DNA of 64,000 nucleotides from Deltaproteobacteria bacterium (lineage in GTDB: Bacteria > Myxococcota > UBA727 > VGSZ01). Position numbers and translations under genes: made by a program. The stretch is taken from positions 4,712 through 68,711 of the forward strand of contig JADZDP010000177.1 of NCBI GenBank assembly GCA_020850995.1, written 5' to 3'. Below the pieces are notes generated by a model, which had not been told where the DNA came from, did no database searches, and worked only from the letters and a program-made list of their open reading frames with translations. Of the stretch, positions 1 to 64,000 are shown one piece after another (position 1 is the stretch's first letter; every line of letters starts with the position of its first letter).

Positions 1-561
1 GACCTGATCGTGCTTGGGCGCGCGATCGAGCAGGCGCTCCTCGCGGCACCAAGCGAATGGACGGCGAATCCGTCGGCAAACGAGCGGCTCCTCGCGGTCA
101 TCAACGGCGCTGTGGAGCGAGGCCGATCGGCGAAGGTCGCCGCCATCAGCAGCGGTGATCTGCTGCTGGCGATCGCGGAGCACGACCCGCAAGCGCAAGC
201 GCTGTTGCAGACCACGGGGTACTCGCATTCGATCTTGCTCTCGCTGCTCGCACACGGCAGCGAGGCCCCGCCGGCGCCCGACGCCAAGCTCCCCGCTGGG
301 GACACGCTCGAGGTCGTGGTCCACAACGACGACTACACGCCGCAGGACCTGGTGGTCGCGATCTTCGTCGACGAGCTCAACCTCGACCCGGCGCGCGCGC
401 ACGCGCTCATGCTCGAGGTCCACACCACGGGGCAGGCCACGGTCCTCAGCCTCCCGCGGGAGCAGGCGATCGAGCGCGCGCGGCGGGCCAGCCAGCGCGC
501 GCGCGCGGCGGGGGCCCCTTTGCGGATCACGCTGCGTGCAGCGGCGGAGGCACGGTCCTGA
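1..561 (+). CDS. clpS: ClpS adaptor-domain protein with N-terminal Clp-N-like repeat (5' end outside window)
   Basis: Frame 1 is open from nt 1 (the table ORF 10..561 starts at an internal GTG). The C-terminal half has the ClpS core (VVVHNDDYTPQDLVVAIFVDEL....AHALMLEVHTTGQATV). The preceding ~90 aa resemble repeat 2 of the ClpA/ClpB N-domain (ISSGDLLLAIAEHDPQAQALLQTTGYSHSILLSLLAHG). Confidence 0.6.
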   Translation, partial: DLIVLGRAIEQALLAAPSEWTANPSANERLLAVINGAVERGRSAKVAAISSGDLLLAIAEHDPQAQALLQTTGYSHSILLSLLAHGSEAPPAPDAKLPAGDTLEVVVHNDDYTPQDLVVAIFVDELNLDPARAHALMLEVHTTGQATVLSLPREQAIERARRASQRARAAGAPLRITLRAAAEARS

Positions 562-602
562 CGCGGGAGCCCTCGACGGCGAGCTCCCGGCGATAGAACG
601 AG

Positions 603-840
603 CTACGCCCGCGCGGCGCGCTGCCAGGTGCGTCCGCCGGCAGCACCAGATCGTGCTGGAGCGCCGCCTCGAGCACAGCCCGCGTGCCCGGACACGTCAG
701 GATCTCAAGCGCCTCACGCACCTCCGCCGGCACCTCGTCGAGGCCGCGGGCGCTCTTCTCGGGCAAGAGCCCGCGCGTGATCCCGGCGCGGTGCGCGCCT
801 CCACTCACACTCGCGCCGTGACAGCAATCACTCGCGGCCT
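603..840 (-). pseudogene. Diverged duplicate of the lon 3' end (fragment, no Lon body upstream)
   Basis: Minus-strand ORF 527..850 reads AHRAGITRGLLPEKSARGLDEVPAEVREALEILTCPGTRAVLEAALQHDLVLPADAPGSAPRG. The last 63 aa of intact Lon read AHRAGVTRVLLPEKNARDLDEVPAEVREALEIVLCSDMRQVLEAALEHDVVPPTDAQGGAPRG. Nucleotide similarity to nt 3934-4150 is visible over about 200 bp (for example, ...cgcctcacgcacctccgccggcacctcgtcgagg... is shared). Confidence 0.55.
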
Positions 841-868
841 CGCTGCTCAAGGCGCCACGCTGTCACAA

Positions 869-2830
869 ATGACGAGCGCCAGGCACCTGGGGGCGGCGCG
901 TCGATCGCGCTCACCATTCCCACGAGGCTTGGGAGCTTGTCTCCTTGCGGCGCTGGCGCTGTCGTGCGAGCCCCCGGTTCCCGAGGAGCCACCCGAGGGC
1001 GACGGCGACTCGCCATCAGAGGGCGAGGGCGAAGGCGAAGCCGAAGGTGAAGGTGAAGGTGAAGGTGAAGGTGAAGGTGAAGGTGAAGGTGAAGGTGAAG
1101 GTGAAGGTGAAGGCGAAGCCGAAGGTGAAGGCGAAGCCGAAGGCGAAGGCGAAGGTGAAGGCGAGGGAGAGCCCGTCTGCGGTGATGCGCAGCTTGGCGC
1201 CTTGGAGAGCTGCGACGACGGCAACATCATCGGCGGCGACGGCTGCGATCCTCTCTGCAGCGTTGAACCCGACTTCGAGTGCGACACGCCAGATGGCCCA
1301 TCCATCTGTGGGCTTCGGAACCAGACCCTCGGCTGGTTGGCGCGAGGCGCGACCATGGATGTCGTTGACGACGTGCCCGTGCCCCTGCGACGTGCCTACC
1401 GGGTGCTGCTACACGAGCCTGCCCTGGTACATGTCGAGGCCAGCGCCGTCGGCGCCGTGTCGGTGGCGCTCTTCGACAGCGGCGGCACCATGGTGGCCGG
1501 CGCTGGCAACGACCTCGCGGTCGATGTGGTCCTCGGTGCGCCATCCTTTGACCTGGTGGTGCGCGCGCCCACGGACGATGACGCGCAGGCGACCGGCGTC
1601 GTGCTGCATCTCGAGGCGTCGCGGCCGCCGGTCTGTGGCGACGGTTTCATCGACGCGGACGAGGAGTGCGACGACGGCAGCCTCGCGGGCTACGACGGGT
1701 GCGCAGCCTGCCGCGTCGAAGCGCTGTTCACCTGCAGCGGCGAGCCCTCGGTGTGTGTGCCACCGGTCGTCGACCTTGGCACCTTGGTCGCCGAGAGCAG
1801 TGTGCAGTACAACGACGTCCAAGGGCTCACCGCCGGGGAGCAGCGCATCTACCGCCTGCAGGCCCCCTGGGATTGCTTCGCGGTGAGCGTGGCGTCCATC
1901 GGCGGTGACGCCACCGTGCAGCTCCTCGACGTCTCGCCCGTGCCGGACGCGTCGATCACCACCTCGAGCAGCGGCGCGTTCTTCGTGTGCTACCACCGTG
2001 TCGGCACGCTCTTCGTCATCGTCACCGCCACCAGCACTGTCACCTCCCTCGCTGTTGAGGTGGAGAGCGAGCTGTGCGGCAACGGCTGGCTCGAGCGGAT
2101 CGAGGAGTGCGACGACGGCAACGAGGTGGCCGGGGATGGTTGCTCTGGCTGTCGCGTCGACTGGCTCTGGCGATGCGATACTGCGGAACCGTCGGCGTGC
2201 AGGCAACCGGAGGATCTCGGCGGCCTCGGCATCGGCGAGACCCTGGTCATCGATGAGCCCTTGGTGGTCGACGGGCCGCTGTACATCTGGCGTTTTGAAG
2301 AGATGTGGCGCTTCTCGCTTGCTGCGCCTGCGCGCGTCACGGTGACGGGAACGGCCAGCGGTGGCCCCTGGCTCCCCGGCTTCCTGACCCAGTACCGCGA
2401 CGGGACGTCCTCAGCACCGCTCACCTTTGCCGCCTTCGATGGCGTCGACAGCTACGCGGGCATCGCGGTGTACGGCGACACCACCGACGTTCATCTCGAG
2501 GTGAGCGCCGACGCGCTCGATGCCGATCTGGGCTCGCTAGCAGTGGGCCAGAGCACGGCACCGCTCGTGGAGCCAAGCGCGCTCGCGCCGGGCGAGGCGC
2601 GCTACTACCTGCTGCACGTCGTGGAAGCGGCCACGGTCACGGTGAGCGCAGCGACACCCGTGGGCACGCCGCTCATGGCCGCTTACGGTGACTCGGGGGA
2701 TTGGAGCGAGTGGCTGGGCGACACCGAGAGCTTCACCTTTGGTCCCGGGAGGCTGATTGTGCGTGTGGCGGCATTTGACAGCGCCTTGAGCGCGGGCTTC
2801 GAGCTCGTCGTCAGCGCGGGGCCACCGTAG
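869..2830 (+). CDS. Secreted lipoprotein with (EG)n acidic linker and three Myxococcus cysteine-rich repeats, each followed by a beta-rich module
   Basis: ATG at 869 in frame with table ORF 14..2830. Signal peptide and lipobox (LAALALSC). Then EGEGEGE... low complexity. Three copies of C-G-D-x(8-10)-E-C-D-D-G-N/S-x(3-4)-G-D-G-C (CGDAQLGALESCDDGNIIGGDGC, CGDGFIDADEECDDGSLAGYDGC, CGNGWLERIEECDDGNEVAGDGC). The 5' 850 nt of the table ORF is an R-rich frame shadow. Confidence 0.7.
   Translation: MTSARHLGAARRSRSPFPRGLGACLLAALALSCEPPVPEEPPEGDGDSPSEGEGEGEAEGEGEGEGEGEGEGEGEGEGEGEGEAEGEGEAEGEGEGEGEGEPVCGDAQLGALESCDDGNIIGGDGCDPLCSVEPDFECDTPDGPSICGLRNQTLGWLARGATMDVVDDVPVPLRRAYRVLLHEPALVHVEASAVGAVSVALFDSGGTMVAGAGNDLAVDVVLGAPSFDLVVRAPTDDDAQATGVVLHLEASRPPVCGDGFIDADEECDDGSLAGYDGCAACRVEALFTCSGEPSVCVPPVVDLGTLVAESSVQYNDVQGLTAGEQRIYRLQAPWDCFAVSVASIGGDATVQLLDVSPVPDASITTSSSGAFFVCYHRVGTLFVIVTATSTVTSLAVEVESELCGNGWLERIEECDDGNEVAGDGCSGCRVDWLWRCDTAEPSACRQPEDLGGLGIGETLVIDEPLVVDGPLYIWRFEEMWRFSLAAPARVTVTGTASGGPWLPGFLTQYRDGTSSAPLTFAAFDGVDSYAGIAVYGDTTDVHLEVSADALDADLGSLAVGQSTAPLVEPSALAPGEARYYLLHVVEAATVTVSAATPVGTPLMAAYGDSGDWSEWLGDTESFTFGPGRLIVRVAAFDSALSAGFELVVSAGPP
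1018..1170 (+). repeat. GAAGGN hexanucleotide tandem array encoding the (EG)n linker of the lipoprotein
   Basis: Direct reading: ggtgaaggtgaaggtgaaggtgaa... about 25 units. It is coding low complexity, not an intergenic VNTR. Confidence 0.8.
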
Positions 2831-2865
2831 CTGTCTCGTCCTGTTCGACTCGCTCGCCTGTCATC

Positions 2866-3816
2866 GTGGCAACCAAAACACTCTTTCACATGGACGTTGG
2901 CTCGGCTGAGTACCAGTCGTGTCGAGGCCAAGCGCACGTTCGCGCAGCCATCGAGGAGGCGTTCGCGGCCTATGCACCAATCGCCGACGTGGACTACGTC
3001 GACGCGTTTCGGACGCGGACAACGCAGCGGCTCTGGGAGCTCTTCACCTTTCACGTCCTGCGACGAGACGGGAAAGATCCAGCGTCACCGCGGCGGCACA
3101 CCGTTGACGACCGCGTCGTCGAGGGCGGCCCGGACTTCCTGCTCCAGGGCTCGCCCCGCGTGTGGGTGGAGTGCGTCGCTTCGGGTCCGGGTGAGGGCGA
3201 GAACCGCGTCGCGCCGATGCCCGATGGTTTCGGCACCTACGCGGTCGTGGACCCGAAGGCGGACCTGCGATTGGTGACCTCGGTGGATGAGAAGCGAAAG
3301 AAGTTCGACGGGTACCGCTCGCGGGGCATCGTGCAGGACGGCGACGTCAACGTCGTCGCCCTGCATGCGCGCGACGTGCACCCGTTCGTCGACGCGTCGG
3401 CAGAGCTCGGTGTCCCGGTGTACGTACGCATGCTCTACGGGCTCGGCGCCTACTACGAGAGGGTCGTCCCGGTTGGCGACGGCAGCGTCATCTTCCCGGG
3501 CGCCGAGTGGGAACGCCGCATTGTGGTCGAGAAGCGGCGTGACGAGCACGGTGTCATCGAGGTGGGCACTGCGCTGTTCTTCGAAGAGCGCTACGCGCAG
3601 GTCTCGGCGCTGATCGGTGGAATGCCGGGCGCGCGAGCGTTCCTCGACGACGACGAGCTTCGCGGCAGGGGTCTCGTCATCGTGCATAACCCGCGTGCCA
3701 AGGCGCCGCTGCCGCGCGGCTTCTTCGGCTTCGGCGCGGAGTACTGGGTCGAAGGCTGGGACGGCACGCGCGGTACACTCGCTGTCCGTGAGGCAACGAG
3801 GGACGCGCCGCGCTGA
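2866..3816 (+). CDS. Hypothetical protein (no recognisable domain)
   Basis: 316-aa ORF with normal amino acid composition and GC3-rich codon usage. The exact start is uncertain (M at 2866 or the internal M at 2888). Confidence 0.5.
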   Translation: MATKTLFHMDVGSAEYQSCRGQAHVRAAIEEAFAAYAPIADVDYVDAFRTRTTQRLWELFTFHVLRRDGKDPASPRRHTVDDRVVEGGPDFLLQGSPRVWVECVASGPGEGENRVAPMPDGFGTYAVVDPKADLRLVTSVDEKRKKFDGYRSRGIVQDGDVNVVALHARDVHPFVDASAELGVPVYVRMLYGLGAYYERVVPVGDGSVIFPGAEWERRIVVEKRRDEHGVIEVGTALFFEERYAQVSALIGGMPGARAFLDDDELRGRGLVIVHNPRAKAPLPRGFFGFGAEYWVEGWDGTRGTLAVREATRDAPR

Positions 3817-3933
3817 GGGATCACTAGGAATCGAACGTCGTGATCGCGAGCCGCGCCGCTGCCACGACAGCCACAGGGTTCGAGCCGTCCGACCGAAAAG
3901 CAGCGCCGGCACCGTGACGCCGCCAGCGCCCCC

Positions 3934-6294
<2,361 letters not shown>

Positions 6295-6668
6295 GGTCGG
6301 CTCCAGCTCGCGTCGCTCGTCGCTGACGCGGGGTTTCTCCCACGGCGGGAGAGTGCGGCACAGCGCGCGCACCAAGGGAGCGTAGGAACCGGCCCGCGCC
6401 GGACAAGGGCAGGCCCGCCGCGCGGACCGCCGCGGGGGCGCGCGCTCAGCGCTCGGCGGCCTCGAGCGCGACGCTCTCCGACTGCAACCACAAGCTGCCC
6501 AGCGCCCACGTCGAGAACGCCACGGTGGCCAGGGCGAGCACGAGGGGCTTCCAGAACGAGGGCACGGGGGCGGCGGGGGATGTGGGGGCGGTCTGCACCG
6601 GCGGTCTCCTGATGGCGTCGGGCAACGCTACGTGGAGACGGGGTCCGACCGCAAAATTTCCTTCCCGC

Positions 6669-8990
6669 ATGCCAAGCTCCGGCCGCGTGGGCCACAACGG
6701 CGCAGATCGAACCGAGGTCTTGGGCGGCGGCGACCCCAAGCGGCAGCCCCGGCTCGGCCGCTATCGCCTGGAGCGGCGCATCGGCCAGGGGGGCATGGCC
6801 GAGGTGTTCCTGGCGCGCGCCGAGGGCCCCGGCGGCTTCGAGAAGCAGGTCGTCATCAAGCGCATCCGACCGCAGCTCGTGAAGAACGAGCGCTTCGTCG
6901 AGATGTTCCTGCGCGAGGGTCGCCTGTTGGCGGGCCTCGATCACCCGAACATCGTGCGCGTCTTCGAGCTCGACGAGGCCGAGGGCGAGTACTTCCTGGC
7001 GCTCGAGTACTTGGACGGCCTGTCGCTGCGCGAGCTGATGGAGCGCTACTGGTTCGCCGGCAGGACCGTGCCGCTCGAGCCGGTGCTGCGCGTCTTCTCC
7101 GAGGCCGCGCTCGGCTTGGCGCACGCCCACGGCCTCAAGGAGCCGGGCGGCGCCTCGGCCAACCTGGTGCACAGAGACGTCAGCCCCGACAACCTCTTCG
7201 TCACCTCCACCTCGATCACCAAGGTGCTCGACTTCGGCATCGCCAAGCGCGAGGGCCTCGACGTGCTCACCCAGACCGGGGAGCTCAAGGGCAAGATCCA
7301 GTTCATGTCGCCCGAGGCGCTGCGCGGCGACACCTTGGATGCGCGCACCGACCTGTGGTCCTTCGGCATCACCATGTACTGGGCGTGCGCGGGGCGGCGG
7401 CCCTTCGACGGCGTCACCGATGTGCACACCATCAAGGGCATCCTCGAGGATCCGCCGCCGCCCTTGCGGCAGTTCAACAGCAAGCTGCCGGTGGCGGTGG
7501 AGGACATCGTCGCCTCGTGCCTCGAGAAGGACCGCAGCAAGCGCGTCAAGAGCGCGGCGCAGCTGCACGACACGCTGAGCGCGCTGCTCCTGGACCTGCC
7601 GCGCGGCGCGCCCACGCCCGCCGAGCTGGTCGCGGCGGCTCGTGCGCTGCCCTCGGTAGAGCACGAGATCACGCCGCGCACGGCCGCCGTGGCGCCCACG
7701 GTGCAGTGGCCCGATCGCACCATGCCGGTGGCGGTGGGCTCGTCGGGCGGTTCCTCGTCGATGATCGGGGCGCGCGGCAAGAACGCCCTGCCGCTGCCCG
7801 AGGGGACGGCGCTCGAGAGCGCCAAGGGCACCGAGGCCGCCACCAAGATCGGCCGCAAGTTCCAATCGAGCGTGCCGCCCACCGACAAGGTGCGGCCCAA
7901 GGTCGAGGCCGCCGAGGCGAGCGATGGGAGCGGCGAATTCGAGGGCGCCACCGACCTGGTGCCGGCCTCGTCCCTCCACACCACCGACGAGCACCGGCGC
8001 GTGATGGTGAGCACCGAGCACTCCGACGAGGCGCTCGGCACCACCGGCCCGCTGCGCTTGGAGGGCGACGGCGCCGTGCAGCAGGGCTTCCAGCCGCCCT
8101 CGGACCCCGTCATCGACGTCGAGCGCGAGCCGCGCTCCGGACCCAGGGCCGCGGCGCCCGCGGTGTCGCCGAGCGCGCCCACCATGCCGCACGTGGACCT
8201 CGCCGGCGTGGCGGCCGGCGCGCACGACATCCACGATCAGCACACCCAGGCGATGGTGGCGCTGCCGCAGTGGCCCGAGGCGGCCGAGGTCGAGATCCCC
8301 GCGGCGCGCCCGGCGCGCGTCGCGCCGGTGCTGGCCGGCATCGTCACGGCGCTGGCGATCGTGGTGGGCGCCTTGCACCTGAGCGGCATGCTCAATCGCG
8401 TCATCGATGGCCTGCTCGGGCGCGCGTACGCCGGCCTCGACGCCGGCACCGACCTGCCTGTCGACGCTGCGCACGAGGTCATCGCCGCGCCGGTCGACGC
8501 GGGCGCCGTCGTGGTGGACGGCGGCGGCGCGGCCCTCATCGACGCGGGCGCCGCGCCGGTCGTCGTCGACGCGGGCAGCGCCGCGCCCGCGGGGCGCACG
8601 CTCACCTTGATCGGCCCCGAGCACATCGAGTGGCTTGGGCCCACCGCCGAGCCCTTGGGCCTCGCGCGCGTGACGGTGCAGCTCGCGAGCGACGCCAAGG
8701 TCGTGTTTGCAAAAGACGCGCGCCGCGGCTGCACCACCCGCATCACCTTGGCGCCCGCGCAGCACACGGTCGACTACGCCCGCCTGCCCAAGGGGAAGAT
8801 CACGGTGCGCACGCGCCCGCCGGCCGAGGTGTTCCTCGGCGGCGAGCGGCTCGGGCGCACGCCGCTGCCGCCGCGAGAGCTGGTGGCCGGGCACTGCGAG
8901 CTACGCCTGGTGGCGCGCAAGAAGAGCAAGAAGGTGCCGGTCGAGGTGCGCGCCGGCAAGACCACCACGCTGACGCAAGACCTGCGCTGA
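6669..8990 (+). CDS. Ser/Thr protein kinase with C-terminal PEGA domain
   Basis: Kinase subdomains GQGGMAEVF, HRDVSPDNLFV, DFGIAK, SPE. The C-terminus has a PEGA-like module (RPPAEVFLGGERLGRTPL). The start was set to the ATG at 6669 (MPSSGR) to avoid overlapping the lon promoter; the table ORF begins at 6525. Confidence 0.75.
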   Translation: MPSSGRVGHNGADRTEVLGGGDPKRQPRLGRYRLERRIGQGGMAEVFLARAEGPGGFEKQVVIKRIRPQLVKNERFVEMFLREGRLLAGLDHPNIVRVFELDEAEGEYFLALEYLDGLSLRELMERYWFAGRTVPLEPVLRVFSEAALGLAHAHGLKEPGGASANLVHRDVSPDNLFVTSTSITKVLDFGIAKREGLDVLTQTGELKGKIQFMSPEALRGDTLDARTDLWSFGITMYWACAGRRPFDGVTDVHTIKGILEDPPPPLRQFNSKLPVAVEDIVASCLEKDRSKRVKSAAQLHDTLSALLLDLPRGAPTPAELVAAARALPSVEHEITPRTAAVAPTVQWPDRTMPVAVGSSGGSSSMIGARGKNALPLPEGTALESAKGTEAATKIGRKFQSSVPPTDKVRPKVEAAEASDGSGEFEGATDLVPASSLHTTDEHRRVMVSTEHSDEALGTTGPLRLEGDGAVQQGFQPPSDPVIDVEREPRSGPRAAAPAVSPSAPTMPHVDLAGVAAGAHDIHDQHTQAMVALPQWPEAAEVEIPAARPARVAPVLAGIVTALAIVVGALHLSGMLNRVIDGLLGRAYAGLDAGTDLPVDAAHEVIAAPVDAGAVVVDGGGAALIDAGAAPVVVDAGSAAPAGRTLTLIGPEHIEWLGPTAEPLGLARVTVQLASDAKVVFAKDARRGCTTRITLAPAQHTVDYARLPKGKITVRTRPPAEVFLGGERLGRTPLPPRELVAGHCELRLVARKKSKKVPVEVRAGKTTTLTQDLR

Positions 8991-9062
8991 CGCTGCCCGG
9001 AGCGCCGAGCGCCGTTGACCGGCGCGCGAAAACGCCCGATCTGCGGTCCAAGCGAGGTCCCC

Positions 9063-11129
9063 ATGACGCGCACCGTGGCTCCCTTCACCCTCCGGTTCTT
9101 GCTCCTCGTGGCCGCGCTCGTCGCGGTGGCCGCCGCCTGCGGCGAGCCCTCGAAGGGTGACGCCAAGAAGGCGCCGAGCACGCCGGCCGTGGCGGCGCCG
9201 GGCCTCGACAAGGTCGCGCGCGTCGACTTCAACCGCCGCGCCGCCGAGCTGTTCTTGCCCTTGTTCTGGATCGAGGACAAGAACGGCAACAATGCCCTCG
9301 ACGTCGACGAGCTAGCGGTGTTGTGGGGCATCGGCCCGGCGCAGGCGGCGGACGCCTGGCTGAAGGATGGCGCCTTCACGAAGGCCTTCCTGGACGCCTA
9401 CGCGGCGATGCAGCAGCCGGCTGACACCGGGGCCGACGCCGCCGACCAGGCACGCCGCCAGGCCGTGCTCGACGAGCTCGGCCAGGGCCGCCCCACGCTC
9501 GTGCTCACCGACACCACGGGCTTCAGCGACAACGACAAGGCCATCGTCAAGTCCATCATCGAGGCGGCGCAGCTCATCGAGCAGATCTACGCCAAGCAGG
9601 TGGGCGTGGCAGAGCTGCGCACGACGGTGCCGAACGACGACAAGGCCTCGCAGATGTTGCTCCACCGCAACCAGACCACCGCCTGCGCGGCGCCGAAGAC
9701 CGAGAAGAACCCCGAGTGCTCGGCGGTGAAGTCCAAGCAGAAGCCGAGCTCGGGCCTGTACCCGGCCAAGCTGCAGGGGGCCGACGGCAAGTTCTGCGAG
9801 GTGCTCGAGAAGCGCAAAGACGCCGACAAGCTCTTGCACCAATTCGTCACGGTGACGGCGCGGGCGGGCGGCAAGAGCGAGGGCAACGCCGCCACCGACG
9901 AGCTCGAGCCCGTGCCCTACCACGTGGCCTACCAGGCCGAGATGGCGGCGGTGAGCGCCAAGCTCAAGGCCGCCGCCACCCACACGGGCGCCAGCGAAGC
10001 GCCCTTCGCCGCCTACCTGTTCGCCGCCGCCCAGGCCTTCCTCGACGACAAGTGGGGCCCGGCCGACGAGGCCTGGGCCAAGATGAACGCCGAGAACAGC
10101 AAGTGGTACCTGCGCATCGGCCCCGACGAGACCTACTTCGAGCCCTGCTCGCGCAAGGCGGGCTTCCACGTCTCGTTCGCGCGCATCAACCAAGACTCGC
10201 TCGCCTGGCAGAAGAAGCTCGAGCCCTTCAAGGCCGAGATGGAGGGCGCGCTCGCCGCGCTCGCCGGCCCGCCCTACAAGGCGCGCGAGGTCAGCTTCCA
10301 CCTGCCCGACTTCATCGACGTGGTGTTGAACGCCGGCGACTCGCGCGACGCGCTCGGCGGCACCATCGGCCAGTCGCTCCCCAACTGGGGCGCCGTGGCC
10401 AACGAGGGCCGCGGCCGCACGGTGGCCATGGTCAACCTCTACACCGACAAGGACAGCGAGGCGGCGTGGACCAGCCAGGCCTCTTCGCTGTTCTGCAAAG
10501 ACACCATGGCGGCCGCCAGCTTCGACCCGAAGCTCGCCGTCATGTCGACGGTGCTGCACGAGGCGGCGCACAACCTGGGCCCCGCCCACGAGTACAAGGT
10601 GGGCGGCAAGACCGACGATCAGATCTTCGGCGGGCCGATGGCCTCCATGCTCGAGGAGCTGAAGGCGCAGACCGCGGCGCTCTATTTCTCCGAGTGGCTC
10701 GTGAGAAAGGGCGCGGTGGACGCGCAGGCGGCGGCGGGCTCGCACCTGCGCGACGTCACCTGGGCCTTCGGCCACATCGCCGCCGGCATGTACAACGCCG
10801 AGGGCAAGATCAAGGCGTACAGCCAGCTCGCGGCCATCCAGATGGGCACGCTCTACAAGCAGGGCGCGCTCACCTGGAACCCCGAAGAGCTTGCCGCCAA
10901 CGGCAAGGACAAGGGCTGCGTGCGGGTCGACCTCGCCAAGTGGAAGCCCGCGGTGGACGAGCTCGCCAAGGTGGTGCTCGGCATCAAGGGGCGCGGCGAC
11001 AAGGCGCTGGCGGAGCAGACGCGCAAGGGCATCGTCGACGACGACCAGGAGTTCGCCAAGCTGCGCGAGCTCATCACCGAGCGCTGGCTGCGCACGCCCA
11101 AGGCCTCGTTCGTGTACGCCATTCGCTGA
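9063..11129 (+). CDS. Lipoprotein, putative gluzincin-type Zn metallopeptidase (HEXXH...E)
   Basis: Signal peptide plus lipobox (VAAAC). HEAAH motif (VLHEAAHNLG) with EEL 25 aa downstream. The family is not identified. Confidence 0.55.
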   Translation: MTRTVAPFTLRFLLLVAALVAVAAACGEPSKGDAKKAPSTPAVAAPGLDKVARVDFNRRAAELFLPLFWIEDKNGNNALDVDELAVLWGIGPAQAADAWLKDGAFTKAFLDAYAAMQQPADTGADAADQARRQAVLDELGQGRPTLVLTDTTGFSDNDKAIVKSIIEAAQLIEQIYAKQVGVAELRTTVPNDDKASQMLLHRNQTTACAAPKTEKNPECSAVKSKQKPSSGLYPAKLQGADGKFCEVLEKRKDADKLLHQFVTVTARAGGKSEGNAATDELEPVPYHVAYQAEMAAVSAKLKAAATHTGASEAPFAAYLFAAAQAFLDDKWGPADEAWAKMNAENSKWYLRIGPDETYFEPCSRKAGFHVSFARINQDSLAWQKKLEPFKAEMEGALAALAGPPYKAREVSFHLPDFIDVVLNAGDSRDALGGTIGQSLPNWGAVANEGRGRTVAMVNLYTDKDSEAAWTSQASSLFCKDTMAAASFDPKLAVMSTVLHEAAHNLGPAHEYKVGGKTDDQIFGGPMASMLEELKAQTAALYFSEWLVRKGAVDAQAAAGSHLRDVTWAFGHIAAGMYNAEGKIKAYSQLAAIQMGTLYKQGALTWNPEELAANGKDKGCVRVDLAKWKPAVDELAKVVLGIKGRGDKALAEQTRKGIVDDDQEFAKLRELITERWLRTPKASFVYAIR

Positions 11130-11138
11130 GCGCCGCGC

Positions 11139-13415
11139 TCAGGGCAGGGGCACGCGCCACACGCGTGCGTCCTCGTCGCGCACATAGAGCGCGTCGCCGG
11201 CGAACACCGGACGCCAGCGCAAGCCCCCGGTGGGGCGGACGGGCCCATAGGAGACGGCGAAGGGCTCGGCCGTGGCGTCGCTGAAGCAGAGATCATCGTG
11301 CGGGTCGTTGGGCCACCGGCCCAGCCGCCCGCGCTCGGCGCCCACGAGGATGGAGTCGTCGCCGGCCGTGAGCAGCGCGCGGGCGCCGAGCTGTCGGGTG
11401 AGCGGCGCGAGCGGCGTGAGCGTCACGTCTTGCGCGAACCACAGGTGCACGGCTTGCACCGCGCGGCCCGACGAGGCCACGTACAGGCAGTCGAGGGAGC
11501 GCGCGATAGCCGTGACGCCGCCCGCGAAGGGATCGACGTCGTTGACGACGGGCACCAGCACCGAGCCGTCGCGGATCACGCCGTCACGGCTGGCGTTGAG
11601 CTCGAGCGCCACCACCGCGCCGTTGCCGGCGTAGAAGATCCAGTTGCCGTCGATGGTGAGGACGCCCGGGTGGCCGGGATCGAAGCGCGCGGCGAAGGTG
11701 GTCGTGGAGGGAGGGGTGCAGGCGACTTCCGGCACGCCGCCTGGTGCCAAGGCGCTACACCGCTGCAGGTTCAAACGGGCCTGCGCGGGGTTGCCGAAGT
11801 ACTCCGGGCCGCCCAACCACAACGACACCGTGCCGGCCGGCGCGCCCGGATCCACCGCCGCCACCAGCGGCTCTGTGGCGGTACCGACGATAGCGAGGTC
11901 CTCGGGCACCTGGCCGAGCACGTTGCCTTGGGTATCGATGGCGGCGGCCATCACGCGGGCTTGCGTTCGATCCACCGAGGCCACCACGCTCGCGCCCGTT
12001 GCCACGCTCGCCCCGAGCGCGAGCGCGTCGATCGCGAGCGGCACGTCGCTGACCGTGGCGGGCAGCCCATCGGGGAAATGCGCCACCACGCTGCGGGAGT
12101 AGGCGCCAAGCAGGATGCGCCGATCGCCGAGGGGGGCGCCCACCACGCGCTCCCCCGTGCTGGAGCCTGTCACCACGCCCGTGCGCAGCACCGCGGGCTC
12201 CGCCGGCTCGCCGTGCGAGGTAAAGGCGACGAAGTCCTCGCCGAAGATCCACGCGTCATCGCCGATGGACGCGGCCCCAGTGGCATCGCCGAAGCGCTGC
12301 GCCGAGGGGGGCAGGGCCACCGCCCGCGTCGCTTCGTTGGCCAGGTCGGTGACCACCAGCCCCGACGAGCCGGTGCAGGCCACGCGACCTGCGGCGGTGG
12401 TGGCGCAGGGACCGACCACGAAGTCGCCGTAGCCGGCGTTCCCGCCGGGCAGGTACAGGCCCTGTTCGAGGCCACCGCTCAGCAAGCCGCCGCGCCGCAG
12501 CTCGAGCTCCCAGGTGTTGGTCACCCGGGCGCTCACGAGCTGCACCGGCGTGCGCGGCGCCAGGCCCACGGGCGCCGCGACGATGCCCACGGCCTCGCCT
12601 TGCTCGAAGGGCTCGAGCCGCACGACGGTGAGGCCGCCCGCTGCGTCGTGCCGCTCCAGGGTGAAGAGCTCGCCGCTGACCGGAAAGGACGCGGCCACGG
12701 CCCAGGTGCTCGGGTCGGCGCAGGGGCGGGCCAAGCGCGTGAGCGTCGGCAGATCGTTGGTGTGGGGCACCTCGGGTAGCGCGATGTCGCCGACAAGCTC
12801 CGTGGGATCGGCGAGGCTACGCTCCTGCAGCACCGGATCCGGCGCGCCATCATCGTCGCCGAACTGCACGAGCATGACGAAGCGATCAGCGCTCACCACG
12901 CTCACCCCCGCCAGCTCACCGCCAGACTCCTCGACGTGGACGCACTGGCAGGCGTCGTCGCGCACCACGCAGGCGCCGCCCACGGTGCCCACCACCAAGC
13001 TGCCGTCGGCAGCGACGTCCATGGCGCCCAAGGGGCTCGCGCTGCAGTGGACGGGCGAGCTCAGGTCCTCCACGTCGCCGCAGAAGAAGTGCAGATCGGG
13101 GCCGTCGGCGACGACCAGCTGATCGACGCGCGCGCCGATGATCGGGTCGTTGTCGCCCGTGCTCAGGAAGGGATGGAGCTGCCAGTCTTCGCCCGCAAGG
13201 GGAGCAAGCCCTCCGCAGTGCGCCGCGGGCATCGTCGGTGCGTCTGGTGGCGCGCCGTCGCAGGCGGGCGCGCCAGCGTCGGGCAGCGGGGCGCTCAGTC
13301 TCTCCCAGTCGACACACGCGAGGAAGCACAGCGGCAGGGCCGCGCCCGCGAGCAGGAACGCGGGGAGCGCGGCGATGAGCGCACGCGCAGCGCGCCTCAC
13401 TCGAGCCCCACCCAC
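11139..13415 (-). CDS. Secreted hypothetical protein (758 aa)
   Basis: N-terminal signal peptide (ALPAFLLAGAALPLCFLAC). No recognisable catalytic motif. 19-nt overlap with the upstream gene suggests an operon. Confidence 0.5.
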   Translation of the reverse strand: MGGARVRRAARALIAALPAFLLAGAALPLCFLACVDWERLSAPLPDAGAPACDGAPPDAPTMPAAHCGGLAPLAGEDWQLHPFLSTGDNDPIIGARVDQLVVADGPDLHFFCGDVEDLSSPVHCSASPLGAMDVAADGSLVVGTVGGACVVRDDACQCVHVEESGGELAGVSVVSADRFVMLVQFGDDDGAPDPVLQERSLADPTELVGDIALPEVPHTNDLPTLTRLARPCADPSTWAVAASFPVSGELFTLERHDAAGGLTVVRLEPFEQGEAVGIVAAPVGLAPRTPVQLVSARVTNTWELELRRGGLLSGGLEQGLYLPGGNAGYGDFVVGPCATTAAGRVACTGSSGLVVTDLANEATRAVALPPSAQRFGDATGAASIGDDAWIFGEDFVAFTSHGEPAEPAVLRTGVVTGSSTGERVVGAPLGDRRILLGAYSRSVVAHFPDGLPATVSDVPLAIDALALGASVATGASVVASVDRTQARVMAAAIDTQGNVLGQVPEDLAIVGTATEPLVAAVDPGAPAGTVSLWLGGPEYFGNPAQARLNLQRCSALAPGGVPEVACTPPSTTTFAARFDPGHPGVLTIDGNWIFYAGNGAVVALELNASRDGVIRDGSVLVPVVNDVDPFAGGVTAIARSLDCLYVASSGRAVQAVHLWFAQDVTLTPLAPLTRQLGARALLTAGDDSILVGAERGRLGRWPNDPHDDLCFSDATAEPFAVSYGPVRPTGGLRWRPVFAGDALYVRDEDARVWRVPLP

Positions 13416-14122
13416 AGGAGCGCGCCGCCGAACGCGGCCGCGGCGGCGCCCGCGCCGAGGAGCGCGTAGCCCGTGTAGTAGAGGGGCTCGCCGAGCGCGC
13501 GCTTGTCGGCGGCGCCCTCGAGGTTGCCGGCGTCGTGCAGTCGTAGCCCCTCGTCGTGCAACCAGAGCGAGGCGCCGAGCAGCGCGCCGCCGGCAGCGAG
13601 GCCGAGGACGCCCGCGGACAGCGCGCCGATGCCGGCGACGCCGAGCGCAGAGAGCTCGTGGGGCGGGGCCAACAGCGCGTCCACCGCGCGCGGCAGCTCA
13701 CGGAGCACGGCGTCGGCCCCGGCGCCCTCGCGCTGGATCTGCTCGCGCGCCAGCACCACCATGCTGCGGCGCTCGAGCCGCGTCAGCGTCACCACCCACG
13801 TGGTGCCGACGCGGCCGATCTGCGTGGTCACGAGCTGCTCGGCGTCGAGGGCGTCGGCTACCTCGCTGGCGCAGGTGGTCGTGTCGCAGCCGAGCGCGGC
13901 GCGCGCCGCTTCGGTGTTGAGGATGCCCTGGAGGTCGTCGGTGCCGAGGGCGCTGTACTGCTTCGCGTGGTTGCGCGCCGCCGTCAGGATGGCGCTCTCG
14001 ATCAGGCGTGCCTCGTCGGCGCTCACCGAGCTCGCCTGGGCGCGCGCGAAGAACACCCGGGAGGGTGCCAGGTCGGCGCCGGCGGGCGCGGCGAGCAGGA
14101 CCATCACGAGCGCCGTCAACAC
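13397..14122 (-). CDS. Hypothetical secreted protein with C-terminal hydrophobic/Gly-Ala-rich anchor
   Basis: Signal peptide (MLTALVMVLLAAPAGA). The C-terminus has GIGALSAGVLGLAAGGALLGASLWL ... GAGAAAAAFGGALLWVGL, which is TM-like. Confidence 0.45.
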   Translation of the reverse strand: MLTALVMVLLAAPAGADLAPSRVFFARAQASSVSADEARLIESAILTAARNHAKQYSALGTDDLQGILNTEAARAALGCDTTTCASEVADALDAEQLVTTQIGRVGTTWVVTLTRLERRSMVVLAREQIQREGAGADAVLRELPRAVDALLAPPHELSALGVAGIGALSAGVLGLAAGGALLGASLWLHDEGLRLHDAGNLEGAADKRALGEPLYYTGYALLGAGAAAAAFGGALLWVGLE

Positions 14123-14221
14123 GCTGGCAGGCTACCCCGTCCGCATCGTCGCTGCGCGCCTGGTCCTGCGCGCTGTCTCGCGCTGGTTTCCTGGCGGGCG
14201 CGGCGGTGCTAGGCCCACGGC

Positions 14222-14761
14222 ATGGCGAAGCAGGCGACGGCGAAGCGGACGACGACAAAACGAGCAGCTGCCAAGCGGCCCGGCCGCGCAGCGCCGCGCT
14301 CGCCCAAGAAGGCGGCCCCGCGCGCGCGGACCACCGCGATCAAGCAGGGCCGCATCGAGGCGCTCACCCAGGTGTTCGCCGCGCTGGGCGCGCAGGACCC
14401 CGCGGCCTGGGCCCGCTCGCACGTCGACCAGGGCCACGACGAGCTCGGCCGTTTTGTCTTGCTGCGCGCGCTCTGGCTCAAGGCGGTGGAGCCCGGGCGC
14501 CTGCTCGGCATCGCGCGCAACGAGCCCGAGGTGGCGGCGGCCGCCGAGCGGCTCATCACGGTGGCGGGCTTGGCCGACCTCGACGCCGTGCTGCGCTTCG
14601 CGCAGAAGCAGGCGCTGCTCGACGTGTGCACGGTGCTCGACGATCCCTCGGCGTCCGACGAGGGCATCGGCTGGGCCGTCTATCGCACCGACGGGCGCGG
14701 CCTGCCGCTGTGGCCGCTCGATCGCCTGAGCGCGGGCCTCACCGACTCCGAGCCGCGCTGA
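14222..14761 (+). CDS. Hypothetical protein with Lys/Arg/Ala-rich (histone-H1-like) N-terminal tail
   Basis: MAKQATAKRTTTKRAAAKRPGRAAPRSPKKAAPRARTT..., followed by an ordinary globular region. Confidence 0.4.
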   Translation: MAKQATAKRTTTKRAAAKRPGRAAPRSPKKAAPRARTTAIKQGRIEALTQVFAALGAQDPAAWARSHVDQGHDELGRFVLLRALWLKAVEPGRLLGIARNEPEVAAAAERLITVAGLADLDAVLRFAQKQALLDVCTVLDDPSASDEGIGWAVYRTDGRGLPLWPLDRLSAGLTDSEPR

Positions 14762-14780
14762 GTCGGCGGAGGACGTCGTC

Positions 14781-15698
14781 ATGGTGGTGCTGCCGCTCGC
14801 TCTGCTGCTCGCGCTCGCTCCGCCGGCGCCGGCGGGCACCGCGCTGGCCGACGAGCTGCGCCGCGCCCGCGCCGACGACGTGGAGCTCGATGATCGCCTG
14901 TCGGCGGCGCGCCGCGCCTATGGCCTGGTGGCCAACGCCGAGACCACGGCGCTGTTCAAGGCCACCTTCCTCGACGTCGAGCGCGATCTGCTGGCGCACA
15001 CCCGCGCCTTCGAGCGCCTGCGCGCCTCGTGCGTCTCGCCCGACGCGGCGCCGCTCGGCGTGGAGGGCTGCGTGCGCGAGCTGGCGGCGCGCTCGTCGGC
15101 GCGCGCCATGCTCGTCGACGTCCAGGGCGACGAGGTGGTGAGCGTGGTGCTCGGCACCGACGACGCCGCGCTGCACGTGGTGCACGGCGTGGTGCGCCGC
15201 GCGCTGCAGCAGCGGGGTCGGCTCACCCTCGATCTCGAGGTGGCGCGCGCGCGCATACCGCGCGACGGGGCCCTCGAGCGCGCCCTCTTGAGCGCGCTGC
15301 CGAACGCGCCGCGCGCCGACGCCTTCGCGGGCCCGGTCTTGTCGCGCACCTCTCGTGAGGTGCTGGCGGCGCTGCCCGAGCGCGCCGTGGAGCTCACCGG
15401 CGTCGCCGGTCACCGTGTCATCCCCGAGCGCTGCGCCGGCGCTCCCACCACGCGCATGCTCGAGCAGAGCTGGCTCGGCCAAGCGCACGTCGCCTCGACG
15501 GCCGCGGGCGTCACCAGCCGCCAGGTGGTGTTCGACGCGTGGCGCGTCGAGCGTGGCGCCGAGCTCGCCCTCGACGGCCGCCACCCCCTGCGCGTCACCT
15601 GGCCGACGGCGGAGGGTGACGTCATCGAGCTCGACGGCGTGGCGTGGGGCGCCACCGAGGCCTTCCCGCGCGCGCCGGCGCTCAACTGTCCTCGCTGA
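14781..15698 (+). CDS. Hypothetical secreted protein
   Basis: Signal peptide (MVVLPLALLLALAPPAPAGTA). No domain recognised. Confidence 0.4.
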   Translation: MVVLPLALLLALAPPAPAGTALADELRRARADDVELDDRLSAARRAYGLVANAETTALFKATFLDVERDLLAHTRAFERLRASCVSPDAAPLGVEGCVRELAARSSARAMLVDVQGDEVVSVVLGTDDAALHVVHGVVRRALQQRGRLTLDLEVARARIPRDGALERALLSALPNAPRADAFAGPVLSRTSREVLAALPERAVELTGVAGHRVIPERCAGAPTTRMLEQSWLGQAHVASTAAGVTSRQVVFDAWRVERGAELALDGRHPLRVTWPTAEGDVIELDGVAWGATEAFPRAPALNCPR

Positions 15699-16302
15699 GC
15701 TGCTGGTCCACGGCCGCGCCGCTCGCGGTCGAGGCACGCAGCAAGGCGTGCACCGCGCGAAAGAGCGCGCGGCTCGCGTGCGGCGCCTTGCCCTTGCTGT
15801 GCTCCAGCGCAGCCTGGCGCGCGAGCTGGCGCAGCGCGGTGCGGTCGGCCGTGGGCTGCTCGACGACGAGCGCGGCCAGCGCCGCGTCACCCTCGGTGAC
15901 GAGACGGTCGCGCCAGCGCTCGGCGGCCTTGAAGGCGGCCGACGAGGGCGCGTCTTCCTGCAGCAGGGCCTGCAGCTGCGCATCGATGGGGCGCGCGTCG
16001 ATGGTGCGCATGATGCGGCCGATGAACTGGATCTGGCGCCGGTAGCCGCCGTGCGCGGTGATGCGCCGCGCCTCCATGACCGCGGCCTTGAGGTCGTCGG
16101 GCAGCTCGAGGCGCGCGAGCTTGCCCCCGGGCAGCTTCACTAGCGCCTCGCCGAGCTTCTCGAGGCGCCACGCGCGCTCCTTCTTGGCGGCCCTGGTCTC
16201 GCGCTCCTCACCCTGGTCCACCAGCTCGCGGTTGGCGGTGGCGTTGGCCTCGGCGAAGGGATCGACGCCGGGCTCGCCTTGCTCACGTCGTCGTCGGCTC
16301 AT
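15682..16302 (-). CDS. yjgA: YjgA/DarP (DUF615) 50S ribosomal subunit assembly factor
   Basis: Aligns with E. coli YjgA along its length: [32 protein letters not shown] vs [66 protein letters not shown] vs [35 protein letters not shown]. Confidence 0.8.
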   Translation of the reverse strand: [206 protein letters not shown]

Positions 16303-16699
16303 GCTTCACGCTCCTCGACCCTTGGCGAGCGATGCGCTCCACCAAGCTCGCTAGCTGCGCGGCCAGCGCGGCGGCGTCGGCGCTGGCGGCCTCGGGTTTG
16401 ACGATCACGATCAGGTCGCGCGCGTCCAGCCACTCTTTGTGGCGCCGCACGATCTCGCGCAGGCGCCGCCGCACCCGGTTGCGCACCACGGCGTTGCCCA
16501 CCTTCTTCGAGACCGTGAAGCCCACGCGCCCGGGCCTACCGTCGCGGCGCATGCGGGCCAGCAGCACCAGGAGCGCGCCGGCCGTCCGTGTGCCCTGGCG
16601 CTCGATGCGCGTGAAGTCGCCGGAGCGCAGCACCCGACGCTGCGGCGGCAGGCCCTGCGGCAGCTCGTGCACGGTGCGCGCGACGCGCGTCGCGCTCAC
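16283..16699 (-). CDS. rnpA: RNase P protein component
   Basis: [25 protein letters not shown] motif. The start was placed at a GTG overlapping the rpmH stop (GTGA), 16699 by residue counting in table ORF 16283..17134. An alternative start is the GTG at 16633. Confidence 0.75.
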
Positions 16700-16854
16700 T
16701 TCTGGTAGATGGTCGGGGTCAGGCGCTTGCGCCCGTGGGCGCGGCGGCGCTTGATGACGTTCTGGCCGCCGGGGGTGGCCATGCGGGCGCGGAAGCCGTG
16801 AGTACGGGCGCGCTTCACACGGGACGGCTGATAGGTACGAAGGGGCTTGGCCAT
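16696..16854 (-). CDS. rpmH: 50S ribosomal protein L34
   Basis: Reverse-strand translation gives [52 protein letters not shown]. It is below the 60-aa threshold of the ORF track. Coordinates are anchored by residue counting within table ORF 16283..17134 and may be off by 1 nt. Confidence 0.85.
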
Positions 16855-17318
16855 ACGGGCTCCACGTCTCGCGACGGAAGAGAGTGATCGGGGCGAAGGT
16901 GCTGGTTGGTGCCGCGCTTGTCAACGGGTGGCCGTGGGGCCTCGATCGGACCTGATGTATCGCCCTGCGAGCACGCCGGGGGCCTCTGCAGATCTCGGTC
17001 CGGTCGTTCGTTGCGCTCGCGTGACGGCGCGCCCGTCGCCGTCGATCCATCATCGACGATCGCGGTGCGCAGCGAGACGCGCGCGCGCAATCCGCGAGAT
17101 CCGAGCGCGAACGCCGATGAGGATCGGCGCGCATGTCCGCGGAAGATCGTGCTCGCGCAGATTCTTCGCCGAATCGCTTGCGGGGGCGACGAAGCGTCTG
17201 GTACAGGAACGCTCCCCGTCGACGAAAGGGTCGACATCACAACCACGCTGCCGTCAGGAGGGGTCACGCCACGCGCGACTCCGAGGGACGGCCGTCACCG
17301 TGGAGAGGCACCGCAGGC

Positions 17319-18800
17319 ATGACGCCGCGAAAGAGCGCGCCACCGTCCGACCAGCAGCGCCCGGGTGCACCCGTGGCCGCGCCCGGCGCCGATGGGGCCC
17401 CGGCGGCGCGCGTGCTGGCCGCGGTGCTCGAGCGCCTCGCACAGCGGGTGAGCCTGTTTACCTTCCGCGGCTTCCTGGAGCCGCTGCGCCCCGTGGCGCT
17501 CGCGCCTGATGACCAGGGCGCCCCCGAGCTCTTGCTGTCGGCGCCCACCGACTTCCTGCGCGACTGGGCCCGCGACCACTACCTCGAAGAGCTGACGCGC
17601 GAGGCGACCGCCGTGCTGGGCGCGGCCGTGGGGGTGCGCATCGTTGTGGCCCAGGGCGCGCCGGCCCCCGAGCCCGCGGCGCCGACGCTGGCCGCGCCGC
17701 GCGCCACGCCCTCCACGCTGCCACCGGCGGCGGTGGCGGCCGAGCTCGTGCCCTTCCGCGGCGCGCGCGAGCGGCCCGCTCGGCTCTCACCGCGCTACTC
17801 CTTCGAGTCCTTCATCACCGGCCCCTCGAACCGCATGGCCTACGCCGCCTGCACGGCGGTGGCCGAGCAGCCGGGGGCGCGCTTCTCGCCGCTCTTCTTG
17901 TTTGGCGGCACGGGCCTCGGCAAGACGCACCTCTTGCAGGCCATCGGCAACGAGGCGCTGGCGCTGCACCCCACCTTGCGCGTGGTGTACCTGAGCGCCG
18001 AGCAGTGGGTGAACGAGTACATCACCGAGATCCAGCACAAGCGCTTCGATGACTTCCGTCGTCGCTACCGCGACGGCTGCGACCTGTTGCTCATCGACGA
18101 CATCCAGTTCCTGGCGGGCAAGAACGCCTCGCAAGACGAGTTCTTCCACACCTTCAACGCGCTCTACGAGGCGCACAAGCAGATCGTGGTCACCTCCGAC
18201 CGCTATCCGCACGAGATCGCCGGGCTCGAGGATCGGCTCAAGACGCGCCTGCAGTGGGGCCTGGTGGCCGACGTGCAGCCGCCCGAGATCGAGACGCGCC
18301 TGGCCATCCTCGGGCAGAAGGCGCACGGCATCGGCTGCGCCTTGCCCGTCGACGTGGCCGAGTTCTTGGCCACCACGGTGACCTCGAGCGTGCGCGAGCT
18401 CGAGGGCGCCTTGGTGCGCCTGATGGCCTTCGCGCAGATCACGCGCGAGCCCATCACGCTCGCGGGCGCGCGCGAGCAGCTGCGCCCGGTGCTGGCGCTC
18501 AAGGCCACCGAGGTGCCCATGGGCCGCGTCATCGAGGTGGTGGCCACCTACTACGGGCTGCGCGCCAAGGACCTCACGGGGCCCTCGCGCCAGCGCCAGG
18601 TGACGCGCGCGCGTCAGGTGGCGATGTTCCTCGTGCGCCAGCACCTGGCGCGCAGCCTGCCCGAGATCGGGCGCGCCTTCGGCGACCGCGACCACACCAC
18701 GGTGCTGGCCAGCGTGAACAAGATCGCCGGCCTGCGCGAGGGCGACGCGGGCATCCAGGCAGTGCTCTCGCGCCTGGCGGCGAGCCTGTTCGGCGGCTGA
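17319..18800 (+). CDS. dnaA: Chromosomal replication initiator DnaA
   Basis: AAA+ Walker A GGTGLGKTHLL; DnaA signature regions (LLIDDIQFLAGK, C-terminal HTH VAMFLVRQHLARSLPEIGRAFG.RDHTTV). Start set to ATG 17319 (MTPRKS...). The 5' part of table ORF 17133.. is a frame shadow. Confidence 0.9.
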   Translation: MTPRKSAPPSDQQRPGAPVAAPGADGAPAARVLAAVLERLAQRVSLFTFRGFLEPLRPVALAPDDQGAPELLLSAPTDFLRDWARDHYLEELTREATAVLGAAVGVRIVVAQGAPAPEPAAPTLAAPRATPSTLPPAAVAAELVPFRGARERPARLSPRYSFESFITGPSNRMAYAACTAVAEQPGARFSPLFLFGGTGLGKTHLLQAIGNEALALHPTLRVVYLSAEQWVNEYITEIQHKRFDDFRRRYRDGCDLLLIDDIQFLAGKNASQDEFFHTFNALYEAHKQIVVTSDRYPHEIAGLEDRLKTRLQWGLVADVQPPEIETRLAILGQKAHGIGCALPVDVAEFLATTVTSSVRELEGALVRLMAFAQITREPITLAGAREQLRPVLALKATEVPMGRVIEVVATYYGLRAKDLTGPSRQRQVTRARQVAMFLVRQHLARSLPEIGRAFGDRDHTTVLASVNKIAGLREGDAGIQAVLSRLAASLFGG

Positions 18801-18872
18801 GGTTCGCGCCCGGCGCTGCAAGCGCTGGAATTCGCTCGTACAATCAAAATTTCAGCGGGCCGGGGATTGATC

Positions 18873-18888
18873 TGGCCTGATTTACGCT
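18873..18888 (+). promoter_or_regulatory. Candidate sigma-54 (-24/-12) promoter upstream of glnA-family gene
   Basis: TGGCCTGATTTACGCT matches GG-N10-GC (consensus TGGCACG-N4-TTGCW). It lies in a locally AT-rich intergenic region about 65 nt upstream of ATG 18954. Confidence 0.25.
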
Positions 18889-18953
18889 AAAACTCCCGCC
18901 ATCAAGGCTTCACTGGCCTGTTTCTTGACGAGCCTCTTGCCCAGGAGCACCCC

Positions 18954-20390
18954 ATGACAACGCCCGCGCTGCGCGACTTCTTGGAGATCCCCTACGACAA
19001 GCTCGAGGACATGAACCTCGAGCTCAAGGCTGCGCGCCTGTCGCGCACCAGCGCGGACAAGCTGCGCGAGGCCCGGCTCAAGTACCTGACCGACGAGAAG
19101 CGCATCAAGGCCGTCACCGTCTGCTTCACCGACCTCGAGGGTCGGCTGCAGATGCTCGACTACGACAAGAAGTTCCTGCTCAAGAGCGCCGACAACCTCA
19201 CCTTCGACGGCAGCTCGGTGCGCGGCTTCTCGGCGCAGCACGAGAGCGACCTGCGCCTCAACGTCGACTGGTCGTCGTTCTACTGGCTGCCCGCCGACGT
19301 GTTTGGTCCGGGCAAGGTGCTGGTGTTCTCCGAGGTGCTCGACCGCGACGGCAACCTGTACGCCTCCGACATGCGCGGCCGCCTCAAGCGCTTCACCGAC
19401 GAGATGTTCGCCAAGGATCAGGTGCTGTGCCACGTCGCCCCCGAGATCGAGGGCTTCCTCTTCGAGGGCAGGGACGCCGAGCGCCGCTACCACGAGACCG
19501 GCAAGTTCGACTACGTGTCGACGGGCGGCTATTACCACTCGCTGCCGGGCGACAAGCTGCGCGCCTTCATCGACGCCGCCGCCGAGGTGCAGCGCGCCAT
19601 GGGCTTCGGCAACGAGAAGGACCACCCCGAGGTGGCGCCCTCGCAGTTCGAGATGAACTTCGCCTACAGCGACGTCATCATCACCGCCGACCAGGTGCAG
19701 CTCTACAAGCTCTTGTGCCGTCAGGTGGCGTCGAACCTCGGCATGACGGCGAGCTTCTTGCCGAAGCCGGTCACCGGCATCAACGGCAGCGGCATGCACA
19801 CCAACATGTCCTTCAACAAGGCGGGCAAGAACCTGTTCTGGGAGAAGGGCGGCAAAGACAACTTGAGCCAGGCCGGCTGGGACGCGATCGATCGCATCCT
19901 CACCTCCGCCGACGACATCTGCTTGATCCTGAACTCGTCGGTCAACGCGTATCGCCGGCTCGACCCGCACTTCGAGGCGCCCAACCAGATCAAATCGAGC
20001 GCCAACGACCGCGGCTCCATGGTGCGCATCCCCACGGGCAACGAGAAGAGCGCGCGCATCGAGGTGCGCAGCGTGGGCCCCGACGCGAACCCCTACCTGA
20101 CCTTCTACACCATCGCCAAGACGGCGCTCGAGGGCCCGCGCTCCGTGGCCGACGAGGCCAAGCGCGCGCGTACGCGCTACCTGCCGGACAACATCAACGA
20201 CGCCATTCGCCTCTTCAAGGGCAGCAAGTGGGCGGCCGATCTGCTCGGCGAGGCCGTGCAGACCAAGTTCGCCGACCTGAAGCAGATGCAGGCGGACCGC
20301 TGCAGCAAGGCGCTCGGCGCCCTCATCAAGGTGCCCGAGATCCAGTTCCACCACGAGGTCACGAACCAGTACCTCTGGTCGAAGTTCTGA
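18954..20390 (+). CDS. glnA: Glutamine synthetase family protein
   Basis: GS signatures HPEVAPSQFEMNF, KPVTGINGSGMHTNMS, NAYRRL; 478 aa. Confidence 0.85.
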   Translation: MTTPALRDFLEIPYDKLEDMNLELKAARLSRTSADKLREARLKYLTDEKRIKAVTVCFTDLEGRLQMLDYDKKFLLKSADNLTFDGSSVRGFSAQHESDLRLNVDWSSFYWLPADVFGPGKVLVFSEVLDRDGNLYASDMRGRLKRFTDEMFAKDQVLCHVAPEIEGFLFEGRDAERRYHETGKFDYVSTGGYYHSLPGDKLRAFIDAAAEVQRAMGFGNEKDHPEVAPSQFEMNFAYSDVIITADQVQLYKLLCRQVASNLGMTASFLPKPVTGINGSGMHTNMSFNKAGKNLFWEKGGKDNLSQAGWDAIDRILTSADDICLILNSSVNAYRRLDPHFEAPNQIKSSANDRGSMVRIPTGNEKSARIEVRSVGPDANPYLTFYTIAKTALEGPRSVADEAKRARTRYLPDNINDAIRLFKGSKWAADLLGEAVQTKFADLKQMQADRCSKALGALIKVPEIQFHHEVTNQYLWSKF

Positions 20391-20530
20391 GCTTGGGCCC
20401 TTCCCGCGCGATCCTTCGTGAGCGCTCTCGCCCTCCCCCGAAACCGGCGTCTCGATTGATCACGTCTCGAGACGCAAGAACCAGCAGAAGAGGAAGAAGG
20501 TGGGGCTTGTTGTTTCGCCGTCACGGCAGG

Positions 20531-20814
20531 ATCGCTGCTCTCGCGAGAGCAGGCGGCGGTGCGTTCCTGCAACGTCGGCGTGCAAGGTGACGACGTCACT
20601 GCAGGAGTGAACGGCCCCCTTCTCGATCTTCCCCCTTGAAATGGGAAGCCGTGCCGGGTTCGCCACAACGGAGCGGCGAAGGCGGCACGGCCCTCCCCAG
20701 TACTCTGGGGAGGGAGATAGGGAGGGGTCCGTCCTGCTCTTCTGGATGCTCGGCCGACCCGGCAAGCCGAGCCTGCAAAAGGACACCGCCGCTTGCTCTC
20801 GCGAGAGCAGCGAT
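20531..20814. repeat. Pair of ~32-bp inverted repeats (each containing the 18-bp perfect palindrome CTGCTCTCGCGAGAGCAG) flanking a ~220-bp segment with further hairpins
   Basis: 20531-20562 gatcgctgctctcgcgagagcaggcggcggtg versus the reverse complement of 20783-20814 (gatcgctgctctcgcgagagcaagcggcggtg). Internal palindromes include ccctccccag-tact-ctggggaggg and cgtgccg...cggcacg. Lies between convergent glnA and the GGDEF-EAL gene. Confidence 0.45.
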
Positions 20815-20960
20815 CGTCGGTGGGTGAGCTACGACAAGCCCCAGATCCCGAAGATCCTGAGCTCCCGTGCCCTCGCCGACGGCCACTGCGAGATGTGGAG
20901 GATCGAGACCGATCTCGGGGGAGCGGCTCGCCGACCCCTGGCGGCCTCGCGGGTCGCTCG

Positions 20961-22697
20961 TCAGGCGTTCTTGGCGCGCTTGCCGCCCGGGGTCTTGCTG
21001 AGCCACGCCGTCAGGCCCTGCACCTCGGGGAAGGGCGGGCCGGGCTTGGCGAAGTAGTAGCCCTGCAAGAGCGGCACACCGAGATCGGTGACCACGCGGC
21101 GCTCGTCGGCGGTCTCGATGCCCTCGGCCACCACCTGCAGGCCCTCGCCGCGCGCGTACTCGAGCAGGTGCTTGATGAGGCGCGCGGCGCTGCCGTCGCG
21201 CTGAATGCCGCGCACCAGCGCCATGTCGAGCTTGACGATGTCGGGCTTGAGCAGCGCCACCGAGTTCAAGCCCGCGTAGCCAGCGCCCAGGTCGTCGATG
21301 GCCACGCGGAACTTGGCGCTCTGCAGCGACGAGATCAGATCCCGCATGCGAACGTAGTCGTGGATCTGGCTCGACTCGGTGACCTCGAAGACGATGCGCT
21401 CGGCGTGCGCGCCGTAGTGTTCGAGCGCCTCCTCCACGAGCTCATCGGCCAGCTCGAGTGGATGCAGGTTCAAAAAAAGCACGCTGTCGCCGGGCAGGCG
21501 GAGCAGGGGCTCGAGCGCCACCGGTCGCAGCGCGCGGCCGAGGTCGACCACGCGGCCGGCATGCTCGGCGGTCTGAAAGAGCGTGCCCGGGTGCGGGAAC
21601 GACGCGTGCTTCGGTCGGCACAGCGCCTCGAAGGCGAAGATGGCGCCGGTCTCGGCCGACAGGATGGGCTGATAGACGAAGCCCGCCAGGCGCCGGTTGA
21701 CCACCTCGTTGATGGCGAGCAGGCGCTCGATCTCGGCGCCGCTCTCGGTGGCGGGTAGCTCGTTGGGGGCGCCGAGATCGCTCGAGTAGGCCACCACGCG
21801 GTTCCTGCCGATGCGCTTGGCGGCGTAGAGCGCGCGATCGGCGGCGGCCAGGAGCTGGGTGCGGTCGCTGCCGTCCTCGGGGTAGCTGGCCACGCCCACG
21901 GAGAGCGTGACGTCGGGCAGGCGCCGCTCGGAGCCGCGGTGCTGCATGGCCGCGCGCAGGGCCTCGCCGCGCGCGGCCGCGCCGGCGCGGGTGGTGTCGG
22001 GCAAGAGGATGGCGAACTCGTCGCCGCCGTAGCGCGCCACCGCGTCGGAGCGGCGACCGCTCGAGGCGAACAGCTCGGCCGCGGTGCGCAGGCAGTAGTC
22101 GCCCACCTGATGGCCGTGCTTGTCGTTCACCTGCTTGAAGTGGTCGAGGTCGAGGAGCAGGAGCGAGCAGGGGCTGCCGGTGCGGGCGGCGCGCCCGATC
22201 TCGCGCTCGAGCACCTCGTGCAGGTAGGCGTGGTTGAACAGCCCGGTCATGGGGTCGCGCTGCACCAGGTCGCGCAGGTAGTGGTTCTTCTCGCGCAGCT
22301 CCATCACCACCTGGAACACGTTGAGCTGCGCGTGCACGTGCGCGAGCAACAGCTCACCCGACGGCAGCGCCGGCAACACCTGCGCCACGCCGGCCTCGAG
22401 GGCGCGCACCACGAAGCGGTCGTCGGGCACGCGCGAGCACACCAGGATGATCGAGACGTGGCTGGTCTCGGGGTCGCCCTTGATGAGGCGACAGGCCTCG
22501 AGCCCGTCGGTCTCTGGCAGCTGGTGGCGCGCCACCACCACCCAGGGCTTGAAGGTCTGCGCCAGCCAGGCTGCCGCGCCGCCGCTGGCCGCCGACACCT
22601 CGACGCGGAAGCCCTCGCTGACCAGCTGCTGCTGCGCCGCCGCCGCCGTGTCGGCGTCGTTGTCGATGATGAGGATGCGCGGCGCGTGCTCGTCCAC
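20961..22697 (-). CDS. Response-regulator receiver-GGDEF-EAL protein (c-di-GMP turnover)
   Basis: Receiver-like N-terminus (ILIIDNDAD...), intact GGDEF (RYGGDEFAILL) and EAL (FEALCRP). Start taken as GTG 22697 (VDEHAPRILIID); the upstream R-rich stretch of the table ORF would overlap the divergent gene. Confidence 0.75.
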   Translation of the reverse strand: MDEHAPRILIIDNDADTAAAAQQQLVSEGFRVEVSAASGGAAAWLAQTFKPWVVVARHQLPETDGLEACRLIKGDPETSHVSIILVCSRVPDDRFVVRALEAGVAQVLPALPSGELLLAHVHAQLNVFQVVMELREKNHYLRDLVQRDPMTGLFNHAYLHEVLEREIGRAARTGSPCSLLLLDLDHFKQVNDKHGHQVGDYCLRTAAELFASSGRRSDAVARYGGDEFAILLPDTTRAGAAARGEALRAAMQHRGSERRLPDVTLSVGVASYPEDGSDRTQLLAAADRALYAAKRIGRNRVVAYSSDLGAPNELPATESGAEIERLLAINEVVNRRLAGFVYQPILSAETGAIFAFEALCRPKHASFPHPGTLFQTAEHAGRVVDLGRALRPVALEPLLRLPGDSVLFLNLHPLELADELVEEALEHYGAHAERIVFEVTESSQIHDYVRMRDLISSLQSAKFRVAIDDLGAGYAGLNSVALLKPDIVKLDMALVRGIQRDGSAARLIKHLLEYARGEGLQVVAEGIETADERRVVTDLGVPLLQGYYFAKPGPPFPEVQGLTAWLSKTPGGKRAKNA

Positions 22698-22798
22698 GGC
22701 GCGAGCGTGAAAGAAGTTGGGCCCAACCGCAACCCCGCCCGTGCGCGGTGACGCGCGCGGTGCGCACGAGGAGTACGGAGGAGTTATCCTCGAGCGCC

Positions 22799-23419
22799 AT
22801 GCTCGCCGACGACGACTTCCGCGCCATCTACGACCTGCTCGACGTGGGCCAGACCGTCGACGACGCCGGCCGTGCGGTCGACTGCGGCATCCGCTGCGAC
22901 AAGTTCTGCTGCCGCCCCGACAACACCACCAAGTATCTCTTGCCCGGCGAGCGGCGCTTCCTCGACGCGGCCCTGGCCGCACGCGGCCGCGCGCCGCTCG
23001 CGTGCAAAGACCTCTACTACTTCGAGAGCCTCGACGAGCCGCCCGATCGGGCGTGCGCATGCGAGCCGCTGCGCGAGCTGCGGCCCTTCAACTGCCGCGT
23101 GTTCCCGTACTCGCCTGCGCTCGAGGGGACACGGGTGGTGGGGCTGCGGAAGAGCAAGCTCCAGTACCTGGCGCCCTGCTGGATCGACGAGCCCGCGCCG
23201 CGCTGGCGCGACGGGGCCATCAGCGCCTGGCAACGGGTCCTCGACGACGTCGATTGCCGCCTGCTCTTCTGTCGCCTCGGCGCCTTGTGGGAGTGGCATC
23301 AGGCCAGCGAGCGCGGCGAGGCAGCGGGGCATGCGGTGCAGGCCGTGGCCAGTATCGACGGGACCGACGAGGCAGACACCTGGGCGCGGGCGGCGCGCTT
23401 CTTCTCGCGCACCGATTGA
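22799..23419 (+). CDS. UPF0153/YkgJ-family putative Fe-S/zinc-chelating protein (CxxCxxCC motif)
   Basis: CGIRCDKFCCRP motif; start at ATG 22799 (MLADDDF). Confidence 0.5.
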   Translation: MLADDDFRAIYDLLDVGQTVDDAGRAVDCGIRCDKFCCRPDNTTKYLLPGERRFLDAALAARGRAPLACKDLYYFESLDEPPDRACACEPLRELRPFNCRVFPYSPALEGTRVVGLRKSKLQYLAPCWIDEPAPRWRDGAISAWQRVLDDVDCRLLFCRLGALWEWHQASERGEAAGHAVQAVASIDGTDEADTWARAARFFSRTD

Positions 23420-23450
23420 CGCTCGCACCGTCGCTGGGCACGGTGGCGCC

Positions 23451-24086
23451 ATGACCGAGGCGACCAAGCCGAGCCCGCTCGTGGCCGCGCTCTGCGGCGT
23501 GCTCGCGCCCGGCGCCGGCCTCTGCTACGCCGGGCGTTGGCGCTTGGCGCTCGGCGTGGCGCTCGCGTACGTGGCCATCGCCGTGGTGGTGCCGCTGGTG
23601 GTGGTGCGCCAGGGCATCGACCTCTCGCGCCTGCCCGAGCTGATCAAGGCCGCCGCGCTCGCCCTCTGGGTGCCGGCGCTGGTGTTCGGCGTGCTCGCCG
23701 CCGTGCTGGCGGCGCCCGCGGCCGGAGCACGGCCGCCCTGGCGCCACCCCTGGTGGCTGTTGGGCTTCGTGGTGCTGACGCATGCGGGCGCGTCCATCGC
23801 CCGCGGCCAGGTGGCCGAGCACGTCGTCACCGTGGTGGTGGTGCAGGGGCAGTTGCCGCGCCTGCAGCTCGAGCCTGGCGACGCCTTCGTGGTGGTGCGT
23901 GGCGCGCTCGAGGCGAGCGCCCTCGATCCTGGGGAGCTGGTGGGCGTCCGGCACGCCGAGCTGGACCAGATCGCCCAGGTGGTGTCGGTGGAGGAGCGCT
24001 CGCTCACCCTCGACCTCGGCGTCGGCCCCGAGGTGGCGGTGGCCCCGGCCGAGCTGCTCGGGCGTGCCGTTCGCGTGCGCCGCTGA
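23451..24086 (+). CDS. Hypothetical integral membrane protein
   Basis: ATG at 23451 in frame of table ORF 22872..24086. Three or four hydrophobic helices, then a soluble C-terminal ~90 aa. Confidence 0.5.
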   Translation: MTEATKPSPLVAALCGVLAPGAGLCYAGRWRLALGVALAYVAIAVVVPLVVVRQGIDLSRLPELIKAAALALWVPALVFGVLAAVLAAPAAGARPPWRHPWWLLGFVVLTHAGASIARGQVAEHVVTVVVVQGQLPRLQLEPGDAFVVVRGALEASALDPGELVGVRHAELDQIAQVVSVEERSLTLDLGVGPEVAVAPAELLGRAVRVRR

Positions 24087-24143
24087 GGTAGAGTGCTCCG
24101 ACGGTCGTTACGCCGACCGAGCAGCACGAGGAGCCAGCAGTCG

Positions 24144-24527
24144 ATGAGGACCAGGGAACGCACGGCACCGCAGCGCAGAGCTTCGTTCGGTCGACGAGCG
24201 CTCGGTGCGAGCGCGGTGCTCCTGATCGCAGCCGCGTGCGCCACGCCGCTCGAGGCCATCAAGGACCAGGTGCGCCATCAAGCGACCGGCGATCTCGTGT
24301 GCGACCACGCCAGCCTGCACGTGGTGCAGCTGCGTCCGCTCAAGAAAGTGCAGGGCGGCAAGCAGACCATCGAGCGCGGCTCCTTTTCGGCCAAGGGCTG
24401 CGGCGGCTACGCCACCTACGCCGTCGAGTGCATCCGCGGCGCGTGCATGGTGCAGCGCGAGGTCGACGAGACGCTCGACAACGGCAAGCCCAAGACCCCG
24501 CCGCAAGGCGATACGAGCGCTCCATGA
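24144..24527 (+). CDS. Small lipoprotein (paralog 1 of tandem pair)
   Basis: MRTRERTAPQRRASFGRRALGASAVLLIAAAC lipobox; conserved DLVCD...L..L and GCGGYATYAVEC. Confidence 0.5.
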   Translation: MRTRERTAPQRRASFGRRALGASAVLLIAAACATPLEAIKDQVRHQATGDLVCDHASLHVVQLRPLKKVQGGKQTIERGSFSAKGCGGYATYAVECIRGACMVQREVDETLDNGKPKTPPQGDTSAP

Positions 24528-24850
24528 GGAGCGCGGTGATGGCGTTGGCGCTGGCGTGCTCGTGCGCGACCATGGGCGGCGGCGGCGGCGCGCATCAGGC
24601 CATCATGGCGAAGGCCGTGTTCGACCTCGCCTGCTCGAGGGACGAGATCCGCCTGACCCGCTTGCCGCAGCAGCGCGTGCTCGTCGACGTCGCCACCGGC
24701 ATGCCCGTAGCCCGCGCCGCCTACGAGGCGAGCGGCTGCGGCGAGCGCGCCGACTACATCGTGGATTGCGTCGATCGCGACGGCGAGCAGCAGTGCACGG
24801 CGGCGCTCACGCGCGATCTCTCGGCGTCCTTCCCGCCAGCCGCGCGCTGA
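24524..24850 (+). CDS. Small lipoprotein (paralog 2 of tandem pair)
   Basis: MRSAVMALALACSC lipobox; DLACSRDEIRLTRL and GCGERADYIVDC parallel paralog 1. ATGA start/stop overlap with the upstream gene. Confidence 0.5.
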   Translation: MRSAVMALALACSCATMGGGGGAHQAIMAKAVFDLACSRDEIRLTRLPQQRVLVDVATGMPVARAAYEASGCGERADYIVDCVDRDGEQQCTAALTRDLSASFPPAAR

Positions 24851-24857
24851 GGCCCCC

Positions 24858-25409
24858 GTGCAACCGCAACGCAAGCGCTTGTTGGCGACCGGGATGGTGA
24901 TCGTGCTGGCGACGCCGGCGATCTTGATCGCGCTCGACGTCTTGCGCCGCACCGGCGCGAATGACGCGGTCGCGCCGCCCTCGTTCGAGTCGGTGGCGTT
25001 CGTCGACGCGCCCGGCTGGACCCGGCACGCCGGCCCCTGCACCGAGGTGCGCCCCGAGGACGGCTGCGTGGGTGAGTGGCGGCACGAGGGCGGCCAGGCC
25101 GCGCGCGTGTTCGCCATCGCCGCGCCCGATCGGCCGGCCCTCGATGGCTTCGTGCAGCGCCTGGAAGAGACCGTGACCAAGAACGGCGGCGTGGTCGAGC
25201 GCCTGGCCCAGCCGTCGTCGACGGGGGAGCTCACGCTGGTGCGCTTCCTCCAGCCGGCACCGGGTGGGCTCGCCACCATCAATTACGCGCTGCCCGGGCG
25301 CGATGGCCGCGCGCTGCACCTCGTCACCTCGGTGGTGCCCTTCGACGAGCAGCAGCCGGCAGACGCGCGCCTGCGCGTGCTGCTCGAGCGCGCCACGTGG
25401 GCGCGCTGA
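24858..25409 (+). CDS. Hypothetical membrane-anchored protein
   Basis: N-terminal TM (LLATGMVIVLATPAILIALDVL) followed by a soluble domain. Confidence 0.4.
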   Translation: MQPQRKRLLATGMVIVLATPAILIALDVLRRTGANDAVAPPSFESVAFVDAPGWTRHAGPCTEVRPEDGCVGEWRHEGGQAARVFAIAAPDRPALDGFVQRLEETVTKNGGVVERLAQPSSTGELTLVRFLQPAPGGLATINYALPGRDGRALHLVTSVVPFDEQQPADARLRVLLERATWAR

Positions 25410-25428
25410 CGGCCTCGCCCGCGCTTGC

Positions 25429-26859
25429 CTACAGCGTGGCGATGAGCGTCTCGTAGGTGCCCGCGATCTGCTGCGCGAGGATCAACACCTCGCCCACGTC
25501 GGGCGAGACATGGCGATCGTGGCCCTCGTCGACCACCAGCAGGTTGACCGGGCGACCGCGCACCAAGATGGGGAACACGGCCACGCTCTTGGGGATCTTG
25601 CGGCCCGTCGCCTTCACCCAGCCGCCGTGCGCGGGCAGCTTGGTGAGCGGTCCCAGGTAGTACGAGCGCGAATCGGCCACTAAGGTGAACACGCTGCGCT
25701 GGCTGCGATCGAGCACCACGCCCTGCAGGCGATCGGTCTCGAAGCCCTCGCCGATGCCCATCCAGCCGACGAGGCGGTCGGGATAGACCGACAAGAGGCA
25801 GGCGCGGGCGAAGCGGCTGCGCGCCGCGCGCAGCACCACGCGCGCGATGGCCGTGCGATCGGCGGCCGTCGACAACAGGCGGCTCGCGTTGGCAAAGGTC
25901 AGCGGGCTGTCGTCGACGACGTCGCCGACGTCGATGTGGAAGTCGAGCGTCGGCTGCCGGCGCACCACGGGTTGCGTGACGTCGGCCTCCACCAGGTCGA
26001 CCAGCGGATAGGCGTCGTCGGCGTCGGCGGCGGGCATGCGCGGCAGCGCCATCATCGGGTTGGTGTTCTCGATGACGTCGCGCCAATCGCCCTCCTCGGC
26101 GCCGGTCTTGGGCGGCGCCAGGAAGTCGTCGTCGCTACCCCTGCTGAGCGCCGCGGGTCGCGCCGGCACCGTGGGATTGCCGCCCTTGCCTGCCTCGGGC
26201 ACGGGCGAGGCAGTCGGGGGAGGCGGTGCCCGTGCCGGCGCCTCCTTGCGCACCTCGGGCAAGGTGATGACCGGCACCGAGCCGTCGTGCAGCCCGGCGT
26301 AGAGCGCCTGGAAGTCCTCTTCGCTGGTGAGCTCGGGGCTGTCCTTGGCCGGCGCCGTGTGCTCGTCGGCGCTCGGGCGCGGCCGCACGACGACACCGTC
26401 GAGGGGGATGGGGCGCAGGCTCGGCCGCAGCCCGTAGTGCTGTTCGAGGAGCTGCCACATGCGCGCCTCGCACACCAAGATGGGGATGACCCCAAGGCCG
26501 CTGGCGAAGCGCACGTCGTCGATGGCGAAGGCGTCGTGCGGATCGCGCATCAGCAGGTAGAGCTTCTTGTCTTGCACGTGGTGCGGCACCACGAAGCGGC
26601 GCTCGGCGATGGTCTTTGGCACCAGCTTGAGGGCGGCGGCATCGACCTTCAGCACCTTGCCGTGGCCGGAGTGCACGCCGAGCTGGTGGCCGAGCGCTTG
26701 CGCCAAGGTGCGCTCGTCGATGGCGCCGACGGCGAGCAGGTTGGTGCCCAGGCGATCGCCGAAGAGCACGCGCTGCTCCCACGCCTCGAGCAGCCGCGTG
26801 CGCGAGCAGATGCCGCGCGACAAGAGCAGCTCCCCCAGGCGCAGACGACGCTCGGCCAC
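25429..26859 (-). CDS. T2SSE/MshE N-terminal (MshEN) domain protein
   Basis: N-terminus RLGELLLSRGICSRTRLLEAWEQ...LGTNLLAVGAIDERTLAQALGHQLG and a second copy of the subdomain (IDDVRFASGLGVIPILVCEARMWQLLEQHYG) resemble GspE/MshE N-domains. No ATPase core. The C-terminal region is GAF-like, unconfirmed. Confidence 0.55.
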   Translation of the reverse strand: MAERRLRLGELLLSRGICSRTRLLEAWEQRVLFGDRLGTNLLAVGAIDERTLAQALGHQLGVHSGHGKVLKVDAAALKLVPKTIAERRFVVPHHVQDKKLYLLMRDPHDAFAIDDVRFASGLGVIPILVCEARMWQLLEQHYGLRPSLRPIPLDGVVVRPRPSADEHTAPAKDSPELTSEEDFQALYAGLHDGSVPVITLPEVRKEAPARAPPPPTASPVPEAGKGGNPTVPARPAALSRGSDDDFLAPPKTGAEEGDWRDVIENTNPMMALPRMPAADADDAYPLVDLVEADVTQPVVRRQPTLDFHIDVGDVVDDSPLTFANASRLLSTAADRTAIARVVLRAARSRFARACLLSVYPDRLVGWMGIGEGFETDRLQGVVLDRSQRSVFTLVADSRSYYLGPLTKLPAHGGWVKATGRKIPKSVAVFPILVRGRPVNLLVVDEGHDRHVSPDVGEVLILAQQIAGTYETLIATL

Positions 26860-26984
26860 GGGGGCACCCTAGCAGGCCGCGATGCGACCACCTACCTGCA
26901 AGGACCCGCGCGCGGTGCGCCGCGCAAGAAAAGAGAGAGCCACGGCGGCTGCCGTGGCTCTCTCGATCCCGCAAGCGTCGACGA

Positions 26985-27698
26985 TCAGCGACCGTTGTAG
27001 TCGCCGAACACGTAGTCGGCGGCGTACCAATCGGGCTGGCGCTCGACGTGCTCGGCGATGCGCGTGGCGCGCGTGGTGCCGGTCTTCACGTCGATGGCCT
27101 CGAGGTGCATCACCAAGCGAACGCCGTCGGACATGTTGGGCTGCGCGTCGGCGACCAGGCCGATGAGCGCGCCGACGATGAAGCGCAGGCCCAAGATGAT
27201 GAGACCGGGCTGGCGCGTGTTCAAGCGCATCAGGCGATAGGTGACGATGACGTCGGCGGGCTGGATCTTGCCGTCGCGGGCCAGGCTATCGGCGCGCGCC
27301 GCCAGCTTGGCGCTCTCGGTGTACTCGACGTAGAGCGAGCGCATCATGTCGTCGTCGCGGGCCACCACCTCGGAGACACCCTTGCTGCGCAGGATGTCGA
27401 TGATGGCGTCGTAGGTGAGCGCGTCCACCGACGAGTCGTTGTTGCTGCCGCCGTTCTTGTTGACCACCCACACGCGCTCGGTGGGCGCGATCTTCAGGTC
27501 TTTGATGGGGTCGGGCATCATCGAGCGCACGCCCTTGGCGTAGAGGAGCTGGATCTCCTCGCCCGCGGGCGTGGGCTCACCGCCGGTGATGCCGGGGATG
27601 GGGATGGGGATCATGTTGAGCAGCGCGGCGGGCGAGCAGCCGGCCGAGGCGGCGACGATCAGGGACATGATGGCGGCGGCGGAGAAGCGGCGAAGCAT
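26985..27698 (-). CDS. Lipoprotein, function unknown (weak CsgG/LpoB-like impression)
   Basis: Signal peptide plus lipobox (LIVAASAGCSP). Confidence 0.45.
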   Translation of the reverse strand: MLRRFSAAAIMSLIVAASAGCSPAALLNMIPIPIPGITGGEPTPAGEEIQLLYAKGVRSMMPDPIKDLKIAPTERVWVVNKNGGSNNDSSVDALTYDAIIDILRSKGVSEVVARDDDMMRSLYVEYTESAKLAARADSLARDGKIQPADVIVTYRLMRLNTRQPGLIILGLRFIVGALIGLVADAQPNMSDGVRLVMHLEAIDVKTGTTRATRIAEHVERQPDWYAADYVFGDYNGR

Positions 27699-27754
27699 TG
27701 CTGTTCCTCGGGGACGCGTGGGGCGGTGGAGCGCGGTGAGCGGCGTGGTGTGGG

Positions 27755-28576
27755 TCAGGGGAGGGTGGGGATGCGCGGCAGTTGCGGGATGTCGAAGGGC
27801 AGCACGTCGTTGAGCGTGTTCTGCGCGATGGCGATGAAGTTGTTGGCGGCGGCGATGGGGTCGAGCGGCTGCCCGGTGGCGGCCTGGGCCTGCGCCCGCG
27901 CCAGCGGTGCAATCTCGAAGAGCACGCGCGTGGGCAGAAGCCAGATGCCGCCCTGGCGTACCAGGTCGACGGCGTCGAACTTGGTGGTCTCGACGGCGCC
28001 GTTGCTCTTGCTGGTGACGTCGAAGTCGACGCGGAACACCTCGCCGCCCAGGGGCTGCACGCGGCGCAGCGTGACCACCAGGTCCTCGAAGCGCGGCAGC
28101 GAGGTCAACAAGGGCTCGAGCTCTTCGGGACGGAACACCACGGAGCGCTGGCGCAGGTGGTTGACCTCGGCGTCGGGCAGGGCGGCGTGGGCGCGGCGCT
28201 GGCGATCGACGATGTCTTGGCGGCGCTTGAGCTCGTTCCGCACGTCGGGGCGGTGCCAGTTCCAGTCACCCACCTGGTTCGGGATCGAGTCGTCGTGCAC
28301 GCCGCGGTAGTCGGTGGGGCGCGCGAGCAGCGGCAGGTAGCAGTTGAAGATCACCTGCCGCACCGTGCTCTGCAGCTCCATCTCTTCTTGCCAGGTGAGC
28401 ATGGGCAGCTCTTGGAAGGGCTCTTCGGGGCGCAAACCACCCTCGGGCGCGGCGGCCGCGGCGTCTTGCGCGGTGGCGGGCGCGGCGGCGAGCGTGCCGC
28501 CCACGAGGGTGGCGGCGGCGGTGAGCACAACGACTCGACTTCGAACCAGGTGAGCGACCCCTGCGCGTCTTCGCAT
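27755..28576 (-). CDS. Secreted hypothetical protein
   Basis: Signal peptide (VVVLTAAATLVGGTLAAAPATAQ). Same strand, closely spaced with the two downstream genes. Confidence 0.45.
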   Translation of the reverse strand: MRRRAGVAHLVRSRVVVLTAAATLVGGTLAAAPATAQDAAAAAPEGGLRPEEPFQELPMLTWQEEMELQSTVRQVIFNCYLPLLARPTDYRGVHDDSIPNQVGDWNWHRPDVRNELKRRQDIVDRQRRAHAALPDAEVNHLRQRSVVFRPEELEPLLTSLPRFEDLVVTLRRVQPLGGEVFRVDFDVTSKSNGAVETTKFDAVDLVRQGGIWLLPTRVLFEIAPLARAQAQAATGQPLDPIAAANNFIAIAQNTLNDVLPFDIPQLPRIPTLP

Positions 28577-28760
28577 GCGGACTCCTGGCGCGATCGCTCT
28601 GCGGCGTTCGCGGACGGCCGCCTATGCCACACTTCCGAGCGCAGCAGAAGCGAGAAGTGCAGGGCAACGCGCGCGCTGCGCAGGAGCTTTGTCGACGTGG
28701 ACGAGGCGCATGCGGGCGGCGGTGTGATCGTGATCGCACGCGCCCGCCGTGCGCGTGGCT

Positions 28761-30872
28761 TCAGCGGGTGGCGGGCTCGACGGCGCGCCGCTCGCGCAAG
28801 ATCTGCAGCCATTGGCGCGCCGAGGCCAGCAGGATCACGACCACGCACGCGATCAGCACCGCGGTGACGCTGCTCTGCACGATGCCGTTGCGCGCTTGCG
28901 CAGGGTCGGCGGCGCGCGCCAGGGGGAGGTAGATCTGCTGGAGCGCGAGCACGCCCGCGGTCAGGGTGGTGCCGCCCACGAAGAGCAGCGGCAGCAAGGT
29001 CACCAGCGCGTAGCGTCGTCGACGAGCCTGGCGCAGGATGATGGTGGTGCCCACCACCAAGGCCACCGCGGCCAAGAGCTGGTTGGCGATACCGAACATG
29101 GGCCAGATGGTGGCGATGGAGCCGGTCAGGATGAAGTAGGAGAAGCCGATCACGATGAGGGCGCTGGTGATGAGGGCGCCGGGCAGCCACGCGGTGTCGC
29201 CCATGCGCGGCCACACGCGGCTGAGCGCCTCCTGCAAGAGGAAGCGCCCCACGCGGGTGCCGGTGTCGATGGTGGTGAGGATGAACAGCGCCTCGAACAT
29301 GATCGCGAAGTGGTACCAGTAGGCGAGCAGGCCCTTCATGCCGGGCAGCCCGGCGAACACGCGGGCCATGCCCACGGCCAGCGACACGGCGCCGCCGGTG
29401 CGCGCGGCCACCACCTCGTCAGAGGCGGCCGAGAGCGTGGGCAGGTCGTCCACCTTGATGCCCAAGCGCGCGAAGTCGGCGGCGGGCAGCTCGTCGGCGT
29501 GCGGCGCGCGCGGGTCCACGTGGTAGCCGGCGGCGGCCAGCGCCGCGTTCGAGAGGCGCAGCACCTGCGAGAGCTTGAGCTCACGCCCGGCCAGCGCGTC
29601 GAGGCGCGCGCCCTCGCCGAGGCCGAGGGCCGCGCGGTCGCGCGGGGTGAGCGCAAGGTCGACGGCGGCCAGCGCGCCAGCGTCGTTCACGAAGCCCACG
29701 GGACCGGCGTCAGGCACACGCTCGACGGCGACGACGGCGACCTTCGGGTCGGTGTTGATGGCGAAGTAGTCGGCGGGCGGCAGCGCCACGGCGGCCACCA
29801 GCGCGGTGATGCCCACCAGGCCCTCCATCAGCATGGCGCCGTAGCCGATCATGCGGCAGTCGGGCTCGCGATCGATCATCTTCGGCGTGGTGCCGCTCGC
29901 CACCAGCGCGTGAAAGCCCGAGATGGCGCCGCACGCGATGGTGATGAACACGAAGGGGAAGAGCGCGCCCTTGACCACGGGCAAGAACAGATCGGCGCCC
30001 ACGCGCACGCCGCTGGCGCTGACCTCGTTCAAGAGCGGCATCTCGATGGCGGGGTTGACCACGATGAGCCCCACCACCAGGAGCGCGATGGTGCCGATCT
30101 TGAGGTAGCTCGACAGGTAGTCGCGCGGACACAAGAGCAGCCACACCGGCAGCACGCTGGCGACGAAGCCGTACCCGGCGATGGCGACGGTGATCTGCGT
30201 GTCGCTCAGGCGCAGGTACGCGCCGAAGCCGCTCTCGGCCACGTCGCGGCCGAACACCACCGCCAGCAGCAACACCACCACGCCGACCGCGCTGGCCTCG
30301 CGGATGCCGCGCGGCGAGCCGCCGCGCACGCGATAGATGTGCAGGCCCATCAGGAGGGCCAGCGGGATCGAGACGCCGATGGTGAATACACCCCAGCCGC
30401 TCTCGGCCAGCGCGCCCACCACCACCTTGCCCAAGCCCGCCAGCGCGATGACGATGATGAACAGGATGGCGACGCTGGTGATGAGCCCCACCACGGGGCC
30501 GAGCTCGGCGCGCGCGATCTCGGCCAGCGACTTGCCGTCTCGCCGCACGCTGGCCGCCATGATGACGAAGTCGTGCACGGCGCCGCCGAGCACCACGCCC
30601 ACCAGGATCCACAGGTAGCCGGGCAAGAAGCCGAACTGCGCGGCCAACACCGGGCCGATCAAGGGCCCCGCGCCGGTGATGGCGGCGAAGTGGTGGCCGA
30701 ACAGCACCCACTTGTTGGTGGGGTGGTAGTTGCTGCCGTCGGCGAGCGCGTGCGCGGGCGTGCGGCGCTCGGCGTCGAGCACCAGCACCTTCGTCGCCAG
30801 GAAGGCCGAGTAGTAGCGGTAGCCGATGGCCAGCACGCAGAGCGCGGCCACCATGAACGTGACGGCGTGCAT
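28761..30872 (-). CDS. cstA: Carbon starvation protein A (CstA family peptide/pyruvate transporter)
   Basis: 703 aa, polytopic; CstA signature region FGHHFAAITGAGPLIGPVLAAQFGFLPG. Confidence 0.85.
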   Translation of the reverse strand: MHAVTFMVAALCVLAIGYRYYSAFLATKVLVLDAERRTPAHALADGSNYHPTNKWVLFGHHFAAITGAGPLIGPVLAAQFGFLPGYLWILVGVVLGGAVHDFVIMAASVRRDGKSLAEIARAELGPVVGLITSVAILFIIVIALAGLGKVVVGALAESGWGVFTIGVSIPLALLMGLHIYRVRGGSPRGIREASAVGVVVLLLAVVFGRDVAESGFGAYLRLSDTQITVAIAGYGFVASVLPVWLLLCPRDYLSSYLKIGTIALLVVGLIVVNPAIEMPLLNEVSASGVRVGADLFLPVVKGALFPFVFITIACGAISGFHALVASGTTPKMIDREPDCRMIGYGAMLMEGLVGITALVAAVALPPADYFAINTDPKVAVVAVERVPDAGPVGFVNDAGALAAVDLALTPRDRAALGLGEGARLDALAGRELKLSQVLRLSNAALAAAGYHVDPRAPHADELPAADFARLGIKVDDLPTLSAASDEVVAARTGGAVSLAVGMARVFAGLPGMKGLLAYWYHFAIMFEALFILTTIDTGTRVGRFLLQEALSRVWPRMGDTAWLPGALITSALIVIGFSYFILTGSIATIWPMFGIANQLLAAVALVVGTTIILRQARRRRYALVTLLPLLFVGGTTLTAGVLALQQIYLPLARAADPAQARNGIVQSSVTAVLIACVVVILLASARQWLQILRERRAVEPATR

Positions 30873-30951
30873 GGGGAGGGTGCTACACCAGCGCGCGCCG
30901 AAGGGTCACGGGGGACGATGACAGCGGCGCGGCATCTGCTACACCCAGCAC

Positions 30952-31623
30952 ATGGACTTGCTTCGCCAAGCGCTCGACGTGTTCTTCCACGTCGACAAGC
31001 ACCTGGTGGGCCTGGTGGCCGACTACGGCACCTGGGTCTACGCCATCCTGTTCCTGGTCATCTTCTGCGAGACCGGCCTGGTGGTGACGCCCTTCCTCCC
31101 CGGCGACTCGCTCTTGTTCGCGGCGGGCGCCCTGTGCACCCTGGGTGGCGTCGAGCAGGGCGGCCTGGACATCACGGTGCTGGTGCCGCTCTTGATCACC
31201 GCCGCGGTGGTGGGCGACCAGACCAACTACTGGATCGGCCACGTGGTGGGCCCGGGCTTCCTCGAGAAGGAGCGCATCCGCTTCATCAAGAGGGCGCACC
31301 TCGAGAAGACCCAGCGCTTCTACGAGCGCTACGGCGGCAAGACCGTCATCCTCGCGCGCTTCGTGCCCATCGTGCGCACCTTCGCGCCCTTCGTGGCCGG
31401 CGTGGGCAGCATGCGCTACCGGCGCTTCGTGTCGTTCAGCGTCGTCGGCGGCATCGCCTGGGTGGGGATCTGCTCGTTGGCCGGCTACCTGTTCGGCGAG
31501 CTGCCCTTCGTGAAGCAGAACTTCGAGATCGTGGTGCTCGGCATCATCTTCGTCTCGGTGCTGCCCATCGCCTTCGAGATGGGGCGCGGCTGGCTCGAGA
31601 GCAGGAAGGCGCCGGTGGTGTGA
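30952..31623 (+). CDS. DedA-family membrane protein
   Basis: ETGLVVTPFLPGDSLLFAAGAL and ...KTVILARFVPIVRTFAPFVAGV are typical of the DedA/SNARE-associated family. Confidence 0.8.
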   Translation: MDLLRQALDVFFHVDKHLVGLVADYGTWVYAILFLVIFCETGLVVTPFLPGDSLLFAAGALCTLGGVEQGGLDITVLVPLLITAAVVGDQTNYWIGHVVGPGFLEKERIRFIKRAHLEKTQRFYERYGGKTVILARFVPIVRTFAPFVAGVGSMRYRRFVSFSVVGGIAWVGICSLAGYLFGELPFVKQNFEIVVLGIIFVSVLPIAFEMGRGWLESRKAPVV

Positions 31624-31641
31624 GCGCCTGACGAGCTCAGA

Positions 31642-31956
31642 TCAGGCGAGCTCGCCCCGGCGCGCCTTGTCGATCCACTTGGTGATCTGCTCCTCGATCA
31701 CCTCGAGGGCCTTGTTCTTGAAGGGCCGCAGCAGGAGCGGCACCTCCATGTCCATGTCGACGGCGCTGTCGCGGATCTCGAAGCTGCCCTTCATGGAGAG
31801 ACCCTTGACCCGGAAGGTGACCTCGGCGAGCTGCTCGTTGATCCACGCGATCTGCGGGTCGTACTCGGCGAAGCGCTCGGAGTAGGACTTGAGCGCCGCG
31901 TCGGCGGCCTTCTTGGCGAGTGGGATCGGGAGGTCGTGCGGGACCGAGTGCTTCAT
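31642..31956 (-). CDS. Putative polyhydroxyalkanoic-acid system protein (PHA_gran_rgn family, ~104 aa)
   Basis: MKHSVPHDLPIPLAKKAADAALKSYSERFAEYDPQIAWINEQLAEVTFRVKGLSMKGSFEIRDSAVDMDMEVPLLLRPFKNKALEVIEEQITKWI; start trimmed to M84 of the table ORF. Confidence 0.55.
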   Translation of the reverse strand: MKHSVPHDLPIPLAKKAADAALKSYSERFAEYDPQIAWINEQLAEVTFRVKGLSMKGSFEIRDSAVDMDMEVPLLLRPFKNKALEVIEEQITKWIDKARRGELA

Positions 31957-32000
31957 GGCAGTGCAGCGTAGCACTGCCGCCGGGGCAGACGTCGAGCGCG

Positions 32001-32867
32001 TCAGCTCGAGCAGTTGTTGGCCGCTGGGCTGCAAATGCCGACGTCGACCGGGAGCTGGAAGCTGCCGCCGGCGAAGCCACAACAGAGCTCGTCGCTGCCG
32101 CAGTCGTCGGTGCTCACGCACACCACCGCGTCGGTCTGACCGGCCTGCACGCAGCTGCCGGCGCTGACGCAGCTCGTCGCGTTGGTGGCGCCGTCGAGGC
32201 AGCACTCTTCGCTGAGCTCGCAGTCCTCGGCGCCGTCACAGACCACCGGCACGGCGAGGAGCGCGCCCGTGCAGCTGCCGCTGGACGCGATGCAGTTGCC
32301 GACGATGGCGAAGCTGACGTCGACGGTGACGCAGCAGACCGCGTTGGGGTCGCTGCAGGTGGTGGCGTCGCAGACCACGCCCGCCTCAGCGGAGCCCTCG
32401 TACTCTTGCCCCTGCACGAGCTCGCACGCGAGGCCGCTGCACACCTCGTTGCTCTCGCAGGGCACGATCACGGGGTCGCCGGCGGCGTTGCAGGTGCGCT
32501 CCGCCGACACGCTCTCGCAACCCGGCACGCACTCGCCCTCGCCCTCGCCCTCGCCGGGGTCGCCCTCGCCCTCGCCCTCGCCGGGGTCGCCCTCGCCCTC
32601 ACCCTCACCCTCACCTTCGCCCGCGGGCTCGCAGTCGCCGTCGTCGCACTCCTCGTCGTCGTCGCAGTCGCGGTCGCGCTCGCACTCCACGCACTCGCCG
32701 TCGACGCACAGGTTGTCGCCGAAGCAGTCGCTGGCTTGCGTGCAGTCGCCGGGCGCCAGGAAGAGGCCGCACGAGAGCGCCAAGGGTGCGAGCGCGAGCA
32801 GGAGCGTGAGCACGCCCACGCGGGCAGGCACGGGTGAGCGGACGGGGACGGGGTGCATCTTGGTCAT
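32001..32867 (-). CDS. Secreted Cys-rich lipoprotein with (GE)n linker (paralog of 54220..54915)
   Basis: Lipobox LALSC; GEGEGEGEGDPGEGEGEGDPGEGEGEGE; about 40 Cys in conserved spacing (ECVPGCE...ERTC...CDGAEDCE..EECC.DG...CGFAGG.F.LPVD.G.C.PAANNCS). Confidence 0.65.
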   Translation of the reverse strand: MTKMHPVPVRSPVPARVGVLTLLLALAPLALSCGLFLAPGDCTQASDCFGDNLCVDGECVECERDRDCDDDEECDDGDCEPAGEGEGEGEGEGDPGEGEGEGDPGEGEGEGECVPGCESVSAERTCNAAGDPVIVPCESNEVCSGLACELVQGQEYEGSAEAGVVCDATTCSDPNAVCCVTVDVSFAIVGNCIASSGSCTGALLAVPVVCDGAEDCELSEECCLDGATNATSCVSAGSCVQAGQTDAVVCVSTDDCGSDELCCGFAGGSFQLPVDVGICSPAANNCSS

Positions 32868-32897
32868 GGGACACCCTCGGAGGGACGGGGCGGAGTG

Positions 32898-32987
32898 GCG
32901 GAGAGAGAGGGATTCGAACCCTCGAGACGGTTTCCCGCCTACGCGATTTCCAGTCGCGTGCCTTCAGCCACTCGGCCATCTCTCCAC
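32898..32987 (-). tRNA. tRNA-Ser (anticodon GGA)
   Basis: Reverse complement reads GGAGAGATGGCCGAGTGGCTGAAGGCACGCGACTGGAAATCGCG...long variable arm...GGGTTCGAATCCCTCTCTCTCCGCCA, a class II cloverleaf. Coordinates approximate to 1 nt. Confidence 0.85.
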
Positions 32988-33102
32988 AGGCACCGCCGGG
33001 ACGCCGCTCATCTAGCGGATCTTTTTCCGCGCGTCGACGCCCACGGTTGAGGGCCCTGCGCCAGCGTTGACGACACCCGTGGTGCTGGCTACCTTGGTCA
33101 GC

Positions 33103-33192
33103 GGACAGCTGGCCGAGTGGCTGAAGGCACCTGACTCGAAATCAGGAGTACCCGCAAGGGTATCGGGGGTTCGAATCCCTCGCTGTCCGCCA
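33103..33192 (+). tRNA. tRNA-Ser (anticodon CGA)
   Basis: GGACAGCTGGCCGAGTGGCTGAAGGCACCTGACTCGAAATCAGG...GGGGGTTCGAATCCCTCGCTGTCCGCCA, divergent from the other tRNA-Ser. Coordinates approximate to 1 nt. Confidence 0.85.
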
Positions 33193-33263
33193 TCTTTCTC
33201 GACGACAAACCGCTTCGCAGCACACAAGGGCACACCCCTTGCTGCGCAGTGGTTTTCGCGCCC

Positions 33264-33338
33264 TCTGACTGGGTATCTGACAGGGAGCGGCTCGTGACGA
33301 TGACGTCTTGCCGCCGAGACAGGGTGTTTGACAGGGAA
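33264..33338. repeat. Direct-repeat motif copies (TCTGACTGGG, TCTGACAGGGAG, TTTGACAGGGAA) upstream of the NTase operon
   Basis: 33271-33286 gggtatctgacaggga; 33322-33338 gggtgtttgacagggaa. The same two motifs recur fused at 37712-37737. Confidence 0.5.
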
Positions 33339-33393
33339 AGGCCGCGAGATCGAGACTCTAGTTTTCTCGCTTCGGGAATGTTATGATCTAGAT

Positions 33394-33855
33394 ATGACGC
33401 TCGACAACGCAACCCTTCGCGACGCGTTGACCGCCCTCGGTGAGCTCCTCGTCGACCGCGGTGAGACCTACGACATCGTCGTCATCGGAGGCGGTGCATT
33501 GTTGCTCGGCGGCCACATCGAGCGGCCGACGAAGGATCTCGACGTCCTCGCGCGCATCGAGGGTGATCGCTGGCTCAGCGCGCAGCCGCTGCCCGATGCG
33601 CTGCGCGCCGCCGTCGCCGATGTCGGCGACGCGTTCGGGCTCGCGCGTGACTGGCTCAACTGCGGGCCGACGTCCCTGCTCGCGGGCGGGCTCCCCGACG
33701 GCTTCCCGGAACGGTTGAGCATCGAGCGTTTCGACGCGCTGACGCTCCTCACATCGGCGCGGTGGTGCCGCACGCACGATGCCTCCGAGGGCTTTCGCGG
33801 GCGGCAGCTTCTGCCGGTGCTGCAAGAGCTCGGTGTCGAGGTCGCCGATGTCTAG
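33394..33855 (+). CDS. Nucleotidyltransferase-fold (pol-beta superfamily) small protein
   Basis: hG[GS]-x13-DhD pattern (VVIGGGALLLGGHIERPTKDLDVLARI). Start taken as ATG 33394; the TTG start of the table ORF (33328) lies inside the repeat motif. Translationally coupled to the next gene. Confidence 0.5.
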   Translation: MTLDNATLRDALTALGELLVDRGETYDIVVIGGGALLLGGHIERPTKDLDVLARIEGDRWLSAQPLPDALRAAVADVGDAFGLARDWLNCGPTSLLAGGLPDGFPERLSIERFDALTLLTSARWCRTHDASEGFRGRQLLPVLQELGVEVADV

Positions 33856-34786
33856 CGCCGTCCAGAAGCAGGCCGCGGATCTCGCTTGGAGCCTCTGGAC
33901 GGAGCTCGGCATCGCCGGCGTCGTGCGGGAGCATGCCCACGTGGCAATCGATCCCGAGCCGCTCTTCGTCGCCACGCCGCTCCTTGCAGCGCACGACGCG
34001 CGCCTGCTCGAACAGGTGTCACGTTGGAGCGTGCTCTTCGGCGACTGGCTCGCGATGAGCCGAGTGCAGGCGCTGTGCAAGGCGGCGGAACCCACCGTGC
34101 ATGACGCGTTCGTGTCCTTCGCCGCGTCGATCCCCGGTGGGGGGCGGTGGACGTGTGAGGCCACGAAGATGTCGAAGCAGAAGAACCCGCCGCAGCTGAC
34201 GTCGATGGAGCTGCCGCTCTTGCGACCGGCGCTGGTCCGGCTGCGCCTGCGCGCGATATGCGGCGTCGGTGCACGCGCCGACGTCGTCGCAGAGCTCATC
34301 GGGCACGCGCGCGTATGGTTGCGTGCGTCCGACTTCGAGCATCTCGGCTACACGAAGAGAAACGTCGCTCGCTTGCTGTCCGAGCTCTGCGACGCCGGGT
34401 TTCTGCGGTCGCTGAAGGAGAAGAACGCGATCGCCTATCGCCTCGCCGACGGCGGGCGGTGGTCTGACCTCGTCGGCGCCACGGCCGTCACGTGGCCGGC
34501 ATGGCCCGCAATCTTCGACTTCGCCCGGTTGGCGCTGCGGCTCGATGGGGAACGTGCGAAGAGCGAAGGCGTGCGCCGGGTCGCGGCGGCCCAGACAGCG
34601 CACGCGCTCGAGCCGCTTTGCGATCGCTTGGACCTCGCGCAACCGCCGACCGCGACGGCGAATCCCCAGGCGTGGGCCGCAACGACCGCGTTCGTGGAGC
34701 GCGAGGTGGCAGCCTTCGCGGGCGCGACGTCGCCGTCGATGTCGCGTGCCGGCGGAGCTCGCGGCCGCGTCAGTGCCGCGCGTTGA
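33848..34786 (+). CDS. Hypothetical protein with predicted winged-helix segment, partner of the NTase-fold gene
   Basis: ATG 33848 overlaps the NTase stop. TKRNVARLLSELCDAGFLRSLKEKNAIAYRLAD resembles a wHTH. One Rx5H (RASDFEH) occurrence is noted but not diagnostic. Confidence 0.45.
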   Translation: MSSAVQKQAADLAWSLWTELGIAGVVREHAHVAIDPEPLFVATPLLAAHDARLLEQVSRWSVLFGDWLAMSRVQALCKAAEPTVHDAFVSFAASIPGGGRWTCEATKMSKQKNPPQLTSMELPLLRPALVRLRLRAICGVGARADVVAELIGHARVWLRASDFEHLGYTKRNVARLLSELCDAGFLRSLKEKNAIAYRLADGGRWSDLVGATAVTWPAWPAIFDFARLALRLDGERAKSEGVRRVAAAQTAHALEPLCDRLDLAQPPTATANPQAWAATTAFVEREVAAFAGATSPSMSRAGGARGRVSAAR

Positions 34787-34831
34787 TCGCGTCGCGCCGC
34801 GTCGCCGTGTCGACGAAACGGCGCTCACTCG

Positions 34832-35935
34832 TCAGCGTCCACATACCGGGCACGCAAGCCGCCCTTGCGCCGATGGCGCGCATCGTTCGCAAAGCAGGTG
34901 GATCTTGTCGTCGCATACCGCGGGGCGAGCGGCAGGGAGCAGGCAGCCGTCGCACGCAGGCACGTCGAGCGTGCGCGCGGCCGAGGGGAGGTGCAGGCTC
35001 AGCACGCGCTCCTCCTTCCGTCGACGCACGCGCACGTCGACGACGATCGTGGGCACTTCGACGACGGCGGCGAAGACGATCGTCGCGCGCGCACGCAACG
35101 TGTAGCGGGCGCGCAACTCCGCCAACTTCGCCGCGCGCTCATTCTCGAGATGTTCGACGCGGGCTTTGACCGCCGCCGGATCACGTTGCTTGCGACCGGT
35201 ACGCGTTTCGTAGATGAGCTCGTGAAAGTACGCATCGACGCGCTCGTGGTCGCGCCGGTGCCGGCGGGCGACGTTGTCCTGATGTGCGCCGGCGAGCGCG
35301 GCCAGCCGGGCGCGCAGCCGGGGCGGGAGGACCTCCGCGCGCACCGCAGGGAGGGCGCGGTGCGCTCCACGAAGCGCGCTCGTGGTGTCGAGCGCGAGCG
35401 CCGCGACCAGGGCCGAGTCCGGCGCGGCGCCGTCCGATGCGCACAACGCCAGCACCTCGAACGCCTCGTCGCGGTCGTCCGCCTCGACGACGAGGCGCGT
35501 GCCGACGAACGCGTACGCCTCGTTGCGAGCGCGTACCGCGCCGACGTCGACAACCGCGTTGCGCAGCGCGAAGCGGGCCGCGAGCGCCTCGGCCTGGCTC
35601 GCGCGCGGTGCCGCCAGCTCTGCGTCGGCGACGACGTACCCACGCAGCGACGAGCGCTCATCGACCAACCGATCGAGGAGCCCGGTCCCGAGCCCGCACG
35701 CAACGGCCCCTGTCCGTGCGGCTGACGCGACCTGCACCTCCTCCTGGAGCGCGAGCCGGGTGGCCAACGCCGACGGGAGGATCGCGAGGGCCTCCTCCTC
35801 GCCGTCGGCTGCGTTGGCGACCTCGACGAGCGCGCCGTCGCGCGCGAGGGCGTCCGCGCAGAAGCGCACGGGGCTCGGCAGTGTCGCCGGCAGTGTCGCC
35901 GGCAGTGTCGTCGGCAGCGCGGGCAGCGAGGTCAT
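34832..35935 (-). CDS. Hypothetical protein with C-terminal Cys-rich Zn-ribbon-like tail, co-operonic with SNF2 helicase
   Basis: C-terminus VPACDGCLLPAARPAVCDDKIHLLCERCAPSAQGRLACPVCGR (8 Cys + 1 His). The 4-nt overlap (35932-35935) with the upstream helicase gene implies coupling. Confidence 0.5.
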   Translation of the reverse strand: MTSLPALPTTLPATLPATLPSPVRFCADALARDGALVEVANAADGEEEALAILPSALATRLALQEEVQVASAARTGAVACGLGTGLLDRLVDERSSLRGYVVADAELAAPRASQAEALAARFALRNAVVDVGAVRARNEAYAFVGTRLVVEADDRDEAFEVLALCASDGAAPDSALVAALALDTTSALRGAHRALPAVRAEVLPPRLRARLAALAGAHQDNVARRHRRDHERVDAYFHELIYETRTGRKQRDPAAVKARVEHLENERAAKLAELRARYTLRARATIVFAAVVEVPTIVVDVRVRRRKEERVLSLHLPSAARTLDVPACDGCLLPAARPAVCDDKIHLLCERCAPSAQGRLACPVCGR

Positions 35936-37626
35936 GCGGCGAAGTCCTCGCCGAACACCGCGTCGTCGAGCTTCTTGGAGTTCTCGTACGTTCCGCGCGC
36001 CGCGCCGATCTCCGCCGCGAGCGCGTCGAAGCCACGGTCGATCTCCGCCTCGTCCTTGCTGGCGGCGTAGAGCGCGAGCACGCGCTCCTCGAGGTCGCGG
36101 TCATCGGCGAGGTTGCCGAGCACCATGTCCATCTCGCCGACGACGAGCTCGAACAGATGGAGCCGCCGATCGAGCACGTCGAGCAGCTTCTCCTCCGCCG
36201 ACCCCTTCATCGCGAGGTTGTAGACGTGCACGTCGCGCGTCTGGCCCATGCGGTGGACGCGGCCGATGCGCTGCTCGAGCAGCATCGGGTTCCACGGCAC
36301 GTCGAAGCTGACGACGACGTTGCAGTGCTGCAGGTTGGTCCCCTCGGCGCCGACGTCGGTGGACACGAGGGCGCAGCGCTCCTCGCGGAACCGCTCGACG
36401 GCGAGCGCCTTCTCGTCGGCCGACTGCGCGCCAGAGACCACGACGTGCCGCACGCCAGCGTCGTTGAACGCGCGCTCGATCGCCGCCAGCGTCGCGCGGA
36501 AGCGCGTGAACACCAGCGCGTGCCCGCCGTGCGCCCGCACCAATGCGACCAGCTGCTCGAGCTTCTTCGTCTGCGTCGCGGCCCGTGCCGCCTCGCGGGC
36601 AGCGGCGAAGGCGGGACCGTCGAGCGCGGTCGCGCGGTCAAGCGTGGCGCGCACGGCGTCAGGGCTCGAGCCCGCCTCGAGGAGCAGCGTGGTGCCGAGG
36701 AGCGTTCGCCGCGCGGCCTGCGCGTCGGCGCGCACGAGATCGACGACCCGATCGTAGAGCGCGCGCTCCGCGGCCAGCGGCTCGACGACGGCGGTGGTCA
36801 CGAAGCGCGGCGGCAGCTTCAAGCCGCACGCCGCGCGCGTGTTGCGCACCATGACGTCCCCAAGCAACTGTCGCAGCCGCTCGCGGTTCTTCGGCGAAGT
36901 CGGATCGGACTTGTCGACGAACTGCGCCTTGAACGCCGACGCCGTCGTGAGCTGGCCCGGCCGCAGCAACGTGACGAGCGCGTACAGCTCCTCGAGGCTC
37001 GTCTCGATCGGCGTGGCGGTGAGCAGCAGCAGGAAGCGGCTCTTCAGGCCGTCGACGAGCTTGTAGCCGAGGGTAGACTGCTTCTTGATGTGGTGGGCCT
37101 CGTCGACGACGACGAGATCCCACGAAGCGCTCTGGAGCAGTGGCGCGACTTTGGCGCCGCGCGCCTTGGCGAGCGACGCGAGCACGACACCGTCCCTCGC
37201 GAGGAACGCCGCCGGGTCTTGTTCGAAGGCGTGGTCATCGAGCGTCGCGGCCTGCACTCCGGCCTTCGCGAGGAGCTCGCCCCGCCACTGCGGAACGAGC
37301 GCCGGCGGTGCGATCACGAGGGTGCGGCGCGCCATGCCGCGCAGTTGGTACTCGCGCAGCACGAGGATCGCCTCGACGGTCTTGCCGAGCCCGACCTCGT
37401 CGGCGAGGAGCGCACGGCCGCGGAGCACGCGGAGCACGCGCCGGACGGTGTCGTGCTGGTAGGTGTGCGCGTCGACGCCGGCGAGCGACTGTGGCGAGAG
37501 CAGGTCGGTGAACGTCGCGGCCGACGCGAGGGTGTGCGCGCGCACCGCGAGCGAGAGGTCGACGAGCGTCATGGGCGCGCGCAGCAGCGCTGTGACGTCG
37601 CCCGTCGTCACGTCGGCGATCTCCAT
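35932..37626 (-). CDS. Compact SNF2-family (HepA/RapA-like) helicase/ATPase
   Basis: Motif I DEVGLGKT; motif II DLVVVDEAHHIK; motif III LLLTATP; C-terminal helicase motifs ...TDVGAEGTNLQ... and RIGRVHRMGQ; 564 aa. Confidence 0.8.
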   Translation of the reverse strand: MEIADVTTGDVTALLRAPMTLVDLSLAVRAHTLASAATFTDLLSPQSLAGVDAHTYQHDTVRRVLRVLRGRALLADEVGLGKTVEAILVLREYQLRGMARRTLVIAPPALVPQWRGELLAKAGVQAATLDDHAFEQDPAAFLARDGVVLASLAKARGAKVAPLLQSASWDLVVVDEAHHIKKQSTLGYKLVDGLKSRFLLLLTATPIETSLEELYALVTLLRPGQLTTASAFKAQFVDKSDPTSPKNRERLRQLLGDVMVRNTRAACGLKLPPRFVTTAVVEPLAAERALYDRVVDLVRADAQAARRTLLGTTLLLEAGSSPDAVRATLDRATALDGPAFAAAREAARAATQTKKLEQLVALVRAHGGHALVFTRFRATLAAIERAFNDAGVRHVVVSGAQSADEKALAVERFREERCALVSTDVGAEGTNLQHCNVVVSFDVPWNPMLLEQRIGRVHRMGQTRDVHVYNLAMKGSAEEKLLDVLDRRLHLFELVVGEMDMVLGNLADDRDLEERVLALYAASKDEAEIDRGFDALAAEIGAARGTYENSKKLDDAVFGEDFAA

Positions 37627-37711
37627 GGGCGGCGGCTCGACGCCAGCACCTCATCGCGAACGCGCGTCGCCATCGCCGCCGAGTAGCTGAAACGGCGGGC
37701 CGTTGCGATCC

Positions 37712-37737
37712 GGTTTGACAGGGAATCTGACAGGGTA
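37712..37737. repeat. Second copy of the TTTGACAGGGAA + TCTGACAGGG motif pair (same orientation), ~85 nt upstream of the helicase start
   Basis: ggtttgacagggaatctgacagggta; compare 33264-33338. Confidence 0.5.
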
Positions 37738-38009
37738 CGCCGTGCGAACGGTGCCCCTCGGTGCGCACACCGCCGCTCGCGCCGGCGGAGCCGGACGCGG
37801 CCGGCGCCGGGGCGTCGTACGTCTCGAACGTGCGCGTCCTGCAACGCGACGATGGACCAGCCCAGTAGCTCGGCTTCTCAGCTCGATTCACCCACCTATG
37901 GCCCTGGTGGCCGTGGCCGGTCTACGTTCACGACGCGGCGAGCCCCGCGGGGCGCCGATTCGCGCGCCGCTCGTCCAGAGAGCACACGCCCCGCGCAGAG
38001 GACCGGCTC

Positions 38010-39191
38010 ATGAAGAAGGCCACAGCCAGACTACGAGCGACCCGGTCGATCACGCTCTCTATCGCCAACTTCGCCCAGATCCGCAGTGTCGACCTCGCGC
38101 TTGGCGACCTGACCGTCCTTGTGGGTCCGCAAGGCGCAGGCAAGAGCCTCGCTCTACAGTGGCTCAAGGCGGGGATGGACGGGAAGCAGGTCATCGATGC
38201 GCTGCGCGCCGCCGGTCACCCCACCGAAAGATCCGACGTCGTCGTTGACCTCATCTTCGGCACCGGCATGGCACCGGCATGGCGGGCCGACTCGACCGTC
38301 ACTCTCGACGGAAAGACCATCACTCCGAAGGTACTGAGTCGTGTTGGAAACGGAGAGGAGCGCCTCTTCTTCATTCCTGCGCACCGCTCGATGCTGATTA
38401 GCGACGGCTGGGCGGCGCCCTTCCAAAAGCTCGGCTCCGACACCCCGGCAGTGGCGCGCCTCTTTAGCCAGAACCTCTTTGATCGCTTCAGCGGCAAGGA
38501 CGCGGGCACGCTCTTCCCCGTGGAGAAGCGCCTCAAGGCGGAGATCCGAAAACAGATCGACGACGCTGTCTTTCACGGTGGCAAGGTCGGAATCGCAGAG
38601 GATGCTCAGCATGCCCGTCGCCTCCGCCTCGCGCACGGGGACATGCACCTGCCGTTCATGACGTGGACTGCGGGCCAGCGCGAATTCACCCCACTCCTCC
38701 TCGCCCTCTATCACCTCCTCCCTTCGACCAAGCTGCGCAAGCGCAAAGGGACGGACTGGGTCGTTCTCGAGGAGCCGGAGATGGGACTTCACCCGCAAGC
38801 GATCACAGCTGTGATGCTGCTCGTCCTCGATCTCCTCTGGCGCGGCTACCGGGTCGTGATGTCGACTCACTCCCCGCACGTGCTGACCATGCTGTGGATG
38901 ATGCAGCGCCTCAAGGAGAACGCCGCTCGGTGGCAGCTCGTCTGCGAGGCCTTTGACGTGAAGGTACCGGCGCAGATGCGCAAGGTCGCGGAGGCCGCGC
39001 TCCAAAAAGACTACCGCGCCCACTTTCTGACATTCGGCAACGATGGGCATGTGACGTCGACGGAGATCACCGGTCTCGACCCATCTTCGGAGAACGAGGG
39101 CGAGGCCGAATGGGGCGGTCTCACGGGCTACTCGTCGCGTTTCGGTGACGTCGTGCGCAAGGCAGTGAACGAGGCCGAGAGTGGGCGCTAG
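38010..39191 (+). CDS. ABC-type (AAA_21/OLD-like) ATPase
   Basis: Walker A GPQGAGKS; Walker B/D-loop WVVLEEPEMGLHPQ; H-loop STHSPHVL; 393 aa. Codon usage and GC look visibly lower than the surrounding DNA. Confidence 0.7.
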   Translation: MKKATARLRATRSITLSIANFAQIRSVDLALGDLTVLVGPQGAGKSLALQWLKAGMDGKQVIDALRAAGHPTERSDVVVDLIFGTGMAPAWRADSTVTLDGKTITPKVLSRVGNGEERLFFIPAHRSMLISDGWAAPFQKLGSDTPAVARLFSQNLFDRFSGKDAGTLFPVEKRLKAEIRKQIDDAVFHGGKVGIAEDAQHARRLRLAHGDMHLPFMTWTAGQREFTPLLLALYHLLPSTKLRKRKGTDWVVLEEPEMGLHPQAITAVMLLVLDLLWRGYRVVMSTHSPHVLTMLWMMQRLKENAARWQLVCEAFDVKVPAQMRKVAEAALQKDYRAHFLTFGNDGHVTSTEITGLDPSSENEGEAEWGGLTGYSSRFGDVVRKAVNEAESGR

Positions 39192-39660
39192 CAAGGGCAG
39201 GAAGGCGACGCCCGTAAGGGCCGCGCTGGTCGACAACAGCCACCTGCTCAACCTCATTCAGGAAGGCCTCGGCGCGCTCAAGAGCTCGGACAAGGCCCTC
39301 ATCGCTGCCGAGCTCAAGTCCGCCTTCCTCGACAGCATCGACATCGACACAGGGCTCAGGGCGGGACACGATCAGGAGAATCGCTGGGACTACTTGCTAG
39401 GTCACGGGGCGAGAGAGGTTGTCGTTGCGCTCGAGACGCACGCAGCTCGCCAAGGAGAGATTCGCACGATCATCAGGAAGCGCCGCGCGGCGCTTGAACA
39501 GCTCAGGCCCCACCTGCGCGCCGGCTCCAAGATCACCGCGTGGTTCTGGGTTGCAACCGGCTCCGTCCGCTTTGCCGACACAGAGAAGGCCCCCCGCATA
39601 CTCGATCAGAATGGGATCACGTTCGTCGATAGGTGCCTCAAGGGGGCGCACCTCCGATGA
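39181..39660 (+). CDS. Small hypothetical protein (159 aa) coupled to the ABC ATPase; possible effector
   Basis: Overlaps the ATPase 3' end by 11 nt. No motif recognised with confidence (acidic-residue cluster ...VVVALETH...). Confidence 0.4.
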   Translation: MGASKGRKATPVRAALVDNSHLLNLIQEGLGALKSSDKALIAAELKSAFLDSIDIDTGLRAGHDQENRWDYLLGHGAREVVVALETHAARQGEIRTIIRKRRAALEQLRPHLRAGSKITAWFWVATGSVRFADTEKAPRILDQNGITFVDRCLKGAHLR

Positions 39661-39836
39661 GCGCCTCACCGCGGAGATCCGTTGCAGCCGTGGTCGACAC
39701 CTGTGGTCCTCGCCACAATCCTTGCGTCGCGTCCTTGCCACGCACCACGGACCACGCAGCCGCGGTGCTCCATGGGCTCCTGGCATGTCCCTGTGCCGGG
39801 CTCGATCACTGCGGTCGACCTTCGCAGTAGCGCCCG

Positions 39837-40706
39837 CTACCGAATGGTAAACGCCAGCAAGCCCGGCAAGCTGGTGGTGAACACGCCGGTCGCGTCGTCG
39901 AGCTGATGGAACCACACCTGCAGCCGCAGGGAGCAGGACGCGGCGCCGTCCTCGTCGTGAAACACGCCGGCGGGTTGGCAGTAGCTCACGAAGGGCATCT
40001 GGCGCGTCAGCTCGGTGCACACCTCGTTGGCGGCCTCGATGGCGTCGTCGCAGCGGGCGCTGTCCATGGCCTCGAGCGCGCGCGCGTCGTGGTGCACCAT
40101 CAGGTGGCTGCGCGGTCCCTCCCAGGCGTCGGCGTCGATGTCGGCGATGTTGGCGCGCGCGAACACCTCTTCCACAACGTGCTCGCAGCCCTGGAACTCC
40201 TCTTGGTTGCAGTTGGCGTCGCAGCCGTCCCACGACTCGTGGTTGCCGTCGTCGCACACCTCGCCGTCGTCGAGCGCGCCGTTGCCGCAGCTTGGCGCCG
40301 GGCCCACCAGCGGCGCGCCCGCGAAGTCGAGCACGTGCACGTCGTGGAGGGGGCCGGTGTCGCCGGGGCGCCAGACCTCGAAGCGCACGGCGCAGCGCGG
40401 CGTCACGTGCGCGTAGAAGAACGCGGTGGTGTAGCCGCACGAGCTCACCGTGCCGTCTTGGTAGAGCTCGCCGCACACCGCTGCGAGCTCTTGGTCCACG
40501 GCGTCGCAGCTGGCGGCGCTGACCTCGCCCTCGAGCGTGGCGTCGACCAGCTGGTGCACGCGGTACTCGAGCTCGCCGCTGCCGGGGCGCTCCGGCTCGG
40601 TGATGGCGCGCTTGACGACGCTGGCGAGCTCCCTGGTCTGTTCGGCCGGCGATTGGCCGCAGGCGGCGAGGGCACACACGAGGAGGGTGGGGGTGAGCTT
40701 GCGCAT
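39837..40706 (-). CDS. Lipoprotein with one Myxococcus cysteine-rich repeat
   Basis: Lipobox LVCALAAC; CGNGALDDGEVCDDGNHESWDGCDANC. Confidence 0.6.
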   Translation of the reverse strand: MRKLTPTLLVCALAACGQSPAEQTRELASVVKRAITEPERPGSGELEYRVHQLVDATLEGEVSAASCDAVDQELAAVCGELYQDGTVSSCGYTTAFFYAHVTPRCAVRFEVWRPGDTGPLHDVHVLDFAGAPLVGPAPSCGNGALDDGEVCDDGNHESWDGCDANCNQEEFQGCEHVVEEVFARANIADIDADAWEGPRSHLMVHHDARALEAMDSARCDDAIEAANEVCTELTRQMPFVSYCQPAGVFHDEDGAASCSLRLQVWFHQLDDATGVFTTSLPGLLAFTIR

Positions 40707-40838
40707 AGCGTGAGCCCCGGCAAGTCGCGTGCCGCGGGCCCGCGCCCGGCGCAGCGCAGCGTGGCGCAGTGCGACCCGAGTGGCGCCGCGCTCGCACCCG
40801 CGGAAATCCGCGATCCGGGCAGTCTGTCAGCAGCAGCG

Positions 40839-41876
40839 TCAGGGCGAGCGCCGCAAGAGCACGCCGCCGGTGAGCGGCAGCGTGTCGATGGAGCCGCCCA
40901 CCGCCCAGTAGGAGCCGTCCTCGCCGATGAAGCAGCCGTGCAGCGTGACGAACATGGGGAAGCCGAGCTCCTCGCCCACGAAGGCGCCTTGCTGGCGCGT
41001 GAGCACCATGCCGCTTTGGCCCACCACCAAGCCCTCGTCGCCGCGCAGGTGGACGCCGAAGAGCGAAGGCAAGGACGCACCGGCCGGCGTCACCTCTTGC
41101 CAGGGCGCGGCGTCGTCGCGGCCGCGGGCGAGGATGCGCCCTTGGTACGGACCGCCCACGGCCACGGCGCCCTCGTCGTCCAAGGCCACGGTGAACAGCG
41201 AGCTCTCCAAGTCGAAGGCCACCTCGGTGAGCGCGGCGCCGTCCCAGTGAAAGGTGCGGCCCTTGGTGCCGACGAGCCACACGTCGTCGGGGCCGCGGGC
41301 CGCCGCCTTCCACATCACGTAGTCGACGGTGGCCGTGGGCAGCGCCACCGCCTCCATGGGCCCGCCGCCTTGCGAGCGCCACACGAAGCCACCCGTGAGG
41401 CCGCCGATGCGCCCGCCGGCGGCCCACACGTCGTCACCCGTGGCGAGCACGCCAAAGACGATGAGCGCCTCGTTGTCTTGCCCCGTCACCGGCGTGGTCA
41501 GCTCTTCCACCACGGCCGCGCCGCTCGAGATGTCGATGCGCGCCACGCGTCCGAAGCTGCCCGACACGTACGCCACGTCGGCGCTCACGGGATCGACCCA
41601 CCACAGGTCGCCCTGCAGGTTCGCGTCGTAGGCCACGAACCCCCCGTCGTCGCTCGGGTCGTGATCGACGAGCAAGGTGGCGAAGGCCGGGCCCTCCACG
41701 CCGTCGGGGTCGCCGCCCACGGTCCACACCGCGCCGTCGCGCTCGCGGATGGAGAGCAGCGCGCCCGGCTCGGTCTCGCGCGCCATGCTCCACGTCGGCG
41801 CCGGCACGGGCACGCACTGCTCGCACGCGAGGCAGCACATCGGCAACGCCAGGAAGGCGAGCCCGCGTCCTCTCAC
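40839..41876 (-). CDS. Lipoprotein, beta-propeller-like repeats
   Basis: Lipobox-like PMCCLAC; repeated G..DDVW..G motifs. Confidence 0.45.
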   Translation of the reverse strand: MRGRGLAFLALPMCCLACEQCVPVPAPTWSMARETEPGALLSIRERDGAVWTVGGDPDGVEGPAFATLLVDHDPSDDGGFVAYDANLQGDLWWVDPVSADVAYVSGSFGRVARIDISSGAAVVEELTTPVTGQDNEALIVFGVLATGDDVWAAGGRIGGLTGGFVWRSQGGGPMEAVALPTATVDYVMWKAAARGPDDVWLVGTKGRTFHWDGAALTEVAFDLESSLFTVALDDEGAVAVGGPYQGRILARGRDDAAPWQEVTPAGASLPSLFGVHLRGDEGLVVGQSGMVLTRQQGAFVGEELGFPMFVTLHGCFIGEDGSYWAVGGSIDTLPLTGGVLLRRSP

Positions 41877-42391
41877 TGCAGGCTCGCGAACACGACATCG
41901 ATGGACGCGCTGGCCGCGGCGCCGTTCTCATCACTCACGTCGACGGCGAGGGTCACGGGGCGGCCCGCCAAGCTCTCGGGCGTGTCTTCACGGGCGGGGT
42001 CGAGCCCGAACACCACGTTGGTCACCAGGCCGTAGCTGTTCTCGATGCAGTAGATGCTGGCGCCGAGCGGGAAGTCTCCCAGGAGCTCGGCGGCGCCGGC
42101 CTCGTCGGTGCCGGTGATGCGCACCTCGGTCGAGACGCTGCGCGGGAAGATGATCATGGTCTCGTGCGCCGACATGCCGAGCGTGCGCAAGGTCGCCATC
42201 ACGCCGTTGCCGCCTTGCGGGGCGAAGCCGAGCACCACCTCGTCACCGCTCTCGAAGGGCTCGAATTCGCTGCTGCCCACCAAGCGCCCGATCTCCACCG
42301 AGGGGCTCTGCTGCGACATGCAGGGGTCGTCGCAGCCCGCGAGCGAGATCACAGCGAGCACGGCGATGGCGACGAGGATGGTGCGCGGCAT
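41873..42391 (-). CDS. Small lipoprotein
   Basis: Lipobox VISLAGC; 4-nt overlap with the downstream gene. Confidence 0.45.
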   Translation of the reverse strand: MPRTILVAIAVLAVISLAGCDDPCMSQQSPSVEIGRLVGSSEFEPFESGDEVVLGFAPQGGNGVMATLRTLGMSAHETMIIFPRSVSTEVRITGTDEAGAAELLGDFPLGASIYCIENSYGLVTNVVFGLDPAREDTPESLAGRPVTLAVDVSDENGAAASASIDVVFASLQ

Positions 42392-42426
42392 GCAGGCTCA
42401 CCGTACCAGAAGCGTGCCAACCAACA

Positions 42427-43332
42427 TCACTTGCTCTCTGGCGAGAGCGGCGAGGCGATCTTGACGCTGCGGCGGATCTTGCGGACGTTGGCATGTGCGT
42501 CGACGGCGATGACCTCGGTGTAGCTGGTGTCGGGGTCCACCGCGACCTCCTTCTCGAAGTTGCCGAACATGTCCACCGGCACCTCGCGGCCGTCCACCGT
42601 CAGTTTTGCCGCGTCCTTGACCTTGCCGCGCACGACGGCCTTGTCATAGCTCGGCACCTGCACCTCGACCTCGAGCTCGGGCGGCGTGGTGTCGAGCGTC
42701 ACCTTGATCTCCACGGTGGCGGCGTTGCCGGCGTGATCGATGGCCTTGACGCTGATGCTGCTCTCGCCCTCGGGCAGGTCGCGCACCGCCGCCCGGTAGT
42801 AGTCGCCGTCTTTGCCGGCGCTCTCCTCGCCCACGTCGACCTCGGCGGTGTCGACGTCGGGCACGCGCACCGTCACGTTGACCACGGGTTCGGTCACCAC
42901 CAGGTTCGGCGCGGGCTCGAGCACCTCGATGCTCGGGGCCTTGTTGTCGAAGCCGCGGTAACTCAGCCGCACCTCGGCGCGCTGGGCCTCGAGCCCGGGG
43001 TGCGGCAGCTGCTGGATGTGCCAGCGCAGCACCCCGAGCGAGCCGCGGTAGCCGAAGACGTAGCGCGCCTCGGGCGAAGGCGGCGGTGGCGGCGCGGGTG
43101 CGTCGTCTTTGCCCTTGCGCTTCTTCTTGGCGCTGGCCGTTGGCGGGGCTGCGTCGTCCACCATGCGGCAGTCGCTCACGCCCTCGATGGCGCACAGCCG
43201 CTCGCGTAGCTCGGCGCGCTCGTCGGGGCGCAGGCCCACCACCACCAGCTCGAGCAAGAGCGGCGGATCGTCGACGCGCGGGGTGGCGCACGCGCAGAGC
43301 AGCAGGACCGCGAGCACGGCGCGCATCAGCAC
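42427..43332 (-). CDS. Lipoprotein with Ig-like beta-sandwich repeats
   Basis: Lipobox LLCAC; Lys-rich linker; tandem V..V.V.V. beta-strand patterning. Confidence 0.45.
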   Translation of the reverse strand: MLMRAVLAVLLLCACATPRVDDPPLLLELVVVGLRPDERAELRERLCAIEGVSDCRMVDDAAPPTASAKKKRKGKDDAPAPPPPPSPEARYVFGYRGSLGVLRWHIQQLPHPGLEAQRAEVRLSYRGFDNKAPSIEVLEPAPNLVVTEPVVNVTVRVPDVDTAEVDVGEESAGKDGDYYRAAVRDLPEGESSISVKAIDHAGNAATVEIKVTLDTTPPELEVEVQVPSYDKAVVRGKVKDAAKLTVDGREVPVDMFGNFEKEVAVDPDTSYTEVIAVDAHANVRKIRRSVKIASPLSPESK

Positions 43333-43344
43333 CCTCAGCTCCCC

Positions 43345-44925
43345 TCAGTGGCCCGTCAGCTTGATGTTGGCCTTGTCGAGCATCATCTTGAAGCTGGTGC
43401 GATCGACGGACTTCGCGAACGCGTCGTCGGGCGCGACCACGCCCTCCCTGACGTGCGCGAACAAGGCGTCGTTGAGGGTCTGCATGCCGATCTGCTTTTG
43501 CGTTTGCATCATGCTCGGGATCTGGAAGGTCTTGCCCTCGCGGATCAGGTTGGCCACCGCGGTGTTGCACACCAGGATCTCGAGCGCGGCCACGCGCCCG
43601 CCCCCTACCTTCTTGCACAGCGTCTGCGCGATCACGCCCTTGAGCGACTCCGACAGCATCATGCGCACCTGCTCCTGCCGGTCGGTGGGGAACTGATCGA
43701 TGATGCGGTCGATGGTCGACACCGCCGTGGTCGTGTGCAGCGTGCCAAACACCAGGTGGCCGGTCTCGGCGGTCTCGATGGCGATGCCCACGGTCTCGAG
43801 GTCGCGCATCTCGCCCACCAGCACGATGTCGGGGTCTTCGCGCAGGGCCGCGCGCAGCGCCGCCGAGAAGCTCATGGTGTCGACGTGCACCTCGCGCTGG
43901 TTCACCAGGCAGCTCTTGGTCTCGTGCACGAATTCGACAGGGTCTTCGATGGTGATGATGTGGTCGGTGCGCGAGCGGTTGATCCAGTCGACCATGGCCG
44001 CGAGCGTCGTCGACTTGCCCGAGCCCGTGGGCCCGGTGACGACGACGAGCCCCTTGTGCAGCGAGCAGAAGTCCTTGACCACGTTCGGCAGCTTGAGGTC
44101 CTCGAAGGTCAGGATCTTCGAGGGGATGACGCGCAACACGCCAGACACACCGCGCCGATCCTTGAAGGCGTTGACGCGGAAGCGCGCGATGCCGGGCAGC
44201 TCGTAGGCGTAGTCGGCGTCGTTGCTCTTCTCGAACTTCTCGCGCGCGGCCAGCGGTGCCACCTCCATCAACATGGCGCGGATGGCGTCGGACGACAGCG
44301 TTGCCTCGAAGCCAGGGACGAGGCTGATGTCGCCGTCTTTGCGCATGCGCGGCTGCATGTTGGCGGTGATGTGCAGGTCCGAGGCCTTGTTCTGCACCAG
44401 CGCATGCAGCAGCGGATCGATCTGCTTGCGTGCGCCAGCGGCCATCGCCGGCGCGGGCGTGGGCGGCGCCGCCGCGACCAGCGGCTGAGGCGGGGCCTCG
44501 GGCGGCGCGGGCGGCGCGGGCGGCGCGGGCGTGGGCGGCGCTGGGCGCGCGGCAGCCGGCGGCGGCGGCGCGGGCGGCGGCGGCGTCGACGGCGTGGGTG
44601 GGGAGGGCGTCACAGTCGCGCCGGCCTGCGCCGGCCGGATGAGCGCATCGAGGCGCCCCTGGTAGCGGCGCAGGTGCGCGGTCACCGGGCCGCCGGCGTC
44701 GAAGGTGAAGGTGGCGTCGCCGTCGCTGGTGAAGCCGTAGTCGACCTCGGGCGGCACCACGTCTTTGAGGATGGCCTGGATCTGATCTGCGCGCACCGGC
44801 TGGGCCAAGAGCACCTTCATCTGCTGGCCGCTGCGCAGCCGGATGGGCTGCCCGGTGACGAACAGGATCTCCTCCCCCTCTCCTCGACGAACCGCGGCGA
44901 TGAAGCGATCGATGGGACGCAGCAT
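43345..44925 (-). CDS. pilT: PilT-family (type IV pilus retraction-like) ATPase with ~120-aa N-terminal extension and Pro/Ala-rich linker
   Basis: Walker A GPTGSGKSTT; PilT motifs DIVLVGEMRD and GHLVFGTLHT. Start trimmed to M92 of the table ORF (MLRPIDRF...). Confidence 0.8.
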   Translation of the reverse strand: MLRPIDRFIAAVRRGEGEEILFVTGQPIRLRSGQQMKVLLAQPVRADQIQAILKDVVPPEVDYGFTSDGDATFTFDAGGPVTAHLRRYQGRLDALIRPAQAGATVTPSPPTPSTPPPPAPPPPAAARPAPPTPAPPAPPAPPEAPPQPLVAAAPPTPAPAMAAGARKQIDPLLHALVQNKASDLHITANMQPRMRKDGDISLVPGFEATLSSDAIRAMLMEVAPLAAREKFEKSNDADYAYELPGIARFRVNAFKDRRGVSGVLRVIPSKILTFEDLKLPNVVKDFCSLHKGLVVVTGPTGSGKSTTLAAMVDWINRSRTDHIITIEDPVEFVHETKSCLVNQREVHVDTMSFSAALRAALREDPDIVLVGEMRDLETVGIAIETAETGHLVFGTLHTTTAVSTIDRIIDQFPTDRQEQVRMMLSESLKGVIAQTLCKKVGGGRVAALEILVCNTAVANLIREGKTFQIPSMMQTQKQIGMQTLNDALFAHVREGVVAPDDAFAKSVDRTSFKMMLDKANIKLTGH

Positions 44926-45416
44926 CAGCGCTTCTCCTCGAGCGGCACGACCGTGAGGATCGAGGTCGAGCTCAACAGGTAGACGTGATCGTCGGTGCGC
45001 AAGGGGAAGAAGGACTCGAGCTTCTCGAGATAGTCGCCGAGCCGATTGGTGGGGGAGGGCATCGCGTAGCGGACGCTGCCTTCCACGCGCGTGCCGTCTG
45101 CCATGGTGACCAACACCCGCGCCACCGACGAGGCCTCGCTGTCCTCCGCCTCGGCGTCGAGCTCGTCGATGGCGGCGAGCAGGTCGAGGCGCGCCCACGC
45201 CAGGTGGCGCGTGGCCACGAACACCACGCGCTCGGCGGTCTTGAGCGGCACGAACCAGCGCTGCGCGAGCACGTCGAGCAGGCGCTCGCCGCGGTCCTCG
45301 TCGCCCCTGGGACGCAGGAACACCTCGCCGCGCAACAGCTCGCCGCGCGTGGTGGCCATCTCGACCGCGACGGTCTCTTTCCTGATGATCAGCCCGGCAT
45401 CATTGGTGTCGCTCAC
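44925..45416 (-). CDS. Hypothetical protein immediately upstream of and overlapping the PilT-like gene start
   Basis: 163-aa ORF; its stop overlaps the pilT-like start; no domain recognised. Confidence 0.4.
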   Translation of the reverse strand: MSDTNDAGLIIRKETVAVEMATTRGELLRGEVFLRPRGDEDRGERLLDVLAQRWFVPLKTAERVVFVATRHLAWARLDLLAAIDELDAEAEDSEASSVARVLVTMADGTRVEGSVRYAMPSPTNRLGDYLEKLESFFPLRTDDHVYLLSSTSILTVVPLEEKR

Positions 45417-45493
45417 CGTGGCCTCCGACGTAGGCTTCCTACCTCGGATCGACCGAGCGGCGGAAGCTCGGCGCGACGGGCTATACTGCAGCG

Positions 45494-46591
45494 GTGCGCC
45501 TCCTCCCGCTCGCTGCGCTCTCGTGCTGCGCCCTCGTGCTCTCCTGCGAGAGCGTGGTGGGGGTCGGCGACGCCTGCGACGACGATGGCGACTGCCGCAC
45601 CATCTGCGTCGACGGCTACTGCACCATCATCGAGGGCGAGGGGGAAGGCGAGGGCGAGGGGGAAGGAGAAGGCGACGGGGAAGGAGAAGGCGACGGGGAA
45701 GGTGAGGGCGAGGGGGAAGGCGAAGGTGAAGGTGAAGGTGAGGGCGAGGGGGAAGGAGAAGGCGAGGGGGAAGGCGAGGGCGAGCCCTTCGTGGCACGCA
45801 GTTGCCAAGAGCTGCTCGCGTACGACGCAGGCACGGTGAACGGCAGCTACCCCTTCGACTTCGACGGCGACGGCGCCTACGACGACCTCGACGGCGACGG
45901 CCTCGACGTGAACGACGTGGTCCCCTGCGAGATGGCGCGCGCCGGCGGCGGCTGGACCAACGTGGTGCGCCTGAGCGACATCGCCGCCTGCCCTGGCGAC
46001 TGGCAGCTCATCGTCGCCACCAACTTCTCGGGGTGCCAGCGCAACCAGGGCGGCGCGGGGACGCGCTCGGCGACCTTCAGCCCGCGCGTGCCCTGGACCG
46101 ACGTGCGCGGCGGCGCCACCGCCATCGTCTACGGCGACGGCGACGCCTTCAACGACGAGCAGGGGCGCTCCATCGACTCGTACTACGTCGATGGCGTCAG
46201 CGTGACCACCGCAGCGCCACGGCAACACCTGTTCACCTTGGTGGCCGGTCACCCCGAAGACGCGCCGTCTTCCGACTGCCCGTGCAACGGCGGTCAGCCG
46301 CCGCCCGCCTTCGTCGAGGACAACTTCGCGTGCGACGAGCCTGGGCCCGACTGTCGACCCGGCGGCGGGCGCGCGTGGGGACCAGCAGATCCGCTCTGGG
46401 ACGCCACCTGGGACGGCGTCGACACCATGTGCCTGCCCGCCGACGCGGCCAAGATCGACGGGGGCCTCTTCGTGCGCACCGGCGTCAACGCGACGCCCGC
46501 GGCCACCGCCATCGAGGTGCGCATCAGCCACGACCAGGGCTCGAGCGACGAGGACCTGGCCATCACGGCGCTGGAGCTGTGGGTGCGCTGA
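45494..46591 (+). CDS. Secreted lipoprotein with (GE)n linker; C-terminal domain with GGGWT motif
   Basis: GTG start; lipobox ALVLSC; 60-residue (E/D)G array; GGGWTNVVRL is reminiscent of fibrinogen-related domains (weak). Confidence 0.55.
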   Translation: MRLLPLAALSCCALVLSCESVVGVGDACDDDGDCRTICVDGYCTIIEGEGEGEGEGEGEGDGEGEGDGEGEGEGEGEGEGEGEGEGEGEGEGEGEGEPFVARSCQELLAYDAGTVNGSYPFDFDGDGAYDDLDGDGLDVNDVVPCEMARAGGGWTNVVRLSDIAACPGDWQLIVATNFSGCQRNQGGAGTRSATFSPRVPWTDVRGGATAIVYGDGDAFNDEQGRSIDSYYVDGVSVTTAAPRQHLFTLVAGHPEDAPSSDCPCNGGQPPPAFVEDNFACDEPGPDCRPGGGRAWGPADPLWDATWDGVDTMCLPADAAKIDGGLFVRTGVNATPAATAIEVRISHDQGSSDEDLAITALELWVR

Positions 46592-46603
46592 GACGCGCGC
46601 GCG

Positions 46604-46897
46604 TCAGTAGCGCCCGCCGCCGCCGCCGCCGCCGCGCGGACGATCCTCGCGCGGCCGCGCGATGCTCACCTGCAGGTTGCGCCCCTCGAAGGGCTTGCCG
46701 TCGAGGCCACCGATGGCGGCCTGGGCCTGCTCGGGAGTGCCCATCTCCACGAAGGCGAAGCCGCGGGAGCGGCCGGTGTCGCGGTCGGTGACGACGTTCG
46801 CCTGGCTCACCGTGCCGAACGGCGAGAACAGGTTCGTGAGATCGGCGTCGGTGACCTTGAAGGGCAGGTTGCCCACGTAGAGGCGGTTGTTGGACAT
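46604..46897 (-). CDS. RRM-type RNA-binding protein with Gly-rich tail
   Basis: RNP-2 LYVGNLPF and RNP-1 RGFAFVEM; C-terminal RPRGGGGGGGRY. Confidence 0.8.
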   Translation of the reverse strand: MSNNRLYVGNLPFKVTDADLTNLFSPFGTVSQANVVTDRDTGRSRGFAFVEMGTPEQAQAAIGGLDGKPFEGRNLQVSIARPREDRPRGGGGGGGRY

Positions 46898-47043
46898 GGC
46901 GTGACTCCCCGCGTGGGAGCTTCCCTGCATTGGGCGCTCATTTCAACTCGCGGCGGCCCGCCGGCGCGCGGCCGCGCCAAAGGGGGCCGCTCCCCGCTAG
47001 AGAGCGGCAACGGGCCGGGGCATCCCTGGCCGTGCTTGAGGTG

Positions 47044-47952
47044 CCGATGCACGCCGATCGCCGGGTCTCGCTCGATGCCGCATTCCTCGCCGCGCTCAAG
47101 GCCGAGCGCAGCGCGCGTCGCGGCGCCGACAAGCCGGCCGCTCCCAGCATCACCAAGGGGGCGGTGGAGCGCGCGCTCGGCGGGCTCGCGGGCGACCAGG
47201 GCGAGCGTGTCGACGTGGTGGCGCGCTTCCTCGACGGCACCGACGCCACCGCGCTGACACCGGCGGCGCGCGCGGCCTTGCTCGCCTTCGTGCAGGCACA
47301 GCAGGGATCGGCGGGCGGCACGTCGGTGACCGACGCCCCCGTGGCCACGTCGCAGGTGGGTCGCTCAGGCAGCGCGCGCGCGCGCGTGCTGCACCTCCTC
47401 GCGCAGCACAGCAGCGTCGACCAGACCAAGCAGCGCAGCGCGCGCGTCACCGGCTGGCTCGACGTCGCCGAGGCCGACCTGCTGCGGGCCGGCGCGCGCT
47501 TGGCCGGCCTCGCCCACGAGGCGACCAGCGCGTTCAGCGGGGGCGTGGCGACCACCGGCGCAGACGAGCTCGCGACGCTCATCGACGGGGCCACCAAGCA
47601 CAGAGTTCAGCGCGGCGACGTCGAGGAGGTGCGCCGCTGGCTGGCCACGCCGCCGCTGCCGCCCGCCCGCGTCGACGAGCTGCGCCGCTGCTTCGAGCGC
47701 CTCGATCGCGCCGGCACCTTGTCGTGGACGCCGGGGAGCGTGGCCGAGCTGCAGCCGGGCACGCGCTTCGCTCGCGTGGAGCTGGCGCGCGAGCGCCATG
47801 GCGATGGGTTCAGCTTCACGGCGTGGATCCCGCTCGGAGCGCGCGGTCGATCGGGCGGCGCCGCGCGCGACATCGGCGAGTTCTACGTCGAGCGCACCGG
47901 CGGCTTCGCGGGCCTGACGCTCTCGGTGGGCCCGCTGCAGCTCGGTAGCTGA
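47044..47952 (+). CDS. Hypothetical protein
   Basis: Start at MHADRR (internal M of table ORF 46930..); no domains. Confidence 0.35.
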   Translation, partial: PMHADRRVSLDAAFLAALKAERSARRGADKPAAPSITKGAVERALGGLAGDQGERVDVVARFLDGTDATALTPAARAALLAFVQAQQGSAGGTSVTDAPVATSQVGRSGSARARVLHLLAQHSSVDQTKQRSARVTGWLDVAEADLLRAGARLAGLAHEATSAFSGGVATTGADELATLIDGATKHRVQRGDVEEVRRWLATPPLPPARVDELRRCFERLDRAGTLSWTPGSVAELQPGTRFARVELARERHGDGFSFTAWIPLGARGRSGGAARDIGEFYVERTGGFAGLTLSVGPLQLGS

Positions 47953-48119
47953 CGCGCGCGACGAGCACATGGCCCTTAGGGCCCGCGAACCGACAACTCA
48001 ATCGTCCTCGCGAGCGATCCATCGTCGCTGGCGGCGTCGCGTCCTCGGTCCGTGGCGACGGCCACGGCCCTGCGGGCCTCCTTGCCATCGACGCGCCTCG
48101 CTCGCGATCACCGATCGAC

Positions 48120-48734
48120 TTGTCCGTTCGCGGGCCCTTACCGCGGATGGGCAGGTCGCGTACCGTGCGGGTCATGGCGGGGAAGAGGTCTCTTGCAGTG
48201 CGCGCGGCCGAGCGGCTCGCCGGGCCGAGCGTCGCCGCCCGCGTCGACGACGCGCAGCACTGGACGCGCCCCATGGTGGAGCGCGCCATCCTGGTGTTCG
48301 ACGAGCTCGATCGCCTGCCGCCATTCGACGAGGACGCCATCCGTGGGCGCGTGCTCGACTTCCTCGCCTTCGCCGATCGGGTGGCGCTCGGCGGCGTGGC
48401 CGACGAGGCGGCGCCGCTGGCGCGGGCCTTCGTCGAGCGCGGCTATCGCTGGTTGGCCGACCACCCCCAGCTGGCGCCCTTCACCACGCCGGCATGGTCG
48501 GCGCTGATGGTCGAAGAGGTGATCCAGTGGTTCTCGGCCGCCACCAGCGGCGCGCCCGACGCTGGCGCCAGCGCCGAGATCGGGCGCCGCCTGCGCACCT
48601 TCGCCGCCGTGGTGAGCACCGGTGCTGTGGAGAGCGGCGACGCCGCGAGCTTGGCCGAGGCCTTCTTGGCGCACGCGACCCATTGGGTCGAACGCCACCC
48701 GCACGCCAAGGCCGCCTTCGAACAGCAGCACTGA
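48120..48734 (+). CDS. Hypothetical protein
   Basis: ORF only. Confidence 0.3.
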   Translation: MSVRGPLPRMGRSRTVRVMAGKRSLAVRAAERLAGPSVAARVDDAQHWTRPMVERAILVFDELDRLPPFDEDAIRGRVLDFLAFADRVALGGVADEAAPLARAFVERGYRWLADHPQLAPFTTPAWSALMVEEVIQWFSAATSGAPDAGASAEIGRRLRTFAAVVSTGAVESGDAASLAEAFLAHATHWVERHPHAKAAFEQQH

Positions 48735-48827
48735 AGCGGGGCGCCGCGGCGCTCCCTGCTTGGCGCGCACCTCGCGCGGTGCGCGCTCGCCCTCAGCAGA
48801 TCGTCGTCACGCGCGCTGCGCGCTCGC

Positions 48828-49871
48828 TCACGCGTCGATGAGCGTGAACGAGAAGCCGCGCCCGCCGACGCGGTCGATGAAGCGCTGCATGGCGTCGGGC
48901 GGCAAGGTCTGGCAACCGATGGACTTCGGGCTGTTCTGAAAGCCCGCGTGGAACAGGATGCCCGACAGCGTGTCGCCACGCCGGCGCGAGCGCTCGACCT
49001 CCGCCGCCGAGTAGCGGCCGTCGTCGTTGCCATCGCGCACGCCGGGGATGTTGCCGCTGCCCGCGCGCGTGCGCACGTGAAAGCTCGGCATACCGTTGTG
49101 GTTGCCGTTGCTGACGGCGCGGTAGTTGCCGGCGCTGATGCGCCCCACGTGGTCCACCAGCGAGGTGGTGTGCTGCCCCGCGTGGGTGGCGCCGCGCAGC
49201 TCGAGCACGCGCTGATCGGGCGTGAGCACCACGAAGGTGTCGTCGTACTGGCGGTTGTTGGTGGAGGCGTGGCGGTTGCCGTGCGCGTCCAGGCCGCGGA
49301 TGCCGAGCACCGTGGGCTTGCCGTCGGCGCACACCTCGCCACCATTGGCGCGGACCAGGGCCGCGTAGTGGTCCCACTTCTGCCGTTCGCTCATGGAGCG
49401 TGGCGCCAGCTCCACGGCGCCGCTGCCGCCGGGCGTGGGCTCGGTGCGCTCGGCGGCGCGGCGCTGCGACTCGACGCGGGCGCGCTGCTGGAAGTCGGCG
49501 CCGCTTTGGCCCGGCACGCGGTCGCCAGGCGCGGGCTGCAGCCCGCGATCGCTGCCGCGGCGCCGATCGACGCCGGCGGTAGGCGTGCCGAGCTCGCGCA
49601 GGGTCTCTTTACCGATGACCCCGTCGGGCACCAGGCCGCGGCTCCTCTGGAAGGCCACCAAGGCTTCGCGCGTGTCGGGGCCGAGCTTGCCGTCGATGCC
49701 CTTCGGCCCCACCGAGAAGCCGTGGGCCTCGAGCAAGCGCTGGGCCTCGGCCACCTCGGGCCCGTCGGCGCCCCGGCGCAGCGTCTGACCCGCTTCGATC
49801 TTCTGGGTCAGCTGGTCGGCCCGCGGCAGCTCGCGGGGGCGGCGGACATCGGCGGCACAAACAGCGCTCAT
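48828..49871 (-). CDS. Peptidoglycan-binding-domain protein (PG_binding_1-like) with C-terminal putative hydrolase-like domain
   Basis: GADGPEVAEAQRLLEAHGFSVGPKGIDGKLGPDTREALVAFQRSRGLVPDGVIGKETLRELG matches the PGBD fold pattern. Confidence 0.5.
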   Translation of the reverse strand: MSAVCAADVRRPRELPRADQLTQKIEAGQTLRRGADGPEVAEAQRLLEAHGFSVGPKGIDGKLGPDTREALVAFQRSRGLVPDGVIGKETLRELGTPTAGVDRRRGSDRGLQPAPGDRVPGQSGADFQQRARVESQRRAAERTEPTPGGSGAVELAPRSMSERQKWDHYAALVRANGGEVCADGKPTVLGIRGLDAHGNRHASTNNRQYDDTFVVLTPDQRVLELRGATHAGQHTTSLVDHVGRISAGNYRAVSNGNHNGMPSFHVRTRAGSGNIPGVRDGNDDGRYSAAEVERSRRRGDTLSGILFHAGFQNSPKSIGCQTLPPDAMQRFIDRVGGRGFSFTLIDA

Positions 49872-50032
49872 GGCAGCCTCGAGGGGTTGACCAGGAGGTT
49901 TTCGCTGACCGCAAGGTCGCCGTTCTCCCTTCAGCGCGATCTGGCCTCGGTCAGCCGCCTGATCTGCCGCGGATCACATCTCGTACATCATCCCACAGGC
50001 GATACTCTCCAGGTCCCCTCCCGGGAGGCCCC

Positions 50033-50929
50033 GTGCTCGCAGAAGACCGCAAGGCGCTGATCACCATCACGCTCACCGCCGCTGACGCCGCCTACGCCGA
50101 CCGCGGCCTGAGCTTGGCCGCGCAGGCCTACGAGGACGCCGCGCGCCTGGCGCAAGATCAGGGCGACCACCTGGCGCGCGCCCGCGCGCTCTTTGGCGCC
50201 GGGCAGGTGTGCCGCGAGCGCGACCAGCAGGCGAGCGCCGCCGTGCACTTCGCCGACGCGCTGGCGGCGTTCCTCGCCGCCGGCGACGAACAAGCCGCGG
50301 CGCGCGCCTTGGCCGGCGTCACCGCGCTGGCCGCCGACCCGCGCGCCCTGGTGGTGCACCGCGCCCTCGCCTTTGCGCGCGCGCTGGCCCCTGGCGACGA
50401 CGCCGACGCCTTCGCCCGCGCCGGCGACGAGGTGCTGCGCCTGCTCAAGGGCGCCGCCGCCGAGCCCGTCATCGACGCCGCGCTCAGCCTGTGCACGCAA
50501 GCGCTCACCGTAGAGCGCGCCGACCTGAGCGCGCGCTGGCTGTTCTCGGCCGCGGGCTCGTTGCGCGCCTTGGCCGCGCGTGGGCCCGACCCACGCGTGG
50601 CGCGCGCCTCCGATCTCCTCTCGCGCACGCTCGGCTTGGCCCGCGTGTCGGCGGGCGAGGGCGACGCAGACGACGCGTGGGCCTTCGCGCTGGCCGAGCT
50701 TGGCGCCGAGCTCGGCGACCGCGCCCTCGACGAGCTGCGCCGCCTGCGCGCGCACCTGCAGCGCGCGCGCCTCTTGGTGGAGGGCGGTCGGCCTGCCCAG
50801 GCGCTGCAAAGCGCCAAGCAGGCCTTCGTGCTGGCGCGGAGCGCCCTGGGCGACGAGGACCCGGTGACCCAAGAGGCCCTGGCGCTGCGCACCCAGGCGG
50901 CCCAGGCGGCCCCGGCAGCCCGCGCCTGA
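50033..50929 (+). CDS. Ala-rich helical repeat (TPR-like) hypothetical protein
   Basis: Repetitive A..A..L.A..G pattern. Confidence 0.35.
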   Translation: MLAEDRKALITITLTAADAAYADRGLSLAAQAYEDAARLAQDQGDHLARARALFGAGQVCRERDQQASAAVHFADALAAFLAAGDEQAAARALAGVTALAADPRALVVHRALAFARALAPGDDADAFARAGDEVLRLLKGAAAEPVIDAALSLCTQALTVERADLSARWLFSAAGSLRALAARGPDPRVARASDLLSRTLGLARVSAGEGDADDAWAFALAELGAELGDRALDELRRLRAHLQRARLLVEGGRPAQALQSAKQAFVLARSALGDEDPVTQEALALRTQAAQAAPAARA

Positions 50930-51035
50930 GCCCACCGATCGCGAGCTCCGGGGCTGGCGGGGGCGCACCAGGGCAAATTGACGCACCGTGACGTGACGCA
51001 TTGACAAATTTGTCAAAAGGCGTCCACGCTGTGAC

Positions 51036-53003
51036 ATGACGCGCCCCACCTCGACCAACTTCTTCCTCGACAACGACGACCTGCGCTTCCAGCTCTCCCG
51101 CGTCGACTGGGCGACGCTGGTGTCGTTGCAGGAGGCGGCCTTCGCCGACGAGGACGGCTTCAAGGATCCCGCGGAGGCGCGCGCCTTCTACGAGGACGTG
51201 TTGTCGAACCTGGGCGAGTTCGTGGCGCGCGAGATCGCCGCCCACGAGCACGAGCTCGATACCCAGCACCCCGAGCTCAAGGACGGCGAGGTGGTGCCGC
51301 CGCCGCGCATGAAGAAGATCCTCGACCAGATGCAGGCCCTGGGCGCGCTCTCGCTCACGTTGCCGCGTCGCCTGGGCGGCTCCAACGTGCCGATCCTGGT
51401 GCAGAACGTGTTGGTCGAGCTGGTCACGCGCGCCGACGCCAGCGTGGCCGCCGAGTTCGGCTTCTACTCGGGCATCGGCCAGGCGCTGCTCTTCTACTCG
51501 ATGGAAGAGGGCAGCGTGGAGATCAAGGACGGCGTGCCGGTGAAGACCCGCTTCGACGACGTGGTGCGCCGCATCGCCGAGCACCAGGAGTGGGGCGCCA
51601 TGGTGCTTACCGAGCCCGGCGCCGGCAGCGATCTTGGGCAGATCAAGGCCAAGGCTGTGCTCTCGCCCGACGGCAGCTGGCGCGTCACCGGGCAGAAGAT
51701 CTTCATCACCGCCGGTCACGGCGATCACCACATCGTCATCGCGCGCTCGGAGGAAGAGGGCACGCACCCGGGTCTCAAGGGCCTGTCGCTCTTCTACGTG
51801 CCCCGCTTCGTCGACGCGCAGGGCCAGCGCTGCAAGAAGAGCGACCCCGGGGCCAAGCGCAACTTCGACATCGGCGGCGTCGAGCACAAGATGGGTCAGC
51901 ACTCGGCGGTGGCCGCCACCATCAACTACGAAGACTCGAGGGCCGAGCTGCTCGGCCAGCGTGGCCACGGCTTCCTCGGCATGTTGATGCTGATGAACAA
52001 CGCGCGCATCAGCGTGGGCTTCGAGGGCATCGGCACCTGCGAGACCGCCTATCGCATGGCGCGCGCCTACGCCGAGGAGCGCGTCACCATGGGCAAGCCC
52101 ATCGCGCGCCACGAGATGATCGCCGACGAGCTCGACGAGATGGAGGTGGTGATCCGCGGCCTGCGTGCCATCACCTTCGAGGCCGCCTTCCACGAGGAGG
52201 TGAGCGCGCGCCTCAAGCTCATGAGCAAGGTGAAGCCCGAGGCCACCGAGGAGGCGAAGAAGGAGACCGAGAAGAAGGTGCGCCGCCACAAGCGCAAGGC
52301 GCGCGCGCTCACGCCGCTCATCAAGTACTGGGCGGGCGAGGAGTGCGTGCGCATGGCGCGCATGTGCATGCAGATCATGGGAGGCGTCGGCTACATCACC
52401 GAGACCGGCGCCGAGAAGATCTTGCGCGACGCGCTGGTCATCCCCGTCTACGAGGGCACCAGCCAAATCCAGGCGCTGATGGCGCTGAAAGACAACCTGC
52501 AGGCGGCCATCAGGAACCCCACGCGCTTCCTCTCCGAGCTCGCCACCGCGCGCTTGGAGACCCTGTCGGCGCGCGCCGAGCTCGAGAAGGGCGAGGCGCG
52601 CCTGCGCCACCACGCCATGAGCGCCATGCAGACCATCATCACGCGCATCGCGGCCGACAAGCTCGGCGACGTGCGCGGGCGCCCCTTGGCCGAGTGGAAG
52701 AGCGCCTTCATGAAGGACTGGGATCCGCAGAAGGACTTCTCGTTCGGTCTGTTGCACGCCGAGCGTTTGACCAAGCTGCTCACCTGGTCGGCGGTGGCCG
52801 AGACCCTGGTGCGCCAGGCCAACGAGGTGAAGGGCACGGCCGACTACGAGGAGCGCGCGGCGCTGGCCTTGCGCTTCATCGAGCGCTTCGAGCCCCGCGC
52901 GCGCGGCGTGGTGGCCGAGATCGAGGCCACCGGCGGCTCGCTCATCGGGCGCGTGTTGGCGCGGCCCAGGCGCGAACGCGCCGCGGCCAAGGCGGCGGAG
53001 TAG
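51036..53003 (+). CDS. Acyl-CoA dehydrogenase (long, ~650 aa FadE-like form)
   Basis: ACAD motifs: TEPGAGSDLG; ...GMLMLMNNARISVG..; YEGTSQIQ. Confidence 0.85.
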   Translation: MTRPTSTNFFLDNDDLRFQLSRVDWATLVSLQEAAFADEDGFKDPAEARAFYEDVLSNLGEFVAREIAAHEHELDTQHPELKDGEVVPPPRMKKILDQMQALGALSLTLPRRLGGSNVPILVQNVLVELVTRADASVAAEFGFYSGIGQALLFYSMEEGSVEIKDGVPVKTRFDDVVRRIAEHQEWGAMVLTEPGAGSDLGQIKAKAVLSPDGSWRVTGQKIFITAGHGDHHIVIARSEEEGTHPGLKGLSLFYVPRFVDAQGQRCKKSDPGAKRNFDIGGVEHKMGQHSAVAATINYEDSRAELLGQRGHGFLGMLMLMNNARISVGFEGIGTCETAYRMARAYAEERVTMGKPIARHEMIADELDEMEVVIRGLRAITFEAAFHEEVSARLKLMSKVKPEATEEAKKETEKKVRRHKRKARALTPLIKYWAGEECVRMARMCMQIMGGVGYITETGAEKILRDALVIPVYEGTSQIQALMALKDNLQAAIRNPTRFLSELATARLETLSARAELEKGEARLRHHAMSAMQTIITRIAADKLGDVRGRPLAEWKSAFMKDWDPQKDFSFGLLHAERLTKLLTWSAVAETLVRQANEVKGTADYEERAALALRFIERFEPRARGVVAEIEATGGSLIGRVLARPRRERAAAKAAE

Positions 53004-53009
53004 CGCCCG

Positions 53010-53483
53010 CTACTTATGGTACGGGCCGCCGCGCGCGATCTCGGCGGCCCGGTAGAGCTGCTCGCACAGCACGCACACGGCGAGGCGGTGCGCCAGCGTC
53101 AGCGACGACAGCGACCACACCTCGTCGGCCGCGTCGGTGACGCGCGCGTGCAGGCCGGTGGCGCCGCCGATCAAGAACGCCAGCGGCTTGCCGCGCGCCA
53201 GCAGCTTCTCGAGGCGCGCCGCCAGCGCCTCCGACGAGGGAAACGCGCTGCCACCGGCGTCGAGCGCCACGCGCGTGCACCCCTCGGACGCGGCCAAGAG
53301 GCGCTCGGCCTCGTCGCCCTTCACGCGCGCGTCGTCGGCGCCTTTGCCGCGCTTGGCAGGAGCGAGCGCCACCAGGCCGGCGTCGAGGCGCCGGCCGGCG
53401 CGCTCGAGGTAGGCCGCCGCCGCTTGCTGCAGCGGGTCGCGCGCGTCCTCACCGAGGAAGATCACGCGGCAGCGCTGCCTCAT
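53010..53483 (-). CDS. rlmH: 23S rRNA (pseudouridine1915-N3)-methyltransferase
   Basis: SPOUT C-terminus LAFLIGGATGL...WSLSSLTLAHRLAVCVLCEQLYRAAEIARGGPYHK; start MRQRCRVIFLGE (M64 of table ORF); ATGA overlap with rsfS. Confidence 0.8.
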   Translation of the reverse strand: MRQRCRVIFLGEDARDPLQQAAAAYLERAGRRLDAGLVALAPAKRGKGADDARVKGDEAERLLAASEGCTRVALDAGGSAFPSSEALAARLEKLLARGKPLAFLIGGATGLHARVTDAADEVWSLSSLTLAHRLAVCVLCEQLYRAAEIARGGPYHK

Positions 53484-54190
53484 TCGTTGGCGGCGAAGGC
53501 CGGGCTCTCGTCGGCATCGGCGCGGGCGGCGGCCTCGAGCGCTGCGTAGCGCTTCAGGCCGACGGCTTCGTCGACTGGCACGTGCGCTGCGTCTTGCCAG
53601 AAGCCCTCGAGGTCGTAGTACTGCCGCGCGCTGCCCAAGAACACGTGCAGCACCACGGCGCCGTAGTCGCACAGCACCCAGTGGCCCTGCTCGAGCCCCT
53701 CGGTGCCGAAGCTGCCCTTGCCGGCGCGCTTCATCTCTTCAGCCACGTGGCGCGCGATGGCCTGCACCTGCCGCTCGCTCGGCGCCGACGCGAGCACGAA
53801 GTAGTCGGCATAGCTGGTCAGCTCGGTGACGTGCAGGATGACGACGTCCTCGGCCTTCTTGGCCAGGGCAAGCGCGGCCAGCACCTGCGCGAGCAGCTCG
53901 GTGGGGTCGGGCGGCGCCCGTGGCGCCGGTGGGGCGGGCGCGAGCACGACGGCGGGCTTCAAGGCTGCGGGCTTGTTGGCCGCGCCTTTGGCGCGCGCGG
54001 GCGCCTTCGTGCTCTTGGGGCGCGCCTTGCTGGCCTTCACCCTCGTGCCGCCCTTCGCGGGCTTGGCGGCGGGTGCGCTCTTCTTGCTCTTGCCGGCGGC
54101 CTTGGTGGTGGCCTTCGTCGCGGCCTTCTTGGCGGGCTTCTTGGTGGAACGCGAGGGCGCAGTCGCTGCGCGCTTCTTCTTGGCCGGCAC
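53480..54190 (-). CDS. rsfS: Ribosomal silencing factor RsfS (Iojap) with Lys/Ala-rich N-terminal extension
   Basis: C-terminal core DVVILHVTELTSYADYFVLASAPSERQVQAIARHVAEEMKRAG...GHWVLCDYGAVVLHVF. Start uncertain (non-ATG; set to about 54190 to avoid overlap with the upstream gene). Confidence 0.7.
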   Translation of the reverse strand: MPAKKKRAATAPSRSTKKPAKKAATKATTKAAGKSKKSAPAAKPAKGGTRVKASKARPKSTKAPARAKGAANKPAALKPAVVLAPAPPAPRAPPDPTELLAQVLAALALAKKAEDVVILHVTELTSYADYFVLASAPSERQVQAIARHVAEEMKRAGKGSFGTEGLEQGHWVLCDYGAVVLHVFLGSARQYYDLEGFWQDAAHVPVDEAVGLKRYAALEAAARADADESPAFAANE

Positions 54191-54219
54191 TGGTGCTCCT
54201 GACGTTGAACGCGCGGCCC

Positions 54220-54915
54220 TTAGAGGCTGCAGTTGTTGGCGGCGGGCGCGCAGGTGCCCAGGTCGACGGGCAGCTCGAACATGCCGCCGGCGAAGCCACA
54301 GCACAGCTCATCGGCGTTGCAGTCGTCGGTGGTGATGCACACCACCGAGTCGGTCTGGCCCGCCTGGGTGCAGGTGCCGGCAGCCACGCAGCTCGTCGAG
54401 AAGGTGTCGCCGTCGATGCAGCACTCTTCGCCAACCTCGCAGTCTTCGGCGCCGTCGCAGGCGAGGGGGATCGCAGCCAGCCCCCCCACACAGGCGTCAC
54501 CAGGCTCGATGCAGGTGCCGACGATGCCAGCGTTGACGGTCACGCAGCAGGTCGTGGCCGGGTCTGCGCAGGTGGCGGCGTCGCACACGACGCCGTCCTC
54601 GGCGGTGCCGCTGTACTCCTCGCCTTGGATGACCTCGCACGCGGTGCCCGTGCAGGCCTCGTTTTGCGCGCAGGGCGCGATCACGGGGTCGCCGTCGGCG
54701 TCGCAGGTGCGCTCGCTCTGCGGCGTCTCGCAGCCGGGCACGCACTCGCCCTCGCCCTCGCCCTCGCCTTCGCCCTCACCCTCGGTGCCCGCGTCCAGCA
54801 CGTCGACGCCGGCGTCGTCGTCGTCGTCGTCGTCGCTGCCGGGGGGCGGGCAGGCGGCCAGGCCGATCAGCAGGGTGGGCAGGGCGAGCACGAGCAAGCG
54901 CAGGTCGAAGGTCAT
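54220..54915 (-). CDS. Secreted Cys-rich lipoprotein with poly-Asp/(GE)n linker (paralog of 32001..32867)
   Basis: MTFDLRLLVLALPTLLIGLAAC; DDDDDDD and GEGEGEGEGEGE; roughly 65% identity with the other paralog over ~170 aa. Confidence 0.65.
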   Translation of the reverse strand: MTFDLRLLVLALPTLLIGLAACPPPGSDDDDDDDAGVDVLDAGTEGEGEGEGEGEGECVPGCETPQSERTCDADGDPVIAPCAQNEACTGTACEVIQGEEYSGTAEDGVVCDAATCADPATTCCVTVNAGIVGTCIEPGDACVGGLAAIPLACDGAEDCEVGEECCIDGDTFSTSCVAAGTCTQAGQTDSVVCITTDDCNADELCCGFAGGMFELPVDLGTCAPAANNCSL

Positions 54916-55022
54916 GGGAGCGATCCTCGGCCCCAAGCATGACACCCCCGCGCCGCGGCGCAACCGGGCGCGACTTGCCCGCGCGCTCTTGCAGGAGCGC
55001 GCGCAGGTCGGCAGATGGGGGC

Positions 55023-56270
55023 ATGAGCGAGGCCGCGTCGGTGAGCGCCCCCATCGTCGAGGAGTCGCAGCGAAAGCGTGCGCTCGCCGTCGCCTTCGTC
55101 ACGCTCTTCCTCGACCTGCTCGGCTTCGGCGTCATCATCCCCATCCAGCCCTTCTACGCCGAGAGCTTCGGCGCCTCGCCCACGGTGGTGACGCTGATCG
55201 GCGCCAGCTACTCGCTGATGCAGTTCGTGTTCGCGCCCGTCTGGGGGCGGCTCTCCGATCGCATCGGCCGTCGCCCGGTGGTGCTCATCTCGGTGGCCTT
55301 CGGCGGCGTGGGCTTCTTGGTGTTCGGCCTGGCGCAGAGCCTGGTCATGTTGTTCGTGGCGCGCATGATCGCCGGCTTCGGCAACGCCAACCTCGGCACC
55401 GTGCAGGCGCTGGTCGCCGACGTGACGCCGGGGCACGCGCGCACCAAGGCCATGGGCCTCTTGGGCGCGGCCTTCGGCCTCGGCTTCGTCTTTGGCCCGG
55501 TCATCGGCGGCCTGGTGGGCTCGGCCTTTGGCCCCGCGGCGCCGGCCTTCGTGTCGGCGGCGCTGGCCGGCCTCAACTGGCTCCTCGCCTTCGCGCTCTT
55601 GCCCGAGACGCGTCTCCCGGGCGCCGCCACCGTGCGCGCCGCGCGGGGCCTGCGCGCCCTCGGCGAGGTGCGCGCGCTCGTCAACGTGCCGCGGCTCTTG
55701 GTCATCATCCTCGTGTTCACCACCGGATTCTCGCTCATGGAGACGGCGCTGGCGCTCTTCGTCGAGCACCAGTTCGTGGCGAAGGACATCCTCGGCACCG
55801 ACGCCGGGCACCGCACGGCGACGCGCCTCACCACGTGGGTGTTGTTGGCGGTGGGCGTCACCGCGGTCATCGTGCAGGGCGGCCTCATCGGGCCCGCCCG
55901 TCGTCGGCTCGGCGAGAAGGCGCTCATCGTTGGTGGTGCTGCGCTGTGCGCGCTCTCCTTCGTAGGCATCGCGTTGGTGCCGAGCTACGCGCTCTTGTTC
56001 GCGCCCATCGTGGTGCTCTCGGTGGGCTCGGGCGTGTTCTCGCCCTCGCAGTCGAGCCTCTTGTCCCGCTCCGTCGACGCCGACCGGCAAGGGGCGACGC
56101 TTGGGCTCTCGCAGTCGGCGTCGGCGCTGGGCCGCATCCTCGGGCCCGCCGTGTCGGGCCTGCTCTTCGAGCGCGCGCACGGCATGCCCTTCGTGGTGGG
56201 CGCGGCGCTGATCGGCGTGGGCGCGGCAGTGGCGCTGGGCCTGCGACCGCCGGACCAGCCCGAGGCGTGA
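55023..56270 (+). CDS. MFS transporter (DHA1-like)
   Basis: 12 predicted TM; MFS motif GRLSDRIGRRPV; ATG 55023 (MSEAASVS). Confidence 0.8.
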   Translation: MSEAASVSAPIVEESQRKRALAVAFVTLFLDLLGFGVIIPIQPFYAESFGASPTVVTLIGASYSLMQFVFAPVWGRLSDRIGRRPVVLISVAFGGVGFLVFGLAQSLVMLFVARMIAGFGNANLGTVQALVADVTPGHARTKAMGLLGAAFGLGFVFGPVIGGLVGSAFGPAAPAFVSAALAGLNWLLAFALLPETRLPGAATVRAARGLRALGEVRALVNVPRLLVIILVFTTGFSLMETALALFVEHQFVAKDILGTDAGHRTATRLTTWVLLAVGVTAVIVQGGLIGPARRRLGEKALIVGGAALCALSFVGIALVPSYALLFAPIVVLSVGSGVFSPSQSSLLSRSVDADRQGATLGLSQSASALGRILGPAVSGLLFERAHGMPFVVGAALIGVGAAVALGLRPPDQPEA

Positions 56271-58256
56271 TCAGAGCCCGAAGCGATAGCCGGTCACCAC
56301 GGCGACGCCGACGGGCAGGCCCACGAGCTGCTCGCCGGCTACACCGCTGAGGGCGCGCGCGGTGCCGGCGCGCGCGTCGACTTCGAAGAAGCCGGGGCCG
56401 AGGCGGTGGGCCCACCCGATCACCAGCTGCCCGCCGAGGGAGGGCTCGACCGTGTGCCGCACGGTGCCGCGAAAGGGGTAGCGCAGCTCGCCGAGCACCA
56501 CGCCCACGGCGCCACCGAGGTGGAACGCGACGTCGGGCGAGATGGGCGGGCGCCAGCCGAGCTCGACCCACAGCGGGTAGCTGCGCTGATCGAGCACCGG
56601 CGCCGGTCGCAGCAGCGACTGCAAGAGCGAGGCGGACACGCCGGCGTGCAGGCTGCCGTCGAAGCCGGGCAGGCGCGCCAAGAGCGAGAGGTCGGGGCCC
56701 ACCGACACCATGGCGCCGTAGTTCGAGCTGATGGCGAGCCCTGCGCCCACCAGGAACAGGGCCTGCGGGGGCGGCGCCGTGCGCACCAAGGTCTCGGCCT
56801 GCACCTCGCCCACCGAGCCAGTGACGCGCACGAAGTCGGGGTGATCGTTCTTCACCGGCACCAGGCGCGCCACGAAGCGCTTGCCGTCGACGGCGCCGCC
56901 CTCGATGCGCCCCACGCGCTCTTCCACCTCGATGCGCGCGCCCGTCGGCACCAGCTCGTTGCCGGCCCGGTCGGTGACGCGCAGCGACAGCTCCACCGCG
57001 CTCTCCCCGTCGGCGACGACCACGTCGGCCTTGTCGAAGGAGGCGCGCGCCGGCTTGCCGGCGCTGAGCGACACCTTGGCCAGGCCGAGCACGGTCCCCG
57101 CGGGGACGCGCGCGCTGATGGTCACCTCGGTGCGCTCGGTGTGTGGCGGGATCAGCCAGTTGATGCGGCGGCGGCCGTCTGGCAGCGTGCTGATGGCATC
57201 GATGCGGCCATAATCGACGTCGACGGTGGCGGCGCTGGCGGCCACGGTGCTGCCGGCGCCGTCGAAGAGCTGCACCACGGTCTCCACCACGCGCTCGTCG
57301 TCGGCGCTGAGGGCGTTGCGCGAGAGCGTGAACACGGCCTTGGCCGGCGCGCCGCTGATGAGCTGCACGCTGGCCTCGGCCTCGGATCCCGCGGCGCCCT
57401 CGAGGGCCACCGCCACCGTGGCCCGGCCCGGCGCGGTGGTGCCCGGCTGCCAGGTGACGAGGAAGACGCCCGGCGCTACGCCCACGGGCGCGCCGGAGAA
57501 CGCGCCCACGCTGGCCGTGGTCTTGAGCTTGGCGGTGTGCAAGGGCGCGCCCTTCTTGTCGACGACGAAGGCCAAGAGGCGGCCCTTGGCGCCACCGTCG
57601 GCCGCCACGGGGTTGTCGAGCGCCATCAGCGCCACGCGGTTGAAGGAGGGCACGCCGAGGTCGATGGCCTTCTGCGACTCGTTGCCCACCTCGTCGACGG
57701 AGCGGGCCACGGCGCGCTCTGGGCCGGGGGGGACCAAGAGCGGCACCTTGGCCAGGCCCGTCGGGTCGGCCTGCACCGGCCCGTGGCTGTCGTTGCCGAT
57801 GAACACCGTCACCGTGCTGTTGGCCTTGGTGCGCACGGCGGTCTCGCCCTTGCCCCAGAGCTGCACCGGCACGAAGCCCACGGCGGACGCGGTGGCGGTC
57901 TCGATGGTGGCGGCCACGATGGCCACGTGGGGGAACGCCTCTTTGGGCGGCGTGAAGGTGCAGCTCCAGACGCCGGGGCCCGTGCGCGTTGGGCTCGAGA
58001 GCGCGCCCGTGGACACCGTGAGCGCGGGCGGCGCCACGTCGAGGGGCGTGCCGTCGGGCAGCTTGGCCGTGAGCGTCACGGTGGCGCTGGTGGTCTCGCC
58101 GAGCACGACGCGCGCGGGCTCGAGCGCGAAGGTGATGGCGGTGGCGTCGATGGCGCGGGCGCGCGGCTCGGCGGCGTGCGCCTGCGCGGCGAGGGCGAAG
58201 GCGAGCGCGGGCGCTGCGCGCAGCAGGGGGAGGAGGGCGGCGCCAGGGTGCGGCAC
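56271..58256 (-). CDS. Large secreted protein with repeated Ig-like domains and C-terminal beta-rich region
   Basis: Candidate GTG start 58256 followed by a signal peptide (PHPGAALLPLLRAAPALAFALAAQAHA). Repetitive Ala/Val/Gly beta-strand pattern. The upstream 200 aa of the table ORF is antisense shadow of the GNAT gene. Confidence 0.5.
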   Translation of the reverse strand: MPHPGAALLPLLRAAPALAFALAAQAHAAEPRARAIDATAITFALEPARVVLGETTSATVTLTAKLPDGTPLDVAPPALTVSTGALSSPTRTGPGVWSCTFTPPKEAFPHVAIVAATIETATASAVGFVPVQLWGKGETAVRTKANSTVTVFIGNDSHGPVQADPTGLAKVPLLVPPGPERAVARSVDEVGNESQKAIDLGVPSFNRVALMALDNPVAADGGAKGRLLAFVVDKKGAPLHTAKLKTTASVGAFSGAPVGVAPGVFLVTWQPGTTAPGRATVAVALEGAAGSEAEASVQLISGAPAKAVFTLSRNALSADDERVVETVVQLFDGAGSTVAASAATVDVDYGRIDAISTLPDGRRRINWLIPPHTERTEVTISARVPAGTVLGLAKVSLSAGKPARASFDKADVVVADGESAVELSLRVTDRAGNELVPTGARIEVEERVGRIEGGAVDGKRFVARLVPVKNDHPDFVRVTGSVGEVQAETLVRTAPPPQALFLVGAGLAISSNYGAMVSVGPDLSLLARLPGFDGSLHAGVSASLLQSLLRPAPVLDQRSYPLWVELGWRPPISPDVAFHLGGAVGVVLGELRYPFRGTVRHTVEPSLGGQLVIGWAHRLGPGFFEVDARAGTARALSGVAGEQLVGLPVGVAVVTGYRFGL

Positions 58257-58304
58257 GGACCCATCTTGCGCCGACCAGGCCTGCCGCGGGAAGACTCCCG
58301 TGTC

Positions 58305-58748
58305 GTGCACGTTCACCGCGCCACCACCGCCGATGAGCTGGCCGCCTGCCTGCGCCTGCGCCGCACCGTGTTCATCGAGGAGCAGGGCGTGCCCGAGGCC
58401 GACGAGCTCGATGAGCTCGACGGCGTGTGCCGCCACTTCCTGGCCACGCCGAGCGTCACCAGTCGGCCGGATGAGGCCATCGGCACCGCTCGCCTGCTCT
58501 TCCTCGCCGCCGACACCGCCAAGGCGCAGCGCGTCGCGGTGCTGGCCGCGCATCGCGGACAGGGGGTGGGCGCCGCGCTCATGTTCGCCCTCGAGGGCGA
58601 AGCGGCGCGGGCCGGCGCCACCACCTTGATGCTCGCGAGCCAACTCTCGGCGGCCCGCTTCTATGAGCGCCTCGGCTACCGCGCCGAGGGCGAGGTGTTC
58701 GTCGACGCCGGCATCGATCACGTGGTGATGAAGAAGAGCATCGGCTGA
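58305..58748 (+). CDS. GNAT-family N-acetyltransferase
   Basis: RQGQGVGAALM (Q/R-x-x-G-x-G/A motif A) and C-terminal FYERLGYRAEGE; start at GTG (VHVHRATTAD), uncertain. Confidence 0.65.
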   Translation: MHVHRATTADELAACLRLRRTVFIEEQGVPEADELDELDGVCRHFLATPSVTSRPDEAIGTARLLFLAADTAKAQRVAVLAAHRGQGVGAALMFALEGEAARAGATTLMLASQLSAARFYERLGYRAEGEVFVDAGIDHVVMKKSIG

Positions 58749-58789
58749 GCGCGCAGGCAGGATCCGGGTCGGGGCGCTAGAATCGTCTC

Positions 58790-59275
58790 GTGGACCGCAC
58801 GCCCATCCTGCCCGTGGCGCCGCTCTCGTCTGCCACGACCGTGGCAAGGCAGGTGCAGCGCGAGCTCGAGGCGCACGAGGTGGACCCCGCGGTGGTGGCG
58901 GGCCTGGTGCGCGCGCGCTTGGCGCTCGAGCGGGCGCGCGGCTGGGTGAGCTTCCTCGGCATCATCACCACGGTGGCGGGCGTGGTGGGCCTGGCGCTCA
59001 CCGTCGACAGCAAGGGGCTCTTGGCGGTGCTGGCGCCGCTGGTGGCGTCGGTGCCCTTCGCGGCCGTGCTCTTCGCCGAGCGCCTCGCGTGGTTCTCGTT
59101 CTCCCGCCACGCGCGCGCCGTGGGTCTGTCGGCGACGGCGTGCCGGCGCGTCTTCGAGGGCGCCGCTGGGGTCGATCACTGGATGGACGTGCTCGCGTCG
59201 TGCGGGCGCCCGCCCACCGACGTGGAGATCGCGCGCTTCGTCATCGGGCGTGACGAGGGCGTGGTGCCGGCCTGA
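58790..59275 (+). CDS. Hypothetical membrane protein (2 TM)
   Basis: ORF with two hydrophobic helices. Confidence 0.35.
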   Translation: MDRTPILPVAPLSSATTVARQVQRELEAHEVDPAVVAGLVRARLALERARGWVSFLGIITTVAGVVGLALTVDSKGLLAVLAPLVASVPFAAVLFAERLAWFSFSRHARAVGLSATACRRVFEGAAGVDHWMDVLASCGRPPTDVEIARFVIGRDEGVVPA

Positions 59276-59506
59276 GGGCCGAGGGTGCCGGCGGGACGGC
59301 GCTCGGACCTGCTCGCCCGCTTGTGATCCGCACCACGACACGACACCGCACGCTCGGCCGGGTGGGTCCGCGTCCACAGCTGTGAGCGCGATGGAACGCG
59401 GCGCGTACCGCGCTGCACAGCGAGCAGCTCGCGCCGAACCTACCGAACGGCTTGCGCCGCGATCGGGCGCCTGCTAGGCGGCCCGGCGCGAATCGGGGTG
59501 AACGAG

Positions 59507-62500
59507 ATGCATACGAGCAGGATTGCGGCGCCGCGCGCGCGCGCGGGACGAGACACGTCGAATGGTCGCCAGTGGCGCGCGACCGCGCAGCGGAGCAGCA
59601 AGCAGGCGCTCGCGCTCTTGCTGGCGCAGCTCTTGTTGCTGCCCCTACCGCTGCGCGCGCAAGAGGAGAGCGCCGAGGTGACGGGCGCCTTCACCGTCAA
59701 CGACTTCGTGCCCTCCCTCGCCAGCAACGCCGTGAGCACCACCGCCGCGACAGGTGAGCGCCACTTCTCGGTGCCGGTCTCGGCGCGCGGCAGCTTCGGC
59801 CACTCGCTGCCGATCGAGGTCCCCGCGGGGCGCAACGGCATGAGCCCCGCGCTGGCGCTCGGCTATGAGAGCGGGCAGCTCAGCGACTCGGTGGTGGGCG
59901 CGGGATGGCAGCTCACGACGGCGCAAGTGACGCGCTCGACCCGCGAGGGCACGCCGCAGCTCGTGCGCGAGGGCACCGCGCTGCGCTACGCCGACGACGA
60001 CGGGGCGGGCGCGCGTTTTTCTGTGGGAGACGCTGAGCTGGTGCCGCTGGCCGCCGCCGCCACGCGCCCGTCGACGCTGCTGCGGCAGAGCACCATGTAC
60101 CTCGCCGAGCGCAGCGGCGCCGCGCCCACGGTGTGGGAGTACTCGCCGCTCGACGACGCCTGGGCCGAGCACCGCCCGAGCGGCGTCAAGGCCTACTACG
60201 GCGCCGACCCCTTCGACACGAACGGCACCACGCGCGTGCGAAACGAGCTCGGCACCTTCGCGTGGCTCTTGGTGCGCGAGATCGACGTCGACGGCAGCAG
60301 CGTGATCTATCGCTACCACTTCGCGAGCGATCAGACGCGCGCCAACCTGCGCGACGCGCAACGCGCCCCCGTGCTCGCCAAGGTGAGCTGGGGCGGCAAC
60401 CGCGTCATGGGGATCAACGATCCCTTCTCCGTCGAGGTGAGCATCAGCGCCGGCGTGAACCAGGGCGGCGTCGACTACCGCCGCGGCAACGTGCGCACCG
60501 CGGGCCGCGTCTCGGCCATCAGCGTGTGTGGCCCGCAGCAGACCATGACGACGGCGAGCGGCAGCATCACCGTGGGCAGCCTGGCCGCCAGCGGCACGCC
60601 TTGCGCTGGGCGCGTGCAGTATCGGAAGTACGGGCTCGCCTATGCCCGGAGCGCCGACACCGCGCGCTGGCTCTTGTCGTCGGTGACGGAGACCGTCTCC
60701 GACGTGGCCGAGGCGCGGACCACCAGCTTCAGCTACAGCTCCAACAAGGGACATCTCGCCTTCGCTGCGCCCCAGGTGCTGCCCGGCGCCACCAGCGGGG
60801 CCCTGCGCTTCCTCGACACCAGGCTCCTCATGACGCAGCGGTCGACGGCACGGACGCCGGACGAGGCCATGGCGAAGACCGACGTCACCGAGGCCGCGCG
60901 CTTCATCGATGTCACGGGTGACGGCCGCGCCGATCTCGTGCACCACGCGGCGGGCATGGGCGCGGTTGACGCGCCCGTCGTCAGCTACGCCGACCCGGTG
61001 GTGTACGCCAGCGAGGACCCGATCGCGTTCGAGCCCTTTGGCGTCGACGTGGTGCGCAGCGCGTACAAGAACGCGGCCGGCTCGTTCCGGGCCCTGACGG
61101 GCGGCACGTCCGCGTCGGTGCGCGAGCACCTCTTGGCCGGGAGCGCGCCCACGGGCCTGGTGTCGTCGCCCACGCGCTACACCGATCTCGCCGACGTCGA
61201 CGGCGATGGCCGCGTGGACGGCGTGTTCTTCTCCTCCATCCGCACCGACCGTCCCCCGCCCTCGCGTGGCGCCTGCTTCAGCGAGGATTTCTGGCGCGCC
61301 TGCGGGCCCATCGATCCACCCATGCCGGGCTTCGACGTGTGCGCGGTGAGCTCGGTGTGCGAGATCGTGAGCGAGCTCGACCTGGTGGCCTGCGTCGATG
61401 ACTCCTGCTGGATCACGGAAGATCTCTTCGTCCGCCTCTTCGACGAGCTCGCCGATTGGCAGGCCACGCCGCCCACCTCGGTGGAGGGCCAGCAGATCCT
61501 CGCGGGCTTCGGCATCTCGGTAGAAGCGCTGCGCCGCTTGGTGTTGGTGAACGCGCTCGAGCTGCGCGCGCGCATCGGCCTGCGCGTCGACTACTCCGAG
61601 AGCGAGGCCAAGGACCTCGAGCTGCAGGCGGCCAACGCGCAGGGCTCCAGCGCGGAGAAGTGCGCGGGCCTCCTCGAGTGGTGCCACGGCTCGGGTGGGC
61701 TTGACGGGCTGCCGGCGCCCCACGTCGACATCGACTACGAGGGCCTGCTCTCCGAGCTGTGCTTCGAGTTTCACGACGACGAGATCTGCGCGACGCCGCC
61801 GCACGATCACCCCACCGTGCACGCGCCGGTGATGAACCTCGGCGTGCACGTCGGTGGCGGCACGCCCCTGAGCGGCGCCGCCTTGGTGCCGCTGCGCGGC
61901 TGGCCCGCGGGCTTTGGCAAGGCCACTATGCTGACGGGGCCCAACGGCGCGGGCCTGCCGCCCTACGTCGCCGAGATCGTGGCCGACATCACGGCTCCCA
62001 TCGTGGACGCCAACGGCGATGGGCGCGCGGACGTGCTGCTCCTGCGCGGCATCGAGATGACGATTGCCAACGGCATGCGCCCGTCCTTCACCTTCGTGCC
62101 GCGCGCCTTCATCGCCCACGACGCGCCGAGCGAGCGCACCGTGAGCCCCGTGGGCTTCACGCTCGACTGGGACAGCTTCCATCAGAAGTACCCGCTGCCA
62201 GGCGAAGTGCAGCTCCCCGTCAGCGACTTCACGCAGTCCATGAGCGACATCTTGGTGACGCCCGGGCTCGACTACCGCTTCGGCCCCGAACCCTCGGTGT
62301 TCGAGGAGGGCGTGGCCTTCAACTCCTTCGTGCTCGACGTCAACGCAGACGGCTTGCCGGACCTGATTGCCGCCGAGCCCGCGCCGACCAACCTGCACTC
62401 GGGGCATCAGGTCTTCCTCAACCGCGGCTATCGCTTCGGCGTGCCCGCGGCCGGGCGGCCCGGGGCCACCACGAGCTTCGTGCCCATGAGCGCCGGCGCG

Positions 62501-64000
62501 GCGCAGGGCCCCTTCGGGCGCCTGCTCAAGCGCGAGCTGGACGAGCACTTCGCCGCGGGCCGCGATGGGCACGTGCCCATGGCGGGCATGTCCTTCGTCG
62601 ACGTCAACGCCGATGGTCGTGTGGACGTGGTGGTGTGGGCGGGTCCGAGCGACCAGGATGGCAGGCTCGAGATCTGGCTCAACCTCGGCGATCGCTTCGA
62701 GCGCGCCCACGACAACGGTCCCCAGGGCACGCTGGCGCCGCTGCAGGTCGACCTGCCCGCAGGTGTCGGCACTGGCGGGCTGCGCTTCGCCAATCTGGAG
62801 CCAAGCTCCTTGTCGAACACCCGGCGCGGCTTCACCATCGGTGACCTGCTCAGGATGGAGGACGTCGACGACGACGGTCTGGTCGACCTGGTGGTGCCGG
62901 GGCTCGTGTGTCCGACCTTGGCAGCCGCGGGCAACGTCGACTGCGACGCGGAGGCGAACCGCTACGACCGCGCCGGCGTGACGCGCGAGACGAACGGTTG
63001 GATCACGCTGTCGAACCCCTCGCGCAAGCTGCGGCGCGCGCGCTTCCTGCGCAACCTCGGCGAGCGCCCCGATCTCCTCACGGGCATCAGCAGCACGGGC
63101 GGTGCCGGCATGGCCATCGCCTACGGCAACGCCCGCACCAGCGCCGTGGTGGCCAGCGACTTCGTGCCGCCCGGCCTGCCCGTGGTCGAGGAGGTGGAGT
63201 CGTGGTCGGCGCCGGGCGCCGACGCGTCGCTGGTGCTCCTCTCCTACGCCGACTTCGTGCGCGGCCGACCGGGCGTCGAGAGCACGGGCTTTGGCGAGGT
63301 CGCGGCCACCTTCATCGAGAGCTTCGAGGGGCTCGCCACCACCCGGGCGACCTTGACGCGGCGCTACCACAGCGAGAGCGAGGCGCTCGGCGTCGCCATG
63401 CCCTTCCGCGGACTGGTGCAGGAGGAGATCGTGGACGCCGACGGCGAGCGCACGCGCACGATCACGACGCGCAGCGCGCACGCCGTGAGCACCTCACGGC
63501 CCGCCCTACGCGTCGACCAAGACGCCGTCATCGAGGAGGCGTGCACGCTGGCTGGCGCGAGCTGCGCCAGCACGCCGGTGGCGCGGGCCCACCTCGTCGA
63601 CGCGCGCGACCAGCTCGGCCTGCCGCTCAGGGAGCGCGACGGCGACTATCGCAGCGGCAGCCTGAGCGACGTCGTCAGCACCGAGACCGCCTACGGCCAC
63701 CGCACGGGGCCCTGGGTGCTCGGCCTGGCGGAAGAGCAGGTAGTGACGGGCACGCGCTACGACGTGGAGGGCAACGCGAGCACCGGCGTGCTCAGCCGGC
63801 AGCTCGCCACCTATGACAGCGTCGGCCGCGTGCTGCGGCAAGAGCGCCCCGGGGTGAGCGACGCCGCCTGCGGCCTTGGCGAGCTCGATGAGCTCACCGA
63901 GGTAGTGGCGCGCAACGGCGCCGGCAACCCCACGACGGTGGAGCACAACGGGCAGCGCGTGAGCTTCACCTATGACCCGTGGCAATTGGAGCGGCGCCGC
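59507..64000 (+). CDS. SpvB/TcB-like N-terminal domain protein with FG-GAP/integrin-like beta-propeller repeats (giant polymorphic-toxin-type protein; 3' end beyond window)
   Basis: Manual translation from ATG 59507 gives MHTSRIAAP...LLLAQLLLLPLPLRAQEE (signal), then SFGHSLPIEVPAGRNGMSPALALGYESGQLSDSVVGAGWQLTTAQVTRSTREGTPQL (SpvB/TcB N-domain signature). Later repeats include FIDVTGDGRADLV, VNADGLPDLI, FVDVNADGRVDVVVW and MEDVDDDGLVDLVVPG. The frame is open to nt 64000 at spot checks. It is absent from the ORF track because there is no in-window stop. Confidence 0.7.
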   Translation, partial: MHTSRIAAPRARAGRDTSNGRQWRATAQRSSKQALALLLAQLLLLPLPLRAQEESAEVTGAFTVNDFVPSLASNAVSTTAATGERHFSVPVSARGSFGHSLPIEVPAGRNGMSPALALGYESGQLSDSVVGAGWQLTTAQVTRSTREGTPQLVREGTALRYADDDGAGARFSVGDAELVPLAAAATRPSTLLRQSTMYLAERSGAAPTVWEYSPLDDAWAEHRPSGVKAYYGADPFDTNGTTRVRNELGTFAWLLVREIDVDGSSVIYRYHFASDQTRANLRDAQRAPVLAKVSWGGNRVMGINDPFSVEVSISAGVNQGGVDYRRGNVRTAGRVSAISVCGPQQTMTTASGSITVGSLAASGTPCAGRVQYRKYGLAYARSADTARWLLSSVTETVSDVAEARTTSFSYSSNKGHLAFAAPQVLPGATSGALRFLDTRLLMTQRSTARTPDEAMAKTDVTEAARFIDVTGDGRADLVHHAAGMGAVDAPVVSYADPVVYASEDPIAFEPFGVDVVRSAYKNAAGSFRALTGGTSASVREHLLAGSAPTGLVSSPTRYTDLADVDGDGRVDGVFFSSIRTDRPPPSRGACFSEDFWRACGPIDPPMPGFDVCAVSSVCEIVSELDLVACVDDSCWITEDLFVRLFDELADWQATPPTSVEGQQILAGFGISVEALRRLVLVNALELRARIGLRVDYSESEAKDLELQAANAQGSSAEKCAGLLEWCHGSGGLDGLPAPHVDIDYEGLLSELCFEFHDDEICATPPHDHPTVHAPVMNLGVHVGGGTPLSGAALVPLRGWPAGFGKATMLTGPNGAGLPPYVAEIVADITAPIVDANGDGRADVLLLRGIEMTIANGMRPSFTFVPRAFIAHDAPSERTVSPVGFTLDWDSFHQKYPLPGEVQLPVSDFTQSMSDILVTPGLDYRFGPEPSVFEEGVAFNSFVLDVNADGLPDLIAAEPAPTNLHSGHQVFLNRGYRFGVPAAGRPGATTSFVPMSAGAAQGPFGRLLKRELDEHFAAGRDGHVPMAGMSFVDVNADGRVDVVVWAGPSDQDGRLEIWLNLGDRFERAHDNGPQGTLAPLQVDLPAGVGTGGLRFANLEPSSLSNTRRGFTIGDLLRMEDVDDDGLVDLVVPGLVCPTLAAAGNVDCDAEANRYDRAGVTRETNGWITLSNPSRKLRRARFLRNLGERPDLLTGISSTGGAGMAIAYGNARTSAVVASDFVPPGLPVVEEVESWSAPGADASLVLLSYADFVRGRPGVESTGFGEVAATFIESFEGLATTRATLTRRYHSESEALGVAMPFRGLVQEEIVDADGERTRTITTRSAHAVSTSRPALRVDQDAVIEEACTLAGASCASTPVARAHLVDARDQLGLPLRERDGDYRSGSLSDVVSTETAYGHRTGPWVLGLAEEQVVTGTRYDVEGNASTGVLSRQLATYDSVGRVLRQERPGVSDAACGLGELDELTEVVARNGAGNPTTVEHNGQRVSFTYDPWQLERRR

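Follow-up and report, generated by a model that had tools for sequence, protein, structure and literature searches.

The window, i.e. the whole 64,000-nucleotide stretch of DNA that was analysed, ends inside a real gene, in a myxobacterium-like genome, for a probable bacterial toxin of ~2,500 residues that is predicted to be exported. The gene lies on the forward strand (59507–64000), where translation yields 1498 codons without a stop, and its frame leaves the window still open; with a third-position GC content of 0.93 and 99% identity to the 2494-residue P0001 and to L078, L079 and L082, this stretch represents the 5' 60% of the gene (1498 of about 2494–2495 codons). The initial annotation had read the same frame as at least 1498 residues with no stop before nucleotide 64000, and the strings PIEVPAGRNGMSPALALGYESGQLSDSVVGAGWQLT, TREGTPQ and, at the window edge, YDPWQLERR are all present in the translation.

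At 71% GC, ORF length is by itself weak evidence, and it is codon-position GC, domain matches and homologues that are decisive. The toxin frame has a GC content by codon position of 0.69/0.53/0.93, which is even along the gene. The long ORF on the opposite strand (59645–63481) has values of 0.93/0.52/0.68; since these mirror the toxin frame, this ORF is a shadow and not a gene, as had been proposed. The giant ORF had also been described as missing from the ORF track, which is correct, because the listing leaves out any ORF that is still open at the window edge. The closest in-frame stop upstream of the gene is found at 59324, and GTG 59498 and ATG 59507 are the only start candidates ahead of the hydrophobic segment described below; on related contigs, gene callers chose the ATG.

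The protein begins with a predicted Sec-type signal peptide (residues 1–51; 59507–59659, forward strand), comprising a basic n-region, an h-region (residues 34–49) and a putative cleavage site between LRA and QEE, as judged heuristically from sequence and hydropathy and not by SignalP. P0002, P0004 and most of the clade likewise start with a signal-peptide-like segment. It is followed by an SpvB/TcB N-terminal domain, a part of the shell (residues ~93–424; 59783–60778, forward strand), recognized with Pfam, AF2 and Foldseek. The Pfam SpvB profile matched residues 93–277 with 52.7 bits, above its curated cutoff. Both the signal peptide and the SpvB/TcB domain read earlier from the translation are thereby borne out, the former by the heuristic reading of the N-terminus and the latter by this match. 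In the 1498-residue part encoded in the window, the Pfam profile TcdB_toxin_midN scored 11.8 bits, below its cutoff of 24.8, and midC was undetected, and neither Pfam nor NCBIfam gave a PAAR, VgrG or prePAAR match.

The next region (residues ~460–1150; 60884–62956, forward strand) is an FG-GAP/integrin-like beta-propeller, with Pfam matches to FG-GAP_3 (58.3 bits) and FG-GAP (27.9 bits), both above the curated cutoffs. A motif scan found six calcium-type motifs D-x-[DNT]-x-[DN]-G-x-x-D, starting at residues 468, 563, 834, 944, 1032 and 1119, in agreement with the integrin-like repeats noted in the initial annotation. With ~690 residues, it has about double the length of the propeller of TcdB2 (316 residues, 376–691). 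Between motifs 2 and 3 lies a variable Cys-rich insert of about 240–270 residues (61259–61981, forward strand), delineated from a sequence alignment (alignment A1) and from its cysteines, ten of which fall within residues 590–761 and may be engaged in disulfide bonds. In clade members, the profile match is commonly broken up near this insert. Further downstream, DNA and protein comparison revealed an allele-specific hypervariable loop that is bounded by Cys1135 and Cys1146 and reaches residue 1158 (62917–62978, forward strand); there, the window is unlike all other alleles and displays 1-nt and 2-nt indels.

The start of the RHS/YD shell (63044–64000, forward strand) was placed at a conserved RNLGxxPDLL motif (residue ~1180), in which N1182, P1187, D1188 and L1190 are invariant columns of alignment A1. 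The initial annotation had suggested that YDPWQLERR may mark the beginning of the RHS/YD repeats. Inside the window, the only match is a sub-threshold one (RHS_repeat, 15 bits, cutoff 22; residues 1470–1492, 63914–63982), and the RHS assignment therefore rests on orthologues: in a ~99% identical one, RHS_repeat and YD_repeat scored 32.9 and 34.9 bits, respectively, beyond the point corresponding to the window end.

Four independent ~99% identical alleles from other samples, one of them in the NCBI assembly GCA_041918315.1, carry the whole gene. Each encodes 2494 residues (P0001, L078, L079, L082), with about five residue differences, and has the same cargo and ankyrin genes; the ORF is intact in all four, with no early stop or frameshift. 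Exact matches to two small upstream proteins were found on 14 contigs; each is ~99% identical to the window and none is an exact copy of it. The alleles show what lies downstream of the window end, namely RHS/YD repeats, an Rhs core, a C-terminal tail and a following ankyrin gene, and we infer the 3' end of the window's own gene from them. C-termini of polymorphic toxins can be exchanged between strains; the four full-length alleles of this species all have one and the same tail. At E<=1e-10, the class numbers about 4,560 cluster representatives (clusters at 50% identity).

The Rhs-associated core (TIGR03696, 45.5 bits; cutoff, 32.5) spans residues 2196–2279 of a ~99% identical allele, past the window. 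These alleles possess the autoprotease motif PxxxxDxxG of the core, which ends at residue 2279, and the putative catalytic residues D2244 and D2276, together with G2279, are invariant in alignment A1. Of the 37 clade members with a length of 2,200 residues or more, 33 carry a motif NPxxxxD.xG. The sequence 'DRRGG' in place of DPxGL was considered as a possible anomaly and rejected, the residue after the Asp varying freely across the clade.

A tail of 215 residues follows the core in the four ~99% identical alleles and occupies the polymorphic position, consistent with the C-terminal toxin domain that had been predicted; we refer to it as the putative cargo. It consists of a Gly/Ala-rich, TM-like stretch followed by an unclassified domain of about 110 residues, for which Pfam (E<=0.1), a word-index search, a PDB sequence profile and NCBIfam gave no family match. 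The motif VPGGxAG...TG...H of this soluble domain is conserved and common to two other toxins, and the domain is shared with a Saccharibacteria protein. An AF2 model of the cargo, computed from a two-sequence alignment, reached a pLDDT of 62, and of less than 50 over the conserved motif. Across the clade, the C-termini are mostly unrelated to one another (only 14 pairs of BLAST matches among the tails compared) and include AHH, HNH and Tox-REase-7 nucleases, PT-HINT and Peptidase_M91 modules.

In the four full-length alleles, a gene encoding a 162-residue, predicted cytoplasmic ankyrin-repeat protein overlaps the stop codon of the toxin gene. The protein gives strong Ank matches and has neither a signal peptide nor a TM helix; by its position and by precedent, it is a candidate immunity protein, of the kind that the initial annotation had expected downstream. 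Of the 21 relatives examined, 20 likewise have a small ORF that abuts or overlaps the stop codon of the giant gene. Upstream of the toxin gene, a 161-residue ORF encoding two hydrophobic helices (58790–59275, forward strand) is syntenic with it in all related contigs. This protein and a 560-residue one encoded downstream were considered as known partners and rejected, as neither matched a family. An invasin/Big_1-type surface protein is also encoded beside the toxin gene.

An AF2 model of residues 55–1254, built from 15 sequences, reached a mean pLDDT of 52.6 and was confident in the SpvB region only (pLDDT 70–93), the propeller and the insert falling below 50; because the SpvB region alone is usable, the blade count and the fold of the insert are unreadable from it. 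The top 13 PDB matches obtained with Foldseek were all TcB subunits (TcdB1, TcdB2, YenB; E=2e-20 to 6e-16, about 1250 aligned columns), at ~12% identity and with a TM score of only about 0.35, the latter on account of the poorly modelled propeller. SpvB-N (6p0x) was matched as well. Weaker matches included teneurins and T6SS Rhs proteins.

We consider it probable that the gene product is a Sec-exported, single-chain, TcB–TcC-like ('BC fusion') Rhs polymorphic toxin of ~2494 residues that belongs to the TcdB/TcaC trafficking type and acts as outlined below. The TcdB/TcaC class, known from comparative genomics only, combines a signal peptide, an SpvB domain, an integrin-like propeller and RHS repeats, occurs in delta-proteobacteria and is associated with Imm-ank (Zhang et al. 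2012, PMC3482391). The protein studied here shows a signal-peptide-like start, an SpvB domain and a propeller, its alleles contain RHS repeats and the tail is variable among its relatives. The predicted signal peptide, the immunity-type genes downstream and the nuclease cargos of the relatives are the reasons for assigning it to this polymorphic class rather than to the classical insecticidal Tc toxins. Accordingly, of the initial label 'Tc-toxin/RHS-type polymorphic toxin', the second part fits; the first, taken strictly as a TcA-dependent insecticidal Tc, finds no support, given the predicted Sec signal, the immunity-type genes that follow and the outcome of the search for a TcA gene described below.

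In the mechanism that we propose, the toxin would be exported across the inner membrane, and the SpvB domain and the RHS repeats would form a closed shell with the propeller as its plug. The aspartyl protease of the core would cleave off the cargo, which would remain unfolded in the interior. Through the propeller and the variable insert, the toxin might then bind the surface of the target cell or a docking partner, upon which the cargo would be set free into the target, the ankyrin protein presumably neutralizing it in the producer and its siblings. Such a toxin most likely serves to antagonize other microbes.

The same architecture could also be the B–C part of a tripartite Tc (ABC) toxin, the propeller of which docks on a TcA pentamer encoded elsewhere, the cargo being injected into insect, nematode or amoeba cells. 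TcB subunits are, after all, the best structural matches across the whole 1200-residue model, the domain order and the size of 2494 residues come close to those of the TcdB2–TccC3 fusion constructs in the PDB (2434–2439 residues), the 215-residue cargo falls within the range of TcC HVRs (201–400 residues), and natural B–C fusions are known (PMC7861908). However, no ORF longer than 900 residues, and hence no TcA-sized gene, was found across the 59 kb upstream, the largest ORFs there encoding Lon, a Ser/Thr kinase, CstA and similar proteins, and no TcA-sized ORF lay within 10 kb in the 21 relatives inspected. The only scanned neighbours of these relatives exceeding 1100 residues were a kinase and an RHS protein; the big neighbours in the Sorangium relatives were rejected as TcA candidates, as they are a kinase/histidine-kinase protein and RHS (TcC-like) proteins. 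No T6SS genes were present among the neighbours scanned. Moreover, YenTc components have no signal sequence and leave the cell through T10SS lysis (PMC10847048), in contrast to the predicted Sec export here, and no immunity proteins were found at any of the Tc loci examined in PMC7861908, whereas immunity-type genes follow the toxin genes of this clade. The low identity to TcB, the sub-threshold midN and absent midC matches, and the doubled propeller with its insert also argue against a Tc (ABC) toxin, which we regard as unlikely.

Another alternative keeps the shell as proposed and makes the cargo a membrane-depolarizing or pore-forming toxin of the glycine-zipper type, like Tse5-CT, rather than an enzyme with a hydrophobic entry segment. 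The cargo does start with about 60 Gly/Ala-rich hydrophobic residues (Kyte-Doolittle hydropathy up to 2.25 over 19 residues), and a TM-like stretch of this sort is present in 23 of 39 clade tails, as opposed to 3 of 702 control windows taken from protein bodies. An Rhs cocoon around a hydrophobic pore-forming toxin is, moreover, established for Tse5 (PMC10684867). On the other hand, the stretch precedes nucleases in other clade members, and here it is followed by the conserved soluble domain shared with two other toxins. As a rule, the immunity protein against an ionophoric toxin is a membrane protein, unlike the soluble ankyrin candidate. A pore-forming cargo is, in our estimation, very unlikely. 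Finally, there is only the slimmest chance that the product is an inactive remnant, or else a surface or adhesion protein that is not toxic and has a YD-shell like that of teneurins. The teneurins among the weak structural matches and the adjoining invasin/Big_1-type gene could point that way. Against it stand the conservation of the autoprotease motif and of the two Asp residues, the known toxin domains among the polymorphic C-termini of the relatives, the immunity-type genes that follow, and the four alleles, which keep the whole ORF open and differ by very few substitutions.

Returning to the single-chain polymorphic toxin of the TcdB/TcaC type, we tentatively suggest, as a possibility rather than a probability, that the clade represents TcA-independent delivery: a Sec-exported BC cocoon might use the enlarged propeller, with an insert that would be rich in disulfides, as a receptor binder, the hydrophobic start of most cargos in the clade might be a translocation element solubilized by the shell, and the motif VPGGxAG...TG...H might define a new toxin domain family common to a myxobacterium and Saccharibacteria (CPR). 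No experimental study of TcA-less members was found in the literature searched. As an annotation, the gene is ordinary, of a kind that anyone versed in polymorphic toxins would expect to meet in a Sorangium-like genome; it is nonetheless a well-supported, population-conserved example of a widespread class. Single-chain cocoons that have no TcA raise the question of how cargo is delivered when neither a TcA syringe nor a T6SS spike takes part, and two features offer concrete, testable leads, namely the hydrophobic leader of the cargo and the variable insert in the propeller.

The toxin can be compared with four known systems. With the T6SS Rhs effectors (Tse5, RhsA, the Salmonella and Advenella Rhs cores), it would share, judging from its sequence, an Rhs cocoon, C-terminal autoproteolysis, a polymorphic cargo and a cognate immunity protein, and Tse5 illustrates that a cocoon can hold a hydrophobic, membrane-inserting cargo (PMC10684867); these effectors carry a PAAR/VgrG/prePAAR module where the present toxin has a predicted signal peptide, SpvB and a propeller. 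The TcB–TcC fusion of Burkholderia pseudomallei 1710b (ABA52082.1), likened here by its description, is also an apparent B–C fusion encoded by one gene, and it was reported in a Tc-locus context (PMC7861908). The best fold matches are the Photorhabdus TcdB2–TccC3 and Yersinia YenB–YenC cocoons (PDB 4O9X, 6H6E, 4IGL), which are alike in their SpvB-type N-domain, shell-closing propeller, RHS shell, aspartyl autoprotease and encapsulated cargo, features that are predicted for the present toxin. The autoprotease residues D651/D674 of TccC3, in the motif PxxxxDxxG, have D2244/D2276 as their putative counterpart. Those cocoons are made of two chains and the present toxin of one polypeptide, to which a predicted signal peptide and a candidate immunity gene are added, with no TcA gene nearby; the 316-residue propeller of TcdB2 contrasts with the ~690-residue region that includes the Cys-rich insert.

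The same overall organization is shown by the TcdB/TcaC-type toxins (Zhang, de Souza, Anantharaman, Iyer and Aravind 2012, PMC3482391; e.g. the sce3516-type deaminase toxins of Sorangium cellulosum), which have the same domain order, a variable toxin end and an adjacent immunity gene, Imm-ank being a recognized immunity type, to which the ankyrin candidate here would correspond. The present toxin differs from them by a cargo domain that lies outside the catalogued toxin families, and it lacks the processing domains ZU5, HINT and caspase, in contrast to the Sorangium relatives L044 and L071, which bear a ZU5 extension. The kind of weapon is already described; the present member is unusual in its unclassified cargo and in a roughly doubled propeller region with a Cys-rich insert.

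The gene that runs off the end of the window (59507-64000, plus strand) is, as read from its sequence, the truncated 5' part of a gene for a predicted Sec-exported, single-chain TcB-TcC-like Rhs polymorphic toxin. Its translation is stop-free over 1498 residues, in agreement with the initial annotation (at least 1498 residues), all of whose quoted peptide strings were present. At high G+C, the strand opposite a gene carries chance long open frames, and since the G+C content of the window is about 71%, the length of the ORF is by itself weak evidence of coding. Codon-position G+C was 0.69/0.53/0.93 in the toxin frame, evenly along the whole gene, and 0.93/0.52/0.68 in the antisense ORF 59645-63481 (1278 codons); this mirrored pattern identifies the antisense ORF as a shadow, as had been proposed. 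The toxin ORF was missing from the ORF track, as noted then, because the list omits ORFs running past the window end. The closest in-frame stop on the 5' side lies at 59324, and upstream of the hydrophobic segment GTG 59498 and ATG 59507 are the only start candidates, the latter being the one chosen by gene callers on related contigs. For two alleles that diverge slightly more (98.5% identity; L080 4679-10477 and L081 4295-10093), the start was called 24 codons further upstream (MNLPDGLCRDRGP...), giving a still longer n-region ahead of the same hydrophobic core, so that the true start codon is uncertain.

In the window part of the protein, Pfam profiles detected SpvB at residues 93-277 (52.7 bits), FG-GAP_3 (58.3 bits) and FG-GAP (27.9 bits), all above curated cutoffs, and a motif scan located six calcium-type FG-GAP motifs (residues 468, 563, 834, 944, 1032 and 1119), which bears out the SpvB/TcB N-domain and the multiple integrin-like repeats initially described. 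TcdB_toxin_midN scored below cutoff (11.8 bits against 24.8), and an NCBIfam scan of this part gave no further above-cutoff match. The N-terminus, with its long basic n-region, hydrophobic core (residues 34-49) and LRA/QEE, was again read, heuristically, as a predicted Sec signal peptide. The suggestion that YDPWQLERR may start the RHS/YD repeats held in part: the RHS_repeat match in its neighbourhood (residues 1470-1492) was below cutoff in the window (15 bits against 22), whereas RHS_repeat (32.9 bits) and YD_repeat (34.9 bits) both exceeded cutoff in the full-length protein.

That protein is known from alleles. A protein search returned a 2494-residue homologue, P0001, 99% identical across all 1498 window residues, and an exact look-up of two small proteins encoded just upstream in the window gave 14 related contigs from several samples, including NCBI GCA_041918315.1, with 98.5-99.1% DNA identity to the window, none being identical. 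All share the gene order MFS transporter, invasin/Big_1 protein (minus strand), GNAT acetyltransferase, 161-residue membrane-like ORF, 2494-residue toxin, 162-residue ankyrin protein and 560-residue Cys-rich putative lipoprotein. Four complete toxin alleles show about five residue differences among them, with identical C-terminal tails and ankyrin genes. The window gene very probably continues likewise: the downstream extension initially called for reveals, in these ~99% alleles, an uninterrupted toxin with RHS repeats, an Rhs-associated core (TIGR03696, residues 2196-2279; 45.5 bits against a cutoff of 32.5) and, beyond it, a 215-residue cargo. The last residues of the core, NPVRMTDRRGG, conform to PxxxxDxxG, a motif that TcC proteins are reported to conserve (PMC7861908), and D2244, D2276 and G2279 are invariant in a four-protein alignment.

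An AlphaFold2 model of residues 55-1254 (15-sequence alignment) was confident for the SpvB-like part only (pLDDT 70-93, residues ~94-424; below 50 for the propeller and its insert). In a Foldseek search with PDB structures, the best 13 matches were all TcB (TcdB1, TcdB2, YenB; E=2e-20 to 6e-16, ~1250 aligned columns); the SpvB N-domain, T6SS Rhs cores and teneurins ranked next. A sequence-only PDB search matched the SpvB region alone (E ~3e-4), and the toxin is thus a remote TcB-like relative.

An exhaustive search with a profile of the N-terminal 1200 residues returned 13,908 representatives at E<=1e-3, 4,560 at E<=1e-10 and 163 at E<=1e-30, with a tight clade of several dozen proteins (250-860 bits, mostly 2,270-2,720 residues). 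Among the matches listed, the nearest genome relatives are Sorangium (So ce131, So ce56, So ce726) and other Polyangia/Myxococcales MAGs, and the further-off ones include Saccharibacteria and Planctomycetota. Taken with the G+C content, these relatives suggest that the source is Polyangia-like. Most complete clade proteins have a hydrophobic N-terminus, and NPxxxxD.xG is kept, the residue following Asp varying freely. Their tails (120-380 residues) are largely unrelated to one another, and PT-HINT, nuclease (AHH, HNH, Tox-REase-7) and Peptidase_M91 domains occur among them. In 20 of the 21 relatives examined, the stop codon of the giant gene is overlapped or directly followed by a small ORF, and such a combination is characteristic of polymorphic toxin-immunity systems. 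Two relatives of 3,460-3,555 residues (L044 7760-18424, Sorangium sp. So ce131; L071 7676-18055, S. cellulosum So ce56) bear an extra ~750-residue N-terminal extension with a ZU5 autopeptidase domain ahead of SpvB. In other Sorangium relatives (loci L039 and L057), a ~2,260-residue B-like gene precedes a separate RHS (C-like) gene, one of which gave an LHH nuclease match slightly under the Pfam cutoff.

The initial observation is thus confirmed, and of the label Tc-toxin/RHS-type, the RHS polymorphic toxin is supported and the classical Tc complex is not. Classical Tc components have no signal sequence and leave the cell through T10SS-dependent lysis (PMC10847048), and no Tc locus examined yielded an immunity protein (PMC7861908), so that the predicted signal peptide and the immunity-type gene argue against such a complex. 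TcA, the syringe partner of classical Tc toxins, was not evident within the regions scanned: by the codon G+C criterion the window holds no coding ORF above ~900 residues (the largest encode Lon protease, a Ser/Thr kinase, an unknown 712-residue protein, CstA, a GGDEF-EAL protein and an invasin-like protein), and none of the 21 relatives has a TcA-sized ORF within 10 kb. The large neighbours scanned were kinase/histidine kinase and RHS (TcC-like) proteins. A TcA could be encoded at a distant site in the genome.

In the orthologue contigs, the ankyrin gene overlaps the toxin stop codon, and its product shows strong Ank matches and no signal peptide; by analogy with characterised relatives, it is a candidate for the downstream immunity protein initially sought. 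Export, cocoon closure, autoproteolysis, delivery and immunity would likewise proceed as in those relatives. Past the window end, the conserved 560-residue protein (L078 12727-14409, on a full-length allele contig) has a lipoprotein-like N-terminus (LPALA/C), a Cys-rich N-terminal segment and no Pfam or NCBIfam match. The 161-residue ORF (58790-59275, plus strand) ends 231 nt before the toxin gene, encodes two hydrophobic helices, had no family match and is syntenic in 14/14 related contigs. Two genes upstream of the toxin, and syntenic too, lies a probable surface adhesin of 661 residues with Invasin_D3 and Big_1 domains (56271-58256, minus strand). The window is probably near the chromosomal replication origin, since it contains dnaA (17121-18800, plus strand; Bac_DnaA, DnaA_N and DnaA C-terminal domains), followed by glutamine synthetase (18891-20390).

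The cargo had no match in Pfam, NCBIfam or PDB-sequence searches. It is homologous to the C-terminus of an SpvB-RHS protein of a Candidatus Saccharibacteria MAG (L006, CAZQMO010000008.1, 6360-6782; 31% identity over 143 residues, E=5e-11 against a small database of fetched loci), where the next gene does not encode an ankyrin protein, and to that of the clade member P0082, all three having VPGGxAG...TG...H in common. Its first ~60 residues are Gly/Ala-rich and TM-like. Within the first ~110 residues after the Rhs core cleavage motif, a strongly hydrophobic, TM-like stretch occurs in 23/39 clade tails against 3/702 control windows from the same clade proteins (P0001-P0084), in several members ahead of nuclease domains. 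Five tails (P0029, P0040, P0041, P0049, P0056) have a homologous ~100-residue leader containing it, apparently ahead of a PT-HINT-type module in P0040 and P0049. The stretch may be a membrane-entry element or mark a membrane-active toxin.

Between FG-GAP motifs 2 and 3 lies a ~240-270-residue insert with 10 cysteines (residues 590-761), most of them retained in P0002 and two in P0003, the sequence differing in P0004. A variable Cys-rich insert in an exported protein suggests disulfide bonds and a role in specificity. One 22-residue loop just behind the last FG-GAP motif (62917-62978, residues 1137-1158), with two conserved cysteines bounding it on one side, sets the window allele apart from all the others: C-PTLAAAGNVD-C-DAEANRYDRAGV in the window, C-PTSLMPETQ-C-DVSAHIYDRADL in the other ~99% alleles. 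The DNA of this loop has 1-nt and 2-nt indels, with only scattered substitutions elsewhere in the gene; a small gene-conversion tract could account for it, or diversifying selection on a surface loop.

The TcdB/TcaC-type class of Zhang et al. combines RHS repeats with ZU5, HINT or caspase processing domains, occurs in delta-proteobacteria, Sorangium included, and has ankyrin repeats as a recognised immunity type (PMC3482391); the toxin falls within it and is therefore of an already known kind. Less ordinary are the unclassified cargo, the allele-specific loop, the large propeller with its Cys-rich insert (~690 residues, twice the size of the TcdB2 propeller, residues 376-691) and the TM-like start of the cargo, an Rhs cocoon with a hydrophobic toxin being already known from Tse5.
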